This document shows positions 1 through 64,000 of a stretch of 64,000 nt of DNA, piece after piece. Made by a program: the position numbers and the translations under genes. The notes beneath the pieces were generated by a model. It was not told the DNA's origin. It saw only the letters and a list, made by a program, of their open reading frames with translations, and made no database searches. The first letter of the stretch is position 1; every line of letters begins with the position of its first letter. Source of the stretch: a phage. The DNA lies in NCBI GenBank assembly GCA_022520065.1, contig GCA_022520065.1_3942.1; one strand, given 5' to 3'.

Positions 1-1
1 T

Positions 2-2171
<2,170 letters not shown>

Positions 2172-2173
2172 TA

Positions 2174-3346
2174 ATGGCAGTAGGTGAAATTCAAATTAGT
2201 GCCTTGCCTCAAGCATCCTTACCAATTGACCTTAGTGATATCTTCCATCTTAAGCAGGGTATTGAGGATAAGAGGTGTACTCTTGAGCAATTACTTGCTC
2301 CACACGCAAGCCTAAGAAATAACCCTCATGGTGTTACTAAAACACAAATTGGTTTAGATAATGTTATTAATGCTCTTCAGTTAGTCGCTGCAAATAACTT
2401 ATCAGATATTGTTAATGTAGCTGAGGCAAGAGCAAATCTACAGATTATGTCTTCAGAAGAGGTTAATAACCTTGTCCAGCAACATATCAAGGACAAGAGT
2501 AACCCACACAATACAACTAAGGCACAGGTTGGTTTAAGTAATGTTCAGAACTGGACAACATCTAATCTGTATAACGAAGATGCAGATAAGTATGCTACAG
2601 CAAGAGCAGTAAATAACTTGTACAAGGCTGTTCAGGCTTCTTATCCAGTAGGTGCTATCCATCTTTCTATGAACTCTGCAAACCCTTCCACATACTTAAT
2701 TTGTGGAGGTACTTGGGAGTTAGTTTCAAAAGGCAGGGCATTGGTTGGCTATGACTCTGATACAAGACCAGCAGGTTCTGTATTTGGCGCTTCAACTGTC
2801 ACTTTGTCAGTTAATAACATGCCTCAGCACTCCCACTCTGTGTCTCTTAGCGGTGGTGGTCACACTCATAATGCAACTGTGTCAATTTCAGCTTTTGATT
2901 ATGGGACTAAGACTACAAACTCTTTTGACTATGGGACAAAAGCTACTAACACAACTGGTAACCATACACACAGTGTGTCAGGTAACACTAGCACCAATGG
3001 TACTCACAACCATGATGTGTATCCTAGAGAAAATGATGGCACTGGTAATGCTGTGGCTGACTCTGATGGTGGTGGTGCAAGAAGGACATCAAGGACTTCT
3101 AGTGATGGTGCGCACTCACACAGCTTTAACGTCACATCTGGTGCATCAGGTGACCACAGCCACACGGTTGGTATTGGTGCTCACAGTCATACAGTTGGTA
3201 TTGGTTCACATACGCATAGTGGCACTGTAACAGTTTCTTCTTCTGAACATACACATAGTGGCAATACAAATAGTGTTGGTGGAGGTCAGGCAGTTAATAT
3301 TGAACAGCCATCCTTCGTACTGTATGTATGGCAGAGAACAGCTTAA
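2174..3346 (+). CDS. tail fibre protein with C-terminal HxH-repeat tip
   Basis: Repeated HSHxVGIG / HTHS motifs and FDYGTK repeats; C-terminal region paralogous to 3393..5747; both end in W-x-RTA. Confidence 0.7.
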   Translation: MAVGEIQISALPQASLPIDLSDIFHLKQGIEDKRCTLEQLLAPHASLRNNPHGVTKTQIGLDNVINALQLVAANNLSDIVNVAEARANLQIMSSEEVNNLVQQHIKDKSNPHNTTKAQVGLSNVQNWTTSNLYNEDADKYATARAVNNLYKAVQASYPVGAIHLSMNSANPSTYLICGGTWELVSKGRALVGYDSDTRPAGSVFGASTVTLSVNNMPQHSHSVSLSGGGHTHNATVSISAFDYGTKTTNSFDYGTKATNTTGNHTHSVSGNTSTNGTHNHDVYPRENDGTGNAVADSDGGGARRTSRTSSDGAHSHSFNVTSGASGDHSHTVGIGAHSHTVGIGSHTHSGTVTVSSSEHTHSGNTNSVGGGQAVNIEQPSFVLYVWQRTA

Positions 3347-3355
3347 TTTCTTTAC

Positions 3356-3376
3356 AGGGGCTTTATAGCCCCTTTT
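3356..3376 (+). terminator. intrinsic terminator-like hairpin between fibre genes
   Basis: AGGGGC-tttata-GCCCCT followed by TTTT. Confidence 0.45.
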
Positions 3377-3392
3377 AAGAGGAAAATTTATA

Positions 3393-5747
3393 ATGGCAGA
3401 TTACAAATTGAGTGAGCTAAACTCAATCGACACAATCCGTTCAGATGACCTTCTTCATGTCAGAGTTAAAAAGAGACCTGAAATGCTGGGTGATGAAGAC
3501 CGTCGAATGACCTATCAAGATTTCTTAGCATCTTTTAAGCTTGAAAGATTTGTTCAGATTGCTGGTAGCACTATGACGGGTGACTTAGGAATTGTTAAGC
3601 TACTTTACGGTGGCAAGGCTGTATTCGACCCCACAGGCTCTTCTGAGATTACTGTTGGTGATGTTTTAAAGACTTTTAAAATCAACGCAAACGGCCTTAA
3701 ACTAACTATTGCAGACGCTTCAAGGTCGGCAACTGTTTATCATACTTTGAATAAGCCAAGCCCTAATGAACTTGGGATGAGAACTAATGAAGAGAATGAC
3801 GCAAGGTATGCAAGACTAGCCGTGAATAATACCTTTAGAGGTACTCAAGCTATCCTCTCTGACAATGAAGCGCTCATTATTAAAAATATCACTCAAGGTG
3901 CTCCACTCTATCTTCGTGGTCAAGATGCAGATGGTACTAACAGATGGTATCTAGGTAATGATAATAGGGGTACAAATAATCTTGTATTGAAGAATGTAAA
4001 GTCTGACGTTTCAATTGCTATTTTAGAGAATTTGGTGACAGTCAACAGAACTCTTCAAATTGCTGGCCAAGTTCAGCCTTCAAGTTTTGCTAACTTAGAT
4101 GCTAGGTATTTTACCCAGACAGCAGCTAATCAGAGATTTGCGCAGTTAGCTGGCAATAATACATTTAGTGGTTCTAATATTTTCACTAATTTTGTTATTA
4201 AGAAGAATGCTAATGCTATTACTATTCAAAATGTAGATACAACTGCGGCTTTGTATATCCAAGCAAGGAAATCAGATGGAGCTAATAAGTGGTACATTGG
4301 TAATGATGGTGATGAAAACATTGTAAACATCTATAACTATTTAGCAAAAACACAAATCTCATTAGGTAACACCATTACCATGAGCAGAACAGTCCAAATT
4401 GGTGGTCAAGTACAACCTTCTGATTGGACTAACATTGATTCTAGATATATTCCGGCAGCCACTTTGAGTAATCTCCCTAAACTTAATGTGTCTAATACTT
4501 TTACAAATGTGCAAACTATTGTATCTAACAACGAGGGTTTGGTATTAAGGAACTTGACACAGGGGCAGCCACTATATATCCGTGGTGTTGATACTGAGAA
4601 TGTTTCTAGATGGTGGTTAGGTGTAGGTGGTCCAAACTCTAATGTGGTAACACTTAACAACAACTATTCTGACACTAAAATCTCACTTGGTGGCTCATCA
4701 GTAATGACTAATAAGAGCTTAGCTATTACTGGTCAAGTACAACCTTCTGACTTCTCTAACTTAGATGCTAGATACTATACCCAAGCTGCCGCAAACGCAA
4801 GATATATGCTTGCAAGCATCACTGGTTCGGCTTCTGAAGCAGATGGTGGTGATGGTGTTGCATGGGATGCAAAAACAGGTCTTTATAAGGTTACTAACAC
4901 CACTGGACAGTCTTCTTCACTTGTATATCACATGTTTTTAGGGACTAGTTCTACACCATCTGCACAATTAAAGTTTTCGTTTAAAAATGGTGGGATGTGG
5001 TATAGAACATCAAGAGATGCCTATGGCTTCGAAGTTAATTGGTCTAAAGTTTACACGGAAGCACAAAAACCAACCCCTTCAGAGATTGGTGCATACACTA
5101 AAGCTGAAACTGACCAGAAAATTGCAACAGCAATTAGTGACTCTACAGACCTTAACAAAATCTATCCAGTTGGTATTGTAACGTGGTTTAACAGTAATGT
5201 TAACCCTAATACAGCACTCCCTGGTCTAACTTGGACGTACCTGAATAATGGTGTTGGTAGAACTATCAGAATCGCAGCAGCAAACGGTTCAGATGTTGCT
5301 ACAACTGGTGGTTCAGATTCTGTGACATTAGCTGTTGGTAACTTACCATCACACACTCACAGTTTCTCTGCTACCACTTCATCTTTTGATTATGGTACGA
5401 AGAACACTAACAGTACTGGTGCACATACCCATTCAGTTAGTGGTACTGCTGCATCTGCTGGGCAACACGCACACAGAATTTCACAGGGTGACAACGCTAA
5501 CGTTTCATCAGGTAGAGTCGCATCTTCAAACTCTGCTCAGACCCATGTTGGTTGGACTGAAAATGATGGTGTTCACACCCACTCAGTTAGTGGTACTGCT
5601 GCATCTGCTGGTGGACATGCTCACTCTGTAGGTATTGGTGCTCATAGCCACACAGTTAGTGGTAACACTGGTGGTACAGGTTCTGGTTCAGCATTTAGTG
5701 TTACTAACCAGTTCTACAAGTTAATGGCTTGGGTAAGAACTGCTTAA
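3393..5747 (+). CDS. large tail fibre protein (three internal repeats plus HxH tip)
   Basis: 784 aa; three repeats of ~110 aa each ending in Q(I/A)xGQVQPSxFxNLDARY; C-terminal FDYGTKNTN and HSHTV repeats shared with 2174..3346. Confidence 0.75.
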   Translation: MADYKLSELNSIDTIRSDDLLHVRVKKRPEMLGDEDRRMTYQDFLASFKLERFVQIAGSTMTGDLGIVKLLYGGKAVFDPTGSSEITVGDVLKTFKINANGLKLTIADASRSATVYHTLNKPSPNELGMRTNEENDARYARLAVNNTFRGTQAILSDNEALIIKNITQGAPLYLRGQDADGTNRWYLGNDNRGTNNLVLKNVKSDVSIAILENLVTVNRTLQIAGQVQPSSFANLDARYFTQTAANQRFAQLAGNNTFSGSNIFTNFVIKKNANAITIQNVDTTAALYIQARKSDGANKWYIGNDGDENIVNIYNYLAKTQISLGNTITMSRTVQIGGQVQPSDWTNIDSRYIPAATLSNLPKLNVSNTFTNVQTIVSNNEGLVLRNLTQGQPLYIRGVDTENVSRWWLGVGGPNSNVVTLNNNYSDTKISLGGSSVMTNKSLAITGQVQPSDFSNLDARYYTQAAANARYMLASITGSASEADGGDGVAWDAKTGLYKVTNTTGQSSSLVYHMFLGTSSTPSAQLKFSFKNGGMWYRTSRDAYGFEVNWSKVYTEAQKPTPSEIGAYTKAETDQKIATAISDSTDLNKIYPVGIVTWFNSNVNPNTALPGLTWTYLNNGVGRTIRIAAANGSDVATTGGSDSVTLAVGNLPSHTHSFSATTSSFDYGTKNTNSTGAHTHSVSGTAASAGQHAHRISQGDNANVSSGRVASSNSAQTHVGWTENDGVHTHSVSGTAASAGGHAHSVGIGAHSHTVSGNTGGTGSGSAFSVTNQFYKLMAWVRTA

Positions 5748-5754
5748 TCCCTTG

Positions 5755-5783
5755 TTGACTGATTGTTAAGATGGTGTTAATAT
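5755..5783 (+). promoter_or_regulatory. sigma70-like promoter TTGACT-N17-TAATAT
   Basis: Hexamers at 5755-5760 and 5778-5783 with 17-nt spacer; inverted repeat AGATGGTG/CACCATCT (5770-5807) spans the -10. Confidence 0.45.
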
Positions 5784-5826
5784 TCTTTATGGGTATTCTC
5801 ACCATCTTGGCTGATGAGGTGATTAA

Positions 5827-6024
5827 ATGCCTACAATCCTAGCAATTCTTCTAAAAAATCTAGGTAGCTTCTTCTGGAAACTCATTTTATCCCTTCTAAG
5901 TGAATACATGATTGAGAAAGTGTTCTTTAAGCTTGCAAGATACCTTGCGAGTAAAACAGACACACCTATTGATGATGAGTTCGTAGATAACTTAGAAAAA
6001 GCTTTTAAGGGGGAGAATAAATGA
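5827..6024 (+). CDS. small hydrophobic protein
   Basis: 65 aa, hydrophobic N-terminus; ATG preceded by GAGG. Confidence 0.4.
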   Translation: MPTILAILLKNLGSFFWKLILSLLSEYMIEKVFFKLARYLASKTDTPIDDEFVDNLEKAFKGENK

Positions 6025-6392
6025 AGTGGCTAGAGGAAGCTTTTAAAAATAATATTGGTGCAATTGTAGTTGGTATTTTTAGTGTTATTGGGATGTATAC
6101 CACCATGCAAGTTTCGGATGGTAAGCAAGAAGTGTCTGTCACAACAAAGTTACAGCAGCTAGATAATTACAGCAAAGCTAATTACTCAGCTATTCGTGAT
6201 TTACAGTCTGACATGAGACTGATTCAGCTAGGGATGGAGAACCAGAAAGTTCAGTTAGAGAATGTTAAGGGCGAGAACGCAAAACTTACTAAAACCCTTG
6301 ATAAATTCTCTGACAGCGTGAACAATCTGGCTCAATCAGTATCAGCCTTGCAAGCTATTACTGAAAAGAACACAAAGAATACTGAAAAATAA
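6021..6392 (+). CDS. membrane-anchored coiled-coil protein
   Basis: N-terminal TM-like segment (IGAIVVGIFSVIGMY) followed by heptad-rich region; ATGA overlap with upstream gene. Confidence 0.45.
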   Translation: MKWLEEAFKNNIGAIVVGIFSVIGMYTTMQVSDGKQEVSVTTKLQQLDNYSKANYSAIRDLQSDMRLIQLGMENQKVQLENVKGENAKLTKTLDKFSDSVNNLAQSVSALQAITEKNTKNTEK

Positions 6393-6399
6393 AATTTAA

Positions 6400-6426
6400 G
6401 GCTCCTTTTTTACGGGAGCCTTTTTT
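6400..6426. terminator. bidirectional intrinsic terminator between convergent genes
   Basis: GGCTCC-loop-GGGAGCC with T-run on + strand and A-run upstream (T-run on - strand). Confidence 0.6.
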
Positions 6427-6430
6427 GTTT

Positions 6431-7330
6431 TTACTTGCCTACTGACAGAGGTGCTTCAATCTTTCCTGCATGTTGGTAGTTGTTAATGCCACCAATAAAA
6501 TCACTTGCAGTAAGATGTTTCAGGTCACTTAAAGTATTAAGTGGTAGACCAATCTCAAAAGTTGGTGCATGGAACTCTTCATTGTTCAGTAGTTCATAAA
6601 CCTGTTTCATGTGGTTCTGATAAATCTGAGTATCTCCAAAGACACCTATCAAGTACCGTGGAGTGTGTCCAGTCATCTTACAAAGAACTTCCAGAATAAA
6701 ACCATAAGATGCAATATTAAACGGGAGTCCTAAAAAGGTGTCTACTGAACGCTGATACCATTGTAAGTCAACTTCACCCTCGTTAGTGATATAAATCTGA
6801 AACAGAACATGACAAGGTGCTAAAGCCATTGAGTTTGCTGCAATATCTGCTGCATTCCAAGCATTAACAAGCATGTAACGGTCTGTGATATCACCCTTCA
6901 TCTTCGTTACTAAGGTCTCTAGTTGGTCTACAACACAACCATTATGACCTTCAAAGTTTCTCCACTGAACCCCATAAATCCTTCCACCTGCATCATCTAA
7001 CCAATCTTGTTCAGAAGAATAATTAGAGCTTAACCAGCGTTTAAAATCATCTGACCAGATAGTCCAGCGTTCTCCGTCATTTTCACCCCAAGTACGGTAA
7101 CGAAGTTCGCCCAACTTATTCTCGCCATTCAGGAACCATAAAGCTTCCCCAATAACTTGCCGTGTAAACACCTGTTTAGATGTTAAGAGCGGGAAACCAG
7201 TTCGCATATCAAAACGAAACTGAGGTGGAGCAAATGCAGATATAACATCTCCAGTTCGTGTAGTACGCAGTTCACCAACGGATAAAACATGGTTCAGGAT
7301 ATTTTTGTAACTTGTATCTGCTTGTGACAT
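6431..7330 (-). CDS. thyA: thymidylate synthase
   Basis: Motifs GFPLLTSKQ, EALWFLNG and catalytic PCH (ALAPCHVLFQIY). Confidence 0.9.
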   Translation of the reverse strand: MSQADTSYKNILNHVLSVGELRTTRTGDVISAFAPPQFRFDMRTGFPLLTSKQVFTRQVIGEALWFLNGENKLGELRYRTWGENDGERWTIWSDDFKRWLSSNYSSEQDWLDDAGGRIYGVQWRNFEGHNGCVVDQLETLVTKMKGDITDRYMLVNAWNAADIAANSMALAPCHVLFQIYITNEGEVDLQWYQRSVDTFLGLPFNIASYGFILEVLCKMTGHTPRYLIGVFGDTQIYQNHMKQVYELLNNEEFHAPTFEIGLPLNTLSDLKHLTASDFIGGINNYQHAGKIEAPLSVGK

Positions 7331-7331
7331 A

Positions 7332-7877
7332 TCAAAAGTGTCCTTTCACTTGTGGAACATAAATTTCAAAAGTTGCTTTACCATCCTCTGATGGTTTTGA
7401 CTGTACCTTTGTAAATACACGGTTATCATACAGCTTCTCAAAGAAGTTTTCAAAAGGTAAATGCACAGTGGCCTCTTCAGTAACTTTATGGAAAACTGTA
7501 TGGAAAACTACACCAGCATATGGTAAAGCATTGACAAGGACACCTGCACCACCAATTACAAAGACATCTTCATCAATAGAGCTATCAAGATAGTTCAAAA
7601 ATGCTCCAAAGGATTCTTTACTGGCCTTAGCATACATTACCTCATCTTTGCCAAAATCTATACCTAAGTATGGTACAGAATTTGTTAAGATGAGGTTTGC
7701 ACGTTCTGGTAAAGGTTTACTACCCAGAGTCTTGAAAGTCTCATTCCCCATCACTACTAAGTTGTTTTTAGTAAGTCTCTTAAACTCTTGCATATCCTGT
7801 TTATGTCGAGGCCACGGCATACCAGTTGGAGTACCAAACTCACCATTTTCACCACTTGCAAAGATTAATTTAATCAT
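7332..7877 (-). CDS. frd: dihydrofolate reductase
   Basis: 181 aa; N-terminal IFASGENGEFG...MPW pattern; immediately upstream of thyA as in T4 frd-td. Confidence 0.8.
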   Translation of the reverse strand: MIKLIFASGENGEFGTPTGMPWPRHKQDMQEFKRLTKNNLVVMGNETFKTLGSKPLPERANLILTNSVPYLGIDFGKDEVMYAKASKESFGAFLNYLDSSIDEDVFVIGGAGVLVNALPYAGVVFHTVFHKVTEEATVHLPFENFFEKLYDNRVFTKVQSKPSEDGKATFEIYVPQVKGHF

Positions 7878-8134
7878 TTTGTAAACCCTTTCTTAATGAA
7901 CCAGTTGATAACATTTTTCACAGCTTTATTGCTATGGTAGATTAAGTGTGGTGCTGGTTGGTATGAACCATAAGCCCAGAAAGCAATAATTTCACTACAC
8001 CCTGTACACCTTGTACTCTCTTCAGCAATATGACCGTTGACTATTTCACTTACCTCACCTTGTAAGTCTGTACACCCACAATGTGGACAACGGATAGGTG
8101 CTCCATCAGACTCATAGCAGTGTTCAATTTTCAT
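7874..8134 (-). CDS. small zinc-ribbon protein
   Basis: CPHCGC ... CTGC cysteine pairs. Confidence 0.45.
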   Translation of the reverse strand: MKIEHCYESDGAPIRCPHCGCTDLQGEVSEIVNGHIAEESTRCTGCSEIIAFWAYGSYQPAPHLIYHSNKAVKNVINWFIKKGFTK

Positions 8135-8650
8135 CTATTTAACCTCAAAAACTGGCTCAAGAACCAATATAAAGTCTACACAGTCATCTTCTTCATCAAG
8201 AATACCATCAAAGTTCTTAGGAACGAAGTCGAAGAGACTCATAGAGTAGCGGTTAGAAGTAATCCTGATAGTTCCTCCGATATTCTCTACAGTTAATATT
8301 GTACGGCTTTCTGTTACCTCACTAAGAAGATTACTCACAAAGTCATCTAAGAAGTGCTTCATCAGTGACTTAAAACCTTTAGGGTAATCTGTACCAGAGT
8401 ATGTTTCAATCTGAGGTACAAGCTTAACATTTATACTAGTCTTTGTTAAGAATGTGTTAGAGAACATACTATCAGGTAACTTGCAAACAGTCTTTCCAGT
8501 ACCTTCATGCTCAATCTCAACAAAACCAGCTTCGTCGCCACATGTGACTATTTTAAAAGATGCTTCATTCTCATACTGTGAAGCCATAAACTTTTTAAGC
8601 ATCTCTTTAAGGAAATCTGCATGAGCATCTTGTAAGTAGATATCAATCAT
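8135..8650 (-). CDS. hypothetical protein
   Basis: 171-aa ORF, tightly packed in leftward operon. Confidence 0.5.
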   Translation of the reverse strand: MIDIYLQDAHADFLKEMLKKFMASQYENEASFKIVTCGDEAGFVEIEHEGTGKTVCKLPDSMFSNTFLTKTSINVKLVPQIETYSGTDYPKGFKSLMKHFLDDFVSNLLSEVTESRTILTVENIGGTIRITSNRYSMSLFDFVPKNFDGILDEEDDCVDFILVLEPVFEVK

Positions 8651-8663
8651 AGTTAATCACCTA

Positions 8664-9023
8664 TTATGGGAACAAACACTTAATGTCGTCGTTTTTGAAA
8701 ACGAAGCTTGTGTAGTTGTGACCGTCAACATCCAGCCAAACAGCCTGAACATCTACACCATCAAGATTGTGGTAAAGTTCTTTGATGAAGTGGTCTTTCA
8801 CAATCTGGCTGCTAGTTGTCTCCAGCTTAATGTTTGAGATTGCTGAACCTACAGCCATATAACCCATGACACGTTTCTTCTCAGTGTGCTTAATCTTACC
8901 ATCTTTGTAAGCCATAATGAGATTGGAAAGAATCTTCACACCATAATACTTTTCAAGGTGAGTAGGTACACCATAAAAGCCTAATGCAAAGTTTTCAGAG
9001 TGGATAATGTTTTCACGTTTCAT
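8664..9023 (-). CDS. hypothetical protein
   Basis: 119-aa ORF in operon. Confidence 0.5.
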   Translation of the reverse strand: MKRENIIHSENFALGFYGVPTHLEKYYGVKILSNLIMAYKDGKIKHTEKKRVMGYMAVGSAISNIKLETTSSQIVKDHFIKELYHNLDGVDVQAVWLDVDGHNYTSFVFKNDDIKCLFP

Positions 9024-9024
9024 A

Positions 9025-9354
9025 TTAATCTGCCAACCTTAAATTAAAATTTACACCAAATTTTTCGCATACTTCCAACATATACTCAAGCGAGACATTA
9101 CCAGTAAGGTGGATTATGTTGGACACACGAGCCTGAGAGATACCACAAATTTTAGCAACTTGCTCTTGAGAAAGACCTCTGGATTTAATCTCTCTCTTAA
9201 AACGATGTGCAACGAAGTCTCTCATTTCGTCTACATCCATTGGACAAATATAACTCTCCATTTCAGCCTCTCTGTCAGCCTCCCAATCATCTTGTGGAGC
9301 ATAAGGGTCAAAAACCTCATTCATCTTTCTTCTTCCGTTTGCGTGAAGTGTCAA
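9025..9354 (-). CDS. HTH (XRE-like) DNA-binding protein
   Basis: C-terminal helix-turn-helix-like LSQEQVAKICGISQARVSNIIH. Confidence 0.55.
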   Translation of the reverse strand: MTLHANGRRKMNEVFDPYAPQDDWEADREAEMESYICPMDVDEMRDFVAHRFKREIKSRGLSQEQVAKICGISQARVSNIIHLTGNVSLEYMLEVCEKFGVNFNLRLAD

Positions 9355-9529
9355 TCAATGAATCTATGTTTGTAGCCCTAACCTTTTCACGTTCATCGTT
9401 AAGATAATCATCAAGAGCCTTTTCAATCTGTGAATCATCTTGACAGATAACTGTAAAGACTGTAAAGCCGTCTGTATCGTCAATTATCTTACCATAACCG
9501 CCTCTGGGATGTAACTTTTTAAGAGCCAT
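9317..9529 (-). CDS. hypothetical protein
   Basis: 70-aa ORF overlapping downstream gene start. Confidence 0.35.
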   Translation of the reverse strand: MALKKLHPRGGYGKIIDDTDGFTVFTVICQDDSQIEKALDDYLNDEREKVRATNIDSLIDTSRKRKKKDE

Positions 9530-9530
9530 A

Positions 9531-9914
9531 TCAAATACCTGTGCAGCTTCTGTTTTCTAAGAAATATTCAACACCGTACATAGCTTTTTGCATCAAATCT
9601 TCTTTAAACTGGATACGGTGGTTGAGCATCGCCTGTACATCAATATCGTCATGGTGTTTCTCTTTAATGTTTGCAGATTGCAGGAAATACTCTGCAAGAA
9701 CACGATACTGGTAGTCAGTCACCTTATCAGTCATCTCTGTCAAAGACTCTTCAGAGATGGGTTTAAGTAACTCACCATTAGCTAGAGCAACACCTTTTAC
9801 AATCTGGCAAGTGTCTACTGGAACACCTGATAAATCCACATTTGGAAGTTCTGTTGCATTAACTGGTAAATTCATTGCCATAACCATTGCAGCAGCTAAT
9901 AAAACCTTTTTCAT
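9531..9914 (-). CDS. secreted protein (signal peptide)
   Basis: N-terminal MKKVLLAAAMVMAMNLPVNA signal-like sequence. Confidence 0.5.
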   Translation of the reverse strand: MKKVLLAAAMVMAMNLPVNATELPNVDLSGVPVDTCQIVKGVALANGELLKPISEESLTEMTDKVTDYQYRVLAEYFLQSANIKEKHHDDIDVQAMLNHRIQFKEDLMQKAMYGVEYFLENRSCTGI

Positions 9915-10030
9915 AATGACCTCAAAGTTATATTAAATTTTGTATTACATTGAGTATAAAAATAAGCTATAACACCTGACTTGTCAACAGATTTTATAGC
10001 TTATTTGGCAGATTTTTTATAAGGCTACTG

Positions 10031-10104
10031 CCATCCTTCCATACCCTACCTTACCACACCCAACCATACCTAACCAAACTACACCATACAATACCTTATT
10101 AAAA
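10031..10104. repeat. G-free, C/A-rich tract of degenerate (N)ACC repeats
   Basis: 74 nt without a single G on + strand; second similar block 10161-10200. Confidence 0.6.
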
Positions 10105-10483
10105 GACCCTCTTAAAGACCTTTTAAAAAGGTAAGTCTCATTTTAATGTAGCTGAGACTAACTACCCATACATTACCGCACCATATTATACCCTACCCCA
10201 CCATACTTCACTGCACCGAGCCACGCATTACATCACTTAAAAACCCTTTTCAAAGACTCTTAAGTGATGCTGGTGAGTACCCGTTGGTTTATGATGCTCA
10301 GTATACTCACCAAATTTTCTATGTCAACAACTTTTATAAAAAAGTTCTGATAGCTATATGCGTCACGAAACAAAAGATTGTAAACAAGACACCCATTGCA
10401 AAAGATGTGTCCAAAAGCTTACTTGCAACGTATGACAATACAAAGACAACCAGTATAAATAGAATGACTGTACTGAACATAGT

Positions 10484-11587
10484 TTACTCATAATCCCTAA
10501 TAACTAGCCCTACAGGAAACTGTAAAGAACCTTTACGAGTCATCTTCTGGAACTGAACAGTTAAAGGTTTCCCGATAAACTCTTCAGGATGTTCAGCAAG
10601 ATACTGTTTCTTCTCGTGTGTAGTTTTCCATGAAACATCTACAAAGACGTTAGGAAGAGTCTCTACAACGAACTTACCATGACCACGCTTATCGGTCTTT
10701 ACACCAGTCACTTTAAACTCTTCAGTGTGCATCTTCTTGTGCTTAATCAAGAAGTATGAACGGTGACAACACTCATAGAAGGAGTCTTCAGAGATTGAAC
10801 GGTACATTGCACCTTCAAACTTAGCTTCAACCCACTTATCATGAGCTTCATCAAACTCTTCCCAAGAATTTACACGACGAGATTTAACAGGAACAACTTT
10901 ACAGCCGTCTCTAAAGTCATTCAATGGTGAAGTCTCAATAATATCTCTACGCTCAGGCCACGTTTTAGTACTGTCACAGATATCATACCAGTAGAACTTA
11001 AGTGAGTGTCTGTCAGGATTGTCTTCATTTTTAATCATAGAGACAATATCTTCTAAGTCCCACCCATGAGCATAAATCTCACCATCAAATTCATCAACAT
11101 CTTTATGGAGCCTCAACATTGCCATAATGTCAGGTATTAGCTCAGTAGGAATTTTATAAATAGTGTTCTCACGAGAATATGCTGTAAATACACTGCCAAT
11201 ACTCAAGTGTCTTGAAATTCTACAACGGACACCATCAAGTTTTGGTTGAGCATCAGCAGGGAACTTCAGATACTTTGCATGGCTAACCTTTGCAGCATCA
11301 TGAGCAAGCTGTACACCTACCTTCTCAGTGTTCTGTGCAGACTCTTTTGTGTAAGCATAACCTTTGCGGTCTACTTGCTTTTTATACTTAGCAGCAACTT
11401 CAAAGAGAGCTTGCTGTTCAGCATTACGCTCATTCTTTTTACCGATGTTCTTAGGCTCTGCTGTGTACTCTTCAAACATCATCTTGCCATTTTCTTTACC
11501 GTAGGTTGTAATAACTTTGTCACCTACAGCAACGCATGACCAGACGTTGAAGGAACCGTCTTTATTTTGTTTGTACAGAATTGTCAT
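10484..11587 (-). CDS. ATP-dependent DNA ligase
   Basis: KLDGVRC (motif I), EFDGEIY, FEGAMYR, LIKHKK; start moved to ATG 11585-11587 with GAGG RBS (track start 11623 overlaps upstream gene). Confidence 0.75.
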   Translation of the reverse strand: MTILYKQNKDGSFNVWSCVAVGDKVITTYGKENGKMMFEEYTAEPKNIGKKNERNAEQQALFEVAAKYKKQVDRKGYAYTKESAQNTEKVGVQLAHDAAKVSHAKYLKFPADAQPKLDGVRCRISRHLSIGSVFTAYSRENTIYKIPTELIPDIMAMLRLHKDVDEFDGEIYAHGWDLEDIVSMIKNEDNPDRHSLKFYWYDICDSTKTWPERRDIIETSPLNDFRDGCKVVPVKSRRVNSWEEFDEAHDKWVEAKFEGAMYRSISEDSFYECCHRSYFLIKHKKMHTEEFKVTGVKTDKRGHGKFVVETLPNVFVDVSWKTTHEKKQYLAEHPEEFIGKPLTVQFQKMTRKGSLQFPVGLVIRDYE

Positions 11588-11792
11588 TTTTAACCTCTGA
11601 GTGATACCAAGTGTCACAAGCATTACATGCGTAAAGCTCTAAGTCGTTTTTATCTGGTTTATGGAAACAGTTTGACCCACAACGACACCGGAATAACTTA
11701 CCATCAACACGAAGAATGAATGTTTCAAGCTCACCCTCTTCTGTAAGGACGGCGTTATTATATTTGTTATCTTTATCCATTTGTACTCTCAC
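11562..11792 (-). CDS. small zinc-ribbon protein
   Basis: CRCG ... CNAC cysteine pairs. Confidence 0.4.
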   Translation of the reverse strand: MRVQMDKDNKYNNAVLTEEGELETFILRVDGKLFRCRCGSNCFHKPDKNDLELYACNACDTWYHSEVKNDNSVQTK

Positions 11793-11936
11793 CTGTGTCA
11801 GATTTCATATAAGACCTGTCGCTAAACCTTTTAATGAAATGTACAACGCATTTCGGTGTATCTTTTGCATCTTTGATGTGCGACCTTTCGAAACTGCGCA
11901 CTGTGAAGGTTGCATCTGTCATTGTTTGCTTAGATT

Positions 11937-12143
11937 TCATTTTCTCTTACCACCAATTTCTACGTCAATAACTTGAACATCACCAGCAACATCAAACTTA
12001 TGAATGATGCTTTCCACAGTGTAAGTCCAACCATCAATGCGAACCAACTCACCTTCTCGTGGGACGATTGGGTTACGTTGAGCTACCGTTGTAGTAGAGT
12101 GAACAACATCATAACAATAGATATAGTTTACTAGGACTTCCAT
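11937..12143 (-). CDS. hypothetical protein
   Basis: Start moved to ATG 12141-12143 with GAGGG RBS, which removes the overlap with the lipoprotein gene. Confidence 0.35.
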   Translation of the reverse strand: MEVLVNYIYCYDVVHSTTTVAQRNPIVPREGELVRIDGWTYTVESIIHKFDVAGDVQVIDVEIGGKRK

Positions 12144-12153
12144 CGTGAAACCC

Positions 12154-12423
12154 TCACTCAATAACCGTAGTGTGTGATTGACCATTTTTGCCATAGCTAT
12201 AAGATGTTGTTGTTTGGGAGTTTGGACATCTGACAACAACAATATCTCTGCTTATAGCATCACCATGTAACTTGTATACTCTGCAATCTTGCATCTCTGG
12301 TGGGAGACTGTAAGAAGCATTTTTATCTTCATAAGAAGGGTTGCAGCCAGATAGAAAAACAACACCAAGCGCAATTACTGCTTTCCACATAATACTTCCC
12401 CAGAGACTGTACATTTTCTTCAT
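12154..12423 (-). CDS. putative lipoprotein
   Basis: Signal peptide with lipobox-like LSGC. Confidence 0.5.
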   Translation of the reverse strand: MKKMYSLWGSIMWKAVIALGVVFLSGCNPSYEDKNASYSLPPEMQDCRVYKLHGDAISRDIVVVRCPNSQTTTSYSYGKNGQSHTTVIE

Positions 12424-12653
12424 AGCAACTCCAGAATATCAATACGTTCACCTTTGAGTACTCCAGTACGGTCTTTTGCAATCTTACCGTCAACGATAAG
12501 GATGTGTGTAGACCTTAAAGCGTCGTTGTTAAAGGTTTTTACGAACTTGCTAGGCATGACTACAATGCACATCTCCTGAATCAGCTCTGGAGTGTAGCAG
12601 TTATCATGAAGTTGCTGAATAACGTCTGCAAGTGTCATTTTTGATGTCTCCAA
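12420..12653 (-). CDS. hypothetical protein
   Basis: 77-aa ORF, ATGA-type overlap. Confidence 0.45.
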   Translation of the reverse strand: METSKMTLADVIQQLHDNCYTPELIQEMCIVVMPSKFVKTFNNDALRSTHILIVDGKIAKDRTGVLKGERIDILELL

Positions 12654-12850
12654 TATTCAATGTCTATAAGTTCTTGTGCAATGCTTTTAAGGTTACTTTT
12701 AAGGAAAACTTTCTCACCACCAGACAGGGAGGTATTATCAATGAGTCTGTTCATTCTCTCAAACAACTTCTGTTTACGATTCTTGATGGTTTCCTTTGAA
12801 GCACCTTTCATCATTGCTGCATGGGTTCTTCCACGGTGGCTCATAATCAC
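12635..12850 (-). CDS. hypothetical protein
   Basis: 71-aa ORF. Confidence 0.4.
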   Translation of the reverse strand: MIMSHRGRTHAAMMKGASKETIKNRKQKLFERMNRLIDNTSLSGGEKVFLKSNLKSIAQELIDIEYWRHQK

Positions 12851-12905
12851 TCCTATATAAGATACAGTATAAGGTACTCTTCCATGAGCACCTTGTCAAT
12901 ACTAA

Positions 12906-15605
12906 TTAGTGAACCTCAAGCCAGCTTTTACCAACCTTACCAGTACCTGTAACAAGTGTTTCTTTCTTAAGACCTAAGTTCTTAGAAGCTTGCCCGTAAT
13001 ACCAATCAGTAACTGCTTTTACTTCTGCCGTCATACTCTCTGGACATTCCCAGCTTGTCTCATCGTGATATGCGCACAATAAGCGAGCACCTATAGCTGG
13101 TTTACGCCCATTTAGTTTCATCAACCCTTCGTCAATCATGCGACGACAAGCAAGGTTAATTGCCTCATTTTGAATCTGGGCCTCTGAACCCATCAAAAGG
13201 TAGTTCAACAGTTTGTGTGGAGATTTACACCACAACCAAGCTCCAGCAACCTTTACAAAACCCCCTTTAGAAATTGCAGCAGTCTTACCAAACACCTCTT
13301 CAAGTACCTTTTTAGTTGCTTTGTAGTCAGCTTCCAAGTCATCTAACAGCTTCTTAATTTTAGGCAAACGTATAAAGTAAGTTTGTTTAGTCAGTGCACC
13401 TTCCTGAGTAGTTGCAGCTTTAATCGTCTTAGCAAACTTCTCATCCCCTGCACCGAACAGCAGTGCATAGATACCATTCTTAGCTTTCTTACGACCCTTA
13501 CTAATCTCATGGAGAAGATTCTCATCCTGAGTAGCTCGACAAGTCAAGATATCCTGCTCATCATTCAAGCTAAAGTAGATACTGTTCAGTGTATGTGCAT
13601 CAGTCCCTGAATAGACAACGTACAGGTCATTCTCAGAGTCATAACGAAGGTACTTATCAATCTCTGGGTTTAGGTACTCATCAAAATGTTTGCAGTAATA
13701 GCGTCCATCTTCTTGACGAATAAACTCAATCTCTTCTTTACCTTGCGTTACCGCTTTGGTGAACTCTTTATCACCCATAAAGTTACAAAGAAGAACTAGC
13801 TGGGCTGAGTTCATATCTACAGAGACAACGTTAGTACCTTCCTCACAAATCCACACTGCCCTCATTGGTTCCCCATAGACAGCAGCACCAGACGGTACGT
13901 TTACAATACCATATTGTGTCATACGTCCAGTTGAAGTACCAAACACCATTGCGCCAGCACTAAGGCGACCATCAGGACGAATCTGGTTCAACCAACCTTT
14001 TTCATCATCCTTTGAGTTCTCAATAGTTCTGCGTCTGTGCATCAAAGTATAGTACTTAGCAATCTTCTGTCCAAGCTCACCTTCAATCGTATCATAAGAT
14101 GATTCCGTAAGTTTTGGTGAAGTACGGATTAAGCAAGGTTCAAGCAAATCTGTGTACTTCTTCACAGACCAGTTATGCTCGATGTACTGGACGCCTTCAT
14201 GCTCGACATAACTCAAACCACACCGTTCAACCATCTCCTGCCACTTAGGATGCTTTGTAATCATCTTTTTGTTGTCTTTGAAACGACAAACTTTGACAGG
14301 GCGACCATCTGAGTCTTTCTTGTAGTTCCAGTCATCTGGAATCCAACCAACTGATTTCAAGTAGTCTTTAACAACTGCTACCTGAGTCATACGAGAAACT
14401 TCAAACTCAATTGGTGTATATGGTGCATCAATCAATCCTGTGTAGCGACTTGAATCCAGTTCAAAGTGGTTAACAACATGGCTGTTATAGTACTTCACAG
14501 TCTTAACTGTCTTCACTGGCTTCCAGTCTTTGCATTTCTTACCAATCTTTGCATTCAACTCGTTGCAAATTGCACGAGCATCCTTCATTGCTACAAAACC
14601 TTCCTTGTACTCTTCACCAGTTACAGAGTTGGTTGGTGTATAGCAATTTCTCTTTTCAATGTTAAAAATCTTTGTAGTTGGCTTACCAAATGGCTTGATT
14701 TCATATGTCTGCATCTCACCGTTACGTACCTGCTGACGGTACTTCGTCTTAGGGTACTTGGTAATTCTCTTCAGTCCATCTGCATGACCGAACGCTTCAA
14801 CATACTCATTCCAAGCTTTTGCAAACTCTTCTCCAGTAACTTTACCTTTAGTCTTAATAGTTGGAGGAAGATGTGGTTCAACTTCTGAAGCAAGCTCATT
14901 AGTCAACTTGTCAAGTTCCTTCACATGGAACTCCATAAGCTCTTTATCAGCTTTCCAACCATTGATAGCTTGTTGACTCATCCAGAAAGATGTTTCTTTA
15001 GCTCGCATATAGGTTTCATAAGTGTCTATACCACACTTCTTTAACTTCAGGTATTCATTATCCAGTGCACATTTAGTTTTGGCGTTAATACGGATATCTT
15101 CTACAACACGAGTGAAGATTTCTGCATTCCATACACCCCAATGTTCAATCTCTGGTTTACGTACACCAACACGAGCACCCCATGCTGCCAAGCCATGAGC
15201 ACCTTTATAGCCTTTTGGAGTTGGTCTATCCATCCACTGAACACGAGATTGGATAAGAGAATCCTGAAAGAAATTACTCCACGGCTTACACTTTGGATTA
15301 TCAAAGTTCCATAAATCAGGTGCAATGTGATTGAAAACCCACCAGTCATAACCCAGACCATTATGGATGCAAAGTCGTTTCGCCTTTAATGCAAACTCAA
15401 TACCTTCACGCAAACCACCCTTAATGTACTTGGTGTACTTGTGACCGAGGATAGGCTCATCTGTAAAAACCCATACAGGTGGCTCTTCATCATCAGATTT
15501 ATAGTCTGCGAAAGCCATTACGTGCACTTTAGTGAACTCAAGGAGTAAACCATCAGTTTCTGTATCACCAACTAAATGTAAGTTTTTAAAATCTACGTTT
15601 TCCAT
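12906..15605 (-). CDS. DNA polymerase, family A, with 3'-5' exonuclease domain
   Basis: N-terminal GDTETDGL exo motif, C-terminal YHDE polymerase motif; start moved to ATG 15603-15605 with GAGGGAG RBS. Confidence 0.85.
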   Translation of the reverse strand: MENVDFKNLHLVGDTETDGLLLEFTKVHVMAFADYKSDDEEPPVWVFTDEPILGHKYTKYIKGGLREGIEFALKAKRLCIHNGLGYDWWVFNHIAPDLWNFDNPKCKPWSNFFQDSLIQSRVQWMDRPTPKGYKGAHGLAAWGARVGVRKPEIEHWGVWNAEIFTRVVEDIRINAKTKCALDNEYLKLKKCGIDTYETYMRAKETSFWMSQQAINGWKADKELMEFHVKELDKLTNELASEVEPHLPPTIKTKGKVTGEEFAKAWNEYVEAFGHADGLKRITKYPKTKYRQQVRNGEMQTYEIKPFGKPTTKIFNIEKRNCYTPTNSVTGEEYKEGFVAMKDARAICNELNAKIGKKCKDWKPVKTVKTVKYYNSHVVNHFELDSSRYTGLIDAPYTPIEFEVSRMTQVAVVKDYLKSVGWIPDDWNYKKDSDGRPVKVCRFKDNKKMITKHPKWQEMVERCGLSYVEHEGVQYIEHNWSVKKYTDLLEPCLIRTSPKLTESSYDTIEGELGQKIAKYYTLMHRRRTIENSKDDEKGWLNQIRPDGRLSAGAMVFGTSTGRMTQYGIVNVPSGAAVYGEPMRAVWICEEGTNVVSVDMNSAQLVLLCNFMGDKEFTKAVTQGKEEIEFIRQEDGRYYCKHFDEYLNPEIDKYLRYDSENDLYVVYSGTDAHTLNSIYFSLNDEQDILTCRATQDENLLHEISKGRKKAKNGIYALLFGAGDEKFAKTIKAATTQEGALTKQTYFIRLPKIKKLLDDLEADYKATKKVLEEVFGKTAAISKGGFVKVAGAWLWCKSPHKLLNYLLMGSEAQIQNEAINLACRRMIDEGLMKLNGRKPAIGARLLCAYHDETSWECPESMTAEVKAVTDWYYGQASKNLGLKKETLVTGTGKVGKSWLEVH

Positions 15606-15665
15606 TTTTACTCCCTCTAAAATCATTAACCTCATACATTACTGCAAAAAATTATAAAAAGCAAG

Positions 15666-15683
15666 TTGACAATGTACTTGACA
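15666..15683 (+). promoter_or_regulatory. conserved tandem TTGACAA element in divergent control region
   Basis: GTTGACAAtGTACTTGACAAGGTG, nearly identical to element at 61883. Confidence 0.35.
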
Positions 15684-15862
15684 AGGTGTTAATCTTTGCG
15701 AAGTGGGTTTTTACTTAAAAGGTTACTTAACAGTTTAACTATACAGATACTTTAAAACTCTTAAAAGATTATTTAATAGCTTTTAAAAAGCTTTAAAGTA
15801 TAACGTATAGAATACGTTAAGATAAAAGATTAAAACTTAATAGTTACTTAAAAGAGGCTTAC

Positions 15863-16285
15863 ATGCAGAAAATGTTTGTTCACCCAGACATAGCTGACTT
15901 TGTTAGAGCTTTGCAGAAGTTGGAAGAACTTGACATTGCTGCTCAACGGGAATATGCTCACCATCACAGGAGAATGGTTGATATACAACATGAAATAGAG
16001 TTGTCTGAAAACTATGAAGATGACTTAAAATGCTCTGTATTTGAGCATATGAAAGATGTTGCTACAGCTAGACGTAAAGCTAAAGACACAGTTGCTTTAC
16101 TAGATTCTCTTAAAAAGAGGTTGCAAAGTGGTACAGACCTGTGTAATCTAGCGTCACTGATTAATGATGTTGAAACTTCTTGGGATAGACATTACTATCC
16201 ACGTTCTGAAAAGACACTTGACTTTTCTTCATCCGAAAACTTAAAATGTTCTAGAAAGAAACTTAACCAACTGAGAGAGAAATAA
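15863..16285 (+). CDS. hypothetical early protein
   Basis: 140-aa ORF, first gene of rightward operon. Confidence 0.5.
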   Translation: MQKMFVHPDIADFVRALQKLEELDIAAQREYAHHHRRMVDIQHEIELSENYEDDLKCSVFEHMKDVATARRKAKDTVALLDSLKKRLQSGTDLCNLASLINDVETSWDRHYYPRSEKTLDFSSSENLKCSRKKLNQLREK

Positions 16286-16286
16286 T

Positions 16287-17099
16287 ATGAATATCAATGT
16301 AGAACAAATGCTTGAAGAAAAAGGTATTGACGAAGCATTCTTAATCAATGCCGTAGAAAGCATGGCTATGATTCTTCGTGGAAACAACTATACAGAACAG
16401 TTTATGCCTGCAAGCTATAACCTGCCTAAAGACAAGTCTGATAACGGTGCTTTTGCAGAACAGGTTAATATGATGCTGTGTGACAAAACACTTGCTTTAG
16501 CATCTATTGTTGTAGGTGTTGATGCTCTTGCAGAGTTCATTTTTTATGAGATGCAGAAAAATGACTATATTGCCATGACCTCTGAAGAAAAAGACTCGCT
16601 ACTGCTCTTAGGTTATGATGAGCTAGTTAACCTATTAATTTCGTCAACGAGTGCTGTTATGGCTGCTCTTGAGAAGCGCATGGAAGAGAAGCTGTCACGA
16701 TATGAAAAACTTGATTGGGGTGTAGAGGAATTAAACCCACGAATCAAAGAGATTATCCAGCAAACCAAAGATTCTTTGGAAGAAGCTGTAAAAAATGATT
16801 CTGTAGCTGACATAGAGCCACTTCAGGTGAAAGTTGCATTGATGATTCCAGCCATCTCCACGATGATGAATATCGTTGCACTAATCCAGCTTTCACAGAT
16901 GATGGGCACAAGCATTGAGTTCATTGAGAGTATGACTGGTGGTGTGAGTATGCAAGCAATCAATGATGTTCTGGTGAGCATTGGTGCTTCAATCATTGAA
17001 GAGAAGCTGCGCATTAACTTTGGTGATGATTTTGTGAAGCAAATCTCAGCTATGGCTGAAAAAGAGTATTCACAGACTAATACTGACCAACTGCACTAA
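16287..17099 (+). CDS. hypothetical protein
   Basis: 270-aa ORF. Confidence 0.5.
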   Translation: MNINVEQMLEEKGIDEAFLINAVESMAMILRGNNYTEQFMPASYNLPKDKSDNGAFAEQVNMMLCDKTLALASIVVGVDALAEFIFYEMQKNDYIAMTSEEKDSLLLLGYDELVNLLISSTSAVMAALEKRMEEKLSRYEKLDWGVEELNPRIKEIIQQTKDSLEEAVKNDSVADIEPLQVKVALMIPAISTMMNIVALIQLSQMMGTSIEFIESMTGGVSMQAINDVLVSIGASIIEEKLRINFGDDFVKQISAMAEKEYSQTNTDQLH

Positions 17100-17117
17100 G
17101 TCTTTATAAACCTTACA

Positions 17118-17141
17118 AGCCTCCTTAGTTGGGGGCTTTTT
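17118..17141 (+). terminator. intrinsic terminator-like hairpin
   Basis: AGCCTCC-ttagtt-GGGGGCT followed by TTTTT. Confidence 0.5.
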
Positions 17142-17160
17142 AGTAATTAAGGGAGATAGA

Positions 17161-17904
17161 ATGAGTAATATTATCGCATTTACTGGAAAGGCACGTTCTG
17201 GAAAAGACACCTCATGTTCTATTGTTAAGAATATCCTAGAAGATGAGTATGGCTACAATGTTGCAGTAATGGCCTATGCAGACAACCTTAAACTCTCTGC
17301 ATCAAGGATATTTGACTTGACTTGGAATGACCTGTACGGTGAAACTAAAGAGACTCCACAGGTTTTTGATTTATCATACTCTGAACTGATGTTCAAGGTC
17401 ACAGAAGCTATGGAGTTTACCTTCAGAGGCGAACGTTATCATACGGACTTCAAACTCATGTCAGAGTTAACCGGACGATTAATTATGGAACTAAAGAAGG
17501 TTGCTAAACCGACTCTATTAACACGTCTGGGATTTAGTAAAAAGTATAAATTTTCATCAAGACAGATTCAACAGATTTGGGGTACTGAAGTTATCCGTAA
17601 AGTTATGGGTGACAAATTCTGGGCTAAAGACCTCGAAAAACGAATGGTAAATTTCTTTGACGTTTGCTCACTTAAGAATCAGGACGGTGTTGTTTTAATC
17701 AGTGACTTAAGGTTTGACTCTGAAGCTGAGTGGCTGAGCAGATTTGCACACCAAACTATTGAAGTAAAAAGAGACAATGTGGATAAGGTTTCGTCACATG
17801 TTTCAGAAAATGGGATTTCTACCAAATATGCGCGTGACATTATTCATAATAATGGTACTCTTGCAGACCTTGAAAGCAAGTTAAGAGCTATCCTGAAAAT
17901 TTAA
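17161..17904 (+). CDS. deoxynucleoside monophosphate kinase (T4 gp1-like)
   Basis: FTGKARSGKDT P-loop and C-terminal NNGTLADLESKLRAILK resembling T4 dNMP kinase. Confidence 0.75.
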   Translation: MSNIIAFTGKARSGKDTSCSIVKNILEDEYGYNVAVMAYADNLKLSASRIFDLTWNDLYGETKETPQVFDLSYSELMFKVTEAMEFTFRGERYHTDFKLMSELTGRLIMELKKVAKPTLLTRLGFSKKYKFSSRQIQQIWGTEVIRKVMGDKFWAKDLEKRMVNFFDVCSLKNQDGVVLISDLRFDSEAEWLSRFAHQTIEVKRDNVDKVSSHVSENGISTKYARDIIHNNGTLADLESKLRAILKI

Positions 17905-17912
17905 AAGAGAGA

Positions 17913-18113
17913 ATGAAGATGAGAGTAAAAGATAATTTTAAAGTTATTGACCATCGTTTAGTGGAACTCTCATCTCTTTCCAATGAGGTAATGATTGAAC
18001 GTCTTAAGAGAGTTGAATCACGAAGGAAAGAGATTGCAGATGAGATTCATGAACTGGACAAGATTGAAAATGGATTGAAGGCAGAACTACAACGAAGAGG
18101 TGCTAATGTCTAA
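17913..18113 (+). CDS. hypothetical coiled-coil protein
   Basis: 66-aa ORF. Confidence 0.4.
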   Translation: MKMRVKDNFKVIDHRLVELSSLSNEVMIERLKRVESRRKEIADEIHELDKIENGLKAELQRRGANV

Positions 18114-20091
18114 AGGTCGTAAATTGAAAGAGGCTGGTCAGTTTGTTGGTCATTGTGCATGTCCACGTTGTGGTTCATCAGATGCTGGTTCAATCTACCA
18201 TCACGACGATGATTCTTATTCAATGACTTGCTTTAGTTGTAATAAAGGTTTCCCAGAGTGGGATTTTGATAAAGGACAAATTGTGAGCACTTATTCTACT
18301 GGTTCAGATAATAAAAACCGTACTTTCCGTGGAATGGATTTAGACGATGTAAAAGAAAACCTTGAAGCAATGGACTTGAAAGACAGGAAGATTCCTGCAA
18401 AAGTTCTTGAACGCTTAGGTATCAAGGTTGACATTGACAGTGATGGTGAAATTGATGCACATTTCTATCCGACTTACAAACGTAATGAAGATGGCAAACT
18501 AGAACATGTTGGCTACCGTGTTCGTCACCGTTACCCAGAGGACCATCCAAAAGAACACCTACGTGGTAAGCTAAAAGACTTTTCAGGTGGTGTTGGAGAC
18601 ATTAAAGGTGAACTGGCAATGTTCGGTTCATGGATTGCTCCAGAAGGTGGCAACCGTCTATTCATCTGGGAAGGTGAGATGGAATGTGCTACGGCAATCT
18701 ACATGACTTCTCTGGCAATTAAAGATAAGTCTCGTCGTAAGAACTACTGTCACGTATCTGTTCCATCTGGTGCAAACATTAAGTCTATCAAAGACAACTA
18801 TCAGTACATCACATCATTTGATGAGATTTACTTGTGCTTTGATAACGATGAAGCAGGTGCTAAAGCTACCAAAGAGGCTGCTGGTATCCTTCCGATTGAG
18901 AAGGTTCGTTTATTCCAGTATCCAGAAGGTGTAAAAGACCTTAATGAATGGTGGACAAAGTTCTATAAAGAGAAAGACACAGTTCTGGAAGGATTTAAGC
19001 AGCGTATCTACAATGCACCTCGTTACTGTCCTGCTGGTATCAAGAACTTTGCAGACGGTTTTGAGGCAATGAAGAATCGTGGTCAGATTCCATTGATTCC
19101 TTTCCCAGAATCTTTCGGGGATTTGAACAGATTGACTTATGGTGGTTACGGTTTAGGTGAGATTACGACTATTGCAGCCCCATCTTCGGTAGGTAAGTCA
19201 GCTTACACTCGTGAGATGATTTATTCAGCTTGGAAAGAAACTGATTATAATATCGGTGTAATTCCTGTAGAAGATACCTATGAAGAGTTGATGGAGATGC
19301 TCTGTGCAATCCACCTAAGCAAGCAGATTTCTGAGATTCCTTATGATGAACGAGATTGGGATGAATTAAAGGGAGCACACGCCGAGCTTTCAAAAGGTCG
19401 TCGCATTCATATCGTTGACCATCAAGGGGCAATTGACCAAGATAACCTGCTGGAGTTTGTTGACTATCTTGTTAATAGTTTAGACTGTAAGATTATCATT
19501 CTTGACCCTATTACGTTGGCTCTGTCACGTTCAGATACGGATGAAGAGGAAGTTTTGTCTGAGCTATTACGTCGTTGCAAACGCTACCAGTATGCACAGG
19601 TAAACGTCTGCCACGTTCGTAAGAGTGCAGGTGGTCAGAAAGCCAACTCTGAAGGTGGAGATATCTCTGAAGAGGATATTAAGGGTTCTGGTGCGTATTT
19701 CCAGATTTCCATGAACAACATTCTGTTAATGCGTAACAAGGTTGACCCAGACCCTGTTAAGAAAAACTTGACAAAAATCAAGTTAACTAAGTGTCGTCGT
19801 CATGGTAAGTCAACAGGTATTGCTGGTCATACTTGGTACAATCCAGACACAGGACGTCTTATCAAAGCTTCTGGATGTGGTGTTGACATTGATGGTGCAG
19901 CAGAAAATATTCGTCAACAGTTTGGTATTGGTGAAGCTGAAGACCATTATGACGACTCTTTACCTCATTATGAAGATGAAGTGTTTGACCGTGAGACTGG
20001 TGAAGTCTATACTGAAGAACAGCGTCAAAGCTCAACGATTCCACCTGTATTAAGTGAGGATGCAGATGACTGCCCGTTTGAAACTGAGTGA
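18106..20091 (+). CDS. bifunctional DNA primase-helicase (T7 gp4-like)
   Basis: N-terminal zinc-binding CxxC...CxxC, TOPRIM-like WEGEME, Walker A APSSVGKS; track start 18100 is GTG, ATG at 18106 has AGAGG RBS. Confidence 0.8.
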   Translation: MSKGRKLKEAGQFVGHCACPRCGSSDAGSIYHHDDDSYSMTCFSCNKGFPEWDFDKGQIVSTYSTGSDNKNRTFRGMDLDDVKENLEAMDLKDRKIPAKVLERLGIKVDIDSDGEIDAHFYPTYKRNEDGKLEHVGYRVRHRYPEDHPKEHLRGKLKDFSGGVGDIKGELAMFGSWIAPEGGNRLFIWEGEMECATAIYMTSLAIKDKSRRKNYCHVSVPSGANIKSIKDNYQYITSFDEIYLCFDNDEAGAKATKEAAGILPIEKVRLFQYPEGVKDLNEWWTKFYKEKDTVLEGFKQRIYNAPRYCPAGIKNFADGFEAMKNRGQIPLIPFPESFGDLNRLTYGGYGLGEITTIAAPSSVGKSAYTREMIYSAWKETDYNIGVIPVEDTYEELMEMLCAIHLSKQISEIPYDERDWDELKGAHAELSKGRRIHIVDHQGAIDQDNLLEFVDYLVNSLDCKIIILDPITLALSRSDTDEEEVLSELLRRCKRYQYAQVNVCHVRKSAGGQKANSEGGDISEEDIKGSGAYFQISMNNILLMRNKVDPDPVKKNLTKIKLTKCRRHGKSTGIAGHTWYNPDTGRLIKASGCGVDIDGAAENIRQQFGIGEAEDHYDDSLPHYEDEVFDRETGEVYTEEQRQSSTIPPVLSEDADDCPFETE

Positions 20092-20347
20092 TAGTTATAA
20101 AAGAGAGGGGTTCATACCCTTCTTTGAAGAAAAAAGTTTAAATGAATTTCAGGAAGAGTGTTTGACAAAGGTTGATAGGTTCTATAGAATGCTCTACATG
20201 AAATGTGATGGAGGCGTTGAGGTAGAAGAAAAGTTCCATCACAGTATGATAACAGTCACTATTACTATACCTCGACATAATATTGGTTGGCTGTTTATAA
20301 TTAAAGAAAATGTGTTTGAATATCAAGTATATCGGAGAATATCATGA
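20054..20347 (+). CDS. hypothetical protein
   Basis: 97-aa ORF overlapping helicase end. Confidence 0.3.
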   Translation: MRMQMTARLKLSDSYKREGFIPFFEEKSLNEFQEECLTKVDRFYRMLYMKCDGGVEVEEKFHHSMITVTITIPRHNIGWLFIIKENVFEYQVYRRIS

Positions 20348-20493
20348 AACACTCTAAAGCATTTGAACAAGTTTTTGGGGATTCCTTAAAAGCCACTGCT
20401 GGTAAACCAGCAAAATACTATGAAGAGAAGCGTGTAAGAACTGGAAAAACTGCACGTAAAACAGCTTCTAAAGATAAGCACAACTTCCAGTAA
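20344..20493 (+). CDS. small basic protein (below track cutoff)
   Basis: 49-codon ORF found manually. Confidence 0.3.
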   Translation: MKHSKAFEQVFGDSLKATAGKPAKYYEEKRVRTGKTARKTASKDKHNFQ

Positions 20494-20500
20494 TTAATGT

Positions 20501-20529
20501 TTGACAATAGAGTATCAACAAATTAGAAT
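20501..20529 (+). promoter_or_regulatory. sigma70-like promoter TTGACA-N17-TAGAAT
   Basis: Hexamers at 20501-20506 and 20524-20529. Confidence 0.5.
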
Positions 20530-20565
20530 TGGTACTCTTCATAAATTGAGATAGAGGTTTAAATA

Positions 20566-21423
20566 ATGTCTAAAGTTGTTAAAATGAAAGCTCCGGTAGA
20601 GAAGTACAATGGTACTGAACGTCAAACTCTGCGTTACCTTCTGAAAGATGTTTGGTTTTATTACCTGAACACTTCACCACGTCCGGGAAAAGGTAAATCT
20701 ATTGATAAGAAATTCCCAGGCAAAGATTGTAACTACAGTGTTTCAATTCTGGCAGAAGATGGTAACAAGCTGTTTAAAGAGTTTACTAAGTCTAAGAAAA
20801 ACCCAGAAGGTTGGGATAAAGTTACTACTGAAGCAGTTGATGCAGATGACTTCGAAGAGAAGTTTGGTTGCAAACCACCATTTGAAGCAGACACTTACTA
20901 CATCTTGAAAGTAAGTCGTGCAGCAGCTTATAAAGATGGTGCTGTGTGGACAGCTAAACAGTCATTCCCTGTAATGCTGATTGAAGAAGTAAATGGTAAG
21001 CGTGTAGCTGTTAAACAGCCGATGAAGAAAATCAAAGCTCAAGCATCCGATAAACATGAAGATGACAAGAACTATGATGTAATTCATCCAGATATTGCAG
21101 TTGGTAACGGTTCTTTTGGTAGTGTGATTCTTTCTACTCACTTCTACACTTTTGAGAACAATGTTCTGACAAAACCTATTCAGGAACAGTTTATCATTGA
21201 CACCCTTGTACCTTACACTGGTGGTAACGGTGCTAACGGTGAACCTGAACTGGATGAAGACGAACTGGCTATGCTTGGTCTTGACGGTGTTGAAGATAAC
21301 GGTGAAATCACTGAAGAAGACGCAAAAGACCACAAACCTTCGAACAATTCTGATGATGGTGACGATGAAGACTTGCCAGACCCAGATGACGAAGAAGATG
21401 AAGACTTCGATACAGAAGACTAA
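20566..21423 (+). CDS. putative ssDNA-binding protein with acidic C-terminal tail
   Basis: C-terminus DDEDLPDPDDEEDEDFDTED; replication-module context. Confidence 0.4.
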   Translation: MSKVVKMKAPVEKYNGTERQTLRYLLKDVWFYYLNTSPRPGKGKSIDKKFPGKDCNYSVSILAEDGNKLFKEFTKSKKNPEGWDKVTTEAVDADDFEEKFGCKPPFEADTYYILKVSRAAAYKDGAVWTAKQSFPVMLIEEVNGKRVAVKQPMKKIKAQASDKHEDDKNYDVIHPDIAVGNGSFGSVILSTHFYTFENNVLTKPIQEQFIIDTLVPYTGGNGANGEPELDEDELAMLGLDGVEDNGEITEEDAKDHKPSNNSDDGDDEDLPDPDDEEDEDFDTED

Positions 21424-21442
21424 TCTCTAAAAGTTACTTTAA

Positions 21443-21469
21443 AGCCCTGTACTTAGTATGGGGCTTTTT
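21443..21469 (+). terminator. intrinsic terminator-like hairpin
   Basis: AGCCC-loop-GGGCT followed by TTTT. Confidence 0.4.
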
Positions 21470-21485
21470 CATATGGAGAGTCACA

Positions 21486-22532
21486 ATGGAGAAGTACACA
21501 TTAAAAAAACTTCCCGATTCAGTTACACATGTCTTTATTGACTCTGACAGTATTGCCTATAAAGGTGCTTGTGTAGTTGAGAAAGCAAAATATAAATATG
21601 TCAATAAACTCACAGCAGAAGAATCTGAATCATTTGATAATGCAAAAGATGCTGCAAGATGGTTAGCAGACCAGAGAATCCTTGTAGAAGAGCTTGGCCT
21701 AGCATTTGATGAAGATGAATGGGAAAGACAGACTTGGAAAGAAGCTAAGAGTGAAAAAGAAGCTATCATGGCTACTCAGCAGGTTCTTCAGGAATGGCTT
21801 AAGGTTGTTGGTAAAGAAAGAACTTGGGTAGGTTATTTAACAGAGAAGGGTGTACATAAACATAAAGACATTAAAGGTCTTGAGCACCAATATCAAGGTA
21901 ACCGTAAAGAGGCTGTCACACCAACACACTTAGTTGCTTGTCGTGAATATCTTTTATCCAGACCAGAGTTCAAGCTTTTAAAGGGTGGCTTCGAAGCTGA
22001 TTCAATTGTAATTGCTAAAGCTGAAAAGATGGGTAAGAAAGCTGCTCTTATGAGTATTGACAAAGACCTTCGACAAGCTGAAGGAACTTATTGTATTGAT
22101 ATGACTTATGAAAAATCACCACTAATTTTTATTGCTGATAATAATGTTGGTGATATCTGGGATTGTCCTATCAAATCAAAACCAAAAGCTGCAAAAACAG
22201 TTGGTGTAGGTTTTAAATTCTTGTGTTATCAGGCTGTTGCTGGAGATAATGCAGACAACTACTTCGGCCTAAAAGGTGCTGGTAAAGTAGCTGTGATGAA
22301 TGCTTTAGAGGGTAAAGAGACCTATAAAGAGTGTCTTGATGCTATCTATGAACTCTATGCTAAAAAAGAGTCTTACACCTATGTGTCATGGGATGGACAG
22401 ACTGTTACAAAGACACCGTTAGAGTTAATGGAACAGCATTTCTTCCTAGCTTATCAAGAGCGAAATAAATCAGATATTTTTTCATTTGAAAAGTATGGTT
22501 GGACTCCAAATGTTGACTCAGCAGATACTTAA
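21486..22532 (+). CDS. 5'-3' exonuclease / flap endonuclease (RNase H-like)
   Basis: GFEADSIVIA and AGDNADNYFGLKGAGKVA motifs typical of FEN-family nucleases. Confidence 0.6.
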   Translation: MEKYTLKKLPDSVTHVFIDSDSIAYKGACVVEKAKYKYVNKLTAEESESFDNAKDAARWLADQRILVEELGLAFDEDEWERQTWKEAKSEKEAIMATQQVLQEWLKVVGKERTWVGYLTEKGVHKHKDIKGLEHQYQGNRKEAVTPTHLVACREYLLSRPEFKLLKGGFEADSIVIAKAEKMGKKAALMSIDKDLRQAEGTYCIDMTYEKSPLIFIADNNVGDIWDCPIKSKPKAAKTVGVGFKFLCYQAVAGDNADNYFGLKGAGKVAVMNALEGKETYKECLDAIYELYAKKESYTYVSWDGQTVTKTPLELMEQHFFLAYQERNKSDIFSFEKYGWTPNVDSADT

Positions 22533-23010
22533 AGAATATCTACACTATGACCCCGAAACAGGGGTCTTTACGTGGATAAAGAAATCAGCTAACAGAACAG
22601 TTATAGGTTCCATTGCAGGTACACCACATAAGCGAGGTTATATTAGGATAAAAATTAAAAGAAAACCCTATATGGCTCATGATTTAGCAATCCTGTACAC
22701 AGATGGTTTCCTACCTAACAGAGTAGACCATCGCAACGGCATTACTAATGATAATCGGAGATTAAATCTAAGGGTTTGCACACAAGCTGAAAACTCTTGG
22801 AATAGAAGAACACACTCCAACAACACATCTGGAGTTAAGGGTGTATCTTTCTATAAGGCTAACCAAAAATGGAAGGCCAGAGTTATGACACACGGAGTAT
22901 CTCACTTTCTGGGGTATTTTGACAGTATTGAAGATGCCAAAGATGCAGTCACAAAGAAAAGAGAAGAACTACATAAAGAGTTTTCAAATCACGGAGAAGC
23001 TTATGAATGA
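22495..23010 (+). CDS. HNH homing endonuclease with AP2-like DNA-binding region
   Basis: NUMOD4-like YDPETGVFTW, HNH-like RVDHRNG...N...R, AP2-like GVSHFLGYFDSIEDA; track start 22486 is TTG, ATG at 22495 or 22510. Confidence 0.55.
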   Translation: MVGLQMLTQQILKEYLHYDPETGVFTWIKKSANRTVIGSIAGTPHKRGYIRIKIKRKPYMAHDLAILYTDGFLPNRVDHRNGITNDNRRLNLRVCTQAENSWNRRTHSNNTSGVKGVSFYKANQKWKARVMTHGVSHFLGYFDSIEDAKDAVTKKREELHKEFSNHGEAYE

Positions 23011-23504
23011 AGATTAAAGGATTTGGCAATTGCCCCACCTATGGTCATTGGGTATCTTTATGTGGGGAAGTTGACCCCACTAAACATTTTGGCTTTGTCT
23101 ATTTAGTACACTGTAAGAAGACTGGACAATATTATATAGGAAAGAAACAGCTTAACAGTGTGACCAAAAGAAAAGTTGCTGGGAAGACTCGGAAGAAGGT
23201 AGTCACTAAGGAAAGTGATTGGATGACTTACGAAACCTCTTCTGAGTATATTAAAAAAGATATTGAGAGCTTTGGAAAAGAATTTTTTGACTTTTACATT
23301 ATCCAAACCTACTACACAAAAGGTGGCCTAGTCTATGGTGAAGCAAACCTTCAACATAAATTCGATGTAATGACAAAAAGGATTGACTCGAAGCTCAGAC
23401 TCTTCTACAATGCCAATATTGCAGCAATTAAGTTTATTACTAAAGAAACTTATGAAGATGCTGAAAAAAGAATCCATAAGGTAATGAAAGCAAATTGTGC
23501 TTGA
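23007..23504 (+). CDS. GIY-YIG domain endonuclease-like protein
   Basis: FVYLV ... YYIGKK motif. Confidence 0.5.
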   Translation: MKIKGFGNCPTYGHWVSLCGEVDPTKHFGFVYLVHCKKTGQYYIGKKQLNSVTKRKVAGKTRKKVVTKESDWMTYETSSEYIKKDIESFGKEFFDFYIIQTYYTKGGLVYGEANLQHKFDVMTKRIDSKLRLFYNANIAAIKFITKETYEDAEKRIHKVMKANCA

Positions 23505-23525
23505 TAACTATTGAGAGAGAATAAA

Positions 23526-23756
23526 ATGTTTAACAAAAGCAAAGCTGTGAGTCATGTAGCAAAAGTTGACAGTAAGATTGAAGAACTTGAGCGCATTCTT
23601 GCAAATGCTAGAGAGTCAATAATTAAAGAAGTTGAAGCTGTTGAATCACAAATGCAGCATCTAATACTTAAACGCCAAGAGCTACGTGAGCATCTGGAAT
23701 ATATTGAAACACGAGAGCTAAAGGTTAACAGATTTTTAAGGAGTCCAAATGTTTAA
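23526..23756 (+). CDS. hypothetical coiled-coil protein
   Basis: Track start 23511 is TTG; ATG 23526 has GAGAG RBS. Confidence 0.4.
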   Translation: MFNKSKAVSHVAKVDSKIEELERILANARESIIKEVEAVESQMQHLILKRQELREHLEYIETRELKVNRFLRSPNV

Positions 23757-24504
23757 CTCAAGAGAAGCAGTAAAAAACTGGAATCTTCGTTGTGGAAACA
23801 CTCAAAAGCAACCTTACAGTGATGAGTATTGGGAATCTTTAAAATCCCAGTCTCTGTGTATGCTGGAAGAAGCAAAAGAGCTTGTAAAAGCAATTGAAGA
23901 GAAAGACCCCATTGAGACACTGGATGCTCAGGCAGATTTGCAATATGTTCTTGACGGTTTGATTTACCTGTCACAACATGACCATAACGGTGCTATGAAA
24001 GCTGTTTGCCGTAATAATGACCTGAAGTACACAGATGACTATGAAGAAGCTTTAAAACGTCTTGCAGATATTGAGAAGCGTACTGGTCAAGAGTGTATTA
24101 TCAGAATGTCAGTAGTTGATGGTAAAGAGTGGTATGCCATTGTTCGTGCAGCAGATGGGAAGATTATGAAGCAATCGAATCTCCCTAAAGTACAGCTTGG
24201 TGAATACATTGTAGAACTTGAAAGCCAAGAACTTTTTGTGGTAGTATCTGAGACATGCGTTATCTGCAAAGGTATTGTAGATAGTTTAAAGGATTTGGGT
24301 GTAGATGGTTTTGTAGAAGTTAATCCAATTACCTCTAAAGCAGATAAAGACTTCTGTAAAGAGAATGGACTATGGATTGCAGACATTATCTACTATGATG
24401 GTGAGCAGTTCCATGTAACCTCATACCCGAAACTGAATTATGATGCTAATAACCTGAAGTGCTGGTTAAAAGGGGTTGGTTATAATGGATTCACAGAACA
24501 TTAA
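23749..24504 (+). CDS. protein with MazG-like nucleotide pyrophosphohydrolase-type N-terminal region
   Basis: EExxELVKAIEEKD ... DLQYVLDGLIYLSQ resembles MazG EExxE/D pattern; weak. Confidence 0.35.
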   Translation: MFNSREAVKNWNLRCGNTQKQPYSDEYWESLKSQSLCMLEEAKELVKAIEEKDPIETLDAQADLQYVLDGLIYLSQHDHNGAMKAVCRNNDLKYTDDYEEALKRLADIEKRTGQECIIRMSVVDGKEWYAIVRAADGKIMKQSNLPKVQLGEYIVELESQELFVVVSETCVICKGIVDSLKDLGVDGFVEVNPITSKADKDFCKENGLWIADIIYYDGEQFHVTSYPKLNYDANNLKCWLKGVGYNGFTEH

Positions 24505-24808
24505 TAAAGAGGGTGTGGCTCAGAAGAGCCACTTCTCAAACTACAATATTTCTATGACGGTGTTTATGAATGACCCGTTACTAGAAAAATATGGTGAGAC
24601 TCCAGATACACTTCTGGACAATGAACAAGTTTTAAAAGCAGTCCTGTACAAATACGGGATTGATATTGAGAAAGAATATTCCTTTGAAATCTGCCAACAC
24701 AGGAATACTTTCGGTAAAGTTGTGATGGCTCCACTCTTTATGGGTGTAGAAAGGACTGACTATGGTTGGTTGTATCTAAAAAGAAACTTGGAGAAATACC
24801 GTGTCTAA
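24485..24808 (+). CDS. hypothetical protein
   Basis: Track start 24476 is TTG; ATG at 24485. Confidence 0.4.
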   Translation: MDSQNINKEGVAQKSHFSNYNISMTVFMNDPLLEKYGETPDTLLDNEQVLKAVLYKYGIDIEKEYSFEICQHRNTFGKVVMAPLFMGVERTDYGWLYLKRNLEKYRV

Positions 24809-25139
24809 AGCAAAAAAGCTATCTTATGATGATATTGTCTCAGGTGCTAAGTTAGGCGTTGACAGCCTCGGACAAGATGTTAAGCACGGGGACACAGTTA
24901 TGTACTGTGATGACCGAAGAGGTAGAAGTGCAATCTTGTTTGGAAGAATTGTTTGCAAGATGCGAGGCAATTACGTTGTTGCAGACATGGATGTGAACGT
25001 TACACAAAAACTTGAAACACTTATGGATGATAATACATCATCATGGTTCTCCCTGAATTGTATGCACACTTCTTCAGTCACAAAAGTAAGTGATAAGTTT
25101 TACGATATGTGGCAGAATGAGCAAATTTTCAAGATTTAA
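24801..25139 (+). CDS. hypothetical protein
   Basis: GTG start with GGAGA RBS, no nearby ATG. Confidence 0.4.
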   Translation: MSKAKKLSYDDIVSGAKLGVDSLGQDVKHGDTVMYCDDRRGRSAILFGRIVCKMRGNYVVADMDVNVTQKLETLMDDNTSSWFSLNCMHTSSVTKVSDKFYDMWQNEQIFKI

Positions 25140-25145
25140 ACTAGG

Positions 25146-25167
25146 GAGCCTCTTCGGAGGCTCTTTT
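25146..25167 (+). terminator. intrinsic terminator
   Basis: GAGCCTC-ttcg-GAGGCTC followed by TTTT. Confidence 0.6.
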
Positions 25168-25185
25168 CATCTGTAGGATTCAAAA

Positions 25186-27420
25186 ATGATTAAGACAATT
25201 AAAAAATCAAACGGTACAGTAGTAAGCTTTGACCCAGAAAGACTGAATAAGTGGGCATCATGGGCAGATAAACGTGGAATTATCTGGTCAGAAGTCACTA
25301 TGGAAGCTATGAAACGTGTCTATGAGGGTTGCACTACAAAAGAGATGCACCAAGCCATGATTGATGTTTGTGTTGATAAACAAACTCAAGAGTACTCAGA
25401 TATGGCTGGACGACTGCTTTTGGGTATTATCTACAAAGAAGCCTTTGGAGGCTTTACTAAGGTTCCTACGCTGGTTACCTTCGTTAAAAATATGGAGAGA
25501 GCAGGACTTTGGGAGAAGATGGACTACTCACAGGAAGAGCTTGAATACCTGCAAGGTTACATTGTGCACTCAAAAGATATCTCTTACGGTTATGCAGTCT
25601 TGAAACAGTTCAGAGACAAGTATGGTATCCGTGATATTAAAACGGGAAGACTTTTTGAGTCACCACAATTTATGTTTATGGGTATGGCTATGAAAGCCTT
25701 TGAGAAGCAACCAAAGCACCGTAGATTACAAGATGTTATCAAGCTGTACACTTACCTATCTGACCTGAAGATTAACGCTCCTACACCTTATTTAAACGGT
25801 TTAAGAGCCACCAAGTCAGGTTATGCGTCATGTTGTTTGATTAAGGCGAACGATACTGCTGAGTCTCTAGGTATTGCTGCAAAGGTTGCTTATGACATGA
25901 CTACAAAGCAAGCTGGCATTGGTATGCTGATGGAGACTCGCACTATTGGTGATGGTATCCGTCAAAACACGATTGAGCACATGGGTAAGCTGCCTTATTA
26001 TAAGCTTGTACGTTCATCTGTAGAGGCAAACAAACAGAAGAGTCGTGGTGGTTCAGCTAATAACTTCTACACTGCTCTAGACCCGCAGATTGAAGATTTA
26101 CTGCGTTTGAAGCACCCTACAACGGTTCCTTCTAAACGTATTAACGAGATGGACTACTCATTCGGTACAAATGATTATTTCTGGCAGTGTGTTCAGTATG
26201 ATACAGATTGGTTGCTATTCTCTTACAAAGATGCACCAAAACTCTATGACATGTTCTACACAGCATCTGCTGACGAGTTTGCTATGGCAGTTGGCCATGC
26301 AGTACATTCAGGTGTTAAGCACAGACGGGTAAAGGCTCGTGAAATTGCTAAGCTGTTTATTCAACAGCGTTATGCTACAGGTCGTGTGTATCCATTCTTC
26401 ACTAACAATGCAAACACACATACACCATTTAAAGAACCATTGAAGATGTCAAATCTTTGTATGGAAATTGTATTGCCAGTGTATGGTTTTGAGAAAGAGA
26501 CAGACCTTTACAGAGACGATGCTGTGAAAGAGGATGGTGAGGTGGCTCTTTGCTTCCTAGCTAGTTTGGTTGCAGGGAGAATTTCAGAAGATGAATACGC
26601 TGACGTTGCTTATTATGCTCTTGCAATGGTTGACTCCGTTATTGACCTTATGGATTATCCGTATCCGTCGATGCGTAACCATGTTCAGAAGCGTCGTTCT
26701 GTTGGGATTGGCCTTACAAATGTGGCTCATTACCTTGCGAAGAACTACGTGAACTACTCTTCACGAGCAGGTAAAACGAAGCTTCATGAGCTTGCTGAAA
26801 TGCACTCTTACTATCTGCATGAAGCCTCTCTGAGACTTGCTAAAGAGCGTGGTGTTCCAGAATACATGAAGTTCACTAAGTATCCTGAAGGCTGGGTTCC
26901 TCCAAAGACAGCTAACAAGAAGATTGATGAAAAGCATGATGCAAAACTACGATATGATTGGGATGACTTAGCACAACGTATCAAAGAAAATGGTGGAATC
27001 CGAAACTCTGTATTAGAAGCTTACATGCCTAATGAGAGTTCTTCACTAGCAACTAATACGACAAATGGCTTGTACCCAATTCGTGACTTTATTTTAACTA
27101 AAAAGTCTGCAACTGGTAACGTACTGTTTATTGTTCCAGATTATGAAGAGTTGAAGTATGTATATGAAATTGCTTGGGGTATTGACACCTTTGACCTGAT
27201 TGATTGTTATGCAATTGTTCAAAAGTTCACTGGTCAGGCTATCTCTTCAGACTTCTATGTTGACTATGCAAAGTCTAAGAAGGTATCATTGGCTCAAGCT
27301 CTGAAGTACATGATTTATGCCAACTCGGTAGGTATGAAAACCATGTACTACCTTAACAGTCGCATTGGTGTAGGTAAATCTGCACTGCAAGATGCTTATT
27401 GCGAGGGTTGTGGTGTTTAG
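25186..27420 (+). CDS. nrdA: ribonucleotide reductase class Ia large subunit
   Basis: 744 aa, N-terminal ATP-cone-like region, C-terminal CEGCGV tail. Confidence 0.9.
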   Translation: MIKTIKKSNGTVVSFDPERLNKWASWADKRGIIWSEVTMEAMKRVYEGCTTKEMHQAMIDVCVDKQTQEYSDMAGRLLLGIIYKEAFGGFTKVPTLVTFVKNMERAGLWEKMDYSQEELEYLQGYIVHSKDISYGYAVLKQFRDKYGIRDIKTGRLFESPQFMFMGMAMKAFEKQPKHRRLQDVIKLYTYLSDLKINAPTPYLNGLRATKSGYASCCLIKANDTAESLGIAAKVAYDMTTKQAGIGMLMETRTIGDGIRQNTIEHMGKLPYYKLVRSSVEANKQKSRGGSANNFYTALDPQIEDLLRLKHPTTVPSKRINEMDYSFGTNDYFWQCVQYDTDWLLFSYKDAPKLYDMFYTASADEFAMAVGHAVHSGVKHRRVKAREIAKLFIQQRYATGRVYPFFTNNANTHTPFKEPLKMSNLCMEIVLPVYGFEKETDLYRDDAVKEDGEVALCFLASLVAGRISEDEYADVAYYALAMVDSVIDLMDYPYPSMRNHVQKRRSVGIGLTNVAHYLAKNYVNYSSRAGKTKLHELAEMHSYYLHEASLRLAKERGVPEYMKFTKYPEGWVPPKTANKKIDEKHDAKLRYDWDDLAQRIKENGGIRNSVLEAYMPNESSSLATNTTNGLYPIRDFILTKKSATGNVLFIVPDYEELKYVYEIAWGIDTFDLIDCYAIVQKFTGQAISSDFYVDYAKSKKVSLAQALKYMIYANSVGMKTMYYLNSRIGVGKSALQDAYCEGCGV

Positions 27421-27475
27421 TTTTAACAACTATGAGGGTCGTAAAAGACCCTCTAAAATTAACTTTGGAGAGACT

Positions 27476-27733
27476 ATGAAAGACTTAATAGCAAATCACG
27501 AGTGGCCTATATACTTGCTCCACAAACCTCGAAAAACGCTGTACTATGTGAGTAGCACAGATATGATGATAAAACAAAAGGATGACTCATGGGTTGCTGG
27601 TATCTCTTACATCTCTACAGCAGATGGTAAAATCTACGCAAGACCTTATGAGATGTTCAACAAAGAAAATTGGGAAGTTTTAGACAGAAAACAAGCCTTA
27701 GAAATGATAAAGAAAGGAGAAATCACGCTATGA
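27476..27733 (+). CDS. hypothetical protein
   Basis: Start moved to ATG 27476 with GGAG RBS after the hairpin that follows nrdA. Confidence 0.35.
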   Translation: MKDLIANHEWPIYLLHKPRKTLYYVSSTDMMIKQKDDSWVAGISYISTADGKIYARPYEMFNKENWEVLDRKQALEMIKKGEITL

Positions 27734-28803
27734 TTAACCAGCACCCAATCTTTTTAGGTGGTGAGAGAAAAACTTTTGACTCACTTAATAAACACTACCC
27801 AAAAATCTTTGAACTTTATAAACAACAAAAAGCACAAGACTGGTCAGAAGATGAGTTTCCTTTTGAACAATCACGTCTTGATTTTGAGAGTGTTCCAGCA
27901 TCAATGTCAGGTGTAATGCTTGAGATTCTTAAGTGGCAATGGGAAGCAGACACTCAAGTTGCTAAGAGCTTGGCATTTGCCTTTGCACCTTTTATCTCTG
28001 ATGACATTTATGCAACTGCAATTATGAAGCAGTCTGAGATTGAAAACCTACATGCCCTTACTTACTCAGAGATTGTAAGGCAATGTATTAAAAACCCTGA
28101 AACAATCTTAGATGAGATTAACCAGAATGTTGCTGTGCAAGACCGATTAAAAACTGTGAATCGTGTTCTTGAAGAATTACTGGATGAAGGTATAAACTAT
28201 CGTCTGAGTTATGTGCGTGATTCACTTCTGGACAAAGACCCTTTACACTTCCATAAAGTGATTCTGAAAGGGCTGTTTGCAGTGACTGCACTTGAAGGTA
28301 TATCTTTTATGGCATCCTTTGCATGTACTTTTGCACTTGATGCTCAAGATAAATTTCAGGGTATTGCTCAAGCTGTGCAGAAGATTATGCTTGATGAAAT
28401 CCTTCACACTAAAATTGATATTGAAGTTTTAAAAGAAACTTTAAGAGATGATGAGTGGCAGAAAGCTTTTCAACAAATTCTTCCAGAGATTAAAGTAATC
28501 TTAGATGAAGTAGTTGAAAGTGAAGAGAAATGGTCGTATTATATCTTCTCCGAAGGACGTGCTGTAGTTGGCCTAAATACAAAGCTTCTTCATGAGTGGG
28601 TTTACTATAATGCTGCCCCACTGTATGATATGTTTGGCATTCCCAGAGATTTTGTAGCTCCTAAAGAACCACCTTTGAAGTATATGATTAAGAAGATGGA
28701 AATTGATAAAGAGCAGAATGCTAATCAGGAGCAACAGAACGGTGCGTACTTATTGAATACTGTTGTAGATGATTTGAATAGTGGATTTTTAGAGGTTCCT
28801 TAA
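27730..28803 (+). CDS. nrdB: ribonucleotide reductase class Ia small subunit
   Basis: Directly follows nrdA; start taken at ATG 27730 (MINQHPIF) with AAAGGAG RBS. Confidence 0.85.
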   Translation: MINQHPIFLGGERKTFDSLNKHYPKIFELYKQQKAQDWSEDEFPFEQSRLDFESVPASMSGVMLEILKWQWEADTQVAKSLAFAFAPFISDDIYATAIMKQSEIENLHALTYSEIVRQCIKNPETILDEINQNVAVQDRLKTVNRVLEELLDEGINYRLSYVRDSLLDKDPLHFHKVILKGLFAVTALEGISFMASFACTFALDAQDKFQGIAQAVQKIMLDEILHTKIDIEVLKETLRDDEWQKAFQQILPEIKVILDEVVESEEKWSYYIFSEGRAVVGLNTKLLHEWVYYNAAPLYDMFGIPRDFVAPKEPPLKYMIKKMEIDKEQNANQEQQNGAYLLNTVVDDLNSGFLEVP

Positions 28804-29045
28804 TGACTTATGTAATTTACTCCAAAACTGGATGCCCTCAGTGTGAGACTGCAAAGAATTTTGCAAAAGCTCGTGGTATTGACCATGTTGTGAGAATGTT
28901 AGGGCAGGATTATGAACTGTCAGACCTGATGGATATTGCACAGATGCCAGTTCGTCAGATGCCATTCATCATGAAGACTGATGGTCAAAATCTAAAACCT
29001 GTTGGGACGCTACAGAATTTTATGGCAGAGGTGAATAATGCTTAA
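28803..29045 (+). CDS. glutaredoxin/NrdH-like redoxin
   Basis: CPQC active-site motif near N-terminus; nrd context. Confidence 0.6.
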   Translation: MTYVIYSKTGCPQCETAKNFAKARGIDHVVRMLGQDYELSDLMDIAQMPVRQMPFIMKTDGQNLKPVGTLQNFMAEVNNA

Positions 29046-29244
29046 ACGCCTTTGGGAAGGTTTGGTTGTTGATGCACCAGCCATTGTGATTGGTATGCTT
29101 GTTGTTAACCTATTTACTGATTTTGAACAAGGTTCATTGTTTGGAGCCATGCTATTATGGGTTATCTTTGAAATATTAGAGATACAGCTAGGCATCACTG
29201 AAAAACTAAGAAAACTCGTTTCAAAGTTTTCTAAAAAGATTTAA
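29038..29244 (+). CDS. small membrane protein
   Basis: 68 aa, hydrophobic. Confidence 0.4.
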   Translation: MLKRLWEGLVVDAPAIVIGMLVVNLFTDFEQGSLFGAMLLWVIFEILEIQLGITEKLRKLVSKFSKKI

Positions 29245-29251
29245 AATGAAA

Positions 29252-29273
29252 GGGTCTCTTCGGAGACCTTTTT
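29252..29273 (+). terminator. intrinsic terminator
   Basis: GGGTCTC-ttcg-GAGACCT followed by TTTT. Confidence 0.6.
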
Positions 29274-29292
29274 AGCATGTAAAGGGGCAATA

Positions 29293-31437
29293 ATGAACAA
29301 AGTACAGATTATTAAAAAGAATGGCTCACTTGAAGAACCTGATATCAAAAAAGTTTTAGCAGCAGTAACTAAGTCAGCTAACAGAGTTGGTTATAAAGAG
29401 CTTCCACCAGATGTTACTCAAGCTCTTGAGTCAGCATTTATGAGGATTCTGGTAAAGTCCACTAAACAGAATAATTTGCTAATTTCTGTAAATGATATTC
29501 ACAGTATTGTTGAGGGTGCTTTGGCAGAAGTCAATCACGAGATTTATGAGTCTTACTCAACATATAGAAATTACCGTAAAGAAGTTGCTCAAAATTGGGA
29601 TGAGCTTTACCAGAAGACCAAAGATACACTCTTCTTAGGTGACCGAGAAAACGCTAATTTTGACAGCAGTTTAATTTCTACAAAAGGTTCAATTATTCGT
29701 GGTTATCTGACTAAAGAAATCTTTAAACAGTACCACTTAACACCAGAGGAACTTGAAGCCATTGAAAAAGGGTTTATCTATATCCATGATTTAAGAGACC
29801 TAATTTTTGGTGGTATCAACTGTTGCCTGTTTGACATTGGTAAAGTCCTGAAAGGTGGCTTTGAAATGTCTGGCATCGAATATTGTGAACCGAAGTCTGT
29901 ACTGTCAGCCTTACAGGTTATTGGTGATGTAGTTCTTTCAGCAACTGCACAGCAATTTGGTGGCTTTACTTTAGCAGAGATTGATAAGGTACTCATACCG
30001 TATGCTAAGAAGTCTCTACGCTATCATGCTGAGAAAGCAGCATCTTATGGTATTCCTAAAGAACATTACCACAATTATGTCATGGAGCAGCTACAGATTG
30101 AACTGACTCAAGGTTTCCAGTCACTTGAAATGAAACTAAACACTGTACCTTGTAGTCGTGGGGATTTTGCATTTACAACTTTAACATTTGGGTTGCTCGA
30201 CTCAGATATGTCTAATGAAGACAACCGACTACAATACATGATTGCAAGTACTCTCCTAGATGTTCGTATGAATGGACAAGGTAAGAGCAAGAAGCCTGTT
30301 GTATTCCCTAAACTGGTTTATATTTATGACCAGAAGAGACACGATGAGAATATCTGTCAAGGACACCTGTACAGTAAAGCTATAGAGTGTTGCTCTAAAG
30401 CGATGTATCCAGATTTCTTAAGTGTATCTGGTCATGGTGCTGTAGCAGAAGCTTTTGAGCGTTCTGGCAAGGTTATTTCGCCGATGGGTTGCCGAGCGTT
30501 CTTATCTCCGTATCTTAACGAGAATGGGGAAGAGTTCTACGTTGGTCGTGCTAACATTGGTGCTGTATCTTTGAACTTACCAATGATTTACCAGTATTCT
30601 AAAGAGAACGGTTTAGATTTCTGGAAAGAGCTTGATAAGTACCTAGAAATGATTCGCAGCTTCCACAAGAAACGTTACGAAATGATTGCTAATATGCCAG
30701 CAAGTTCTAACCCTCTTGCATTTACACAAGGTGGTCTGTATAAAGGAACTAAGAAGCCTACTGACAGGGTTGGCTGGGATATTGTGAAGTCCTTCACAGC
30801 TTCTTTTGGGGTTACTGCGCTTGATGAGTTATCTGTTCTTGCTGAAGGTAAACGACTTCATGAAGTTGGAAGCTATAGTTTTGCATACGATGTTCTGGCG
30901 TACATCAACATGAAAACTGAAGAGTTTAAAAATGAAGATGGTTTCTTATATGCAGTCTATGGCACTCCAGCAGAATCACTATGTGGGACTCAGCTAAAAC
31001 AGTTCAGAGATATGTTTGGGGTTATCAAAGGTGTTTCCGATAAGGAATACTTTACAAACAGTTTCCATATGAATGTTGTAGCAGACATCTCACCATTTGA
31101 GAAGCAGGACTTAGAAGAGCCATTCTTCCATATCTGTAGAGGCGGTAGAATCCAGTATGTAAGAGTAGCTAACCCAGAAAACTTATCAGCACTTAAAAGT
31201 TGTATTACTAGAGGGATGTTGAAGGGTTTTTATCAGGGACTTAACTTTGACTTAGCAATCTGTGAGCATTGTGGTAACAGACCAAAGGCTGATGTTGAAG
31301 AATGTGAGGTTTGCCATTCACATGACATCTCTGTGATTAACAGGGTGTGTGGTTATCTTGGATGGACTAAGATTAAAGGTGAATCACGAATGAATGATGC
31401 AAAAATCGCTGAGATTCGTGACAGAGTTTCTATGTAA
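29293..31437 (+). CDS. nrdD: anaerobic ribonucleotide reductase (class III)
   Basis: C-terminal Cys cluster CEHCG...CEVCH and glycine-radical motif RVCGYLG. Confidence 0.9.
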   Translation: MNKVQIIKKNGSLEEPDIKKVLAAVTKSANRVGYKELPPDVTQALESAFMRILVKSTKQNNLLISVNDIHSIVEGALAEVNHEIYESYSTYRNYRKEVAQNWDELYQKTKDTLFLGDRENANFDSSLISTKGSIIRGYLTKEIFKQYHLTPEELEAIEKGFIYIHDLRDLIFGGINCCLFDIGKVLKGGFEMSGIEYCEPKSVLSALQVIGDVVLSATAQQFGGFTLAEIDKVLIPYAKKSLRYHAEKAASYGIPKEHYHNYVMEQLQIELTQGFQSLEMKLNTVPCSRGDFAFTTLTFGLLDSDMSNEDNRLQYMIASTLLDVRMNGQGKSKKPVVFPKLVYIYDQKRHDENICQGHLYSKAIECCSKAMYPDFLSVSGHGAVAEAFERSGKVISPMGCRAFLSPYLNENGEEFYVGRANIGAVSLNLPMIYQYSKENGLDFWKELDKYLEMIRSFHKKRYEMIANMPASSNPLAFTQGGLYKGTKKPTDRVGWDIVKSFTASFGVTALDELSVLAEGKRLHEVGSYSFAYDVLAYINMKTEEFKNEDGFLYAVYGTPAESLCGTQLKQFRDMFGVIKGVSDKEYFTNSFHMNVVADISPFEKQDLEEPFFHICRGGRIQYVRVANPENLSALKSCITRGMLKGFYQGLNFDLAICEHCGNRPKADVEECEVCHSHDISVINRVCGYLGWTKIKGESRMNDAKIAEIRDRVSM

Positions 31438-31590
31438 AACTTGACATGGTGGTGTGAGTCTTGATAGGCTTACATCACCTTTTTATTGGATGTTAGATAT
31501 GGCAGAGAATATTATTGGGTTGTTCATAGGTTCTGTCTTACTAGGGTTCTTTTTAGGACTCTCTTATTGTGAATTAAGGGGCAAGTTAAA

Positions 31591-31791
31591 ATGTTTAAAA
31601 TATCAAAAGCGTTGATATACATACTCCATATTCTAGTCTTCTTCTTTGGGGTTAGTGTTATGGTATGGGGTTTTTCAGACCCACAATGGGGTTTCTCATA
31701 TCATGGTCAGATGGATTTATGGTCATGCTTCAAACCATTTTTAGGGTTAGTCATAGCATTCAGTGCATTACCAACTAAGGTGAAATTATGA
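31591..31791 (+). CDS. small membrane protein
   Basis: 66 aa, hydrophobic. Confidence 0.35.
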   Translation: MFKISKALIYILHILVFFFGVSVMVWGFSDPQWGFSYHGQMDLWSCFKPFLGLVIAFSALPTKVKL

Positions 31792-32183
31792 TTAAGTTGA
31801 GCCAAAAACAGTTAGAGTGGATTAAAGATTATGCCTTAGAGTGTGGCTCTTGTGAAAAGAATCACGTAAGATACTCAACATTCCACACGGTCTTCACATT
31901 GTATATCGGCGACAATGTTCTAAGTGATTCTGTAGAAGATGGTGTAGCATTGCCTAATGAATTGCTTGACAAATTAGCTGTAGTCACTGGAACTTGGTCT
32001 GAAGAAGATGGTCACGAACTATCTGATGATGTTGTCTTCTACAGTCTTGAAAACATCATGAATCCAGAGTACATTATGCTAATGACTTGCGCACAAGATT
32101 GTGTACCATTACAAAACTTCATTAAAGAGCACTGTGAAGAATTTATTACTAAACAGGTTCCTTGTCAGGTGGTGTTTGAATGA
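31788..32183 (+). CDS. hypothetical protein
   Basis: 131-aa ORF, ATGA overlap. Confidence 0.45.
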   Translation: MIKLSQKQLEWIKDYALECGSCEKNHVRYSTFHTVFTLYIGDNVLSDSVEDGVALPNELLDKLAVVTGTWSEEDGHELSDDVVFYSLENIMNPEYIMLMTCAQDCVPLQNFIKEHCEEFITKQVPCQVVFE

Positions 32184-32479
32184 GTAAAACAATTCGAAGA
32201 AAAGGTTTAAAGAACGTTCATGGACTTTATGAGTGGAGAAATGAGGTACGTAACAGAGAAAATGCTTCAGATGTCTACTTCCATTCTGATATGATGTCCA
32301 GAAAAGGTGGCTCTTATGACTTTACAAGTCAGCCTTGTAGAGAGATTAAGAAGGCTACTAAACGTCTTACAAGAACACAAATAAGGCAGCTTTCTAAGAC
32401 ATCCTTCTTAGATGAAGACTTTGACATTGACAGTAAGTCTCCGAAGAAAGCTGCTAAGAACACTTATATGTATTGGTGA
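32180..32479 (+). CDS. hypothetical protein
   Basis: 99-aa ORF. Confidence 0.45.
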   Translation: MSKTIRRKGLKNVHGLYEWRNEVRNRENASDVYFHSDMMSRKGGSYDFTSQPCREIKKATKRLTRTQIRQLSKTSFLDEDFDIDSKSPKKAAKNTYMYW

Positions 32480-32488
32480 GGTAACTAG

Positions 32489-32974
32489 ATGAATTACATG
32501 GAGATTCGACCATTTGACACAGCTAATGGTGAAGGGGTTCGTGTAAGCCTCTTCGTAGCTGGTTGTAAGCATCACTGTGAAGGCTGCTTTAATAAGGAAT
32601 CTTGGAAGTTTAATGCTGGTAAAGAGTTCACTTATGCAAACCTTTATGGCATCATTAAGTTAATGGATGATAATGCCATCAGTGGGCTGTCAATACTTGG
32701 TGGAGAACCTCTAGATGATAGAAATATTCAAGAGGTTACCAACATATGCAAACGTATTAAAACCGTTTACCCAGAAAAATCTATCTGGCTCTGGACAGGT
32801 TTTCAGTTACATGAAAAAATTCACCTTGATGTGATGAAATATGTTGACGTGGTGATTGATGGTAAGTATGATTCATCTAAACCAACAGTTAAACCGTATC
32901 GTGGTTCAGATAACCAAAACCTCTGGAGAAAAGAGTACGGATGGCAAGGTGATTGTCAGTGGAGAGCAGAGTGA
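32489..32974 (+). CDS. nrdG: anaerobic RNR activating enzyme (radical SAM)
   Basis: CKHHCEGC (CxxxCxxC) and GGEP motifs. Confidence 0.8.
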   Translation: MNYMEIRPFDTANGEGVRVSLFVAGCKHHCEGCFNKESWKFNAGKEFTYANLYGIIKLMDDNAISGLSILGGEPLDDRNIQEVTNICKRIKTVYPEKSIWLWTGFQLHEKIHLDVMKYVDVVIDGKYDSSKPTVKPYRGSDNQNLWRKEYGWQGDCQWRAE

Positions 32975-33070
32975 TTATTCTGGCAAATGGACTAAGGTAT
33001 AACTCCAATTGGTATCACTGAAGAAGAACTTCATAAGTCCTGTATTAAACTTTAATGAGAGAGACTAAAA

Positions 33071-33337
33071 ATGGGAATTTTAGGTAATATGAAAGTTGGA
33101 TTCTTGAAGGCACTGGAAAAAGCAGCAGCAATTGTTTCTATGACTGGAAAGCAGGTCGGTGTAGATGCTTCAGCGGTTGCACAGGTTCTTGCAAGCCAAA
33201 TTGAACAGCAGCCTTACATCTACGTAGGACGTGGTAAAGGTGGTAAGAAACAAGCCCACCGCCAATCTGGTGCAGCAGCTATTAAACGAGCAGCTAAGAA
33301 AGCTCGTAACCGTAAACGTAACAAGAAGGTTAAATAA
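33071..33337 (+). CDS. small basic protein
   Basis: Lys/Arg-rich C-terminus. Confidence 0.4.
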   Translation: MGILGNMKVGFLKALEKAAAIVSMTGKQVGVDASAVAQVLASQIEQQPYIYVGRGKGGKKQAHRQSGAAAIKRAAKKARNRKRNKKVK

Positions 33338-33339
33338 CC

Positions 33340-33660
33340 ATGAGCAAAGTTTATAACACTCGTAAATTACAGATTTTCGTACTGTGCCAGTTTATGGCTA
33401 AAGAATACAACTTCTACTATTGTGGTACAGGTTTTATTAGCGATGATGATGGCTCATACCTCCCATTCAAAGAGGCTGTAAAACTCTTCAATGAAGAGAA
33501 AAGTTCTAAGAAAGATATTGAAAAGGTTAAGCTAACCTACAGCAAGAAAGATAAGAAGATTATCTGCCTAGATAACTTTGTGAAAGTTACTGGAGAAGCA
33601 AAAGAGTTTATGGATGAGAGTGAGATTTCATTCACAAGCATCTTGAAAGTAGCTCAGTAA
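33340..33660 (+). CDS. hypothetical protein
   Basis: 106-aa ORF. Confidence 0.4.
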   Translation: MSKVYNTRKLQIFVLCQFMAKEYNFYYCGTGFISDDDGSYLPFKEAVKLFNEEKSSKKDIEKVKLTYSKKDKKIICLDNFVKVTGEAKEFMDESEISFTSILKVAQ

Positions 33661-33711
33661 ACAGATACTATAAGGGGACTGTAAAGGTTCCCTTTTTATT
33701 TTGGAGGTAAA

Positions 33712-34227
33712 ATGTATCTGTCAAACCTGAAACGTTCGGTTGCAATGTCAGTTCTAAGACTCAGCTTTGATGAGCGTCAAGAGTTTATAGACTCCCACAA
33801 ATATGACCCTTCAAATTCTAATCACATGGTTCTTTGGAATCGTGATAACTTCCGTGAAAGAGCACTTGTCCGTTATTACCCACACTACACAATAGATAAC
33901 CTGTATGAATGGTGTGTTGTGAAGAACACCATTGCAACACTGAACAATCTTTGCAGGTATACGGGTAAGCAAACATTTACATTAGGTCATCACAAACCTG
34001 TTACAAAAGGTGGTGAACATCACTGTGCAAACTGGTTTATCCAAACTAAAGCTGATAACCAGAAGCAAGGAGATAGCCTCCTAAGTATCCCTAAGATGAC
34101 CTATGAAGAGCAAGAGAAATATATCAAAAATAATATGCCAGATGTGCTTGACAACAACTATACAGATTTGGCAATATCTCTCCTGTTGAAGTTCGAGACA
34201 GTTTATAGGGCAACTTATAATGGCTAA
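33712..34227 (+). CDS. putative HNH endonuclease
   Basis: HHKPVTKGGEHHCANW ... N..KQGD resembles HNH motif; weak. Confidence 0.4.
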   Translation: MYLSNLKRSVAMSVLRLSFDERQEFIDSHKYDPSNSNHMVLWNRDNFRERALVRYYPHYTIDNLYEWCVVKNTIATLNNLCRYTGKQTFTLGHHKPVTKGGEHHCANWFIQTKADNQKQGDSLLSIPKMTYEEQEKYIKNNMPDVLDNNYTDLAISLLLKFETVYRATYNG

Positions 34228-34498
34228 AGAAAAGTGGGAGATTTTACCATTAGTCAGTGAAGGAGGTAATGGTTGTGAAATGTACATGATACGTGGTCAT
34301 GTTCCAGAGCCAATTGCACTTGAGATGGTAAACAACTTTACAGATGGTTCTTACAAAGACTTAGGCGAACCAACTGTCAAGCAACAATGGGTTAAACCTG
34401 TACCAGACAGCACAGGTAACTGTAGTGTACTTTATCACGTTGTAGACCCTGCAAAATGCAAATCTGCAATGGCAGTAACAAACGTAACTTTTGATTGA
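34220..34498 (+). CDS. hypothetical protein
   Basis: 92-aa ORF. Confidence 0.4.
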   Translation: MAKEKWEILPLVSEGGNGCEMYMIRGHVPEPIALEMVNNFTDGSYKDLGEPTVKQQWVKPVPDSTGNCSVLYHVVDPAKCKSAMAVTNVTFD

Positions 34499-35391
34499 GA
34501 GAGAAAACTATGAAAACATCTATCCGTGTTACAGTTCATTCACCAACTAAAGGAACTCATGAAGAAGAGTTTAACATCATCCAATTTCCTTCTGGTGAGA
34601 TTGGTGGACACTTTTCGCCAGAGTTTGTTGATTTCACTGCTTATGCAGCATCATCCATCAACAATGTGATTATGATTGTAAAAGGTTATGATAAGGACAC
34701 TTTGTTTGCTGTGGCACTTGCTAAAGAAGCAATTGATGATTTAATTCCTCATGATTATGCTTTAAAGACTGTCATCTTTTACTACTTACCAAATGCACGT
34801 TATGACCGTCACATGTTTAAAGGCGACGCAGCAGCTTTAAAGGTTTTTGCTAAACAGATTAATGCAATGGGATTTGGCGCAGTCTGTGCAGTTGACCCTC
34901 ACAGCTATGTACCAGATAACCTGTTTAACTGCTTCCAGAGTATTCCTCAAAAGGAAATTGCAGTCCACTATGCAAATGACCCACTGATTGATTACTTAGT
35001 AGCCCCAGATGCAGGTGCTGCTAAGAAGATTGCAGAGACTGCTAAAGAGGTGGATAAACCATACATCACAATGTCTAAAGTGCGTAACCTTAAGACTGGT
35101 GAAATTACTGGTATGCGAATCCTTGATGATGTTGATTTGACAGATAAAACCGTCATGATTCTGGATGACATCTGTGATGGTGGTCGAACCTTCATAGAAG
35201 CAGCTAAGCATCTTCGTGAAGCAGGTGCAAAACGTGTGGAACTCTATGTAACACATGGTATCTTCTCTAAAGATGTTGAAAACCTTCTTGACAATGGCAT
35301 TGACCACATCTACACTACAAACTCTTTAGGGGAAGCTAAAGACCGTGGCTTAACACATTATAGCCAAGTTACTGTAGCAAACCTTGATTAA
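34495..35391 (+). CDS. PRPP synthetase-like pyrophosphokinase (Prs/Adps-like)
   Basis: PRPP-binding-type motif VMILDDICDGGRTF; paired with NAMPT-like gene. Confidence 0.7.
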   Translation: MREKTMKTSIRVTVHSPTKGTHEEEFNIIQFPSGEIGGHFSPEFVDFTAYAASSINNVIMIVKGYDKDTLFAVALAKEAIDDLIPHDYALKTVIFYYLPNARYDRHMFKGDAAALKVFAKQINAMGFGAVCAVDPHSYVPDNLFNCFQSIPQKEIAVHYANDPLIDYLVAPDAGAAKKIAETAKEVDKPYITMSKVRNLKTGEITGMRILDDVDLTDKTVMILDDICDGGRTFIEAAKHLREAGAKRVELYVTHGIFSKDVENLLDNGIDHIYTTNSLGEAKDRGLTHYSQVTVANLD

Positions 35392-35400
35392 AACTTTATA

Positions 35401-35421
35401 GGGGCTTAAAAGCCCCATTTT
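35401..35421 (+). terminator. hairpin with weak T-run
   Basis: GGGGCT-taaa-AGCCCC followed by ATTTT. Confidence 0.35.
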
Positions 35422-35436
35422 GAGAGAGATTAAAAG

Positions 35437-37218
35437 ATGACTAAATCACTTTATGCAGTACCAGCAGGTTTAAATGCAGATGCTTACAAATCTGGTCATG
35501 TTTACCAGTATCCTAGTGCAACAGAATATTTGATGTTCAACCTGACACCACGTAGCGACAAATGGTTTAACAGTCCATTAGCAATTGATGGTGTAGTCGC
35601 TTTTGGTATTCAACGTTTTGTTAAAGATTACTTGATAGACCACTGGAATGCTACGTTCTTTGAACGTGACAAAAAAGAAGCAATTGACGAAATCTTAGAA
35701 GTCATGAATGGTGTTCTGGGCAAAGATGCTATCGGTCGAGAGCATTGGGAAGCACTTCACGACTTAGGTTATCTACCAGTTGAAGTATACGCTGTAGAAG
35801 AAGGCACAGTTGTCCCTATGCGTGTTCCGATGATTGTTTTCCAGAACACTGTTTCAGGTTTCCATTGGGTAGCAGGTTATCTGGAAGATGCTTTCTCTGC
35901 TGAGATTTGGAAGGCTTGTACCATTGCAACTATTGCATTGCACTACAAACGTATCTGTAAGAAGTGGGCTGACCTTACTTGTGACAACGACTTGCATTTG
36001 CCTTATCAGTGCCATGACTTTGCTATGCGTGGTATGTCCGGCTTTACTGATGACGCATTTAACGCTGTAGGCCACTTAACCAGCTTTAAAGGAACTGATA
36101 GCTTCCCTGCTGTGTATACGGCTAAACGAATCTATGGACAGTCCTACCCAATCTCTGATATTGGTAGCTCTGTACCAGCCACTGAGCACTCTGTAATGTG
36201 TGCAAACATTGCTTGGGAAGGTGGTAATGAGTTGATTGAAGAAGAAAGACGCTTTAAAGGTGAGTTACAAACCTTCCGTCGTTTCTTAACAGAAACTTAC
36301 CCAACTGGTATTGCAAGTATTGTTTCAGATACTTATAACTTCTGGAGAACTGTGTCAGAAATCTTACCAGCACTCCGTAAAGAAATTATGGAACGTGACG
36401 GTAAACTGGTAATTCGTCCTGACTCTGGAGACCCTGTACATATTGTCACAGGGTACAAAGCAATCCATTTAGAGTGTGCTAAAAAGTCTTATTACGAACA
36501 CTTAAGCAAGCTTGAAGCCAGCGACACAATGTTGAATGCTGTTCTGAACATGAAGCTTGAAAACATCAATTATGGTATTGCTGGATGGCTACTGTCAGAA
36601 GGCTACGAAATGGTTGTTGACAGAGAAGACTTTGAAGTTGCTGATACAGTGCTGTTGAAAAACGCATATATGGTTGGTTCTGCAAACGTTGTAACACGTC
36701 CTGTAGCAGAGATTGATGGAGCTATTAAGACCTTGTATAACATCTTTGGAGGAACTATCAACTCTAAAGGTTTTAAGGTACTGGATGAACATATCGGCCT
36801 TATCTATGGTGACTCTATCACGTTGGAACGTGCAAACGAAATCCTGAAGCGTCTGTATGAAATGGGGTTTGCAAGCTCTAACGTGGTGTTTGGTGTAGGC
36901 TCTTACACTTACCAGTACATGACTCGTGACACCTTTGCATTTGCTGTCAAAGCAACTCTTGCAAGCATTGGTGGCAAAGAGATTATGCTTGCAAAAGACC
37001 CTAAAACAGATAGTGGTGTTAAGAAATCTGCCTTTGGTGGTGTAGCGCCTATGTGGGATGGTGATAAGTTGAAAGCTGTAGATGGCTACGGATTCCAGAG
37101 TTTTGCAGATGTACTTGACCACCCAGCTTGTGCTTTACGTTTAGTCTTTAGTGACTCTGAGCAGTTTGGTTACACAACTCTTGGTGATATTCGAAATAAT
37201 ATTGACAAGCAGCTTTAA
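35437..37218 (+). CDS. nicotinamide phosphoribosyltransferase-like enzyme (NAMPT/Namat-like)
   Basis: 593 aa; NAMPT-like GTDS motif (HLTSFKGTDSFPAV), family-level match by memory. Confidence 0.7.
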   Translation: MTKSLYAVPAGLNADAYKSGHVYQYPSATEYLMFNLTPRSDKWFNSPLAIDGVVAFGIQRFVKDYLIDHWNATFFERDKKEAIDEILEVMNGVLGKDAIGREHWEALHDLGYLPVEVYAVEEGTVVPMRVPMIVFQNTVSGFHWVAGYLEDAFSAEIWKACTIATIALHYKRICKKWADLTCDNDLHLPYQCHDFAMRGMSGFTDDAFNAVGHLTSFKGTDSFPAVYTAKRIYGQSYPISDIGSSVPATEHSVMCANIAWEGGNELIEEERRFKGELQTFRRFLTETYPTGIASIVSDTYNFWRTVSEILPALRKEIMERDGKLVIRPDSGDPVHIVTGYKAIHLECAKKSYYEHLSKLEASDTMLNAVLNMKLENINYGIAGWLLSEGYEMVVDREDFEVADTVLLKNAYMVGSANVVTRPVAEIDGAIKTLYNIFGGTINSKGFKVLDEHIGLIYGDSITLERANEILKRLYEMGFASSNVVFGVGSYTYQYMTRDTFAFAVKATLASIGGKEIMLAKDPKTDSGVKKSAFGGVAPMWDGDKLKAVDGYGFQSFADVLDHPACALRLVFSDSEQFGYTTLGDIRNNIDKQL

Positions 37219-37232
37219 AAGTATATGATAAG

Positions 37233-37254
37233 AGGCTCCTACGGGAGCCTTTTT
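37233..37254 (+). terminator. intrinsic terminator
   Basis: AGGCTCC-tacg-GGAGCCT followed by TTTT. Confidence 0.6.
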
Positions 37255-37271
37255 AATTTCTGGAGAAAACT

Positions 37272-37607
37272 ATGAAAATCAAAGAGATGAACATCAACAT
37301 TGTCTTAGAAGAACGTTGGGAGAACATCAATAAGCCTGAAGATGGCCATAAGTTTCTTAACAAAATTTTAGTAGCAGCTAAAGAAGAACTGACTGGCAAG
37401 GTCGCAGCAGCAATTACAATAAAGGTCTGCGTAAAAGGTCTTCCAGACAATCACCAATTTGCGCTTGACGAGTTTAAAAAAAGCTTCTACAATCCAAACA
37501 AACAGATACTTGAAAGTAACTTTGCAGTATCTACAAGTATCGTCCATGACAGAAGCTTTATCCTTTACAAGAATATGAGAGGTGAGTCATGCAAGCATAT
37601 TGGATAG
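37272..37607 (+). CDS. hypothetical protein
   Basis: 111-aa ORF. Confidence 0.45.
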   Translation: MKIKEMNINIVLEERWENINKPEDGHKFLNKILVAAKEELTGKVAAAITIKVCVKGLPDNHQFALDEFKKSFYNPNKQILESNFAVSTSIVHDRSFILYKNMRGESCKHIG

Positions 37608-37765
37608 AAATTTTACTGTCACTTGGTAGTGTAGCAGTATTTGTTTACCTCCTTTGTAAGTACTTTGCAGAGCACAAAAAATGTGACTACTGTAATGGAG
37701 AGGGGTACATAAGGGCAGGATGTTGCCCTATGTGTGGTGGTTCTGGTAAAATGTTTAACAAGTAA
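37589..37765 (+). CDS. small membrane protein with DnaJ-type CxxCxGxG zinc finger (not in track)
   Basis: 58 codons; hydrophobic N-terminus then CDYCNGEG...CPMCGGSG; GAGAGG RBS. Confidence 0.35.
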   Translation: MQAYWIEILLSLGSVAVFVYLLCKYFAEHKKCDYCNGEGYIRAGCCPMCGGSGKMFNK

Positions 37766-37793
37766 TTTAACAGTAAACTAAGAGGAAAGTATT

Positions 37794-40160
37794 ATGCGCA
37801 TGGTAAACGACCACGCAGAAGTGATTAAGAGTTCAACTTCTTTAGAGACGTCTCAAGCACAGATTACAATGACACCTGAAATGTTCAGCCTTTTGAGTTC
37901 TGGTGTATATACCTTTAAAGAAAGGGCAGTGATTCGTGAACTGTCATGTAACGCAGTAGATGCTCAGAAAGAGGCTGGAAAAGAGAACATCCCGTTCCAT
38001 GTGCATTTACCTACTCGTTTTGAGCCTTACTTTGAAGTTCGTGATTTTGGAACTGGATTGACTCATGATAAAGTTATGAGTTTGTACCTAAACTATGGGG
38101 CTTCTACGAAGAATGACTCTAATGACTACATTGGTGCAATGGGTATCGGCTCAAAATCACCATTTGCAATTGCTCAGTCATTCACAGTGTCTAGCTATGT
38201 TGACGGTGTTGTTAATAAGTACTCTGTTTATCTTGAGAATGGTATCCCTCAAGTAACTAAGCTGACCACTAACCCAACAAAAGAACCTAATGGTTTAGCT
38301 GTACGTGTGGCAGTTGCTGACCACCGTATTTCAAAGTTCTTTGAAGAGGCTGGTAATGTATACTCATACTTTGCTGTAAAACCAGAGAGTAATGTGGAGT
38401 ATAATGATATATTAGCAGATATGGATGTGATTGCTCGTGAAGAAGGTGTCTATGATGCCATGACTCATAAGCATAGCTGGCGTTCAAGCAGCAATAGAAC
38501 AGAGTTTAACGTGGTTATGGGTAATATTGCCTACCCAGTTAATATGGAGGCATTACTTGGTGATGATTTCTTCAAAGTATTACCAGAATTTTTCCGCAGG
38601 AGCATAGACCTTGTAAACATCTACATGCCTATTGGTTCAGTTGCTATTGCAGCTTCTCGTGAAGCATTGCAGATGAATGACACGACAAAAAATGTTATCA
38701 TCGAGGCTACTAAAAAGATAACTGAAGCAATTACAAAGGATGTTATCAAGAAAGTTAATAGTCAACCTACACTCATGGATGCTGCACAGGCTTATGCTGA
38801 GTTACGCTTGAACTCACGAGAGATGTTTAATGTTGTGTGTCCAAAGCTAGAGTGGGGAGGTGTTAAGCTTGATTCTCTGGAAGAAGAATTACTAAACATT
38901 CGTCGTGGAATTATCTACGCAGAAGACGGCTCAGTCATTTACGAACGTGACGGTAAAGGTAATATTAAGGTTGATAGGAACGGGAACAATATCCCTAAAG
39001 TAGATTATCTTTATGACCCAGTTGCTTATGTCAAGTTCAACTCTTTAGAGAGTAAGATTCGTGCAACATCGCTTTCCTACACTCAAGAGGCAAGTATGTT
39101 CAATATCTTTGGCGCAATGCGTAAAAGCCAAATTGAACAGTTTTTGTTTGTTATAAATGACCGTCGCAATAAAAACGGTACTGAGAAGACTGTAGGACGC
39201 AATCAAATCTTGCGTGGTGCATGTCGAGACTATGCCAGTGAGTCGAACCTGTTTCACAGATACAATGGTATTGTCTTTGTATTCTCGACTGAAAAAGAGC
39301 TAGATGACTTAATCAATCTACACAAACTTGATAAAAGCTTGTTAAAGATTGTGAAGATGTCTGATAAGGAACACCATTATCAGCGTAAAGAAGCTGTAAG
39401 AGGTGTTGTAAAACTCTGGAAAGCTGTTCCAGCAGAAGGTGTAGCTTCCTATAAAGAGGTTTCAGAGGACTTTGATACAATTGAAGAGCCTCAACTTTAT
39501 ATCAAGGCAGTAGGCGACACTGTTGATGGCGAATGTTTTTGCTCATCTCCAGAAGATGTAGCTAAGTCAGTTGCCAATGTCATTGGGAAGACAGTCTATG
39601 TTTTCCGAAAAGCAAATTGGAAAAAGATACCAGAAGACTGGATTGAAGTAGATGAGAAACTCTTGAACGACAGTTTAACTGATGTTCATTGGATTAATCA
39701 TAACAGGTATATGACACGTATCTATATGAATGGTGTCCTTGACCTTACAAGCAGTTGGATTATTGCCAGAAACTTTACGTTCAATAACAGGAAGATTTCT
39801 CGTGGCTATTGTTATTCACGGGATACAAACAAAACTATCTTCTTAGAAGGTAATGAAGATGCTGTAGAGGCAATGTTTGGTAAAATCCAATACGTTGCTG
39901 CACCGTTTGCATATACTTACACTATTAGTAGGTTGCAAACTTTGAAAGACTGCCTTGACAATGATACAAAGCTGTACAAGAAAATTAAGAAAGCTGGTGA
40001 CCGCATGGTCATTAAGGTGACAAACTACCTTTCAAAAAGAAAACAAGAAAACTTCTTGCTTTCTCATTTAGATTGGAATAAAGTGTCACCCATCGAAGTG
40101 AGTAAGTTCTTAGGCTTTGATGTGAAGTGTGTTCCAGAAGGGACTACAATTTACGATTAA
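37794..40160 (+). CDS. rIIA: rIIA protein
   Basis: N-terminal segment FSLLSSGVYTFKERAVIRELSCNAVDA and NDYIGAMGIGSKSPF closely resemble T4 rIIA. Confidence 0.9.
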   Translation: MRMVNDHAEVIKSSTSLETSQAQITMTPEMFSLLSSGVYTFKERAVIRELSCNAVDAQKEAGKENIPFHVHLPTRFEPYFEVRDFGTGLTHDKVMSLYLNYGASTKNDSNDYIGAMGIGSKSPFAIAQSFTVSSYVDGVVNKYSVYLENGIPQVTKLTTNPTKEPNGLAVRVAVADHRISKFFEEAGNVYSYFAVKPESNVEYNDILADMDVIAREEGVYDAMTHKHSWRSSSNRTEFNVVMGNIAYPVNMEALLGDDFFKVLPEFFRRSIDLVNIYMPIGSVAIAASREALQMNDTTKNVIIEATKKITEAITKDVIKKVNSQPTLMDAAQAYAELRLNSREMFNVVCPKLEWGGVKLDSLEEELLNIRRGIIYAEDGSVIYERDGKGNIKVDRNGNNIPKVDYLYDPVAYVKFNSLESKIRATSLSYTQEASMFNIFGAMRKSQIEQFLFVINDRRNKNGTEKTVGRNQILRGACRDYASESNLFHRYNGIVFVFSTEKELDDLINLHKLDKSLLKIVKMSDKEHHYQRKEAVRGVVKLWKAVPAEGVASYKEVSEDFDTIEEPQLYIKAVGDTVDGECFCSSPEDVAKSVANVIGKTVYVFRKANWKKIPEDWIEVDEKLLNDSLTDVHWINHNRYMTRIYMNGVLDLTSSWIIARNFTFNNRKISRGYCYSRDTNKTIFLEGNEDAVEAMFGKIQYVAAPFAYTYTISRLQTLKDCLDNDTKLYKKIKKAGDRMVIKVTNYLSKRKQENFLLSHLDWNKVSPIEVSKFLGFDVKCVPEGTTIYD

Positions 40161-40166
40161 AGTGTT

Positions 40167-40196
40167 TGACAAGGGGCTTTGAAGCCCCTTAGAATA
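40167..40196 (+). promoter_or_regulatory. promoter-like TTGACA-N18-TAGAAT with palindrome in spacer
   Basis: Spacer is near-palindrome AGGGGCTT-tg-AAGCCCCT. Confidence 0.4.
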
Positions 40197-40239
40197 GCCT
40201 TACAAAATGATTTATTAACTAACAAGAGAGAGTAATAAG

Positions 40240-41349
40240 ATGACTACTAAAACTAAAGCACAGATTGACGCAGAAATTTACGAACTGGTTAAAGAAGGTA
40301 AGCTGACTAAAACAGCTATTGCACAGAAGTTCAATACCTCAACCCGTTCAGTTGGTCGTGCTGTAGAGCGTCATGAAGCAACCTTAAAAGGGAATAAGAA
40401 GGCAACTGCTGCACCAGCTACGAAGACTTTGAAACAAGTTGCTAAGACTTTTAAAAAGAAAGCTGGCAAACCAGTTGAAAAGGTTGTTAAAGATGCTGTA
40501 CAGAAAGCTCCAGTAAATAAACTGCATGAAGCTATGCAGAAAGATGACAAGATTGAGTACATGATTACTGGCGACTCTGTAATTATGACTTACGGTTCAG
40601 AGTCTGAAATTGTTGAATCTACTCATCCGAACTATCAAGAGATTGTAGTTCATGTTGTGAAAGGTGAGTTTAAGAAAGCCTTTGAACTGATGAACATTCG
40701 TAAGTCTATCGAAAACTTCACTCAGGGTGCTATCACAATCAAAGGTGACAAACTATTCTACGGTGCTGTTGAGATGCGTTCTACTCTGGTTGACCGTATT
40801 CTTCACATGATGAAGACTGGAGATAAAGGTTTTGAACGCCTTGTAATGTTCTTTGAAAAACTGATGGAAAACCCATCTAAAGATTCTGTAGAACAACTTT
40901 GGGGCTTCGTATCTCACCTTGATGTTGAAATTGATGAAGAAGGTTACATCATCGGTTGGAAGAAAGTCTCTACTCGTGAAGGCAAGCTGGTTGACTCTCA
41001 CACCTACAAAGTACCTAATGATTTGGGTAACATTGTAGAAATGCCACGTTGGATGGTTGATAATAACCGTAACGTAACTTGCTCTCAAGGTCTTCATGTT
41101 GGTGCTTGGGATTACGTTCGTTGCTTCTCAGGTGATACAATCCTGAAGGTTCGTGTCCATCCACGAGATGTTGTATCTGTTCCAACTGATTACAACGATA
41201 TGAAGATGCGCTCATCCCGTTATGAAGTTGCAGCAATCGTTGATAATCATCGTAAAGTGCTGAAAGCGTGGGATGGTAAGACTGAAGCTTTGCATGTCAT
41301 CGTTGGTACTGCTGGTGAACTTATCTCTCAACGTAAACGTGAAATCTAA
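40240..41349 (+). CDS. rIIB: rIIB protein
   Basis: C-terminal VRVHPRDVVSVPTDYNDMKMRSSRYEV and CSQGLHV resemble T4 rIIB. Confidence 0.85.
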   Translation: MTTKTKAQIDAEIYELVKEGKLTKTAIAQKFNTSTRSVGRAVERHEATLKGNKKATAAPATKTLKQVAKTFKKKAGKPVEKVVKDAVQKAPVNKLHEAMQKDDKIEYMITGDSVIMTYGSESEIVESTHPNYQEIVVHVVKGEFKKAFELMNIRKSIENFTQGAITIKGDKLFYGAVEMRSTLVDRILHMMKTGDKGFERLVMFFEKLMENPSKDSVEQLWGFVSHLDVEIDEEGYIIGWKKVSTREGKLVDSHTYKVPNDLGNIVEMPRWMVDNNRNVTCSQGLHVGAWDYVRCFSGDTILKVRVHPRDVVSVPTDYNDMKMRSSRYEVAAIVDNHRKVLKAWDGKTEALHVIVGTAGELISQRKREI

Positions 41350-41366
41350 TAAGTAATTTCTTAAAA

Positions 41367-41388
41367 GGCTGCTCCGGCGGCCTTTTTT
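41367..41388 (+). terminator. intrinsic terminator
   Basis: GGCTGC-tccg-GCGGCC followed by TTTTTT. Confidence 0.6.
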
Positions 41389-41449
41389 ATTTGTATTTTG
41401 TGCAGAGTGCTGTATAATTGTTGTCACGATAAACTAAACAGGAGAACCA

Positions 41450-41998
41450 ATGAAGAAATTGATTCTAGGTTTGTGCTTAATGTTTACAGCACAATTATCT
41501 TATGCAGTTGACTGCCCAGAGCTATCAATTAGCCAAAAAGTAAACATGTTAAAAGCTTACCAGTATGGTGAGAACAACATGGGTAAAGGTTGGGGTATTA
41601 CTCTAGCTGCTATAGCCTTACAAGAGTCAGAGTTAGGTCTGAAGGTAGAGAATAAAAAGACCCATGACTATGGTATTTTCCAGAATCACTTGAAGACTGT
41701 TGTAAAGCGTAACAAAATCAGTCCTAATGTGGCTAAAAAGAAACTCTTAAAAGATTTTGATTATGCCGCTAAAGAAACACATAAAGAGCTTGAGTTTTGG
41801 ACAAAGGTGCATGGTCAGCCAAAGTCAAAGAAGACTTTACAAAAAGTTTTAGCATCATATAATGCTGGGTATTCGTACAAAATCCCTAAAGCTAAGAAAT
41901 ACTCTCAAGATGTCTATAACAATATGAAAGTCATCGCTCAATGTGAATTTGCAACAAACATTTCTAAGGTAAACCATGAAAAAATTAAGAAAGTCTGA
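41450..41998 (+). CDS. secreted lytic transglycosylase-like protein (SLT domain)
   Basis: Signal peptide; QESELG, GIFQ and AYNAG-like SYNAGYS motifs. Confidence 0.55.
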   Translation: MKKLILGLCLMFTAQLSYAVDCPELSISQKVNMLKAYQYGENNMGKGWGITLAAIALQESELGLKVENKKTHDYGIFQNHLKTVVKRNKISPNVAKKKLLKDFDYAAKETHKELEFWTKVHGQPKSKKTLQKVLASYNAGYSYKIPKAKKYSQDVYNNMKVIAQCEFATNISKVNHEKIKKV

Positions 41999-42671
41999 TG
42001 AAGTATTGTGTCATGCTTATGACTTGCATCCTCATGAGTTAGGTCTTGATTCCTGTGTATGGACTCCAGAACAGTGCAGGGATTTTGAAGACACTGCAAG
42101 AGAAGTTGTATGTTCACTTGAAGAGTTCCACACTTCAGAACCAGTTGTGAACGTTGTGGACAAAGAAACTGGACAATCTATAGGTGTAAGCCGTGACAGT
42201 TTAGTCATAGTCAATAAAGACCTTGTAGAAAAAGGTAACCTCATCTTAGCAGATATTGATGGTGTTCTTACAAATTTTAATCACGAAGATTGCTCAACGG
42301 AACTGATTGATGGGTCATTTTCACAGTACACTAATTTGCTTGACTCTGTAAGTGCAAAACCAACGTATGTTTTTAGTATTATTGATGCAATCGCTAATCA
42401 TGCTGCCATTGGACTCTTGACAGCAAGAGGTGAATCTCAGAGAATACCTACTGAGATGTTCTTAAGGCATAACATAGAGCATGACTACATGCTTTTTATG
42501 CGTGGTTTTGGAACTAACTCTATAAGTGCAGAAAGTTTGAAAGTGAGGATGATTCAGTCTTGCATTCTGCCTTACTTTAATATAGTATGTTTTATAGAAG
42601 ATACAGAGAAGAATGTTCAGAAGGTAAACAGAATCCTTCCACACATTAAAACCATGTTAGTTAAACATTGA
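41976..42671 (+). CDS. hypothetical protein
   Basis: 231-aa ORF. Confidence 0.45.
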   Translation: MKKLRKSDEVLCHAYDLHPHELGLDSCVWTPEQCRDFEDTAREVVCSLEEFHTSEPVVNVVDKETGQSIGVSRDSLVIVNKDLVEKGNLILADIDGVLTNFNHEDCSTELIDGSFSQYTNLLDSVSAKPTYVFSIIDAIANHAAIGLLTARGESQRIPTEMFLRHNIEHDYMLFMRGFGTNSISAESLKVRMIQSCILPYFNIVCFIEDTEKNVQKVNRILPHIKTMLVKH

Positions 42672-43147
42672 GAGAAAAACTTATGAACAATATCATTACG
42701 GTAGCACTGGACGATACGGCAAACAAATCTGAAGTAGTTCGTAAAATGATTCAAGGTAACTTTGAAGGTAAAATTTTCCGTGCTGTTAATGTAAAAGCTG
42801 ATGGCAGCATTCGTGAATACCGTGCATTGTTGAATGTTAAAAAGCACGTAAAAGGTGCTGGTTCAACGACTGCACACAAAGAAAACCTGATGACTATCTA
42901 TGATATGGGTAAGGCTTCAGAGTTAGGTGCTGAAGGTATCGTTAAAGAAGGTGCTCCGTATCGCTCTTTCAATCTGGAAACTACTCTTATGCTTTCCTTT
43001 ACAAGTGGTTCTAAAACAATCACTTACCTCTTTACTGATGCTGCAACGGTATCTGCTATTAAGGATAGCACTATCAAAGCTGGCGTAGTTGCTGCTGCAA
43101 AAGCCTCTTCGATGGCTGCAAATATCCTTGCTAAAGTTCTCGGTTAA
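42668..43147 (+). CDS. hypothetical protein
   Basis: 159-aa ORF. Confidence 0.45.
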   Translation: MREKLMNNIITVALDDTANKSEVVRKMIQGNFEGKIFRAVNVKADGSIREYRALLNVKKHVKGAGSTTAHKENLMTIYDMGKASELGAEGIVKEGAPYRSFNLETTLMLSFTSGSKTITYLFTDAATVSAIKDSTIKAGVVAAAKASSMAANILAKVLG

Positions 43148-43159
43148 GGTTAAGATATA

Positions 43160-43180
43160 GGCTCCTTCGGGAGCCTTTTT
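43160..43180 (+). terminator. intrinsic terminator
   Basis: GGCTCC-ttcg-GGAGCC followed by TTTTT. Confidence 0.6.
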
Positions 43181-43199
43181 CATTTCAGGAGATTGTTAA

Positions 43200-43547
43200 A
43201 TGACATTTAAAGAGTTCTGTCAAGCTACTTTCATAATTGTTTTCTTAGTTGGGGCAGGTGTCTGGGGAGGATACTCTTACAGAGACTACCAAGTTGCTGA
43301 AACTGAGCTAAATAATGAGAAACTAATAAGTGTTGCTAAAGATGCTTATCAGGAAGGTTTAGCAACACTCAGCACCAATTACAAAAATGATTTGAAAGAC
43401 GTGCTTGCTAAGAATAAGCACACAAAAGAGGTACTAACATATGAAAAAACTAAGCCAGAGTTTTATAATGTTTGTGTTACTGATAATTATGTCAGGGTGT
43501 TCAACGAACAAAGTGAACAGTACATTCAAAAACTCCCAAGTAAGTGA
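43200..43547 (+). CDS. i-spanin-like protein (N-terminal TM plus coiled coil)
   Basis: TM segment ATFIIVFLVGAGVWGG then helical region; 3' end overlapped out of frame by lipoprotein gene. Confidence 0.45.
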   Translation: MTFKEFCQATFIIVFLVGAGVWGGYSYRDYQVAETELNNEKLISVAKDAYQEGLATLSTNYKNDLKDVLAKNKHTKEVLTYEKTKPEFYNVCVTDNYVRVFNEQSEQYIQKLPSK

Positions 43548-43710
43548 GAGTGACAAGTACACTCAAGAAGAGTCAAGATTCACTGTCAAAGGTAATACCG
43601 GTAGTGATGTGGCAGCAGCCCTTGAGTTTTATCGTGATGGTTTTTATCAGTGCACAATAAAAGCTAATAACCTTATTGACATGATTTTATTAGGAAACAA
43701 ACAGCAATGA
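43441..43710 (+). CDS. o-spanin-like lipoprotein
   Basis: Signal peptide with lipobox IMSGC; start embedded in 3' end of preceding gene. Confidence 0.45.
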   Translation: MKKLSQSFIMFVLLIIMSGCSTNKVNSTFKNSQVSESDKYTQEESRFTVKGNTGSDVAAALEFYRDGFYQCTIKANNLIDMILLGNKQQ

Positions 43711-43976
43711 CAGAGAACGAAGACACTTTCTATGTAGAAGGGTACTTACTGCTACCACGACCAAAAGAAACTTATATGCGAATTGACTTCTTACCAACCA
43801 TTATGGATAATGTGATGTGTCATATCTTTATGCAAGGTGTCACAGCACAGCTTAAGCATGTTGGTAAAGATTGCAAAATAAAGGTTGACACTCATCCAGA
43901 AATCAAAGAGAATCACTACACATGGTTCTTACCAGACTCTAAAGAAATCTTAGCAGTTCTTAAAACGAGGAAGTAA
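43707..43976 (+). CDS. hypothetical protein
   Basis: 89-aa ORF. Confidence 0.4.
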   Translation: MTENEDTFYVEGYLLLPRPKETYMRIDFLPTIMDNVMCHIFMQGVTAQLKHVGKDCKIKVDTHPEIKENHYTWFLPDSKEILAVLKTRK

Positions 43977-43978
43977 CT

Positions 43979-44302
43979 ATGCAGATTAATGGAAGAGACT
44001 TTGTAGCCGTTTACTACGAGAAAGGTAAAGAAGTTGGCGTAGCACAAGTATCTTATGGCAATGGTAAGTGGCTATATGGAACAATCGCAGTAGTAGGCAC
44101 AAGAAGTGATACAAAAACTTTTAAAGATTGTGTTGAACTTCTTGAAGAATCCATTCAGAATCATTGGTGTCTGATATGGATGACTGACAACGAAGTGATA
44201 GAACGTTTCAAAAAGATTGATATCAACATTGACAGTATTGAGCATGTTGATTTATATGAACTAACCGAAAAGGTAAGCTATGAAAGCTCTAGAGGTAATT
44301 AA
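43979..44302 (+). CDS. hypothetical protein
   Basis: 107-aa ORF. Confidence 0.4.
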   Translation: MQINGRDFVAVYYEKGKEVGVAQVSYGNGKWLYGTIAVVGTRSDTKTFKDCVELLEESIQNHWCLIWMTDNEVIERFKKIDINIDSIEHVDLYELTEKVSYESSRGN

Positions 44303-44507
44303 CAAAGACACTGGAGAAGTTACATCAGCATGTGTTTTCGTGAGTCACGACACAGTGATACCATTTTACAATCTCGATAGTTTTAGTTTTACAGGGATAA
44401 CTCCAGAAGAATACTTTGAAGACCTTACCTTTGCCAGAATTTCTATAGATACATTCTATAAATGCTTCTATGATGAAGGCAAAGAGTTACGAGAAACTGA
44501 ACTATAA
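44280..44507 (+). CDS. hypothetical protein
   Basis: 75-aa ORF. Confidence 0.35.
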   Translation: MKALEVINKDTGEVTSACVFVSHDTVIPFYNLDSFSFTGITPEEYFEDLTFARISIDTFYKCFYDEGKELRETEL

Positions 44508-44519
44508 GGTGTATATTAT

Positions 44520-44720
44520 ATGGCTGACTTCTGCAAAGACTGTTCTATCGAAATGTTCGGACGTGATACAGGTGACTTAAAAGGTCTTATCACTGAAGAT
44601 GACTTTAAAGCTGGTTATGCAATGCCAGTAATCTGTGAAGGTTGCGGGTGTATCTGGGTAGACCACGAAGGACAACGTGTAAAACCTTCAGAAGATAAAG
44701 AATCTTGGGAGAGATGTTAA
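44520..44720 (+). CDS. small cysteine-rich protein
   Basis: CKDC ... CEGCGC. Confidence 0.4.
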   Translation: MADFCKDCSIEMFGRDTGDLKGLITEDDFKAGYAMPVICEGCGCIWVDHEGQRVKPSEDKESWERC

Positions 44721-45500
44721 ATGGGTATTGTAAAAGTTGTAAAAGGTAACTTACTGGCTGCCTTCAAAAACACAGATATTGAGTTAATTGCTCATGGTTG
44801 CAACTGTCGTAACCTCATGGGTGCTGGAATCGCTCAAAAAATTGCTAAGATTTTCCCAAAAGCTGAAGAAGCTGACCGGAAATTCCATAAAAAGTTTGGC
44901 TACAGTGCTCATGATATCGGATACCAGATGGTTGGTGAGGTGTCACATGCTCGAACGGAGTATGGTTACATTTTTAACCTATATACACAGTTGGATGTTG
45001 GGAAGTGTGCATCATACCGATACTTAGTGGAGTCACTAGAAAAACTCCGTAAATTTTGCTGGCTGCACAACATTCGTAAGATTGGTTTACCCATGATTGG
45101 GGCAGGTATAGGCGGTTTAGATGCACAAGCTGTGAAAAGCCTCATTAATAGTGTTATGTATAACGTTGATGTGTACCTCTACGTCTATGATGAAGCAATG
45201 GCAAGTGTAGTTACCCCTAAGTATGCTACCTCAGCACCACAATTCTATGATGGTGTCGTGCTAAGTGACGGGAAGACTAATCAAGTTACCCTCTATCAGC
45301 TTGTTGATGGCAAGGTTGAGGTTAGTTACCCTCTGGTTAGTGAGATGGGTATGTGTAACAGTGAAATGTTCCCAGTTGACCCGTTTGGAAGATATGAAGG
45401 GGTGTTCTTTGATAACTACCCAGCAGCATACATCTACACAACAAATCAGGATGAAGTTCACTACTTGCTGTATTCTAAAAAGTTCAAATTCATAAGCTGA
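44721..45500 (+). CDS. macro-domain (ADP-ribose-binding/processing) protein with C-terminal extension
   Basis: N-terminal DIELIAHGCNCRNLMGAGIAQKI and later IGLPMIGAGIGGLD match macro-domain glycine-rich motifs. Confidence 0.55.
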   Translation: MGIVKVVKGNLLAAFKNTDIELIAHGCNCRNLMGAGIAQKIAKIFPKAEEADRKFHKKFGYSAHDIGYQMVGEVSHARTEYGYIFNLYTQLDVGKCASYRYLVESLEKLRKFCWLHNIRKIGLPMIGAGIGGLDAQAVKSLINSVMYNVDVYLYVYDEAMASVVTPKYATSAPQFYDGVVLSDGKTNQVTLYQLVDGKVEVSYPLVSEMGMCNSEMFPVDPFGRYEGVFFDNYPAAYIYTTNQDEVHYLLYSKKFKFIS

Positions 45501-45575
45501 TTAGCACTTCATAGTATCTACAAATCATCTAAGAAGGCTGCCTAACCCATTGAAAAATTTAAGGTAAGGCGGCCT

Positions 45576-45832
45576 TTTTCATTTTCAATTTGTGCAGGTA
45601 TCTGTAGGGGTCTGTACAGATATCCCAAAAAATCTCATCGCCGGATAGAAAAATCATTTTCAAAACGTGCAGACCCCGCTCAGGTCGGGCAAGAAAAATC
45701 ATTTTAGAATTGTGCAGGTAGGTTTTTATAGAGAGCCAGACCAACCCCTCTCCCCCTCTTACTCCCCCTCTCCCTAAAAGTCAAGAGAAAAATTTGTAGC
45801 GGATTGAAAAATAATTCTTGATTTGTGTTCTG
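45576..45832. repeat. four copies of A/T-rich box followed by TGTGCAGG, plus 30-nt polypyrimidine tract
   Basis: Copies near 45576, 45648, 45693, 45805; C/T tract 45745-45774 (G4-type motif on - strand). Confidence 0.5.
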
Positions 45833-45896
45833 TTTTGTGGTAGTCGTGTGCGCCCGTTTCATTACAGTTTTGCCAAAAATATTTTTAAAATTTTTC

Positions 45897-45925
45897 TTGA
45901 CTCTTTGAGTGTGGTTATCTAATAT
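45897..45925 (+). promoter_or_regulatory. type-A cassette promoter TTGACT-N17-TAATAT
   Basis: Followed by GC hairpin 45936-45956 and conserved leader ending GGAGATTCAAAAATG. Confidence 0.5.
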
Positions 45926-45988
45926 TTGCATCAACGGGGAGGGAATGACCTTCCCCACTAAATAAAGTCCTAAACTGGAGATTCAAAA

Positions 45989-46369
45989 ATGGCATATCGT
46001 GCACCTAAATTCATCAACAAAGACAACTTTCGCAACGCACTGGAGAAGTCACTTGATGAAAATTTTAAAGGTAACATTATCGTTGTTCACGCATTCAATT
46101 TTAAGTATGATATCAACGGGAATAAAATCAACCATTACACGGCAACCATGATAGATGGTACACTTTCAAGTGAAAAAGCCGTACTAAATGCACTTGCAGG
46201 ACGTGGAAAAAACCTGATAAGATGTGATAAGAGACGTTATCAGGGCGGCGCATATGGTTATGATGATGCTATTTATCATCTTGAAAATATGGGCTATCAA
46301 GTAGAAAAAGCTGGAGCATCACAAATCATCGGTAGTGATGGTTATGTAACTATCTTCAAAATTAACTAA
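45989..46369 (+). CDS. hypothetical small protein (array gene 1)
   Basis: ORF behind type-A cassette. Confidence 0.5.
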   Translation: MAYRAPKFINKDNFRNALEKSLDENFKGNIIVVHAFNFKYDINGNKINHYTATMIDGTLSSEKAVLNALAGRGKNLIRCDKRRYQGGAYGYDDAIYHLENMGYQVEKAGASQIIGSDGYVTIFKIN

Positions 46370-46458
46370 TAAAGTACTTTACAAGGGGCTTATAGTTCGA
46401 TAAAGTAAGCCCCAGATAAAGAGCTTTACTACTCAATCCTAAATTGGAGAACTAAAAA

Positions 46459-46716
46459 ATGGCTATTATCAAAAACGTTGTAATTGCTGCAAAAACTCGT
46501 GATGACGCTCGCGTTATGGCTAAAAAGTTATGCGGGAAAGTGGTTGACAACGGAAAAACATCTGCTGTAAGATGGGGCGTAAAGGCTGATAAACATTTAA
46601 TCTTAAAACATAGTTCAAATAACCTTTTTAAAGGTGTAAAATCACTCGGTAAAGTGAATGTTTTCACTAAACAAGGTTACAAAATGCACTTATCATTAAC
46701 TGGCAATTTAATCTGA
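46459..46716 (+). CDS. hypothetical small protein (array gene 2)
   Basis: ORF behind type-B cassette (hairpin 46385-46413). Confidence 0.5.
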   Translation: MAIIKNVVIAAKTRDDARVMAKKLCGKVVDNGKTSAVRWGVKADKHLILKHSSNNLFKGVKSLGKVNVFTKQGYKMHLSLTGNLI

Positions 46717-46804
46717 TAAAGTACTTTACAGGGGGCTTAAAAGCTGATACCTTAAGCCCCAGATAAAGAGCTTTACCAATCAATCCTAAACTGGAGATTC
46801 AAAA

Positions 46805-47317
46805 ATGAAAACTGTAGACGCTACCTTTGAAGTTGTAAAAGAAAAATTCACTATTATTTATGAAGCTGTCAATTGCTTTGAAGCAAGCCATAATCTTGAT
46901 AATTGGGAATTTACAGATGACCATCAAGGTGGTGTGACGATTAAAAATCCTAGCTGTCAGCGTAATGAATTTAAATATGCAATCCCTTTACATTACAGCC
47001 TTAAACAGCTTTCAAGTGACTATGCAAAACAAGGCCGGGCAAATCCATCAAAAGAGGCTTACATCAGCTTACAGAAAGAACTAGAAAGAGATTTAGAGGC
47101 TTCAGAATATAACATTGCCGCGAAAGTTGTAGATGCAAATGGCAGCACTGTTTTAGAAAGTTTTTATATTGGTTATGCTTTCGATTGGTGCTACAGTGAC
47201 GGCGATGATTTAGATGACAGGCTAAAAGAGGAAGTGAACAACGCAGACGCAGAATCTGAAGTATTAGAGCGCTTGGAAGCATTAAAAGATTCAGTGATGA
47301 ATATCTTTAAGAACTAA
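46805..47317 (+). CDS. hypothetical protein (array gene 3)
   Basis: ORF behind type-B cassette (hairpin 46731-46760). Confidence 0.5.
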   Translation: MKTVDATFEVVKEKFTIIYEAVNCFEASHNLDNWEFTDDHQGGVTIKNPSCQRNEFKYAIPLHYSLKQLSSDYAKQGRANPSKEAYISLQKELERDLEASEYNIAAKVVDANGSTVLESFYIGYAFDWCYSDGDDLDDRLKEEVNNADAESEVLERLEALKDSVMNIFKN

Positions 47318-47408
47318 ATAGATTTCTTTACACGGGGCTAACAAGCGGATATGATAGCCCCAGATAAAGAGATTTATCAAATTAACCCTTAAACTAGGAG
47401 ATTCAAAA

Positions 47409-47705
47409 ATGAAATTATCAAATAAAGTTAGGGAAAACCTTAGTAAATTACTCAATAAAATTGATTTTATTGAGACATCAAGAAATAGTCATGATGTTAT
47501 GGAATGGTTACATGGCAAAATAAAAGGCCGTCGTGTAGTAATTTGCTTATGGAATAGTTGCAGGGAGTATAAAAAACCTGTATTGCAAGTTAATATATAC
47601 GATGATACTTTTAAAAGTCCTGTAAAGTCTAAAAGCGATTTATTAGAATCTTATGAGATATCTGTAAGTGGCAAGGTATCACGTAAAGAGGAAACACCAT
47701 GTTAA
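47409..47705 (+). CDS. hypothetical small protein (array gene 4)
   Basis: ORF behind type-B cassette (hairpin 47334-47361). Confidence 0.5.
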   Translation: MKLSNKVRENLSKLLNKIDFIETSRNSHDVMEWLHGKIKGRRVVICLWNSCREYKKPVLQVNIYDDTFKSPVKSKSDLLESYEISVSGKVSRKEETPC

Positions 47706-48031
47706 TAACTGGCATTACTGCAATCATAGCCATTATAGCACTTTATAAGGCATATAAAGCCTATAATCTGGCAAGTAAGGCAATCACGCAGCAGGCTAGC
47801 AATAACCTTGTAGGGAGCTTTCTGGAGCGTTTAAGCGATGAGCAAATAAAGCGGCTAGAGATGAGCTTCAGATATAAAGCGAAAACCTATCAGATAAGTG
47901 ACATCTTCAAAGATGATTTTCAGTTAGTCGATGATTATAATTCTCTGATAAATGCTTTAAATGTCAGTGACTTAAAAAACTACTACGCTGTAATTGTTCA
48001 AGAATTGAGCAAACGAAAACAAAACTGTTGA
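47699..48031 (+). CDS. hypothetical small membrane-anchored protein (array gene 5)
   Basis: Hydrophobic N-terminus; AGAGGA RBS; overlaps gene 4 stop. Confidence 0.45.
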   Translation: MLITGITAIIAIIALYKAYKAYNLASKAITQQASNNLVGSFLERLSDEQIKRLEMSFRYKAKTYQISDIFKDDFQLVDDYNSLINALNVSDLKNYYAVIVQELSKRKQNC

Positions 48032-48056
48032 TACTGGTTTTTAGATAGATTAAATT
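48028..48056 (+). promoter_or_regulatory. type-A cassette promoter TTGATA-N17-TAAATT
   Basis: Followed by hairpin 48067-48086. Confidence 0.45.
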
Positions 48057-48119
48057 ACACATCAACGGGGAGGAAATGACCTCCCCCACTAAATAAAGTC
48101 CTAAACTGGAGATTCTAGA

Positions 48120-48392
48120 ATGTATACTACTAACAACGGTCGCACTTTAAATGTCACACTACGTCACTATGTAGATGGTGTCATGCACTTTGAAGATTTA
48201 CAAGCTGAACAACATATCTTAGATTGGCAAGTAGCAGGACTCCAAAAAACTGCTACGGGATACGGTAAAAAGATTCCAACCAGTTGGAAAGTTCACTATG
48301 AAGGACGTTTGCGCAGAATTTATCAAGATGTGCAAAGCAATAGCGCATCGAGTTACATTATAGTAAAAGGCAAAAAACTGCATTTAACGTAA
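48120..48392 (+). CDS. hypothetical small protein (array gene 6)
   Basis: ORF behind type-A cassette. Confidence 0.5.
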   Translation: MYTTNNGRTLNVTLRHYVDGVMHFEDLQAEQHILDWQVAGLQKTATGYGKKIPTSWKVHYEGRLRRIYQDVQSNSASSYIIVKGKKLHLT

Positions 48393-48478
48393 AGTACTTT
48401 ACAAGGGGCTTATAGTTCGATAAAGTAAGCCCCAGATAAAGAGCTTTACCACTCAATCCTAAATTGGAGAACTTAAAA

Positions 48479-48883
48479 ATGGCTATTAATAACCGTGAAT
48501 TATCAATCTTAAAAGCACGTTTGACCGTTAATCGAATCAACATTATGACATCATCAGCGCCTGATGAGACATTGCACAACATTATCGGAAAGATTCAAAG
48601 CGTTATTTTAGACGTTGAAAACGTAAAAAGCTCATTGGCTGACGTTGCAGCAGGTATCACACTAGATGGCGCACAATATGAAATGTCCGACATGTTAGGC
48701 AAATCAAAGGTAATGAATAAAGAGCTTGATTTAAAGATGTTCCGATTTGCTGTTAAAGTATGGCTATCCGTCGAGTATGACGCTAATTTTGCAATCGCTG
48801 ATTTCTTTGCCACTTGGTTACAACGTAATTTGACAAATCACGATTTTCGTGATGTCTGCGATGCAATTTATGCAGAACTCTAA
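48479..48883 (+). CDS. hypothetical protein (array gene 7)
   Basis: Track start 48464 is TTG; cassette-conserved ATG at 48479; type-B hairpin 48405-48433. Confidence 0.5.
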   Translation: MAINNRELSILKARLTVNRINIMTSSAPDETLHNIIGKIQSVILDVENVKSSLADVAAGITLDGAQYEMSDMLGKSKVMNKELDLKMFRFAVKVWLSVEYDANFAIADFFATWLQRNLTNHDFRDVCDAIYAEL

Positions 48884-48892
48884 AAAATTTTG

Positions 48893-48921
48893 TTGACACT
48901 GGTTTTTAGATAGATTAAATT
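48893..48921 (+). promoter_or_regulatory. type-A cassette promoter TTGACA-N17-TAAATT
   Basis: Followed by hairpin 48932-48951. Confidence 0.5.
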
Positions 48922-48984
48922 ACACATCAACGGGGAGGAAATGACCTCCCCCACTAAATAAAGTCCTAAACTGGAGATTCAAAA

Positions 48985-49188
48985 ATGGCTATTATTAATG
49001 GTTTAACCATTGAAACTACACACATCAAAGATATCAAAGTTGGCGATATAGTCCTTTCCCACGGCGTAGAAAAAACTGTCACTGCAAAGGATATCAAAGA
49101 GGATTTTTTCATGGGTAGGACTCTCTTCGGTGATTCTTATTGCTTAGGCTATCTTGCAGTTTTAAAAGTTGTCAAAAATAACAAATAA
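48985..49188 (+). CDS. hypothetical small protein (array gene 8)
   Basis: ORF behind type-A cassette. Confidence 0.5.
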   Translation: MAIINGLTIETTHIKDIKVGDIVLSHGVEKTVTAKDIKEDFFMGRTLFGDSYCLGYLAVLKVVKNNK

Positions 49189-49273
49189 AGTACTTTACAA
49201 GGGGCTTAAAAGTTGATAACTTAAGCCTCAGATAAAGAGCTTTACCACTAAATCCTAAACTGGAGATTCAAAA

Positions 49274-49816
49274 ATGAAATGTTATCACGGAACTACTCAA
49301 GAAAATTTCCTCAACCTGATTAATAACGGTGATAAACCATCAGGCGCATGGAATTGTTCGGATATGGACGGCAATTTTTACGTGTATCCAGAAAATAAAA
49401 TCTATGGCGACGATGATGAAGAGATAACATCGGAGGGCATTCAGCAAGCTCTAGGGAACGCCACTATTACGGCGGCCTTCCAGATGAAAACCCAAAATAT
49501 TGTTATCTTAGAACTCGATATTCCAGATGATGAGCTAAATGATGATTATTCTTGTGATAATATGTCGAGTGTAGCAAGTTTTACAGAGTACTTTGATGTA
49601 AACTGGATTAAAAAGGTCTATACAACAGAGTTTAACGCTATGTATTCGCCTTTTTGTCTTCCTTCACTGGATAACCCAAATATGAACTATCTTGATGAGA
49701 CATTAGAACTACTTGCTAAAAGTGTTCAACAGTCGGACAGTATTCAGGTTTTTTGTGACATCATGGATACACTGACAGGAAACATCGCAGAAGAGGATTT
49801 AAAGAGCTTTTTCTAA
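49274..49816 (+). CDS. hypothetical acidic protein (array gene 9)
   Basis: ORF behind type-B cassette (hairpin 49201-49229). Confidence 0.5.
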   Translation: MKCYHGTTQENFLNLINNGDKPSGAWNCSDMDGNFYVYPENKIYGDDDEEITSEGIQQALGNATITAAFQMKTQNIVILELDIPDDELNDDYSCDNMSSVASFTEYFDVNWIKKVYTTEFNAMYSPFCLPSLDNPNMNYLDETLELLAKSVQQSDSIQVFCDIMDTLTGNIAEEDLKSFF

Positions 49817-49848
49817 AAACCTATGCAATCACCTTATAAACACTATTT

Positions 49849-49868
49849 AGCCCCTTACAGGGGCTTTT
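49849..49868 (+). terminator. intrinsic terminator-like hairpin
   Basis: AGCCCC-ttaca-GGGGCT followed by TTTT. Confidence 0.45.
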
Positions 49869-49882
49869 GGGAGGCTTAAATC

Positions 49883-50116
49883 ATGCTTACAACCGTTTAC
49901 CTCATCCTTTCTATTTGTAACGGTCATTCATGCGATTTTAAAGGGCTTGAAGAGTTTACAGGAAGTAAAGAAAATGCTATTCAAGTTTGCCAGATAGCAA
50001 GACAAGACTATCCCGCTAGTGATGATATACAATGTTACTTTAAGACAGAAGATGAAGACGGTATCTATTTTGACAGCGTAGATGGTCAGTATGAAATTAT
50101 CATTGAAAAAGACTAG
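49883..50116 (+). CDS. hypothetical small protein (array gene 10)
   Basis: GGGAGG RBS 8 nt upstream of ATG. Confidence 0.45.
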   Translation: MLTTVYLILSICNGHSCDFKGLEEFTGSKENAIQVCQIARQDYPASDDIQCYFKTEDEDGIYFDSVDGQYEIIIEKD

Positions 50117-50142
50117 ACAAGCCTGATAAAAATCTGTAAATT
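50114..50142 (+). promoter_or_regulatory. type-A cassette promoter TAGACA-N17-TAAATT
   Basis: Followed by hairpin 50153-50173. Confidence 0.4.
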
Positions 50143-50207
50143 GTCAATCAACGGGGAGGGAATGACCTTCCCCACTAAGTACAATCCTTAAACTAGGAGA
50201 TTCAAAA

Positions 50208-50549
50208 ATGGCTTATGTAACCGTAATTACCGATAAAGAAAATTCATCTTGGTCAACTCAAGTAAGTGATAAGATGTCACCTATGCAGTGCCTAAAATAC
50301 TTTGAACAGTGGAACAAAGGCGAGGACACAAGCCCCTTTCAAGTGATGCAGATTATCCATGTAGATAACGAAGGGAATAAAACGGTTTTAAATAGTGAGT
50401 ACTACGCAAGCCATTTTGAAACGAGAAGTAAAACAATGAAGCTTTTACGTGAATCCGGTTATGCCCATATCGCCGCGTTAATCTGGGATGACCTGCTAAA
50501 AAACCAACGTATCAGCTATGTAAAACCTGAAAAAATATTCATCAGTTAA
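50208..50549 (+). CDS. hypothetical protein (array gene 11)
   Basis: ORF behind type-A cassette. Confidence 0.5.
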   Translation: MAYVTVITDKENSSWSTQVSDKMSPMQCLKYFEQWNKGEDTSPFQVMQIIHVDNEGNKTVLNSEYYASHFETRSKTMKLLRESGYAHIAALIWDDLLKNQRISYVKPEKIFIS

Positions 50550-50581
50550 TCAATAACTTACAAAAAACTTTTAAAAAAATG

Positions 50582-50600
50582 TTGACAATACCCCTTGACA
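50582..50600 (+). promoter_or_regulatory. tandem TTGACA element (weaker copy of 15666/61883 motif)
   Basis: GTTGACAAtaccccTTGACA. Confidence 0.3.
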
Positions 50601-50678
50601 TTGGTAACTTTGTTCGAGGGGGTTTATCTAAAAGGGATTCACTTAAAAGATTCTTTATAGATAAGCTCAAAAAATTAC

Positions 50679-50708
50679 TTGCAATCAACTATCAAAACAA
50701 GTAAATTA
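50679..50708 (+). promoter_or_regulatory. type-A cassette promoter TTGCAA-N17-TAAATT
   Basis: Followed by degenerate hairpin 50718-50737. Confidence 0.4.
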
Positions 50709-50769
50709 CTAATCAACGGGAAGGCAATAACCTCCCCACTAAATAAAGTCCTAAACTGGAGATTCTAAA

Positions 50770-51300
50770 ATGAACAAATTTCAAGCTATCAACTTCATTC
50801 GTTCAAATGCTGTAATGTCTAAGCCTGTAAAAGATACATACGAATTCCGTTGTAATGGGGTACATTTCGCAACAATCACCAAATCAGAAAACGGGGCTTA
50901 TTACGTTCATCGTCGTAATGTTTCAACCGTTGTAGTCTCTCACTTTATGCAAGCTGTAGCGGAATTATTACCGTTATTCTTAGAGATTTACTTAGATGAG
51001 TGTAAAAACGTTCACAACCACGTTAAAAGCCTTTTAAACGGTTATAAAATGGCTTATGAACGCTCTATCAAGTCCTTAAACAAGTTTTACAATGCACCTG
51101 CAAATACTGTTTCAATGGCTTATGATGTAAACGGTGAGTTAGTTAGTCTCTTTGAAGTGGAAGAAATTAAGCTGTATAATTTACGTCCTAGTGGTTACTC
51201 TAAGACTCTTGGTGAAGGTTTATCCTTTAATATCAAGAACTTAGAAAAAACTTTAAAAGACATTGAAAAAGATATTGACGAGACAATCAAAAGTCTGTAA
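50770..51300 (+). CDS. hypothetical protein (array gene 12)
   Basis: ORF behind type-A cassette. Confidence 0.5.
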   Translation: MNKFQAINFIRSNAVMSKPVKDTYEFRCNGVHFATITKSENGAYYVHRRNVSTVVVSHFMQAVAELLPLFLEIYLDECKNVHNHVKSLLNGYKMAYERSIKSLNKFYNAPANTVSMAYDVNGELVSLFEVEEIKLYNLRPSGYSKTLGEGLSFNIKNLEKTLKDIEKDIDETIKSL

Positions 51301-51303
51301 ATT
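51275..51303 (+). promoter_or_regulatory. type-A cassette promoter TTGACG-N17-TAAATT
   Basis: Lies within 3' end of gene 12; followed by hairpin 51314-51334. Confidence 0.45.
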
Positions 51304-51366
51304 GTCAATCAACGGGGAGGGAATGACCTTCCCCACTAAATAAAGTCCTAAACTGGAGTTATCAAG

Positions 51367-51630
51367 ATGGAAAACGTAGAATTAACCACACTTTTACAAA
51401 TTGCAACCGACAAAGAGAACGTAGCTTTATTTCACCGCATCGAAAGTGATTTGTTCAATGGTGAAATCATCAAAGAGTCTTACGAGGTTGTTGGATTCAA
51501 AGATGGTAAAACATTTGGATTCTTTGACCTCGAAAAAGGCAACGCTGTTACAAAATATGATGTTTTATCTTGTGAGATTCTTACAAGATACAACGAAAAA
51601 AGGCTTGCAACATACGCCAATATGCAGTAA
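51367..51630 (+). CDS. hypothetical small protein (array gene 13)
   Basis: ORF behind type-A cassette. Confidence 0.5.
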   Translation: MENVELTTLLQIATDKENVALFHRIESDLFNGEIIKESYEVVGFKDGKTFGFFDLEKGNAVTKYDVLSCEILTRYNEKRLATYANMQ

Positions 51631-51633
51631 ATT
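51605..51633 (+). promoter_or_regulatory. type-A cassette promoter TTGCAA-N17-TAAATT
   Basis: Followed by hairpin 51644-51661. Confidence 0.4.
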
Positions 51634-51696
51634 ACTAATCAACGGGAGGCGATAACCTCCCCACTAAATAAAACCCTTAAACTAGGAGATTCAAAA

Positions 51697-51945
51697 ATGG
51701 CAACTATCCGCGCTACTGTTAACGAGTTCGGTTTTTCCTCTCTGGATGTTAAATTTGACATTGCAGGCACTGATAACGCCTTTGAAATGGTGAAAGGTCT
51801 TATCAGTCAGACCATCAAAGATTATAATCCTTCGGATGAGTTCTGGGAGGAAACAAAACAAGAAGTTCTCAAGGATGGTTATACTTATCACTATTGGGGA
51901 GAAAAAATCGTCTCCCTGTACTACAACAAACAAGATTATAACTAA
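51697..51945 (+). CDS. hypothetical small protein (array gene 14)
   Basis: ORF behind type-A cassette. Confidence 0.5.
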   Translation: MATIRATVNEFGFSSLDVKFDIAGTDNAFEMVKGLISQTIKDYNPSDEFWEETKQEVLKDGYTYHYWGEKIVSLYYNKQDYN

Positions 51946-51983
51946 TCGACGCAGCGGGGCTAAATAGCCCCAGATACCCTAAC

Positions 51984-52008
51984 AGCCCCTTTAAATAGGG
52001 GCTTTTTT
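51984..52008 (+). terminator. strong intrinsic terminator closing the array
   Basis: AGCCCCT-ttaaat-AGGGGCT followed by TTTTTT; preceded by type-B-like hairpin 51956-51971. Confidence 0.65.
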
Positions 52009-52010
52009 AC

Positions 52011-53590
52011 GTCTATCCAATCCTTATACAATCCCTTTCCCTCACCTTTCCAGAATCTATCCACTGATTCGATAGAACCTATCTCATACCTTAAAAAGCA
52101 ATAACTCTATAGTCTACTCTGTAACCTCTTATCAAATCAACTTAAATAAAAGCCAATAACCCCAGAAAGGGGATGGCCCATTTAAACGCTCTATAAAGCT
52201 CTATAACAGCCTTATCAAACTGACTTAAGGGATTGCATTAACTCACCCTAAAAAGCCCTTTATAAAGCTTCCTAGAGCCTTAAAAGAATCTTATAAGGGT
52301 GTAAGCTTTATCATCTCGTTAGTATTCTTGTGAACTATTAAAAAGGGCTTGGTAGTGTCTTAAAAGTATGTTATAGGGGCTATAAAGTTACTTCAAAGTT
52401 ACGTAAAAGAGGCTATAAAGTTACGTAAATGCTAGCCCCCTTAACATTTTCTTAACAATTTCTTAACAATCCCTACATAGTTATGCTTTTAAGGCACTTG
52501 TTAGCAACTTGTTAGCCCCTTGTTAAATCTCTGTTAAGACCACGTAAAAGCCTTGTAAGAGTCTTTGACATAGCCTTAAAAGCTTCTGTAAAGCTCTATA
52601 AAGAGGTGTCTGTACAGTTGGGGGATAGATACTAGGAAGAGACTTAAAAGAGCTTATAAAGAGCTATAGAGAGCTTTTAAAAGGTATGTTTAAGGAATCA
52701 CTAAGAGGGGAAAGGGAACGATAAGAAAGAGATAGTGACCATGTTAATAGCTTGTTAAAAAGATTAAACACTTGTTAGAAACTTGTTAATTATCTTAACA
52801 AAATAACTCTTAAAAATCAACTTGTTAGCTCTTGTTAGTCATCTGTTAAGGCTCTGTAAAGCCTATGTATCAACTGTTAAGAAACTGTTACACCATTGTT
52901 AGTTCTGTTAAGAAACTGTTAAGACCTTTGAAGAGTTGTTAAGAGCTTGAGAGAGTTGTTAAGAAATTGTTAAGGATATTTTAAAATTTTGCAAAGTACT
53001 TGTAAGGGAGCTGTTAAGGGCTACCAAGCAGATATACATCTTCTACAGATATTTTTGAGTTCCTTCAAAGACCCTAAAAAATGACTTGACAGTCCTATTT
53101 TATAAAAATTTTAAGATTCTGAATAATTACCTATACAGTCTTTTAAAAATACAGGTAGAAACAGGCTTATAAGATACCTTGTTAGTACCGTGTTAGACCT
53201 TGTGAGATAAGGTCTGTAAAGATATTCCTGTTAAGTTTGTTAAAACAGTCTATATAGAGGCTTAGTAGTACCTAGTGAACACCTATAGAGAGTGTCATAG
53301 CTAACCTAGAGATTAAGAGGTGTATAGGAGCTTCTAAGAGGGTATAGAGAGATGGTTAAGATGATTGTATAGGTTGTTTAGAAGGCTTGTTAGAAGAGTG
53401 TTTAGATGGCTATTTAGAAGGGCTATACAGAGGGCTATTAAGACCACTAGATAGTTACTAAGATACTATATAGTACTATATAACTATATATAGAGAGTAA
53501 GATTAAGAAGGTTGTTAAGAAGGGTAGATATTTTGTTCACATATAATGGTGACCCAGAGGTTGGGACAACCGATAAAATTTTATAAAAAT
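52011..53590. repeat. ORF-free island saturated with short degenerate direct repeats (YTGTTARR and related words)
   Basis: No ORF of 60 aa or more on either strand; dense block 52740-52990; tandem 11-mer 52449-52470; TATATA block 53461-53500. Confidence 0.7.
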
Positions 53591-53591
53591 T

Positions 53592-53615
53592 AAAAAGCCC
53601 CCAATTAAGGAGGCT
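53592..53615 (-). terminator. intrinsic terminator for leftward operon
   Basis: On - strand AGCCTCC-ttaatt-GGGGGCT followed by TTTTT; same hairpin design as 17118. Confidence 0.55.
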
Positions 53616-53627
53616 CTTAAGATATTT

Positions 53628-54176
53628 TTAAATCAGTGTTTCCAGAACTGTTTTTAGTGATGACTTGGTTGTCTGATAAAAATGAGTAAAGCCGTTGTTG
53701 TTATCAAATACCTGCATCATGATATCATCTCCCTTGATTGGGTACACTCGGATATCATAGTGAAAACCATTAAAGACACAAGAGCCATTACAGAATGCAC
53801 TAAAGTCATCCACTGAGATATACTCTTCATGTCCTGTGATTTTTATACAGATACCTTTACTCGGTCTCTTAGGATTAATATCTTCCATCACAGACATATT
53901 CTGTCCACCAAGAGATACCATAGTGACCACTTTACGGTTCTTCTGTCTAAAGTACATCTTAACTTTCTGTAAAGTGTCTTCATAGAACGGATAAGACTTC
54001 TCTACAAAGATTCCTTCAAGTGGCTCTTTACCATTTTCAACTTCTCTGTTATGCCGTACTGCAAAGATAATTTGTTCGAACCAGTCAAGATTTTCTTCGG
54101 AGAGTGCTTCCCGAACATCACTCCAATCAAGGACTAGGTAGTTACCTTCAACTTCTTTTAAGTTATCTTTTTCCAT
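53628..54176 (-). CDS. hypothetical protein
   Basis: Track start 54221 is TTG; first ATG at 54176. Confidence 0.45.
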   Translation of the reverse strand: MEKDNLKEVEGNYLVLDWSDVREALSEENLDWFEQIIFAVRHNREVENGKEPLEGIFVEKSYPFYEDTLQKVKMYFRQKNRKVVTMVSLGGQNMSVMEDINPKRPSKGICIKITGHEEYISVDDFSAFCNGSCVFNGFHYDIRVYPIKGDDIMMQVFDNNNGFTHFYQTTKSSLKTVLETLI

Positions 54177-54189
54177 ATCTATCACACCG

Positions 54190-54654
54190 TTATCGTAAAA
54201 CTTGGTAAGCTGGTACTGCAAACTTGTTGCTATTGTTCCTAATAAGGTCTTCTTCTGTTACTAAGAATGTAATCCCACATAAGTGCGTATAGTGGCTGTC
54301 ATACTCGAATATTTTAAGTAAGTATTTACCATCATGATAAACAGATTCTACTACACCTTTTGCAACAATCTTTCCAGTCTTGAAGTCTTTAAGATGGTAT
54401 GTATTACCAACTTTAGGGACTGTTTTCACTTCAGGTTCTTTTAGCTTCTCACTAGCTTCTACATCACCTAGTAAGTTAGAACTTTCAAAAGCTACATGTT
54501 TCATATATGCTTCTGAACATTCCCAGATAAAACAATGTACAAGAACCTTAGCAGCATGTCTTGAGCAATTCAACTCATCACAGATTTCTTTGTACATTTC
54601 ATCTTTAGTTGAATTGGTAAGCATTGCTTTTCGAACTGTTTCTTTAATTTTCAT
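54190..54654 (-). CDS. hypothetical protein
   Basis: 154-aa ORF, ATG start. Confidence 0.5.
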   Translation of the reverse strand: MKIKETVRKAMLTNSTKDEMYKEICDELNCSRHAAKVLVHCFIWECSEAYMKHVAFESSNLLGDVEASEKLKEPEVKTVPKVGNTYHLKDFKTGKIVAKGVVESVYHDGKYLLKIFEYDSHYTHLCGITFLVTEEDLIRNNSNKFAVPAYQVLR

Positions 54655-55072
54655 AAGCTCTCCGAATAACCCTATTAAGCATCTCTAAAGTCAGCTTTCC
54701 AGACTCTAAATGTGGCATAACAAGCTTTAAAGCTTTTTCAACATCATGCACAACATCTATTATACCCTCTTCATAGGCTTCTACAAGGATATCTTTTACG
54801 TTTTGTTGGTTATCTTTTTGTGGTATTGCTAGACGCATATCAAACTCATTTGCTTGAGGGTGGTCACTACCACGCCAGTAACCATCTTTGTTAAAGCTGA
54901 TGTAGTCACCGTGGTAAAAGTGTACACCATTAGCTTTAAACTTCTCCAGCACAAGGCATTGAATTGGGTATTCAGTATTCCACTCCCTGACTCCTATAAC
55001 CTTCACTGTTGCGATGTACTCCTGTGTTTTTACATCTATGATGTCAAGTTCTTGACCAGCTATGATTTGCAT
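54644..55072 (-). CDS. hypothetical protein
   Basis: 142-aa ORF, ATG start. Confidence 0.5.
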   Translation of the reverse strand: MQIIAGQELDIIDVKTQEYIATVKVIGVREWNTEYPIQCLVLEKFKANGVHFYHGDYISFNKDGYWRGSDHPQANEFDMRLAIPQKDNQQNVKDILVEAYEEGIIDVVHDVEKALKLVMPHLESGKLTLEMLNRVIRRAYEN

Positions 55073-55126
55073 ATTCGCTACCTTCTAAGTTTCTACAAAG
55101 GGGCTATCAAGTAACCCCTCAAGTTA

Positions 55127-55351
55127 CTACTCAGGCTTTTCAGTCTTCTTATCGGATTTCTTACTAGTCTTCTTCTCAGCTTTCTGTTCAGGTTCCTTCT
55201 CAGAAGTTGTCTTAATAGCAATATCAAGAAGTTCTGCTAAGTCACTCTTCAGTAGTGTTACAGGCTGCTCATTGTAGAAGTTTTTGTCAAGGTAAACTTT
55301 GAACTCTTCTAAAGAAGGAAATCCAAAAATTGGTACAGGTGTCTTAATCAT
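55127..55351 (-). CDS. hypothetical protein with Lys/Glu-rich tail
   Basis: 74-aa ORF. Confidence 0.4.
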   Translation of the reverse strand: MIKTPVPIFGFPSLEEFKVYLDKNFYNEQPVTLLKSDLAELLDIAIKTTSEKEPEQKAEKKTSKKSDKKTEKPE

Positions 55352-55427
55352 TGCTTAGTCTCTCCATAGGCATCTTTTAAGATTGCCTTGTTAATCATTT
55401 CAGCGATTGCAAAACGAACACATACAG

Positions 55428-55931
55428 CTATAATTGTAGGTTGCATTCTTTACTTACCTCTTCAAGTTTAACCTCAGAATCCTTAAGTCGTTTCTTATGA
55501 ACTCTGAACCTTATTAGTGAGATGATGATACCAGCTAAAGGAACAGCATACAAGTACCAAACATCATATACCTTTGCAGTAATCTGTGTAATTGTCAAAT
55601 CTTGAGCTATGCAGCTAATTGCTGATACTGCCAGTAACATTGCTAAGAAGAACGCCAGCACCATGACAACACTTAGGCAGCCTCTGGCATGGTATTCATG
55701 CTTAATGCACTTATTCTTTTCGTCAACAACCCTGTTGTAGTCGTTTGTAAAGTCTCTGTAGAAAGCTTTCAAGTATTCTTGAGTGTAGCCCTCAAAGCAA
55801 CCTGTACCATACCAATAATCACCACCAAAATGTGCTATGATACCGGTATCTCCATTTGGTTTGGTTACTCTTAGAGAGACGTGATGACCAGTCTTCTGGT
55901 AATCTATCTTATATCTTTCTTCGTAAATCAT
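55428..55931 (-). CDS. membrane protein (two C-terminal TM segments)
   Basis: Start moved to ATG 55929-55931 (ATGA overlap with upstream stop). Confidence 0.45.
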   Translation of the reverse strand: MIYEERYKIDYQKTGHHVSLRVTKPNGDTGIIAHFGGDYWYGTGCFEGYTQEYLKAFYRDFTNDYNRVVDEKNKCIKHEYHARGCLSVVMVLAFFLAMLLAVSAISCIAQDLTITQITAKVYDVWYLYAVPLAGIIISLIRFRVHKKRLKDSEVKLEEVSKECNLQL

Positions 55932-56146
55932 TTTCCAACCCCTCTCAATCTCTTGTTCCATTCAAGGTCAACAAATCTTTGCAGAACTTTTCCTCTAGGA
56001 GTTACACCTTTTAAATCTGCATCGTAACAATGGTAAAAGTCACCTTCAGCGTGTTTACCATAGCATTTTCTGATATTCTGGCTTCTGCGATACTGTTCTA
56101 ACAAGGACAGTTTGTAGTAATCTTCAACTGTAGTTAGTTTTTTCAT
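55928..56146 (-). CDS. hypothetical protein
   Basis: 72-aa ORF. Confidence 0.4.
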   Translation of the reverse strand: MKKLTTVEDYYKLSLLEQYRRSQNIRKCYGKHAEGDFYHCYDADLKGVTPRGKVLQRFVDLEWNKRLRGVGK

Positions 56147-56688
56147 TCTTTCACCATAGCATTTCTGAACTGGCGTTGTGTTTCTCTTGTAATTTCGTTT
56201 GGGGTAAACCCTGCTTTTAGCATATCTCTGAAAAGAACTTCTAAGTGGTCCCTCTCAATGATGTAAATGGCATTCTGAATAGCTGTTTTACGCTCCTTCA
56301 GGTCGCTGCTAATCTCTTCGCACTTGCTTGTAAGTTCTGTGTTAACTTTCTTATAGACTGGCATAACATGTGCATAACAACCTTTATTGGTCTCCATGAA
56401 GAATTTAAAAGATTCCTCAGAGTCCTTTAAAGCAATCCCTATAAAGTTTTTGTAAGCACCTGTGAAAGATAAGGACTCAATCTCAGCAGTCGAGTATACA
56501 GTTCCAGCAAACAGTCTTGCAGAAGTACTAAATGTGTGGTTTGGTGTTGTGTCAAAGTCTAAGTTCTTCAGTGGTCGAAAATAAACTGTTCCATTGTGTG
56601 AGATGTGTGTTACAACAGCCTCAACACTCTTTGAAGGATTCTGTTTAACATACAAAATAATTTTATCGTGTTCTTTCACTTTAGCCAT
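56143..56688 (-). CDS. hypothetical protein
   Basis: 181-aa ORF. Confidence 0.5.
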   Translation of the reverse strand: MAKVKEHDKIILYVKQNPSKSVEAVVTHISHNGTVYFRPLKNLDFDTTPNHTFSTSARLFAGTVYSTAEIESLSFTGAYKNFIGIALKDSEESFKFFMETNKGCYAHVMPVYKKVNTELTSKCEEISSDLKERKTAIQNAIYIIERDHLEVLFRDMLKAGFTPNEITRETQRQFRNAMVKE

Positions 56689-56760
56689 ATCTATTCTCCA
56701 GAAACTAAAAAGGGAACTACCTCTCGATAGCTCCCATCATAATCAATATTGTATACTCGG

Positions 56761-57342
56761 TCAAGAGTATTTTTTAGGCAGCAATGCACTGCGCTTGTTA
56801 CTCTCTTCACTCAATAGTGCAATGAAATCATCACTTTTACCTTTCCACGGGCTGAATGAAGGGATATGTTCGCGGATAGCCTCAATCACTGTTTTAAGTG
56901 CTGTGTTCTTCATCCACCAATCAGAATCTGCTGATGCTACCACGTAGTATCCACCGTCATCAGTTAAAATTGGCTCTGAAATACATGGTGAAATCAAAGT
57001 GGTGATGATTGAACCGTTGTTCATGTAGTATGTGCGCTTCATAACCTTTTCAAGAAGCTTGTGAAGGTCACCAAACAGTGTTACAAGTTCTTTGTGGTCA
57101 ATGTCTTTTTCGAGGTTTGCTCGATACTTCAATAGTGCAGCATCAACCTCTCTATCATTGAACTTGAAGTATTGAACTTCTTCAACAAGGCAAACACTGA
57201 TGTTGTTAACATTCATAGTCAACTTACAAACTTTTACAGGAGAGTTGATGTTTGGTTGAAAAAGTGCAATACACCCTTCAATATTTCCAAAATGTTGTAC
57301 CAATGTTACTTGTGGAGTGATATTCTGTTGCTCTTCGGACAT
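56761..57342 (-). CDS. hypothetical protein
   Basis: 193-aa ORF. Confidence 0.5.
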   Translation of the reverse strand: MSEEQQNITPQVTLVQHFGNIEGCIALFQPNINSPVKVCKLTMNVNNISVCLVEEVQYFKFNDREVDAALLKYRANLEKDIDHKELVTLFGDLHKLLEKVMKRTYYMNNGSIITTLISPCISEPILTDDGGYYVVASADSDWWMKNTALKTVIEAIREHIPSFSPWKGKSDDFIALLSEESNKRSALLPKKYS

Positions 57343-57686
57343 TACAGTTTCCTCATTAAATACTTTTTAAGTTGTGTGTTAGGTTTCTCAAAAACTTCTA
57401 TAGAAGATATCTTGACAGATTCACCTCGCATACCAGTATGTTTGAATATGTAATACTCTAACATCCCTATGTACTTTGCTGGTAAGTCATGCTTGACATA
57501 TACCGTTACAGAATCTTCAAATTCGACAACCTTCGTACCATCTTTGTAGTTAAACTCTTTAGGATGGTTGTAGTTATCTATGTCGTACATTAAAAAGAGT
57601 CTTTTACGTTGTAAGTCAAGCTTATTTGTTAAAGACTCTTTGATATCTGAGAAGTTTTTGTACACTGTGACATGGAGCTTACTCAT
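57342..57686 (-). CDS. hypothetical protein
   Basis: 114-aa ORF. Confidence 0.5.
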   Translation of the reverse strand: MSKLHVTVYKNFSDIKESLTNKLDLQRKRLFLMYDIDNYNHPKEFNYKDGTKVVEFEDSVTVYVKHDLPAKYIGMLEYYIFKHTGMRGESVKISSIEVFEKPNTQLKKYLMRKL

Positions 57687-57972
57687 CGTTAAACTCTCTG
57701 ACGAAGAAATAGTTGACTTTGTTATTACCTACCATAAGGTCAAAGCAGGTATTTTCAAAAGGCTTGTTGTAGGCATCATATGAAACATATGGGTCAGCTA
57801 CTTGCTTAGTGCTTAACTTCTTACTTGATGGGTTTAAGAGGCCACCATACAGCTTCTTGATAGCCTCTTCTACAACAGACCAGATAATTTCGTCAGTAAT
57901 TTCTTCGTACAGGTCAAGTTCACGCTCTAGTGAGAAGTCACAAATAGGGAAAACAACCTGTACTTTACTCAT
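57679..57972 (-). CDS. hypothetical protein
   Basis: 97-aa ORF. Confidence 0.45.
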   Translation of the reverse strand: MSKVQVVFPICDFSLERELDLYEEITDEIIWSVVEEAIKKLYGGLLNPSSKKLSTKQVADPYVSYDAYNKPFENTCFDLMVGNNKVNYFFVREFNDE

Positions 57973-58367
57973 TAACGAATAACCTGTGAGACTTGAATTG
58001 CTTCAGTTACTGACAAATCACCCACTTTTTCTTCTTTGATAAAAGTGAATGTGAGTTCAACAGGCTCTTGCTCTTCTTGCTCAACTGGAATGCCATTAAG
58101 CTCATCAAAGATTGACTGAGTTGTCCAGTCTTCTCCACCATCTGGGTAGTGGATTGCGTAGAGAGGGAACTCTAAATTATACCAAGCAAAAACAGGACAA
58201 CCATCGGCATCATCTCGGCATCTGTGGAGATATGTGTTTGTACCTTCAAAATGCAAATGAAGATTGCCATTCTTCTCAAAGAGAAGAGCATCTTGCAGGT
58301 CTAGTTCCTCATTTTCGCTGTAACGACTGACATCAACTTTAACGTGGATATGACTGTTATTATTCAT
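57972..58367 (-). CDS. hypothetical acidic protein
   Basis: 131-aa ORF. Confidence 0.5.
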   Translation of the reverse strand: MNNNSHIHVKVDVSRYSENEELDLQDALLFEKNGNLHLHFEGTNTYLHRCRDDADGCPVFAWYNLEFPLYAIHYPDGGEDWTTQSIFDELNGIPVEQEEQEPVELTFTFIKEEKVGDLSVTEAIQVSQVIR

Positions 58368-58758
58368 AAAAACCTCTCTCTGCTTGTTCGATTTTTGCTC
58401 TTAAAGCTTCGCAATGTTGTAAATGATAGTTAGCCTCTTGTTCATGTGTTGCTAACTGCCTTTCCAGAACAGTTTTATAATAACTTGCGAGTTGCTCTTT
58501 TGTCAATGGGTGCTCTGAAATAATATCAAGTCCACTTTCGCCAAGAGGGTTGAATTGTCCATGTTCGTTGACATTGTAAGTCTCAAACTTGAACAGACCA
58601 TTGTTCACAGACTCAATAGGTGACAGTTCAACAAGCTCTACAGTAAACCGTGTATATACCTTGTCACCTCTTGAAACCACATTGTTCCCGACAATGCGTA
58701 CAAGCGAGCCATTACGAGTGTACTTAAAAGTTCCAAAGTCACTAGCCCAAAGTTTCAT
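58360..58758 (-). CDS. hypothetical protein
   Basis: 132-aa ORF. Confidence 0.5.
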   Translation of the reverse strand: MKLWASDFGTFKYTRNGSLVRIVGNNVVSRGDKVYTRFTVELVELSPIESVNNGLFKFETYNVNEHGQFNPLGESGLDIISEHPLTKEQLASYYKTVLERQLATHEQEANYHLQHCEALRAKIEQAERGFYE

Positions 58759-58775
58759 AGTTTTCTCCTTAGAAA

Positions 58776-58799
58776 ATAAAAAAGGCTCCCGAAGGAGCC
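58776..58799 (-). terminator. intrinsic terminator after endolysin gene
   Basis: On - strand GGCTCC-ttcg-GGAGCC followed by TTTTTT. Confidence 0.6.
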
Positions 58800-58809
58800 T
58801 ATGAAGATA

Positions 58810-59274
58810 TTACTTTGGGTATACACTGTCAAGATAAATGTCAGCTTCCATTCTACGTCTGTTTTTCAGTCCGTTTGAAGTGACCTTCTTACCTTTGACT
58901 GTAACCTTGTTCCACCACTGCATAGCTTCTGCACAACCTACCTTATTACCAGCATTGTGGCGCTTGATAAATGTGGAATCCTGCATAGCCGTGATACCAA
59001 TGTTGTATGTTTCACTTACAAGTGCGTCAAACTCATTCTGAGAAGTTGGAACCTTGATGGCTTTGTTCACTGCTGCAACGAACCTTTCAACATCTGCGAG
59101 AAGATACTGTTCAGCTTGTTCAGCGGTAATCTTCATACCCATCTTAACAGGTTTACCAGCAATACTGATAGTCCCATACCCAATTGTGGGGATTCCAGCA
59201 GAATCTTCGTAAGCCTCCAGCTTCAGACCTTCAAAGAACTTAATAGCCTCTAAACCTTTTCTTGAGAGTTGCAT
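58810..59274 (-). CDS. endolysin, GH24 phage lysozyme
   Basis: N-terminal FEGLKLEAYEDSAGIPTIGYG lysozyme signature. Confidence 0.8.
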   Translation of the reverse strand: MQLSRKGLEAIKFFEGLKLEAYEDSAGIPTIGYGTISIAGKPVKMGMKITAEQAEQYLLADVERFVAAVNKAIKVPTSQNEFDALVSETYNIGITAMQDSTFIKRHNAGNKVGCAEAMQWWNKVTVKGKKVTSNGLKNRRRMEADIYLDSVYPK

Positions 59275-60407
59275 TATGCCTCCCCTGCTGGGTTAACTGT
59301 AACTGTTGCCGCATTAGATGTTACAGAGCCACCTGCGCCAGTAACTACACAGGTGTAGCTTCCTGAATCAGCAGTGGTTGCACCTTCTTTGGTGTAAGTT
59401 GCAGTAGTTGCGTCTGGGATGTTTTCCTCACCCTTCTTCCACTGATATCCTGTTGCACCTGTTGCCACAACATTCAGCGTTAAGGTCTCACCTTCAGTGA
59501 TTTCTTGATTGGTTGGCTGTTGAGTGATTACAGGAAGTGCATTCACAGTTACTACAGCAGCATTAGATTCCACTGCACCACCAGCACCTGTTACAACGCA
59601 AGTGTATGAACCTGCATCTGCTGGCAGAGCACCAGACTTGCTATAGGTGGCATCTGTAGCCGAAGGAATGTCAGAGCCATCTTTCTTCCACTGATAACCT
59701 GTTGCACCTGTTGCAGTCACTTCCAAGTTGATATTTCCACCCTCATTGATGGTCTGGCTAGAAGGTTGTTGTGTAATCACAGGCAGTGCGTTAACAGTAA
59801 CTGTTGCCGCATCTGAGGTAACGCTTGTTCCAGCCTCTCCAGATACAACACAAGTGTATGAACCAGCATCAGAAGGTACTACAGACTGTTTTGTGTAGGT
59901 TGCAGATGTGGCGCTAGTGATATCCTCACCATCTTTTTTCCATTGATATCCAGTGGCATTAGTTGCAATAACGCTTAGGTTAAGTGTACCACCTTCATTT
60001 ACTGTTTGATTGGTTGGTTGCTGAGTGATTGATGGTGGCTTGATAGCGTCCTTCAACTTAGCATTCAACATTGAGAATGGTTTAACTCTTGCCAGCCATT
60101 CACAATAAACTGTATCAACGTCTTTACCATTGATAATTGCATATTGTAAGTCCATGAAGAAGTCAGAAGTTCTCATTTGAGCACCAACGCTGTAAAGCAA
60201 CTCATCACTAAATGGAACTTTGTAGTCTGGTTTGTAGTCAAACTTCTCAACTTCTGCAATATCAGCTTCAGGCCAATACGAACTATAGGTGAGTGGTAAA
60301 ATAGCCTCTTGATATGTTCTAAAGTCATATCTCTTACCAGCCTTTACATTTGCAATGAAGCCCTTCACAAACTCTTTGAAGTCTGGGTAAGTCTTTGCTT
60401 TAATCAT
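59274..60407 (-). CDS. protein with three tandem Ig-like domains
   Basis: Three ~90-aa repeats (QQPxxQxxNEGxxxxLxVxATGATGYQWKK...GSYTCVV); N-terminal domain paralogous to 60404..60775. Confidence 0.5.
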   Translation of the reverse strand: MIKAKTYPDFKEFVKGFIANVKAGKRYDFRTYQEAILPLTYSSYWPEADIAEVEKFDYKPDYKVPFSDELLYSVGAQMRTSDFFMDLQYAIINGKDVDTVYCEWLARVKPFSMLNAKLKDAIKPPSITQQPTNQTVNEGGTLNLSVIATNATGYQWKKDGEDITSATSATYTKQSVVPSDAGSYTCVVSGEAGTSVTSDAATVTVNALPVITQQPSSQTINEGGNINLEVTATGATGYQWKKDGSDIPSATDATYSKSGALPADAGSYTCVVTGAGGAVESNAAVVTVNALPVITQQPTNQEITEGETLTLNVVATGATGYQWKKGEENIPDATTATYTKEGATTADSGSYTCVVTGAGGSVTSNAATVTVNPAGEA

Positions 60408-60775
60408 TTCTTTTTATCCTCTAAATGTGCGTTTAGTCTAAAATAACCTTTGTGATGCGGAGATACATCACCAACAACGATACCTTTAACCTTATAACCT
60501 TTACCAATTACATACTGGATATCCATAAGGAATCTTCCAAGACCAACAATATGGAACATTGGATATAATAGATTCTCAGAGTCTGGAATATTGATTTCGG
60601 GTTTGTAGGTGCGTTGTTCGATTGTTGGTGTAATATCTTCTTCAGGCCATTTACTAAGTCTCCATGTCAAAGGTGTTGGGATAACATCATTAAGGTTGTA
60701 CCTTTCACCATTTTGCACGGAATTGATATAGGATTGTAGGAAGCAATAAAAGTCTTTTGCACTCTTAGCTTTCAT
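60404..60775 (-). CDS. hypothetical protein (paralog of N-terminal domain of Ig-like protein)
   Basis: Shared N-terminal pattern and FLMDIQYVI block. Confidence 0.45.
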   Translation of the reverse strand: MKAKSAKDFYCFLQSYINSVQNGERYNLNDVIPTPLTWRLSKWPEEDITPTIEQRTYKPEINIPDSENLLYPMFHIVGLGRFLMDIQYVIGKGYKVKGIVVGDVSPHHKGYFRLNAHLEDKKK

Positions 60776-60822
60776 TAAATATCCTTATAAATAGTTAAAG
60801 GGGCATCAGCCCCTATTCACAC

Positions 60823-61413
60823 TTAAGCTTTGGTCTTAAGTAGGTTCTTAAGTTTTTTAAGATTCATACTCTCATCAAACTTAAAACCAAATCCATTGAC
60901 ATAATCAATGAACTCGGATTTCTTACTGAGTGACAATGCGTAACTCATATCAAAGTTCTTACTTGTTTCTGCGTCTGGACTAGAGTTCACATCAAATGAA
61001 ATTTCTGTAGGCTCTTGCTTACTTTTTCTCATATTATCAACCAACAAACATGTATAGTTTGCTGGATAGAAATTTACACTACCATCAACGTAGCTGTACT
61101 TATTATTATGGATAAGGTTGGAAAATACCTTAAGAAATGTTTCTGAGTCGTGGCAAACAAGTTTGAATTGGCTGCTCTCTCCAAGCGCAACTAATGAGTA
61201 CGGACTTTCACTATCAAAGTCATAATTTGGATTCGATGGTGTCACTGTTACACGCATCAAGTTATTAGCAATGGTCTTCTGTTTAAAAGAATTTTGAACA
61301 TAGTGAAGACCTCTATCACACTGGTTGACTAGCTCTTTAAGTAGGTCATTTGCATATGGCGAATTAATTGATACAGAGCCATCACTATTGTAATTAAAAC
61401 TTACTGTTAACAT
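60823..61413 (-). CDS. hypothetical protein
   Basis: 196-aa ORF. Confidence 0.5.
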   Translation of the reverse strand: MLTVSFNYNSDGSVSINSPYANDLLKELVNQCDRGLHYVQNSFKQKTIANNLMRVTVTPSNPNYDFDSESPYSLVALGESSQFKLVCHDSETFLKVFSNLIHNNKYSYVDGSVNFYPANYTCLLVDNMRKSKQEPTEISFDVNSSPDAETSKNFDMSYALSLSKKSEFIDYVNGFGFKFDESMNLKKLKNLLKTKA

Positions 61414-61640
61414 TTTTCAGTTCTCCTGCGATTTATAATTTTGCTGCAATAGAGAAACGAAGTAAACTCACTGGAAGAAACCATTAAGTGTTGTTCACTA
61501 GATTGAGCCATTGCCCTGAAATACATTCCAGTCAAAGCATCATAGTGACTATTCTTTCCAATTGAGGTTATATAGCCATGACTCTTTGCAGTTTGATATA
61601 AATCTATAATATCTGCGATTTCTAATTGGGAACTACACAT
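61407..61640 (-). CDS. hypothetical protein
   Basis: 77-aa ORF. Confidence 0.4.
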   Translation of the reverse strand: MCSSQLEIADIIDLYQTAKSHGYITSIGKNSHYDALTGMYFRAMAQSSEQHLMVSSSEFTSFLYCSKIINRRRTEKC

Positions 61641-61783
61641 AGATAATCCTCTTGTCTTCTGTAATTTTGAAAGAACAGGTACAGACCAATTTCAGAGGAT
61701 GAATAGTAGATTAACTCTACCCTTTTTGATTCCTTACAGTGATTGGTATTCTTACCTTTCTTCGGTTTATTTGATTTTCTCAT
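61622..61783 (-). CDS. small basic protein
   Basis: Track start 61804 is TTG; ATG 61781-61783 has strong AAGGAGA RBS. Confidence 0.35.
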   Translation of the reverse strand: MRKSNKPKKGKNTNHCKESKRVELIYYSSSEIGLYLFFQNYRRQEDYLCVVPN

Positions 61784-61882
61784 TAAGTCTCCTTTGTAGA
61801 ACAAGGCAGACCTACAGCTTTAAGTAAGATGGTACAGTAATCCATACAACAAGTCAAGAACTATTGCAAGTTAAAAAAGTTG

Positions 61883-61900
61883 TTGACAAAGTACTTGACA
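61883..61900 (+). promoter_or_regulatory. conserved tandem TTGACAA element in divergent control region
   Basis: GTTGACAAaGTACTTGACAAGGTG, nearly identical to 15666 element. Confidence 0.35.
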
Positions 61901-62032
61901 AGGTGTAGGCTTATAAATACTTAGAAGATAACTTAAAAGGTTCCTCTAAAAAGGCTATTTAAACAGATATCTTTCTGGATATCTATCTTTTATCTTAAAA
62001 GCCTTTTAAGAGGTCTTATAAGAGGCATACCA

Positions 62033-62404
62033 ATGAAAAACAGAACAAACAAAGGCCAGTTTAAAAAAGGCCAGTCTGGAAACCCATCTGGAAGACCAAA
62101 AGGCTCTCGTAACAAAAGTTCACTCGTAAAAGCTCAACTGACCATTGATAATTCTGCTGAGTTCGCTGCAAAGCTGTTTGAGGCGATTGTTACAAGGGAC
62201 GCGGCTAAGCTTGCAGAGTTCGGGTTAAACACAGATGACGTAACCATCAAGAGTATGATTGAGGTCGGTAAAACTATCTTTACTCACTCAGCAGGTGAGA
62301 TGAAAGCACTTGCAGCAGACACTAAGAAGACTCCTGAGAATGGTGGTCAACAACAGACAGATAACAAACCAACGTTCTCTGCTGTAGCGACTCTTAAAAA
62401 ATAA
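62033..62404 (+). CDS. hypothetical protein with GNPSGRPKG motif
   Basis: 123-aa ORF; basic Gly/Pro N-terminus. Confidence 0.45.
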   Translation: MKNRTNKGQFKKGQSGNPSGRPKGSRNKSSLVKAQLTIDNSAEFAAKLFEAIVTRDAAKLAEFGLNTDDVTIKSMIEVGKTIFTHSAGEMKALAADTKKTPENGGQQQTDNKPTFSAVATLKK

Positions 62405-62485
62405 TTTTAAAAGGTGTTGACAGACTCTACAAAGTTGCTCTAAAGTCTGTCACATCAAACAACAAATGAGAGAAGAGAGTAAAAT

Positions 62486-63901
62486 ATGAGCGAATTATTT
62501 AAACATGCGCACCTTCATGCAGGTCGAACTGAAAATGGTGCTGTAAACCATACTTCATCAATGTCTGCTCTTGTGGACTTTTACAAAGCTGCTGGTTCTA
62601 GCCGTAGCAATGTAGAAATCTTACCAGACTTGTTCTACAAAGCTTTGCATGAGGATGTTGATGTTGCAGTTCGTATTTTACTGCATATGCGAGATGTACG
62701 AGAAGGTATGGGTGAGCGTAAAGCTTTCCGAACTGTTTTACTTCAAGCGATTGAAGATAAAGTTCTAGAGTCTACACAGGTTCTTCGCATTATGGATAAG
62801 ATTGCAGAGCTTGGTCGCTTTGATGATTTCAAAATCTTCGTGGGTACTTGTTTCGAGACAGATGCCTTCAAGCATTTAGAAGCAGCATTACTAGACCCTG
62901 CAACAGCAGGTTTGGCAGCTAAGTGGTTACCACGAGTCAAACCACGTCATAAGCAGTTTGTAAAACGTTTCTGCAAGTTTGCCAACTTGAGTGAGAAAGA
63001 GTACCGCACACTGTTGTCTGCACTATCTGATACAGTTGAGCAAAAAATCTCTGCTAATGAGTTTGGTAAGATTGACTACAGTAAGATTCCTTCACTTGCT
63101 GCTGCACGTTACCAAAAACTGTTTAACCGTAAAGATGGAGAGCGTTACAAAGCTTACATCGAGTCCTTATCAAAAGGTGAGACTAAGATTAACGCTGGTG
63201 CTGTTTACCCATACGATGTGATTAAATCTGTCAAGTATGGTAATGCAGATGTTGCTAATGAGCAGTGGAAAGCACTACCAAACTGGATGGCAGAAGGTGA
63301 AAACATCTTGTGTATGTCTGATGTATCAAGTTCAATGTCTTGGGTGAATTTTGGCTCCATTACTGCTCTGGATATTGGTGTATCACTTGCCTTGTATGTA
63401 GCAGAACGCAATACAGGTTGCTTTAAGAATGAGTTAATGGTTTATTCAACAAACCCTCACTTCATCGAACTGAGTGGTGATTTACGAAACCGTCATCGTC
63501 AGGTGATGCGACACGTTGAATATGGCTCAACTAACTTACAAGCAGCTTTTGACCGTATTCTTGAGACAGGTAAAAGAAACAACTTGACTCAGAAAGATAT
63601 GCCAAGTAAGCTTATCATCTTCTCCGATATGGAGTTCAATCAGGTTGATGGAGCTAACGGTCGTACAAACTTTGAAGCAATTCAGAGTAAGTACAAAAAA
63701 GCTGGATATGAGATGCCACAACTGGTATTCTGGTACTTAGCAAACCGTAATGGCACTTGCGAAGTATCTGTTAAGGATAACGGTGTAGCAATGGTATCTG
63801 GTTTCTCTCCAGCCACTTTAAAAGCTTTGCTTGGTGGTGAGAAGTTTGACCCAATCAGCGTAATGCTCAAAGCAGTAATGATTGACCGTTATATCTGGTA
63901 A
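62486..63901 (+). CDS. vWA-domain protein, possibly TROVE/Ro60-like
   Basis: MIDAS-like DVSSSMS in C-terminal half; helical N-terminal half; family assignment tentative. Confidence 0.4.
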   Translation: MSELFKHAHLHAGRTENGAVNHTSSMSALVDFYKAAGSSRSNVEILPDLFYKALHEDVDVAVRILLHMRDVREGMGERKAFRTVLLQAIEDKVLESTQVLRIMDKIAELGRFDDFKIFVGTCFETDAFKHLEAALLDPATAGLAAKWLPRVKPRHKQFVKRFCKFANLSEKEYRTLLSALSDTVEQKISANEFGKIDYSKIPSLAAARYQKLFNRKDGERYKAYIESLSKGETKINAGAVYPYDVIKSVKYGNADVANEQWKALPNWMAEGENILCMSDVSSSMSWVNFGSITALDIGVSLALYVAERNTGCFKNELMVYSTNPHFIELSGDLRNRHRQVMRHVEYGSTNLQAAFDRILETGKRNNLTQKDMPSKLIIFSDMEFNQVDGANGRTNFEAIQSKYKKAGYEMPQLVFWYLANRNGTCEVSVKDNGVAMVSGFSPATLKALLGGEKFDPISVMLKAVMIDRYIW

Positions 63902-63919
63902 AAAGTTTTAAAAAGGGTA

Positions 63920-63948
63920 TTGACAATGTGTTTGATACCCTTTAATAT
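63920..63948 (+). promoter_or_regulatory. sigma70-like promoter TTGACA-N17-TAATAT inside a hairpin
   Basis: Hexamers 63920-63925 and 63943-63948; inverted repeat AAAGGGTAT/ATACCCTTT spans the -35 and spacer. Confidence 0.45.
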
Positions 63949-64000
63949 GTTCTACATAGAAACGAAATGAGAGCTTTTCTAAGATACTGAAAAATATTTT

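Follow-up and report, generated by a model that had tools for sequence, protein, structure and literature searches.

The 58-codon open reading frame (ORF) directly upstream of rIIA in a 64-kb stretch of Felixounavirus (Ounavirinae) DNA, the whole of which we analyzed and refer to here as the window, is a genuine conserved phage gene and a fairly ordinary accessory one. It evolves under purifying selection, retains its architecture, its motif residues, and its genomic position in relatives, and is dispensable in the laboratory. We propose, with a probability of roughly 55%, that its product is a membrane-tethered cytoplasmic Zn(Cys)4 mini-protein that is made early, binds another protein, and plays an accessory role. 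After this predicted fold, we call it the zinc-knuckle ORF.

Coding status and genomic context

The zinc-knuckle ORF occupies positions 37589 to 37765 of the plus strand, stop codon included, and encodes MQAYWIEILLSLGSVAVFVYLLCKYFAEHKKCDYCNGEGYIRAGCCPMCGGSGKMFNK. Its ATG lies 6 nt downstream of a Shine-Dalgarno sequence, GAGAGG (37577 to 37582, plus strand); this purine-rich site is kept in relatives, and a GGAG/GAGG-type sequence with equal spacing to the ATG precedes the Mooglevirus and Suspvirus counterparts. The ORF was intact in every one of its 30 unique nucleotide versions and in 263 of the 264 phage records that it matched, and frameshifted copies occur in a few single genomes (P0003 to P0007). 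Within Felixounavirus, a pN/pS of 0.09 indicates strong purifying selection, and variable sites numbered 8, 5, and 29 at the first, second, and third codon positions, respectively, a clear excess at the third. Thus, the original prediction of a genuine coding ORF with a good ribosome-binding site was upheld, and the reading frame, whose conservation in relatives had been chosen beforehand as the observation on which that prediction could fail, proved to be conserved.

The ORF had also been described as unannotated, which is true only of the gene track from which the prediction was made: relatives in GenBank are annotated, and a protein family, PHROG 3931, exists. The protein matched the PHROG 3931 HMM over its full length (residues 1 to 58 on profile positions 1 to 59 of 59; E value, 1.5e-33; 115.7 bits), and the family members bas63_0083, JH2 gp023, and Meda_002 occupy the same position before rIIA as the window gene, with nothing to set them apart. 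Their GenBank labels are "putative membrane protein," "membrane protein," and "possible membrane protein," respectively; the other label in the family is "hypothetical," and PHROG 3931 is listed as of unknown function. None of the annotations compared records the zinc-knuckle reading, and none gives a functional or domain label beyond "membrane protein." Searches of Pfam, NCBIfam, and PADLOC returned nothing above threshold for the zinc-knuckle protein; DUF5351 (PF17302) scored 19.9 bits against a gathering threshold of 27. In the literature, we found neither Felixounavirus transcriptomics nor a described function of the gene.

The features surrounding the ORF all lie on the plus strand. A sigma-70-like promoter, TTGACA-16-TATGAT (37202 to 37229; 11 of 12 consensus positions), abuts a terminator-like hairpin (37230 to 37253; 10-bp stem followed by a T run) that closes the transcription unit of the upstream NAMPT gene and that the annotation of phage Meda marks as a terminator. 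The promoter-like site, recognized by a consensus scan only, is a candidate early promoter for a unit comprising a 111-amino-acid ORF, the zinc-knuckle ORF, and rIIA. The 111-amino-acid ORF (37272 to 37607; phrog_4262; unknown function) overlaps the start of the zinc-knuckle ORF by its final 19 nt. Felixounavirus, Mooglevirus, and Suspvirus all retain this overlap, and the two ORFs are probably translationally coupled. On the other side, the zinc-knuckle stop codon lies 28 nt before the start of rIIA (37794 to 40160; 788 amino acids; phrog_612; E value, 1.7e-189), just where the original prediction had placed it. A second sigma-70-like site, TTGACA-18-TAGAAT (40166 to 40195; likewise by consensus only), then precedes rIIB (40240 to 41349; 369 amino acids; phrog_609; E value, 2.2e-89), and a terminator-like hairpin (41363 to 41386) closes the rII unit. 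The four genes are bracketed by promoter-like and terminator-like sites, and the sequence points to early expression of the zinc-knuckle gene.

The 111-amino-acid ORF itself gave no usable lead to the function of its neighbor, either from homologues or from a fold search. Its homologues were found in Ounavirinae only, and the Kolesnikvirus counterpart has no significant similarity to the phrog_4262 ORF. Its AF2 model (pLDDT, 69) has a beta-alpha-beta-alpha-beta-beta order, for which a PDB fold search returned no significant match, the best being the IF3 C-domain and the Schlafen N-domain (E value, ≥0.01; TM score, ~0.45).

ORFs of the same architecture as the zinc-knuckle ORF directly precede rIIA in Felixounavirus, Mooglevirus, Suspvirus, Kolesnikvirus SB18, and Pectobacterium phage Arno162, the last of which has an rIIA that is only 41% identical. 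In T4-like phages of the Krischvirus type, the homologue adjoins or overlaps a glutaredoxin gene rather than rII, so the argument from genomic context is lineage specific. Word-indexed homology searches reached no further than Ounavirinae and Krischvirus-type relatives, none of which carries an annotated function. An exhaustive HMMER search of 1.84 billion representatives gave 631 matches, about 10 of which are small proteins with a transmembrane (TM) segment and a zinc finger; the remainder, DnaJ and multirepeat CxxCxGxG proteins, align through the motif alone and are therefore uninformative about function. Hits from a scan of viral contigs (L038 to L046) share only a CCPxCxGxGK stretch within unrelated proteins of ~150 to 200 amino acids, and we rejected them as homologues. 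T4 also carries a small ORF, rIIA.1, directly upstream of rIIA, but it is unrelated: its 67-amino-acid product is hydrophilic and has neither the Cys motif nor a membrane helix.

Membrane helix and predicted zinc knuckle

In agreement with the hydrophobic N terminus originally predicted, the top-scoring 19-residue hydrophobic window falls at residues 5 to 23 (mean Kyte-Doolittle value, 2.1). This segment, WIEILLSLGSVAVFVYLLC (codons 5 to 23; 37601 to 37657, plus strand), is a putative TM helix by hydropathy, and the AF2 model extends the helix over residues 3 to 28. Two polar residues, E7 and S11, share one helix face; they are invariant in A1 to A3, and the pattern E/N-x3-S/T is found in most lineages of A5. 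The N-terminal tail has no K or R and one acidic residue in nearly all lineages, a K or R directly follows the helix in all lineages but one, and the C-terminal flank has a net charge of +4 in the Krischvirus-type homologues. Moreover, a Cys4 zinc site suits the reducing cytoplasm, the compartment in which zinc sites with the CxxCxGxG consensus are typically found. The TM segment and the two repeats are both present, and the membrane side, judged from charge only and ambiguous in some lineages, is most readily read as N terminus out (periplasm) and C terminus in the cytoplasm.

The two DnaJ-type repeats that had been predicted proved to be exact, since CDYCNGEG (residues 32 to 39) and CPMCGGSG (residues 46 to 53) each follow the CxxCxGxG consensus. 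Together, they form CxxCxGxG-x6-CxxCxGxG at codons 32 to 53 (37682 to 37747, plus strand). They are the only C..C.G.G matches in the six frames of the window, and a paralogue search across it found no other CxxCxGxG ORF. Markov-1 random sequences of equal size held a mean of 0.24 single motifs, and the paired motif arose in 0 of 300 trials. All eight consensus residues (C32, C35, G37, G39, C46, C49, G51, and G53) stay unchanged across 12 divergent homologues with identities down to 27%, in contrast to the additional C45, which varies.

The invariant motif and the fold model together suggest that residues 32 to 53 bind one zinc ion through four cysteines, C32, C35, C46, and C49. The AF2 model (pLDDT, 80; built on 9 sequences only) consists of the helix at residues 3 to 28 followed by the knuckle. 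A profile search of the PDB matched the Escherichia coli DnaJ Cys-rich domain (1EXK; E value, 1e-8) and Anti-TRAP (E value, 0.045). When the model was compared with crystal structures by Foldseek, the best matches were to Anti-TRAP (3LD0 and 2BX9; root mean square deviation, 1.0 to 1.2 Å over 29 residues; probability, 1.00; E value, 0.06 to 0.16; 34% identity), whose zinc subdomain was followed in rank by DnaJ and BSD2. Two repeats suffice for a single Zn(Cys)4 site, half of what a DnaJ Cys-rich domain contains. In DnaJ, neighboring repeats with identical x6 spacing bind different zinc ions, so the zinc may instead be held between chains here, in an intermolecular, dimer-forming arrangement.

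The protein resembles the DnaJ/Hsp40 Cys-rich domain (PF00684; 1EXK) in its two exact copies of the consensus, spaced by x6 as in repeats 3 and 4 of DnaJ. However, it has two repeats and one zinc site, compared to four repeats and two zinc centers in DnaJ, it lacks the J domain, the G/F region, and the C-terminal substrate-binding domains, and it has an N-terminal membrane helix. A J domain with its HPD motif is absent, and 58 amino acids leave no room for one; the PF00684 model DnaJ_CXXCXGXG scored 18.3 bits against a gathering threshold of 32.7, and NCBIfam DnaJ models scored 18.6 against 377. The best structural match, Anti-TRAP (RtpA, Bacillus; 2BX9, 3LD0, and 3LCZ), is likewise small (53 amino acids) and J-domain-less, with two adjacent DnaJ-type motifs at the same spacing in a single Zn(Cys)4 knuckle, a fold that the AF2 model reproduces. 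Unlike the phage protein, the soluble Anti-TRAP continues beyond its knuckle into a C-terminal helix; the phage chain stops 5 residues past the knuckle, and its only helix is the hydrophobic N-terminal one. Anti-TRAP family scores were also below cutoff (PF15777, 11.7 versus 32 bits; NF058604 RtpA, 14.4 versus 65 bits). Anti-TRAP binds TRAP through its knuckle region, and its C-terminal helix drives trimer and dodecamer assembly.

In a plant protein, the Arabidopsis FtsH5-interacting protein (FIP), a single TM segment is followed by a stromal C4 zinc finger that contains the CxxCxGxG motif twice; FIP acts by binding FtsH5 (PMC5915565). Likened by description rather than by sequence comparison, FIP shares with the phage protein the order of a TM segment and then two repeats; the stromal side, on which the repeats of FIP lie, is the equivalent of the cytoplasm. 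FIP differs in its eukaryotic, plastid setting, its transit peptide, and its greater length. With a module this short, common descent could hardly be proven. Two repeats also occur, as a "partial DnaJ central domain," in an insert of HMO-2011-type DNA polymerases and in Q-like antiterminators (PMC9038755, PMC5313236). We found the two-repeat knuckle in many uncharacterized phage proteins of 46 to 100 amino acids as well (BFVD matches), together with weak matches between lambda Q and the zinc-knuckle protein in PHROG and PDB profile searches. These other phage modules differ from the zinc-knuckle protein in being either soluble domains of larger proteins or small proteins that lack a membrane helix, and their functions are unrelated or unknown.

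Proposed role, laboratory fitness, and alternatives

We propose that the ORF product is a bitopic inner-membrane mini-protein, synthesized early from a host-type promoter in a single transcription unit with the 111-amino-acid ORF, rIIA, and rIIB. Residues ~3 to 28 would form one TM helix, with the short acidic N-terminal tail in the periplasm and the C terminus in the cytoplasm, and residues 32 to 53 would fold around one zinc (C32, C35, C46, and C49) as a DnaJ/Anti-TRAP-type knuckle ~8 residues from the membrane surface. Because the protein has neither a J domain nor a catalytic domain, the knuckle is most likely a small protein-binding surface, an activity suggested by analogy with the Anti-TRAP-TRAP and plant FIP-FtsH5 pairs. 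It would capture a partner or hold it against the inner face of the membrane, and the polar helix face (Y4, E7, S11, and G13) may give a second, intramembrane contact. The role would be accessory and conditionally useful, within an early "membrane/counterdefense" block of NAD-salvage genes, the zinc-knuckle ORF, rIIA, and rIIB, rather than that of a core replication or morphogenesis protein.

Published PhageMaP data are available for Bas63 g83, whose product is identical to the zinc-knuckle protein at 56 of 58 residues. On E. coli S17 and a second laboratory strain, taken as MG1655 from the sheet order, disruption of g83 gave fitness values of ~0 to +1.3, and likewise on the four defense-system hosts analyzed (10.1101/2024.10.10.617714). 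It was positive on TerY-P, AVAST type 4 (identity taken from the sheet order), one NAD-depleting system, and QatABCD; on QatABCD cells, the values were +0.66 to +0.81 for g83, −1.26 to −1.61 for rIIA, and −1.05 to −2.46 for rIIB (10.1101/2024.10.10.617714). These data indicate that g83 is nonessential in the laboratory and dispensable for rIIA/B-dependent escape from QatABCD, and the loss of fitness on a defense host that would mark an antidefense gene was not seen on any of the four systems. The neighboring g79/g80 and g84/g85 are validated counterdefense genes, and 21 further defense systems of the panel were not assayable in that study (10.1101/2024.10.10.617714).

Tentatively, the protein could be a membrane-localized counterdefense or host-takeover factor, with the knuckle and the E7-x3-S11 face binding a specific inner-membrane host protein, a reading to which we give a low probability. 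The target could be a membrane-acting defense effector or FtsH, or the peptide could serve RIIA/RIIB as a conditional cofactor against systems other than QatABCD. The fixed place of the gene between NAD-salvage counterdefense genes and rIIA/B in every Ounavirinae lineage would then mark it as a member of an antidefense island.

We regard it as doubtful that the protein is a dedicated RIIA/RIIB subunit or membrane tether whose knuckle holds RIIA or RIIB at the inner membrane. The gene lies directly upstream of rIIA, apparently in one transcription unit, and keeps this position in five Ounavirinae lineages even though rIIA diverges to 41 to 46% identity. Nonetheless, disruption of g83 scored positive on QatABCD, where rIIA and rIIB were negative. 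Furthermore, rIIA homologues occur in 2391 phage records and the zinc-knuckle gene in only about 264, the ORF at the equivalent position in T4 is unrelated, and the Krischvirus-type homologues are not beside rII.

Binding or modulation of a host chaperone or protease (FtsH or DnaK/DnaJ) at the membrane is distinctly unlikely. The motif is of the DnaJ Cys-rich type, FIP is the sole and indirect protease precedent (PMC5915565), and the chloroplast Ycf2-FtsHi DnaJ-like zinc-finger subunit appears among the weak matches (8xku_R and 8xqw_R). However, the case is one of analogy, every family score is subthreshold, and no phenotype was seen on laboratory hosts; moreover, the same module is present in phage DNA polymerases and Q-like antiterminators unrelated to chaperones, so the motif alone does not point to DnaK/DnaJ.

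In our view, it is very unlikely that the protein is a Cys-rich, redox-linked partner of the phage glutaredoxin, whether as a membrane thiol-disulfide switch, an oxidoreductase, or a glutaredoxin dock. The homologue and the stop codon of an NrdC-like glutaredoxin gene overlap by 8 to 11 nt in four divergent T4-like (Krischvirus-type) contigs, and both the window protein (E value, 0.015) and FL04 (E value, 0.0011) weakly matched the Cys-rich C-terminal domain of GRXCR1/2. GRXCR1/2 carry this domain fused to a glutaredoxin, and disulfide isomerase activity reported for the plant membrane DnaJ-like zinc-finger proteins LQY1 and CYO1 also counts in favor of a redox role. Yet overlapping genes are commonplace where phage genomes are densely packed, the Pfam matches fall far under cutoff, and in Ounavirinae ~10 kb separates the ORF from the glutaredoxin gene. 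The small membrane ORF that follows the glutaredoxin gene there is a different one: bas63_0066 has no Cys, gave no match, and was rejected as a relative.

The reverse topology, in which a periplasmic, disulfide-bonded Cys-rich domain would act on the envelope, e.g., in superinfection exclusion or lysis timing, is highly improbable. The model for such a role is provided by Imm, Sp, and RI, which are small early membrane proteins of T4. The charge bias is weak in Mooglevirus and Suspvirus (C-terminal flank net, −4) and reversed in Arno162 (K4 in the N-terminal tail), and the surroundings have a membrane and lysis flavor, with rIIA/B adjoining and spanins ~3 kb downstream in Bas63. Against this topology stand the acidic N-terminal tail free of K/R in nearly all lineages, the strongly positive C-terminal flank of the Krischvirus type, the exact zinc consensus typical of cytoplasmic sites, and the absence of any Pfam or PHROG match to the Imm, Sp, RI, or holin families. 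A holin, antiholin, or other lysis regulator was rejected as well: no Pfam or PHROG lysis family matched, the gene shares a promoter-like host-type site with the early rII genes, and the Bas63 holin and endolysin lie elsewhere. Lastly, a chance ORF or decaying remnant without function, for which the few single-genome frameshifts and laboratory dispensability might speak, is rejected on the selection data with their third-position excess and effectively refuted by conservation, given intact copies in all but one record, motif residues unchanging across genera and even across phage families, and a paired motif that did not arise in random windows.

Significance for PHROG 3931 and the rII region

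Since the gene is dispensable in the laboratory and narrowly distributed and its module is common, an incremental payoff is to be expected, and a conceptual one only if a specific partner comes to light. Typing and therapy of Salmonella and E. coli make wide use of Felix O1-like phages, and the rII genes are both counters and triggers of membrane-linked defense systems. If the membrane-tethered zinc-knuckle reading is correct, PHROG 3931 would receive a domain-level annotation, a membrane helix plus a single DnaJ/Anti-TRAP-type knuckle, and this annotation would extend to the Kolesnikvirus, Arno162, and Krischvirus-type relatives that are labeled only "hypothetical" or "membrane protein." Moreover, a conserved membrane peptide apparently cotranscribed with rII makes a cheap, well-defined candidate for interaction screens.

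Gene order and coding status of the zinc-finger ORF

A 1-kb stretch around the 58-codon zinc-finger (ZnF) ORF (37589..37765, + strand) matched 253 phage records. Because nearly all of these are Escherichia, Salmonella, and Shigella Felix O1-like phages at 90 to 99% identity, the window is assigned by sequence to a Felixounavirus (subfamily Ounavirinae). The coordinates and translation of the ORF were exactly those of the original prediction, and its good ribosome-binding site (RBS), GAGAGG, was located at 37577-37582, 6 bases 5' of the ATG. Upstream lie a nicotinamide phosphoribosyltransferase (NAMPT) gene (35437..37218; Pfam NAPRTase, E 6.5e-35) and a 111-aa ORF, ORF111 (37272..37607, +; phrog_4262), whose final 19 nt overlap the ZnF ORF start, an arrangement typical of translational coupling; the overlap is kept in three genera. 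As had been claimed, rIIA (37794..40160, +; phrog_612, E 1.7e-189) is the next gene downstream, followed by rIIB (40240..41349, +; phrog_609, E 2.2e-89). The slot between NAMPT and ORF111 varies among phages: it is empty in the window, holds a 114-aa ORF in phage Bas63 (g81, L047:11509-11853), and holds a 71- to 73-aa ORF in Mooglevirus and Suspvirus (L003:1973-2194; L004:1972-2187; L055:1197-1412, DUF7279 in the last).

Promoter and terminator sites were taken from a consensus scan only. A near-consensus sigma-70-like promoter, TTGACA-16-TATGAT (37202-37229, +), directly adjoins the NAMPT terminator hairpin (37230-37253, +); its transcript would start within that hairpin, a compact terminator/promoter junction. 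A second good promoter-like site lies 5' of rIIB and a terminator hairpin 3' of it, while a weak site located 3' of the ZnF stop extends over the start codon of rIIA and is therefore unable to serve rIIA. Given this layout, ORF111, the ZnF ORF, and rIIA look like one putative host-polymerase (early) transcript. ORF111 homologues were found in Ounavirinae only, and its AlphaFold2 model (pLDDT 69; beta-alpha-beta-alpha-beta-beta fold) had no significant match in the PDB, the best being the IF3 C-domain and Schlafen N-domain with E of at least 0.01.

The two predicted repeats, CDYCNGEG and CPMCGGSG, are each perfect CxxCxGxG motifs, and no other match exists in any of the six frames of the window (64 kb). 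In random sequences matched to it for size and first-order composition, single motifs averaged 0.24 per sequence, and motif pairs arose in 0 of 300. By tblastn, the ORF was detected in 264 phage records, 263 of which align with at least 80% of the query at a single locus. Frame conservation in relatives, one of the checks proposed for the ORF, was borne out: at 47 to 59% protein identity, Mooglevirus and Suspvirus still have an unbroken frame with its RBS and the 19-nt overlap, and the frame is intact in all 30 distinct nucleotide versions among 35 retrieved loci. Within Felixounavirus, pS was 0.244 versus a pN of 0.022 (ratio, 0.09), with 8, 5, and 29 variable sites at codon positions 1, 2, and 3, respectively. 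Frameshifted copies occur in single genomes at differing positions (proteins P0003 to P0007, e.g., in phages phiWec177 and NJ12); four (P0003 and P0005 to P0007) run into one common alternative 63-aa frame, and P0004 (NJ12) is a 41-aa version without the N-terminal part. These copies may reflect sequencing error or occasional real loss. Altogether, the comparative data indicate that the ZnF ORF is a real gene, and a non-functional ORF is effectively excluded.

The ORF had been described as unannotated, which did not hold. Its protein matches PHROG 3931 (unknown function) over its full length (E 1.5e-33), so the family is already catalogued, and public records name it "hypothetical protein," "possible membrane protein," or "membrane protein"; no annotation among the records examined mentions a zinc finger. 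In Enterobacteria phage CHB7 (MK562504), a 46-aa wrong-frame ORF, gp2 (L006:2613-2753), is annotated over the ZnF ORF, and the intact 58-aa ORF (L006:2501-2677; region L006:2501-2753) is left without annotation, probably through a gene-calling error.

Predicted zinc knuckle and membrane helix

AlphaFold2, run with a 9-sequence alignment, modeled a helix at residues 3 to 28 and a small beta-knuckle at 29 to 56 (mean pLDDT, 80). When 12 members, as distant as 27% identity, were aligned, the only columns without variation beyond the initiator Met were C32, C35, G37, G39, C46, C49, G51, and G53; P47 is nearly invariant, and some members have V, I, or P in place of C45, the extra Cys of the "CC" doublet. 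The zinc ligands are accordingly predicted to be the four motif cysteines (C32, C35, C46, and C49). The family profile matched the E. coli DnaJ Cys-rich domain (1EXK; E 1e-8), human DNAJA3 (E 2.4e-5), and Anti-TRAP (E 0.045 to 0.07), and a Foldseek search of the PDB ranked the Anti-TRAP zinc sub-domain first (rmsd of 1.0 to 1.2 Å over 29 residues, ~31 to 34% identity), followed by DnaJ and BSD2. The scores fell short of every curated family threshold, namely those of DnaJ_CXXCXGXG (18.3/32.7 bits), DUF5351 (19.9/27), Anti-TRAP (11.7/32), and RtpA (14.4/65). The most fitting description is half a DnaJ Cys-rich domain with one predicted Zn(Cys)4 site; Anti-TRAP likewise has a single such site.

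The hydrophobic N terminus was confirmed, residues 5 to 23 being the most hydrophobic 19-residue segment (mean Kyte-Doolittle, 2.1). The predicted helix is more than a featureless anchor. Felixounavirus, Mooglevirus, and Suspvirus sequences share a conserved Q2, Y4, W5, E7, L10, S11, and G13, and most lineages have an E/N-x3-S/T pair. The N-tail lacks Lys/Arg and bears an acidic residue in every lineage but Pectobacterium phage Arno162, Lys/Arg directly follows the helix, and the C-flank in T4-like Krischvirus-type phages is strongly positive. These charges favor an N-out/C-in topology, which suits a Cys4 zinc site; the call is not secure, because the Mooglevirus/Suspvirus linker is acidic and Arno162 has K4.

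Homologues and shared motifs in other phages

Two more distant Ounavirinae have a similarly built ORF at the corresponding position that tblastn missed, one of 54 aa in Kolesnikvirus SB18 and one of 52 aa in Arno162, whose rIIA is just 41% identical; in both, the adjacency to rIIA spans record ends. Krischvirus-type phages (RB49, FL04, and metagenomic relatives) carry a 52- to 59-aa homologue. The ORF is also present at 91 to 97% identity in GU169904 (Staphylococcus phage SA1) and MG065668 (Campylobacter phage A126), and MG065646 (Campylobacter phage D1) was seen solely via a 30%-identical rIIA match. Felix O1-like DNA under these host names suggests contamination, chimeric assembly, or mislabeled hosts.

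The motif alone travels more widely. CCPLCGGSGK recurs near the C terminus of unrelated ~150-aa proteins in environmental viral contigs (L039 to L046, around position 3001-3072; 2158-2190 in L042); lacking a membrane helix and having one full motif only, these share nothing but the motif and were rejected as homologues. Five metagenomic proteins of ~100 to 130 aa (P0024, P0040, P0062, P0091, and P0096), with an N-terminal hydrophobic segment and then 4 to 6 CxxCxGxG repeats, apparently represent a wider, uncharacterized class of multi-knuckle proteins that are membrane anchored or secreted.

Fitness data and candidate functions

Gene essentiality has been mapped by PhageMaP in Bas63, a Felixounavirus (MZ501086) (10.1101/2024.10.10.617714), whose gene 83 (g83; bas63_0083) encodes a protein identical to the window ZnF protein at 56 of 58 residues. 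In the fitness sheets of that preprint drawn on here, g83 disruption scored 0.11 to 0.48 on E. coli S17 and -0.17 to 1.27 on a second laboratory strain (MG1655 by sheet order), and ranges overlapping zero or positive are non-essential in the authors' reading (10.1101/2024.10.10.617714). On QatABCD cells, rIIA (g84) scored -1.26 to -1.61 and rIIB (g85) -1.05 to -2.46, versus +0.66 to +0.81 for g83. Positive g83 scores were likewise obtained on TerY-P, on a second sheet (by its order, AVAST type 4), and on a sheet showing a requirement for the NAD-salvage genes g79/g80 (10.1101/2024.10.10.617714). The preprint text does not mention g83. Since its fitness was near zero or positive, QatABCD included, the gene is dispensable under the conditions examined and, for the single rII phenotype assayed, not an obligatory RIIA/B partner. 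The modules on either side, g79/g80 and g84/g85, were both validated as counter-defense genes (10.1101/2024.10.10.617714), which gives the block an anti-defense flavor.

The ZnF protein is most likely a bitopic inner-membrane peptide that would be made early in infection, with its predicted cytoplasmic single-zinc knuckle offering a membrane-tethered surface for binding proteins and the conserved polar helix face as a possible second contact. Protein binding is proposed because there is no room for catalysis and because its nearest structural and architectural relatives, Anti-TRAP and plant FIP, respectively, bind proteins via the knuckle. Anti-TRAP binds another protein in this manner. FIP, which shares a transmembrane segment and two CxxCxGxG repeats, binds FtsH5 (PMC5915565). 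An accessory, condition-dependent role would fit the strong conservation of a gene that laboratory conditions show to be dispensable. We give roughly a one-in-five chance to a membrane-localized counter-defense or host-takeover factor acting on a specific target in the inner membrane.

A partnership with RIIA/RIIB is somewhat less probable: synteny is strong, but the QatABCD result was negative, rII occurs in 2391 records versus ~264 for the ZnF gene, and the Krischvirus-type context differs. By analogy, the partner may be a chaperone or protease of the host (FtsH or DnaK/J, for example), a slightly weaker candidate still. A glutaredoxin-linked redox role is a lead that we consider improbable. 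In each of four divergent Krischvirus-type contigs, an NrdC-like glutaredoxin gene shares 8 to 11 nt at its 3' end with the homologue (L005:2236-2653, L050:3742-4177, L051:255-699, and L052:125-554), which a DUF7570 gene follows. Sub-threshold Pfam matches to the GRXCR1/2 Cys-rich C-terminal domain were weak (window protein, E 0.015; FL04 homologue, E 0.0011); in GRXCR1/2 the Cys-rich domain is fused to glutaredoxin, which the overlap echoes. In Ounavirinae, the glutaredoxin gene lies ~10 kb from the ZnF ORF, and another small membrane ORF comes after it; in Bas63, the one Ounavirinae genome checked (bas63_0065/0066, L047:2141-2582), this overlapping 68-aa ORF lacks Cys and has no relation to the ZnF peptide. 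Least probable of these readings is a periplasmic, envelope-directed role, which would take the inverse of the favored, if insecure, topology.

The zinc module itself is well known and common in phages: dozens of small uncharacterized phage proteins in BFVD have the same knuckle, and the same two-repeat form lies inside HMO-2011-type DNA polymerases and Q-like proteins (PMC9038755, PMC5313236). The ZnF protein is thus filed with the J-domain-less DnaJ-like zinc-finger mini-proteins, here membrane anchored. To this catalogued family, our analysis adds a domain reading (a predicted membrane helix plus an Anti-TRAP-like knuckle), a conservation pattern, a distribution, and two conserved genomic contexts.

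Follow-up and report, generated by a model that had tools for sequence, protein, structure and literature searches.

A 30-bp element between rIIA and rIIB of a Felix O1-like phage is probably a composite of a promoter and a stem-loop of the type known as promoter-early stem-loop (PeSL) cassettes, with the stem-loop acting on RNA that reads through from rIIA. The DNA analyzed here (the window, 64,000 nt) belongs to a Felix O1-like phage of the genus Felixounavirus (Ounavirinae), a myovirus: a stretch of 1.2 kb enclosing the element is 98.3% identical to Escherichia phage VpaE1_ev035. This stretch matched 297 phage records, and for 231 of these the match covered at least 80% of its length. The flanking genes had been called rIIA and rIIB in an earlier note written from the sequence alone, and PHROGs matches bear out both names. 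They are separated by a gap of 79 nt that contains the promoter-like element, and the features of the junction are as follows.

37794–40160, + strand: rIIA coding sequence, 788 aa (PHROGs E 1.7e-189)
40158–40160, + strand: rIIA stop codon TAA, within the A/T-rich TAAAGT at the opening of the element
40166–40171, + strand: −35 hexamer TTGACA (6/6 match)
40171–40179, + strand: 5′ arm of the inverted repeat, AAGGGGCTT, with a GGGG core invariant in all relatives
40172–40189, + strand: spacer, AGGGGCTTTGAAGCCCCT, 18 nt
40180–40181, + strand: centre of the palindrome, TG (the RNA loop UUGA is 40179–40182)
40182–40190, + strand: 3′ arm of the inverted repeat, AAGCCCCTT
40190–40195, + strand: −10 hexamer TAGAAT (5/6 match), directly 3′ of the hairpin, where a terminator would carry its U-tract
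40202, + strand: predicted transcription start, an A, placed by sigma-70 geometry 7 nt past the −10 hexamer
40224–40232, + strand: Shine-Dalgarno-like, purine-rich AAGAGAGAG, 7 nt 5′ of the rIIB ATG, conserved
40240–41349, + strand: rIIB coding sequence, 369 aa (PHROGs E 2.2e-89), the gene that the promoter would serve
41363–41386, + strand: canonical intrinsic terminator 3′ of rIIB, with a UCCG loop and a T-run, annotated in the AYO145A record

The division of TTGACA and TAGAAT by a palindrome, which the earlier note had described as near-perfect, is confirmed, and the repeat is in fact perfect: two arms of 9 nt flank a 2-nt centre (AAGGGGCTT-tg-AAGCCCCTT), fill the spacer and take one base from each hexamer. 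The coordinates given there (40167–40196) were one base too high, the correct ones being 40166–40195. TTGACA-18-TAGAAT amounts to 11 of 12 sigma-70 matches across a G/C-rich spacer whose 18 nt are suboptimal for sigma-70. At zero mismatches, TTGACA-N18-TAGAAT occurs only here in the window, and the element is one of three sigma-70-like sites with 11/12 matches between 33 and 47 kb. Furthermore, none of the other sites among the 51 promoter-like ones in the window (at least 10/12 matches) has a perfect hairpin, 7 bp or longer, that stays within the spacer. Any such combination of promoter and spacer hairpin appeared in 3 of 100 first-order Markov simulations, and the conservation of the element in relatives rules out a chance origin.

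To describe this conservation, we compared junctions from 30 IMG/VR loci, 16 metagenome loci and several GenBank phages, which together gave 36 unique sequences with the element; a pattern scan of the sequence collection added no further contigs. All 36 retain the −35 hexamer, the −10 hexamer and the GGGGCT/AGCCCC arms, whereas the loop (TTGA, TCAA, GAAA or GCAA), the discriminator and both flanks vary; the −35 reads TTGACA in 35 of the 36 and TTGACT in the remaining sequence (L028/L070). In Felixounavirus itself the −35 shows no variation, the −10 is either TAGAAT or TAAAAT in all relatives, the arms differ only by a single G to A substitution (L004, L031), and polymorphism falls in the centre, in the 5 nt 5′ of the −35 and in the 6 nt 3′ of the −10. 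The sister clades (SUSP/Moogle-like loci L021, L023, L027–L029, L069 and L070–L072), at 66–84% rIIB identity, carry TTGACA-GGGGCT-GAAA/GCAA-AGCCCCT-TAGAAT with a 17-nt spacer. Identity between the window and these clades is 83–87% over the element and 81–87% over the first 120 nt of rIIB, compared to 53–72% over the 40 nt upstream and 68–80% over the 5′ UTR.

Farther out, the same junction hosts different hairpins. In locus L032 (59% rIIB identity, its upstream gene confirmed as rIIA) TTGACA is followed by AAGTGGTC-TAATAA-GGCCACTT, and in Kolesnikvirus (phiEa21-4, SE5, phi63_307 and L073) a GGGCTG-GAAA-CAGCCC hairpin occupies the junction without recognizable sigma-70 hexamers, so that the hairpin is retained there even in the absence of a recognizable promoter. 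The remote pair in L075, whose rIIB is 30% identical and whose rIIA is 37% identical (E 2e-50), has a UUCG hairpin, GGTTGCAAC-TTCG-GTTGCAGCC, that overlaps TTGCAA-17-(TGA)TACAAT, i.e. TTGCAA-17-TGATACAAT. Taken together, the conservation and the differing hairpins at the same junction farther out make both the promoter boxes and the hairpin look to be under selection.

That a promoter lies upstream of rIIB, as the earlier note had proposed, is supported indirectly. The predicted promoter is of the sigma-70 type, with a perfect −35 and a 5/6 −10, and these hexamers are still present in relatives with as little as 66% rIIB identity, where the intergenic DNA on either side has diverged; in addition, the GenBank record AYO145A bears an in silico promoter annotation at the element. 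End-point, gel-based RT-PCR of Felix O1 placed the peak of ORF2 (rIIB) at 10 min and that of ORF1 (rIIA) at 25 min (PMC3185647, Table 3), and these separate peak times fit a separate promoter for rIIB. The same study (Whichard et al., PMC3185647) lists neither the promoter nor the hairpin of the element and reports no RNA polymerase-modifying proteins in Felix O1. A search of the literature found no mapped transcription start, 3′ end or RNA-seq in any Felixounavirus. On the rIIA side, no credible promoter was found in the 28-nt gap 5′ of the gene, and the upstream unit runs from a promoter-like site at 37202–37229 through two small ORFs into rIIA.

An internal promoter at the rIIA–rIIB boundary, uncoupling rIIB from rIIA, would be shared with phage T4: rIIB RNA arises there partly as rIIA read-through and partly from separate rIIB promoters close to where rIIA ends. 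T4 has almost no rIIA–rIIB gap and is not known to carry a hairpin there. In T4 middle promoters a MotA box (containing TGCTT) centred at −30 replaces the −35; in contrast, the −35 region of the element (GTGTTTGACAAGG) is a plain TTGACA in which TGCTT is absent, and since the MotA box is missing the element is not a T4 middle promoter.

The RNA of the spacer is predicted to form a hairpin of 8 bp closed by a 4-nt loop (AAGGGGCU-UUGA-AGCCCCUU, about −12.5 kcal/mol), which was the only consensus structure in the rIIA–rIIB gap and is comparable in stability to the true terminators of the phage (−10 to −12.5 kcal/mol). The intrinsic terminators at 37233–37250, 41367–41382 and 43159–43176 share with it a 7–8 bp G/C stem, a 4-nt loop, this range of stability and a position just past a stop codon, but they have UNCG loops and T-runs, neither of which is found in the promoter-associated G4/C4 hairpins. 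For the U-less hairpin, the terminator that closes the rIIB transcription unit (41363–41386) serves as a comparator. The tail after the stem (UUAGAAUAGCC / TTAGAATAGCC) contains no U-tract (about 5 or more U in 8), its T-tail score is 0.14–1.8 compared to 3.5–5.3 for the terminators at 25146, 37233, 41367 and 43159, and a score of the d’Aubenton-Carafa type is negative. A consensus terminator scan did not have the rIIB hairpin among its calls, and a run of U is likewise absent after the junction hairpin in all relatives, including L032, Kolesnikvirus and L075. A canonical intrinsic terminator was therefore rejected on the missing U-tract, the negative score and the silent scan, despite the G/C-rich hairpin. 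A function on the minus strand was also rejected, given that all genes between ~15.8 and 52 kb lie on the + strand and that the minus-strand tail (TTGTCAAAC) is not that of a terminator. Membership in a known RNA family was rejected as well, an Rfam search of 39800–40600 (E up to 10) having returned only chance-level matches.

Among the alignable relatives, neither pair counting nor RNAalifold found a compensatory pair in the stem. Six of the eight pairs never vary, none has changed on both sides, and three lineages carry a single-sided change that breaks a pair (G to A in L004/L031, C to A in L069); with compensatory changes nil in this clade, conservation of structure rather than sequence is not proven. 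We nevertheless lean towards a role at the RNA level, on the + strand, a preference based on the GNRA loops (GAAA, GCAA) seen in four clades and on the non-Watson-Crick departures in stems of this hairpin class, which are mostly G-U on the + strand (L072, L032, and, in the repeated cassettes described below, family-1 copy 49189 and family-2 copies), with L004/L031, L069 and family-2 copy 50689–50769 as exceptions.

The missing covariation, the broken pairs tolerated in three lineages and the absent U-tract would also fit a real promoter whose palindrome is now functionless, a leftover of some terminator or cassette, with the GGGGCT/AGCCCC module also used elsewhere in the genome, that came to serve as spacer and is kept by constraint on spacer length and composition and by the youth of the clade; the 5′ half of the element is moreover common to the family-1 cassettes, which suggests a common origin through duplication or recombination. 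We consider this unlikely, because the arms are kept at 66–84% rIIB identity where flanks and loop have diverged and the Kolesnikvirus hairpin persists beside no recognizable promoter. Furthermore, unrelated hairpins at the one junction in L032, Kolesnikvirus and L075 point to repeated selection for a hairpin there.

The earlier note had offered two functions for the palindrome, an operator overlapping the promoter or a hairpin modulating read-through from rIIA, and the first of these is now disfavoured. As an operator, the dyad would be bound by a dimeric phage or host protein that represses or activates the rIIB promoter, for which rIIB itself (autoregulation) or a MerR-like factor might be considered. 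MerR-type promoters (merT, zntA, copA, soxS) have a dyad operator inside a 19–20 bp spacer and need distortion induced by the regulator. The rIIB element shares with them the dyad-symmetric sequence within the spacer, here a perfect 9+9 dyad placed exactly, but differs in that the spacer is 18 bp here and 17 bp in the sister clades, which carry the dyad as well, and for this reason it is not a MerR-type promoter. Inspection of the N-terminus of rIIB brought up no MerR-family regulator, the matches there being weak and generic. Conserved arms around a variable centre, with no compensation, would fit sequence-specific contacts as well as they fit a hairpin. Geometry speaks against such contacts: the GGGGCT/AGCCCC arms recur elsewhere in the window with 4-nt loops (at 3356 and 35400), with 11–13-nt loops (in five family-1 cassettes) and in reversed order (AGCCCC...GGGGCT at 49849 and 51984), a range that a dimer of fixed geometry would not fit throughout. 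In Kolesnikvirus, moreover, the GGGCT/AGCCC half-sites stand 6 nt apart instead of 4, and the L032 arms are wholly different. As for rIIB as its own regulator, residues 10–45 resemble several helix-turn-helix families (best HTH_Tnp_ISL3, 23.4 bits, E 4e-5 for a 70-aa fragment, cut-off 27.4), yet all of these matches fall below the Pfam cut-off, and the putative recognition helix (T33 S34 R36 S37 G39 R40 A41 E43 R44 H45) is invariant across clades whose palindromes differ. An operator is in our judgement distinctly unlikely, even allowing for the speculation by Arbiol et al. about a protein targeting GGGG...CCCC stem-loops (PMC2839356).

Of the readings of the palindrome, the second function, modulation of read-through by the hairpin, has the best support, drawn from the analogy to PeSL cassettes, and would have to operate with neither a U-tract nor covariation in its favour. 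Such cassettes have been described in the T4-like phages RB49/phi1, PST and nt-1 (Arbiol et al. 2010, PMC2839356; Comeau et al. 2014, PMC4122927). Their layout includes an upstream stop codon in an A/T-rich lead-in and a Shine-Dalgarno sequence with ATG at the 3′ end, their promoters were strong enough to be hard to clone, and in lacZ assays the loss of downstream expression caused by one stem-loop was comparable to that caused by rrnB T1 (PMC2839356). Recombination between PeSLs shuffles ORFans (PMC2839356; PMC4122927). Judged by its letters, the rIIB element has all the sequence features of the PeSL class with the stem-loop between −35 and −10: near-consensus boxes, a stem-loop that fills the spacer, an A/T-rich lead-in (GATTAAAGTGT) that includes the rIIA TAA, and a Shine-Dalgarno sequence and start codon at the 3′ end, a U-tract not being required. 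Two differences are apparent. The carrier belongs to the Ounavirinae (Felix O1-like) whereas PeSLs were described in T4-type myoviruses, a taxonomic limit and not a mechanistic one, and the rIIB copy sits between two conserved core genes instead of beside ORFans. No PeSL-like cassettes in Felix O1-like phages were found in a literature search.

The likeness extends to other parts of the genome. Folding of all intergenic gaps in the window recovered further composites of promoter and hairpin, as follows.

37202–37253 and 33643–33694: hairpin directly after the −10
5748–5826 and 20494–20565: arms on either side of the −10
12851–12905, minus strand: composite TTGACAAGGTGCTC...GAGTACCTT
62405–62485: composite

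In addition, the small ORFs at 46.3–51.7 kb are accompanied by two repeated cassette families. Family 1 (five copies, 46.3–49.3 kb) consists of TAAAGTACTTTACA-N-GGGGCTTA, 11–13 nt with a −10-like box and then TAAGCCCCAGATAAAGAGCTTTAC; a 21-nt 5′ half (TAAAGTNNTTKACANGGGGCT) matches the rIIB element and all five of these cassettes, with 0 matches expected by chance. In one copy the arms have become GGGGCTA/TAGCCCC through loss of a T on the 5′ side and of an A on the 3′ side, so that pairing is preserved. The 46–52 kb region is hyperplastic, 39 of 256 matching records covering at least 80% of it, with 4–9 matching places per record. Comparison with two related phages located indel breakpoints inside these sequence-related cassettes. 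ASO1A has an additional ORF between two copies of cassette 49189–49273, and REP5 is without the ORF 46805–47317, between cassettes 46717–46804 and 47318–47408, and without the ORF 51367–51630, between family-2 cassettes 51301–51366 and 51631–51696. Three of the five cassettes of family 1 thus contain breakpoints, as do two of family 2, and none lies at the rIIB copy; going by these comparisons, the pattern is that of PeSL shuffling.

These breakpoints, exactly in the cassettes, could be taken to mean that the palindrome at rIIB is itself a hot spot for recombination or template switching at the DNA level, through a hairpin or cruciform formed during replication, and hence the equivalent, at core genes, of the cassettes by which small ORFs are shuffled. 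The centre of the palindrome in Felixounavirus is suggestive in this respect: it reads TTTGAA or TTCAAA only, exact reverse complements of each other, and never TTCGAA or TTTAAA, and from these states without intermediates it follows that the palindrome was inverted at least once. On a neighbour-joining tree inferred from the flanking sequence, 10 changes are required to account for the TG/CA loop state, but control biallelic sites of equal frequency on the same tree require 7.1 on average and at most 10, so that general mosaic recombination explains most of the homoplasy and a recurrent flip-flop of the palindrome is not established. The rIIA–rIIB synteny is kept in every relative examined, with neither an indel nor a rearrangement beginning at the element, and at 9 bp the arms are on the short side for extruding a cruciform. 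We regard a hot spot at this site as highly improbable.

The PeSL-type reading that we favour would work as follows; its observed basis is the sequence features, conservation and cassette kinship, from which we infer promoter activity, start site and hairpin effect. At the DNA level, the element would be a sigma-70 promoter used by the unmodified host RNA polymerase, and rIIB mRNA would start at about 40202, 3′ of the palindrome, so that rIIB transcripts from their own promoter would not contain the hairpin. In read-through RNA from the rIIA unit, on the other hand, the spacer would be transcribed and form the 8-bp G/C hairpin 11 nt past the rIIA stop, with UAGAAU, the transcript of the −10 box, directly 3′ of it. 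At the moment of hairpin closure, UAGAAUAGC would make up the RNA:DNA hybrid, which would be A/U-rich because it derives from the transcript of the −10 box, and partial termination is thus conceivable. The most likely effect of the hairpin would be attenuation of read-through, a protective 3′ end for rIIA mRNA, or both, the protective role being as possible as partial termination. In either case the output of rIIB would be set mainly by its own promoter and not by upstream transcription, the element acting as a compact stop-and-restart insulator.

The protective role has precedents in intercistronic stem-loops that stabilize upstream mRNA, such as the REP elements in malE-malF and hairpins at the 3′ ends of processed phage mRNAs. 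With these the rIIB hairpin shares a stable, U-tract-less structure just past a cistron in a polycistronic unit, which could block 3′-exonucleases and set the levels of neighbouring genes; it differs in its far smaller size, REP pairs and RNase III sites being much longer, and in being embedded in a promoter.

By itself the element embodies no new principle, the hairpin-in-promoter design having already been described in T4-like phages, and the added value is modest: PeSL-type cassettes, and gene shuffling bounded by them, would extend to Felix O1-like phages. If the favoured reading is true, it would explain differing timing and dosage of rIIA and rIIB from a gap of 79 nt, and restart promoters fused to hairpins would answer the question left open by the Felix O1 genome paper of how transcription proceeds past many hairpins. 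More tentatively, the 30 bp might be a bifunctional insulator in which the −10 box doubles as the weak A/U hybrid, read-through ending where initiation begins, with G4/C4 cassettes distributed Ounavirinae-wide, convergent or homologous with the PeSLs of T4-like phages, and also serving as recombination joints for small ORFs. Should this broader possibility hold, PeSL-type cassettes would be a general organizing principle of large virulent enterobacterial phages and not a peculiarity of the T4 family. Felix O1-like phages are widely used in the biocontrol and typing of Salmonella and E. coli, and short stop-and-restart modules together with the variable, cassette-bounded 46–52 kb region would lend themselves to phage engineering, as natural sites for insertion and as expression parts ready for use.

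Two observations concern rIIB in RB49, one of the phages in which PeSLs were described. The small ORF RB49p274 was considered as a split-off copy of the N-terminal helix-turn-helix of rIIB and rejected, BLASTP giving no alignment and RB49 rIIB having an N-terminal segment of its own. The rIIB gene of RB49 is itself preceded by TGGTATAAT and then by a GGGCG...CGCCC hairpin.

The hyperplastic small-ORF region at 45900-52100 of the window is covered to at least 80% in only 39 of 256 related records, and the breakpoints of its single-ORF indels relative to phages ASO1A and REP5 fall exactly within two families of repeated intergenic cassettes. This indel pattern is modular shuffling in a Felixounavirus of the kind associated with PeSLs, the composite promoter/stem-loop cassettes of T4-like phages (Arbiol et al. 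2010, PMC2839356). The two families are located as follows:

46370-46458, 46717-46804, 47318-47408, 48393-48463 and 49189-49273, + strand: family 1 cassettes
48032-48119, 48884-48984, 50117-50207, 50689-50769, 51301-51366 and 51631-51696, + strand: family 2 cassettes

Family 1 cassettes follow the layout TAAAGTACTTTACA-N-GGGGCTTA-(11-13 nt)-TAAGCCCCAGATAAAGAGCTTTAC, in which the 11-13-nt segment includes a -10-like box. A -35-like TTTACA directly adjoins the 5' arm, and the loop holds the -10. An outer stem is present, the U-tract that marks a canonical intrinsic terminator is absent, and in one copy the stem survives a paired deletion of T and A. The 5' half is common to these cassettes and the promoter-like element upstream of rIIB (6 matches vs 0 expected). 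Family 2 cassettes are arranged as (TTGACA-17-TAAATT)-ACACATCAAC-GGGGAGG-AAATGA-CCTCCCC-CACTAAATAAAGTCCTAAACTGGAG, with a hairpin that, as in family 1, lacks a U-tract. This hairpin lies directly 3' of the predicted start, so a new transcript would carry it at its 5' end.

Two further composites, in which a promoter-like sequence is followed at once by a canonical hairpin and T-run, and a recurrent promoter motif occur elsewhere in the window:

37202-37253, + strand: TTGACA-16-TATGAT, then hairpin and T-run
33643-33694, + strand: TTGAAA-17-TACTAT, then hairpin and T-run
15666-15686, 61883-61903 and 12891-12899 (-): motif TTGACA..GTACTTGACAAGGTGT

Transcripts starting at either composite would begin within the 5' arm and so escape the terminator, while those arriving from upstream would be stopped there. 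The motif TTGACA..GTACTTGACAAGGTGT is carried by both divergent-promoter regions, and TTGACAAGG occurs five times (1.06 expected), four of the five being intergenic. AAGG directly after the -35 may be favoured in strong promoters of this phage; the rIIB hairpin arm, too, starts with AAGG.

Two features near the rIIA-rIIB junction, one in the window and one in phage RB49, are:

40038-40064, + strand: A/U-rich hairpin GAAAACAAGAAAACUUCUUGCUUUC, then UCAUUU, inside the 3' end of rIIA
RB49 sequence (L080) 1115-1176, - strand: region upstream of rIIB

The rIIA hairpin (dG -11.1 kcal/mol; z -3.2 vs shuffles) is annotated in silico as a terminator in the phage Tribble record, despite its position inside coding sequence. 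Residues 10-45 of rIIB (40267-40374), almost invariant among Ounavirinae rIIB proteins, give sub-threshold matches to several HTH families, the best being HTH_Tnp_ISL3 (23.4 bits, below the cut-off of 27.4). In RB49, an extended -10 (TGGTATAAT) lies upstream of rIIB with a GGGCG...CGCCC hairpin just downstream of it, and a 43-aa HTH ORF (RB49p274; Pfam CENP-B_N match above cut-off) separates rIIA from rIIB.

Between convergent gene blocks, ~1.7 kb (51946-53627) without ORFs or tRNAs holds dense short repeats at 11-nt spacing in both orientations (CTTGTTAG, CTGTTAAGA, TTCTTAACAA), a pattern that, judged by sequence, is iteron-like. In a 369-nt ORF-free stretch flanked by divergently oriented genes (9915-10283), repeats resembling ACC(A/C)TACC form a run, and there is also a long imperfect palindrome, ATAAGCTATAA...TTATAGCTTAT.

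Follow-up and report, generated by a model that had tools for sequence, protein, structure and literature searches.

What is the function of the non-coding DNA that separates the macro-domain gene from the small early genes of the Felix O1-like phages? The window (the whole 64-kb stretch of DNA that was analysed) belongs to a Felixounavirus and is near-identical to Salmonella phage BPS17L1. It contains a 488-bp gap with the macro-domain gene (Felix O1 gene 13) on its left and, on its right, gene 14, which opens a series of small early genes. The stretch singled out within this gap by the original prediction is a genuine non-coding block of ~300 bp, retained in four genera of Felix O1-like phages of the subfamily Ounavirinae. 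It lies 7.2–7.5 kb from the right virion end, a distance of ~8.5% of the ~85.5-kb genome. In Felix O1, the genes on both sides of the block were assigned to the early or middle classes by RT-PCR (PMC3185647 Table 3). The same paper states that the temporal regulation of Felix O1 transcription is unknown and names no replication origin (PMC3185647), and a literature search, in part loosely phrased, found no mapping of transcription starts or origins for Felix O1-like phages.

The block most likely controls transcription at the boundary between two gene blocks. The preferred reading, with a probability of roughly 0.4, is an operator or insulator-type array of putative DNA binding sites, and the main rival, which is considered unlikely, is a replication origin. 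Judged by the evidence so far, the block is nothing out of the ordinary, namely a phage intergenic control region.

Organization and conservation of the unit array

From left to right, the block consists of a terminator, three repeated units (four in most relatives), a ~56-bp cassette with G/C runs, and back-to-back sigma-70-type promoters that have UP-like A/T tracts (Table 1). The original prediction had described four copies, one of them degenerate, of an A/T-rich box followed by an 8-mer. Three canonical units were indeed found on the same strand; the fourth is degenerate. Only two of the copies read TGTGCAGG; the middle one has CGTGCAGA and the fourth TGTGTTCT. The genome-wide search that had been proposed for the 8-mer gave a result at chance for TGTGCAGG alone (2 found versus 1.9 expected), and GTGCAG alone was found 34 times versus 29.7 expected. 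The composite core TCATTT-N7-GTGCA, in contrast, has three exact matches in the window versus 0.11 expected, all on one strand and within 140 bp; the remaining 21 kb of the BPS17L1 genome contain no match. The full unit is ~26 bp long, occurs in a single orientation and reads (A5 or T5)-TCATTTT-N6-GTGCA(G).

Table 1. Coordinates of the features in and around the block, and of the sole other unit-like copy in the genome (strand given as in the analysis; '.' denotes no strand).
Feature	Position	Strand	Description
Sole other unit-like copy in the genome	41367–41418	+	t2 hairpin, T-tract, TTATTTGTATTTTGTGCAG (1 mismatch to core), TATAAT
Intrinsic terminator of the macro-gene transcription unit (Felix O1 't13')	45531–45585	+	Hairpin 45531–45579, then T-tract TTTTTCATTTT
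Unit 1, TTTTTCATTTTCAATTTGTGCAGGTA	45575–45600	+	A/T box is the T-tract of t13
Palindrome ATCTGTA-n8-TACAGAT	45600–45621	.	In the window, partly in phiWec177
Second window unit (unit 3 of relatives), GAAAAATCATTTTCAAAACGTGCAGA	45648–45673	+	Mosaic breakpoint at 45654
Palindrome CCCG-n7-CGGG	45675–45689	.	Not conserved
Third window unit (unit 4 of relatives), GAAAAATCATTTTAGAATTGTGCAGGTAGGT	45693–45723	+	Canonical unit
Replaceable 'type A' cassette	45724–45775	.	TATAGAGAG (45727–45735) and polypyrimidine mirror repeat (45745–45775)
Candidate leftward promoter P(-)	45756–45784	-	-35 TTGACT (45784–45779), 17-nt spacer, -10 TAAGAG (45761–45756)
Most conserved block	45776–45860	+	76–100% identity to the five relatives compared, from four genera
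Degenerate unit (fourth in window, fifth in relatives' numbering), GAAAAATAATTCTTGATTTGTGTTCTG	45806–45832	+	Inside the most conserved block
Gene 14 early promoter	45874–45925	+	UP-like A/T tract 45874–45896, -35 TTGACT 45897–45902, -10 TAATAT 45920–45925
Gene 14 5' leader	45936–45988	+	Hairpin GGGGAGGGAATGACCTTCCCC 45936–45956, Shine-Dalgarno GGAG 45977–45980, ATG 45989

Felixouna-, Susp-, Moogle- and Kolesnikvirus all retain the array, with unit number and order conserved. Among 54 units from 14 genomes of these four genera, T-ATTT and GTGCA are invariant and the inter-unit spacers vary, i.e. a repeated asymmetric site has cores that are more conserved than the intervening DNA, as in a multi-site array. 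The spacing of the units is constant within a lineage, at 73–75, 39–41 and 45 bp in three genera and 37, 37 and 39 bp in Kolesnikvirus. In the diverged relatives, the neighbouring macro protein is 36–43% identical and its DNA ~60% identical, and between genera the unit array is the sole part of the gap that is recognised by BLAST. The A/T run 5' of TCATTT is T5 in 28 of the 54 units and A-rich in 26. This interchange fits read-out of DNA groove shape, not a sequence-specific RNA.

Outside the Ounavirinae, sequence collections gave just single-copy matches or unrelated tandem repeats. In an IMG/VR scan, two-copy matches to the unit were found solely in contigs of 51–91 kb, most of them in the Ounavirinae size range. 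Repeats derived from a host, or mimicking an antitoxin, were also considered. Two adjacent units were looked for in 185,579 species genomes; of the six loci returned, the three that were inspected proved to be unrelated tandem repeats or chromosomal DNA, and both ideas were rejected.

The original prediction missed that the A/T box of the first unit is the T-tract of a terminator. The RNA fold at the end of the macro gene consists of a G+C-rich hairpin with an immediate T-run, and both t13 and the terminator t2 are listed in Table 2 of PMC3185647. The t13 hairpin is kept in eight relatives, where two of its pairs differ in both bases and several in one. Its equivalents in AYO145A and SeKF_13 are picked up by a terminator scan; the window's own loop of ~24 nt exceeds the limit of that scan. 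The T-tract CCTTTTT(C/T)ATTT ends four terminators in the window versus 0.29 expected. Unit 1 is conserved although the adjoining macro gene has only ~60% DNA and ~40% protein identity to most relatives. Because the T-tract of the terminator itself forms unit 1, the array resembles the product of a tandem duplication of the terminator's tail. The one unit-like copy elsewhere includes the hairpin and T-tract of t2, and TTGTGCAG at 41398–41405 was confirmed to sit 7 nt upstream of the perfect TATAAT at 41413–41418.

The block also sits at a mosaic breakpoint, a point absent from the original prediction. From 45654 rightwards, ~50 records are at least 95% identical to the window, and the part left of 45654 is a rare allele. 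Unit 2 of most relatives is missing from the window. Both palindromes that had been described are present. At the site of ATCTGTA-n8-TACAGAT, the other allele has direct repeats CTRTAGAGAAA instead, and CCCG-n7-CGGG is replaced by GAGAAAAATCAGGTCGGG in AYO145A, phiWec177, LF110P4 and ESCO50. Both palindromes are probably incidental, because neither is kept in the aligned relatives. Within the most conserved block, AAAAGTCAA, AGAAAAAT and AAAAATAATTCTTGA are invariant in the aligned genomes. This part of the block includes a promoter-like layout, TTGATT-N17-TAGTCG, of which the -10-like hexamer is without a final T in all genomes.

The exchangeable cassette and the flanking promoters

A pure C/T tract had been described to the right of the units. 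The tract occupies 45745–45775, but an A at 45761 interrupts it. It is a perfect mirror repeat, CCCTCTCCCCCTC-TTA-CTCCCCCTCTCCC, with 13-nt arms and a 3-nt spacer. H-DNA (intramolecular triplex) motifs are homopurine–homopyrimidine mirror repeats with arms of at least ~10 nt, and the tract has this form. The mirror symmetry is not conserved, as the left arm has an interrupting A in Mooglevirus and the repeat is absent in type B cassettes and in Kolesnikvirus. On the minus strand, the G-quadruplex (G4) motif that had been reported, GGGAGAGGGGGAGTAAGAGGGGGAGAGGGG (45745–45774), has four runs of at least three G with loops of 1–7 nt. It is the sole canonical G3+N1-7 motif in the window, versus 0.02 in first-order Markov simulations. 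ViennaRNA with its G-quadruplex option preferred ordinary hairpins formed with the flanks over the predicted G4, under RNA as well as DNA parameters. The motif is present in type A Felixounavirus, Suspvirus and Mooglevirus genomes; Kolesnikvirus has just three of the runs.

The type A cassette is carried by part of Felixounavirus, by Suspvirus and, imperfectly, by Mooglevirus, and in Kolesnikvirus its position is taken by a C-rich tract. Four of the seven aligned Felixounavirus genomes carry a type B cassette instead, which consists of a run of 1–4 copies of GGTAGGTGGGG on the plus strand and has its G-runs on the strand opposite to those of type A. Judged by identity bands, the majority of database records probably carry a cassette other than type A. 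The G4 motif is genuine; judged from the alignments, it is probably not a constraint shared by all relatives. The polypyrimidine tract is one interchangeable version of the spacer between array and promoters, not the conserved functional core.

A candidate leftward promoter, P(-), overlaps the tract and was overlooked in the original prediction. Its TTGACT and the TA of its -10 are invariant, at fixed spacing, in 12 of 12 aligned genomes with either cassette type; in type B the -10 reads TAGCCT. The Kolesnikvirus equivalent is TTGAC(C/G)-N18-TATACT, i.e. the hexamers are conserved and the spacer is variable. The predicted start of P(-) is at ~45749, within the G-run. In the window its -10 is without the final T, and P(-) fails the promoter scan, which called for -35- and -10-like hexamers separated by 16–18 bp and, within the -10, for A as the second and T as the sixth base. 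In the same sigma-70 scan, the gene 14 promoter was the sole promoter-like site (45897–45925) in 45500–45990. This promoter is annotated in the record of phage ASO1A, and it is the strong rightward early promoter of the gene; P(-) would point left, with its -10 inside the tract.

Searches for other functional elements gave little. No known RNA family reached the gathering score in the window, where only sub-threshold chance matches were seen at E<=10, and no tRNAs were found there. The structured-RNA z-score was -3.0 for the plus strand and -0.1 for the minus strand, the former probably due mainly to the terminator hairpin, which is the sole strong helix in the fold. Nothing relevant was found in the block for DnaA boxes, IHF or Chi. 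In a by-eye comparison only, none of sigma-54, the MotA box, marbox, CRP, Fur, LexA and the RfaH ops element fitted.

The minus-strand open reading frames had been called probably spurious, and this was borne out. A small minus-strand protein whose gene spans the units (MIFLARPERGLHVLKM...) would account for a 51-codon frame that starts at an ATG in the reverse complement of unit 4 and is open in eight genomes of two genera, and for the minus-strand ORFs annotated here in several database records. The annotated ORFs, however, differ in position from record to record. Differences in the frame are spread evenly over the three codon positions (~5:8:9), and dN/dS is 0.3–1 on very few sites. The frame is also without a Shine-Dalgarno sequence, and it breaks in Mooglevirus, in Kolesnikvirus and in the window's allele. 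On the codon-position spread, the frame breaks and the missing ribosome-binding site, the small protein was rejected, and its existence is considered extremely improbable.

The block was also examined as a genome terminus, an idea prompted by the Andreotti record, whose sequence stops precisely at the tract. The direct terminal repeat maps to 52435–53025 (the annotated 581-bp repeat of Pr103Blw), and in UAB_Phi87 a SpeI fragment of 6568 bp is in line with the published end fragments (PMC4837284). The terminus reading was rejected because this repeat lies 6.7 kb away. In BoyaciRG1, a 1232-bp terminal duplication covers the homologous locus; it was judged to be an assembly overlap, because other Kolesnikvirus records end ~7.4 kb downstream.

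A proposed operator array and its alternatives

In the preferred reading, the units would act as double-stranded DNA, forming a multi-site platform for a sequence-specific DNA-binding protein that is expected to be an early or middle phage product. The bound protein would cover the ~200 bp that separate the terminator from the divergent promoters. The array would then control transcription entering from either side, namely read-through from the terminator and leftward antisense transcription from P(-), and the block would thus be an operator/insulator array that borders two transcription units. Binding of a protein to the units, and its effect on transcription, are the parts of this reading that we infer. 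The suggestion of operator sites for a phage regulator in the original prediction is compatible with all findings, but the neighbouring genes offer no recognisable DNA-binding protein. No Pfam DNA-binding domain was found in ten neighbouring proteins (the macro protein upstream and nine downstream), and the nine downstream proteins fall in PHROGs of unknown function only. It also counts against an operator that the window and some relatives manage without one unit. Since the spacing differs between genera, and 37 bp corresponds to ~3.5 helical turns, cooperative binding on the same face of the helix is not conserved. The -10 of P(-) in the window is poor (TAAGAG), so that there may be little leftward transcription to control. 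Conservation of the array could partly reflect repeated recombination at these sequences, not binding.

A replication origin, activated or primed by transcription, or with the repeats serving as iterons for some initiator, is the main rival and is regarded as unlikely. P(-) would transcribe the G-run block, with the G-runs on the non-template strand, which would favour an R-loop or G4, and the A/T-rich array would follow as a zone of unwinding and loading. G-rich R-loops are used by ColE1 and mitochondrial CSB, and the T7 primary origin and T4 oriF/oriG combine a promoter with an A/T-rich element. Here, three to four direct repeats in the same orientation adjoin promoters in a non-coding gap that is kept in four genera, and in both type A genomes and Kolesnikvirus the leftward promoter has the G-runs on its non-template strand. 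The type B cassette, however, has them on the opposite strand, and the -10 of the leftward promoter is weak in the window. No DnaA box (TTWTNCACA) was found within one mismatch in 45501–46000, nor a good IHF site; two IHF-like sites with one mismatch both lie outside the array. The spacing of the repeats (37–45 and also 73–75 bp) is unlike the 11/22-bp phasing of iterons. Cumulative GC skew has its minimum at ~15.7 kb and its maximum at ~52 kb, with no turn at the block, an argument that is weak because skew here follows the direction of transcription. In favour of an origin, the Felix O1 paper reports none for the phage (PMC3185647).

The block might instead act at the level of RNA. Read-through RNA would be untranslated and unstructured over the U/A-rich units, and the C-rich, G-poor tract after them would be a Rho loading (rut) site, i.e. 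a back-up terminator shielding the early promoter. Rut sites are unstructured, C-rich and G-poor stretches of RNA of ~70–80 nt. The plus strand of 45701–45818 is 33% C and 10–14% G, its fold shows nothing notable past the terminator hairpin, and the order of terminator, units and C-rich tract is retained in type A genomes and Kolesnikvirus. In type B genomes, however, the plus strand is G-rich at the same place. Moreover, rut function leaves the invariant TCATTT and GTGCA cores and the fixed copy number unexplained, and A5 and T5 interchange freely in the units; such a termination zone is rated as quite unlikely.

It is improbable that the units serve as weak promoters in tandem, whether for host RNA polymerase on its own or for the polymerase together with a phage factor. 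Each unit opens with an UP-element-like A/T tract, and the unit-like copy at 41387 belongs to a promoter with a perfect TATAAT. A score of 9/12 is reached on the plus strand by unit 1 of AYO145A, and scores of 9–10/12 are reached on the minus strand by two Kolesnikvirus units. The alternative promoters of the original prediction find no support as written, as no unit of the window reaches the sigma-70 consensus or passes the scan in 45500–45990 on either strand, and the motif does not recur in the genome. It is not found upstream of other genes, the copy at 41387, with one mismatch, being the only one besides this locus. The isolated copies that pass (AYO145A on the plus strand, SeKF_13 on the minus strand) are inconsistent and not conserved, the strand differs between genera, and the conserved GTGCA occupies the would-be sigma-70 spacer.

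The array could also be without a dedicated function, a set of relics from duplication of the terminator tail that have been kept uniform as short patches of homology for recombination between diverged modules. This is held to be about as improbable as the tandem promoters. It would agree with the identity of unit 1 and the terminator T-tract, with the same T-tract at the end of other terminators, with the mosaic breakpoint lying exactly at a unit (45654), and with the unit missing in the window. Module combinations also differ among phages; phiWec177, for example, combines the window's macro allele with a type B cassette. Against relics, four genera agree in the copy number, order and spacing of the units although the coding DNA alongside is almost saturated with changes, and the cores are invariant between variable spacers.

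A DNA-entry checkpoint like the injection stop signal of phage T5 is considered very unlikely. The right-hand ~8.5% of the genome would enter first, transfer would pause at the array, and it would resume after the dozen small early genes of this segment had been expressed. The position of the terminal repeat (52435–53025) places the block 7.2–7.5 kb (~8.5%) from the right end, compared with 7.9% for the first-step segment of T5 (10.1101/866236). The genes between the block and the right end are small, have no known function, possess their own promoters and are transcribed endwards. As here, the non-coding repeats of T5 are more conserved than the neighbouring ORFs (10.1101/866236). On the other side, the DnaA boxes that are central to the model of the T5 preprint (10.1101/866236) are absent here, two-step transfer has no report for Felix O1-like phages, and the terminal repeat is ~0.6 kb in length, versus ~10 kb in T5.

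Relation to known systems and significance

Several known systems resemble the block in part. The early/late switch region of phi29 has four p4 sites between the divergent promoters A2c/A2b and A3. Like the block, it combines divergent promoters with about four A/T-tract sites in a short stretch of non-coding DNA, where groove shape is as important as base identity. Its sites, however, are inverted repeats between the promoters, whereas the units here are direct repeats on one side, downstream of the leftward promoter; the sequences are unrelated, and no p4- or p6-like protein was identified here. Iteron origins (lambda ori, plasmids) and origins made of a promoter and an A/T-rich element (T7 primary, T4 oriF/oriG) share with the block three to four same-orientation repeats by promoters and an A/T-rich non-coding gap. 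Unlike iteron origins, the block has spacings of 37–45 bp instead of 11/22 bp, and no DnaA boxes, adjacent initiator gene or GC-skew turn.

T4-type PeSL cassettes are likewise short conserved regulatory repeats that border small early genes at mosaic breakpoints. They are dispersed, one per gene, and are complete promoters, whereas the units here stand head to tail at one locus without a -10. The gene array just downstream of the block (46370 onwards) resembles the PeSL arrangement. The RNA repeats of type III toxin–antitoxin systems (ToxI, and the pseudo-ToxI of phage PhiTE) share with the block tandem non-coding repeats of a 36–45 nt period in a phage genome, and the ToxI sequence also contains GTGCAG. 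In such systems, tandem repeats of 34–45 nt stand between a promoter and a terminator and precede a toxin gene. The differences are that the terminator lies upstream here, not downstream, that no neighbouring gene is toxin-like, that no ToxI-type Rfam match was obtained even at E<=10, that A5/T5 swaps are incompatible with a folded RNA unit, and that tandem copies of the unit are absent from enterobacterial genomes.

The untranslated repeats of T5 are similar in that non-coding repeats exceed ORFs in conservation and lie ~8% from the end, at the inner border of early genes transcribed endwards. The injection stop region of T5 spans 1.2 kb with many inverted repeats and paired DnaA boxes inside a ~10-kb terminal repeat (10.1101/866236), whereas the block is ~300 bp long and made of direct repeats, DnaA boxes are absent from it, and 6.7 kb separate it from a terminal repeat of 0.6 kb. 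If true, a DNA-entry checkpoint here would be the first for a phage with a contractile tail, and it would do without DnaA boxes; its kind is known only from T5 and relatives.

In the typing of Salmonella, Felix O1 is a classic phage, and phages related to it are in wide use for biocontrol and in therapy cocktails. In four genera of the subfamily, the block ranks with the most conserved non-coding DNA that was seen here. The interchangeable G-run cassettes, expanded to four copies in some relatives and contracted to one in others, offer a natural test of quadruplex- or triplex-prone DNA in a phage. The block supplies concrete sequences for pull-downs, reporter fusions and deletions. As the meeting point of a terminator, a repeat array and divergent promoters, it is an obvious place to seek the missing regulator or origin of these phages.

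The gap between genes 13 and 14

The window belongs to a Felix O1-like myovirus; its flagged region is 99.8-100% identical to the Salmonella phage BPS17L1 and is matched in 256 phage records. For the gap that holds the region, the genome paper of Felix O1 names the t13 terminator and nothing further, gives temporal transcription control in this phage as unknown, and reports detection by RT-PCR of ORFs 13, 16 and 20-22 at 5 min and of ORFs 14, 17, 19 and 23 at 25 min (PMC3185647). The feature was not described in the literature searched. It is real and reproducible, and is a further example of a familiar kind of object. The best-supported reading is anatomical: this is a conserved control region bordering two transcription units, composed of a terminator, a repeat array derived from it, an exchangeable G-run cassette and divergent promoters. 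The original prediction, which suggested that the repeats may be promoters or operators, was largely correct as description (units, tract, both palindromes and the copy near 41403 could each be located in the sequence) and partly so as interpretation.

Features of the control region and of related sites in the window
Feature	Position	Length	Description
Macro-domain gene (gene 13 of Felix O1)	44721-45500		Upstream of gap; Pfam Macro
Gap	45501-45988	488 bp	Between macro-domain gene and run of small genes
Terminator	45531-45579 (hairpin)		Long hairpin, strong fold, then TTTTTCATTTT
Units after unit 1	45648 and 45693
Cassette holding the C/T tract		56 bp
Best-conserved block		85 bp	Includes degenerate fifth unit; 76-100% identity to five relatives in four genera
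Gene-14 promoter			TTGACT-17-TAATAT behind UP-like A/T tract; then leader hairpin and ribosome-binding site
Run of small genes			+ strand; function not assigned; first member directly downstream of gap
Terminal repeat of virion DNA	52435-53025		By homology to Pr103Blw repeat; inside ORF-free stretch 51300-53628

A repeat array apparently derived from a terminator

Unit 1 consists of the T-tract of the macro-gene terminator followed by CAATTTGTGCAGGTA, which gives the array the look of a tandemly duplicated terminator tail. The terminator hairpin is maintained in relatives through compensating changes, and the same T-tract, CCTTTTT(C/T)ATTT, closes four of the window's terminators (0.29 expected). 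After rIIB (41367-41418), the t2 T-tract runs into a unit-like TTATTTGTATTTTGTGCAG and a perfect TATAAT, coupling terminator and promoter, so that one sequence serves both as terminator tail and as the upstream half of the promoter that follows.

Taken singly, TGTGCAGG occurs twice (1.9 expected) and GTGCAG 34 times (29.7 expected). The composite core TCATTT-N7-GTGCA has three exact matches against 0.11 expected, on the same strand and inside 140 bp; allowing one mismatch adds a single copy, at 41387, and the core is absent from the other 21 kb of the BPS17L1 genome. Being confined to the locus, it marks a single-locus array and not a dispersed motif. Most relatives have four units, the second of which is missing from the window and from phiWec177. 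Borrowing of the block from hosts or other phage groups was rejected after searches of both.

The macro protein is 36-43% identical to those of the diverged Ounavirinae sampled, its DNA is approximately 60% identical to relatives, and fewer than 15 records carry this allele. A mosaic breakpoint falls at 45654, exactly at the start of a unit, and rightward of it the DNA is 95-98% identical to about 50 records. Despite the breakpoint and the diverged gene, the two alleles differ little in unit 1 and in the terminator's descending arm. Identity across the right half of the gap is 92-100% among members of the genus, barring an exchanged cassette or promoter module.

In 54 units collected from 14 genomes of Felixounavirus, Suspvirus, Mooglevirus and Kolesnikvirus, T-ATTT and GTGCA showed no variation. 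Core-to-core distances are 73-75, 39-41 and 45 bp in three genera and 37, 37 and 39 bp in Kolesnikvirus, whose core has GTGCAT and whose array is the only part of the gap recognised by BLAST against the other genera. Of the units, 28 have T5 as the five bases 5' of TCATTT and 26 have A-rich bases there. This swap is neutral for DNA groove shape and not for RNA that is folded or read by sequence, which is the reason for placing the function on DNA.

Exchangeable cassette and divergent promoters

The tract, described beforehand as pure C/T, is present with an A at 45761 and forms a perfect 13+13 mirror repeat. The G-quadruplex motif attributed to it holds up as the sole canonical one in 64 kb (0.02 in simulations); ViennaRNA with quadruplex energies did not choose the quadruplex for the tract in its sequence context. 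This type A cassette is found in part of Felixounavirus, in Suspvirus and in Mooglevirus (left arm imperfect there). Type B, of equal length with GGTAGGTGGGTGCAGGTGGGG on the + strand, is carried by four of seven aligned Felixounavirus genomes, and identity bands suggest that most felixounaviruses have it. Its G-rich repeat, GGTAGGTGGGG (LF110P4, 960-1000, and the relative L090), is down to one copy in one contig and up to four in LF110P4, and this 1-to-4 range between genomes is a microsatellite-like instability. Kolesnikvirus has CGCCCACCCTCCCCTCTACC at the position of the tract. A G-run cluster is thus usual there, and since its strand and sequence vary, no strand-specific role of the tract can be general.

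The deposited assembly of Escherichia phage Andreotti (MN850610.1) stops, at its record start (homologous to window 45742), exactly where the tract would begin. There it ends in a 15-nt fold-back copy of upstream sequence with the junction at GACC, which could be an assembly or library artefact from the tract or from GGTCTGG inverted repeats. TATAGAGAG occurs seven times against 1.4 expected; five + strand copies (45727, 52665, 53284, 53343 and 53489) are confined to two non-coding regions: the present block, and the terminal repeat together with the flank on its right. Copies of CTRTAGAGAAA stand between units 1 and 2 in relatives. This may be a second shared binding motif.

On the minus strand, TTGACT (45784-45779), preceded by an A/T tract, is unchanged in 12 of 12 aligned genomes, and a TA exactly 17 nt downstream is invariant across cassettes (TAAGAG in type A, TAGCCT in type B). 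The Kolesnikvirus counterpart, TTGAC(C/G)-N18-TATACT, scores 10/12 in the promoter scan; two phages of this genus with 88% identical gaps keep the leftward hexamers and differ at six spacer positions, with length equal. Given these conserved hexamers and the TA, the leftward promoter is accepted as common to the family; the window's own copy is weak and does not pass the scan. It would start within the G-run and yield an antisense transcript of the units.

A near-identical cassette precedes each of the small early genes (46370-46458, 46717-46804 and further gaps to ~51300), with promoter-like TTTACA-N17-TAAAGT, a hairpin (GGGGCTTA...TAAGCCCC) inside and a shared ribosome-binding region. These resemble the 'promoter-early stem-loop' cassettes of T4-type phages. 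They are the counterpart of the 57-bp direct repeats that the authors on Felix O1 described (PMC3185647).

Possible roles of the array

Several identities of the block were rejected. It does not coincide with a genome end: the ends published for UAB_Phi87 (PMC4837284) agree with a 6568-bp SpeI fragment ~6 kb away, and the 581-bp terminal repeat annotated in Pr103Blw maps elsewhere (see table). Searches of the window for known RNAs gave none, and the block does not qualify as a DnaA/IHF-type origin, nor does it lie at a GC-skew turn. The terminal repeat is dense in CTTGTTAAG/CTTGTTAG motifs, often 11 bp apart, whose orientation is opposite at its two ends. In the record of Erwinia phage BoyaciRG1 (OR125561.1), the first 1232 bp recur exactly as the last 1232 bp, and the repeated stretch has the homologous block at its centre. 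Since the ends of other Kolesnikvirus records lie ~7.4 kb farther downstream, this is probably overlap left untrimmed in the assembly. Cumulative GC skew has its minimum at ~15635-15863, in the divergent gap next to the gene for DNA polymerase, and its maximum near the terminal repeat (~52 kb); as skew follows gene orientation, it hints only weakly at an origin.

A replication origin activated by transcription ranks first among the rival roles of the block, though it is unlikely, and a back-up terminator acting through Rho is improbable. Slightly less probable again are tandem weak promoters: in the Salmonella phage SeKF_13 (2441-2506, minus strand) two units score 9-10/12 as sigma-70 promoters, because the 37-bp Kolesnikvirus period sets TTGCCA of one unit's flank 17 bp from (T/G)AAAAT of the next, a spacing that the 45-bp period of other genera breaks. 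Functionless duplication relics, retained by recombination, are given just as little credence. A DNA-entry checkpoint like that of T5 is very improbable. Between the block and the right end are 7.2-7.5 kb (~8.5% of the genome), whose small early genes are transcribed towards that end, and in T5 as here non-coding repeats are more conserved than ORFs (10.1101/866236). The block has none of the DnaA boxes present in the T5 region, however, and two-step entry is not known for Felix O1-like phages. Least credible of all is a small protein from the minus strand, where a 51-codon frame is open in eight genomes. Differences are flat across codon positions, two genera do not keep the frame and a ribosome-binding site is lacking, in agreement with the earlier view that the minus-strand ORFs are probably spurious.

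The units are tentatively read, with a probability of about 0.4, as a multi-site DNA platform for a putative sequence-specific protein. Bound there, such a protein would govern the transcription that crosses the border between the two transcription units.
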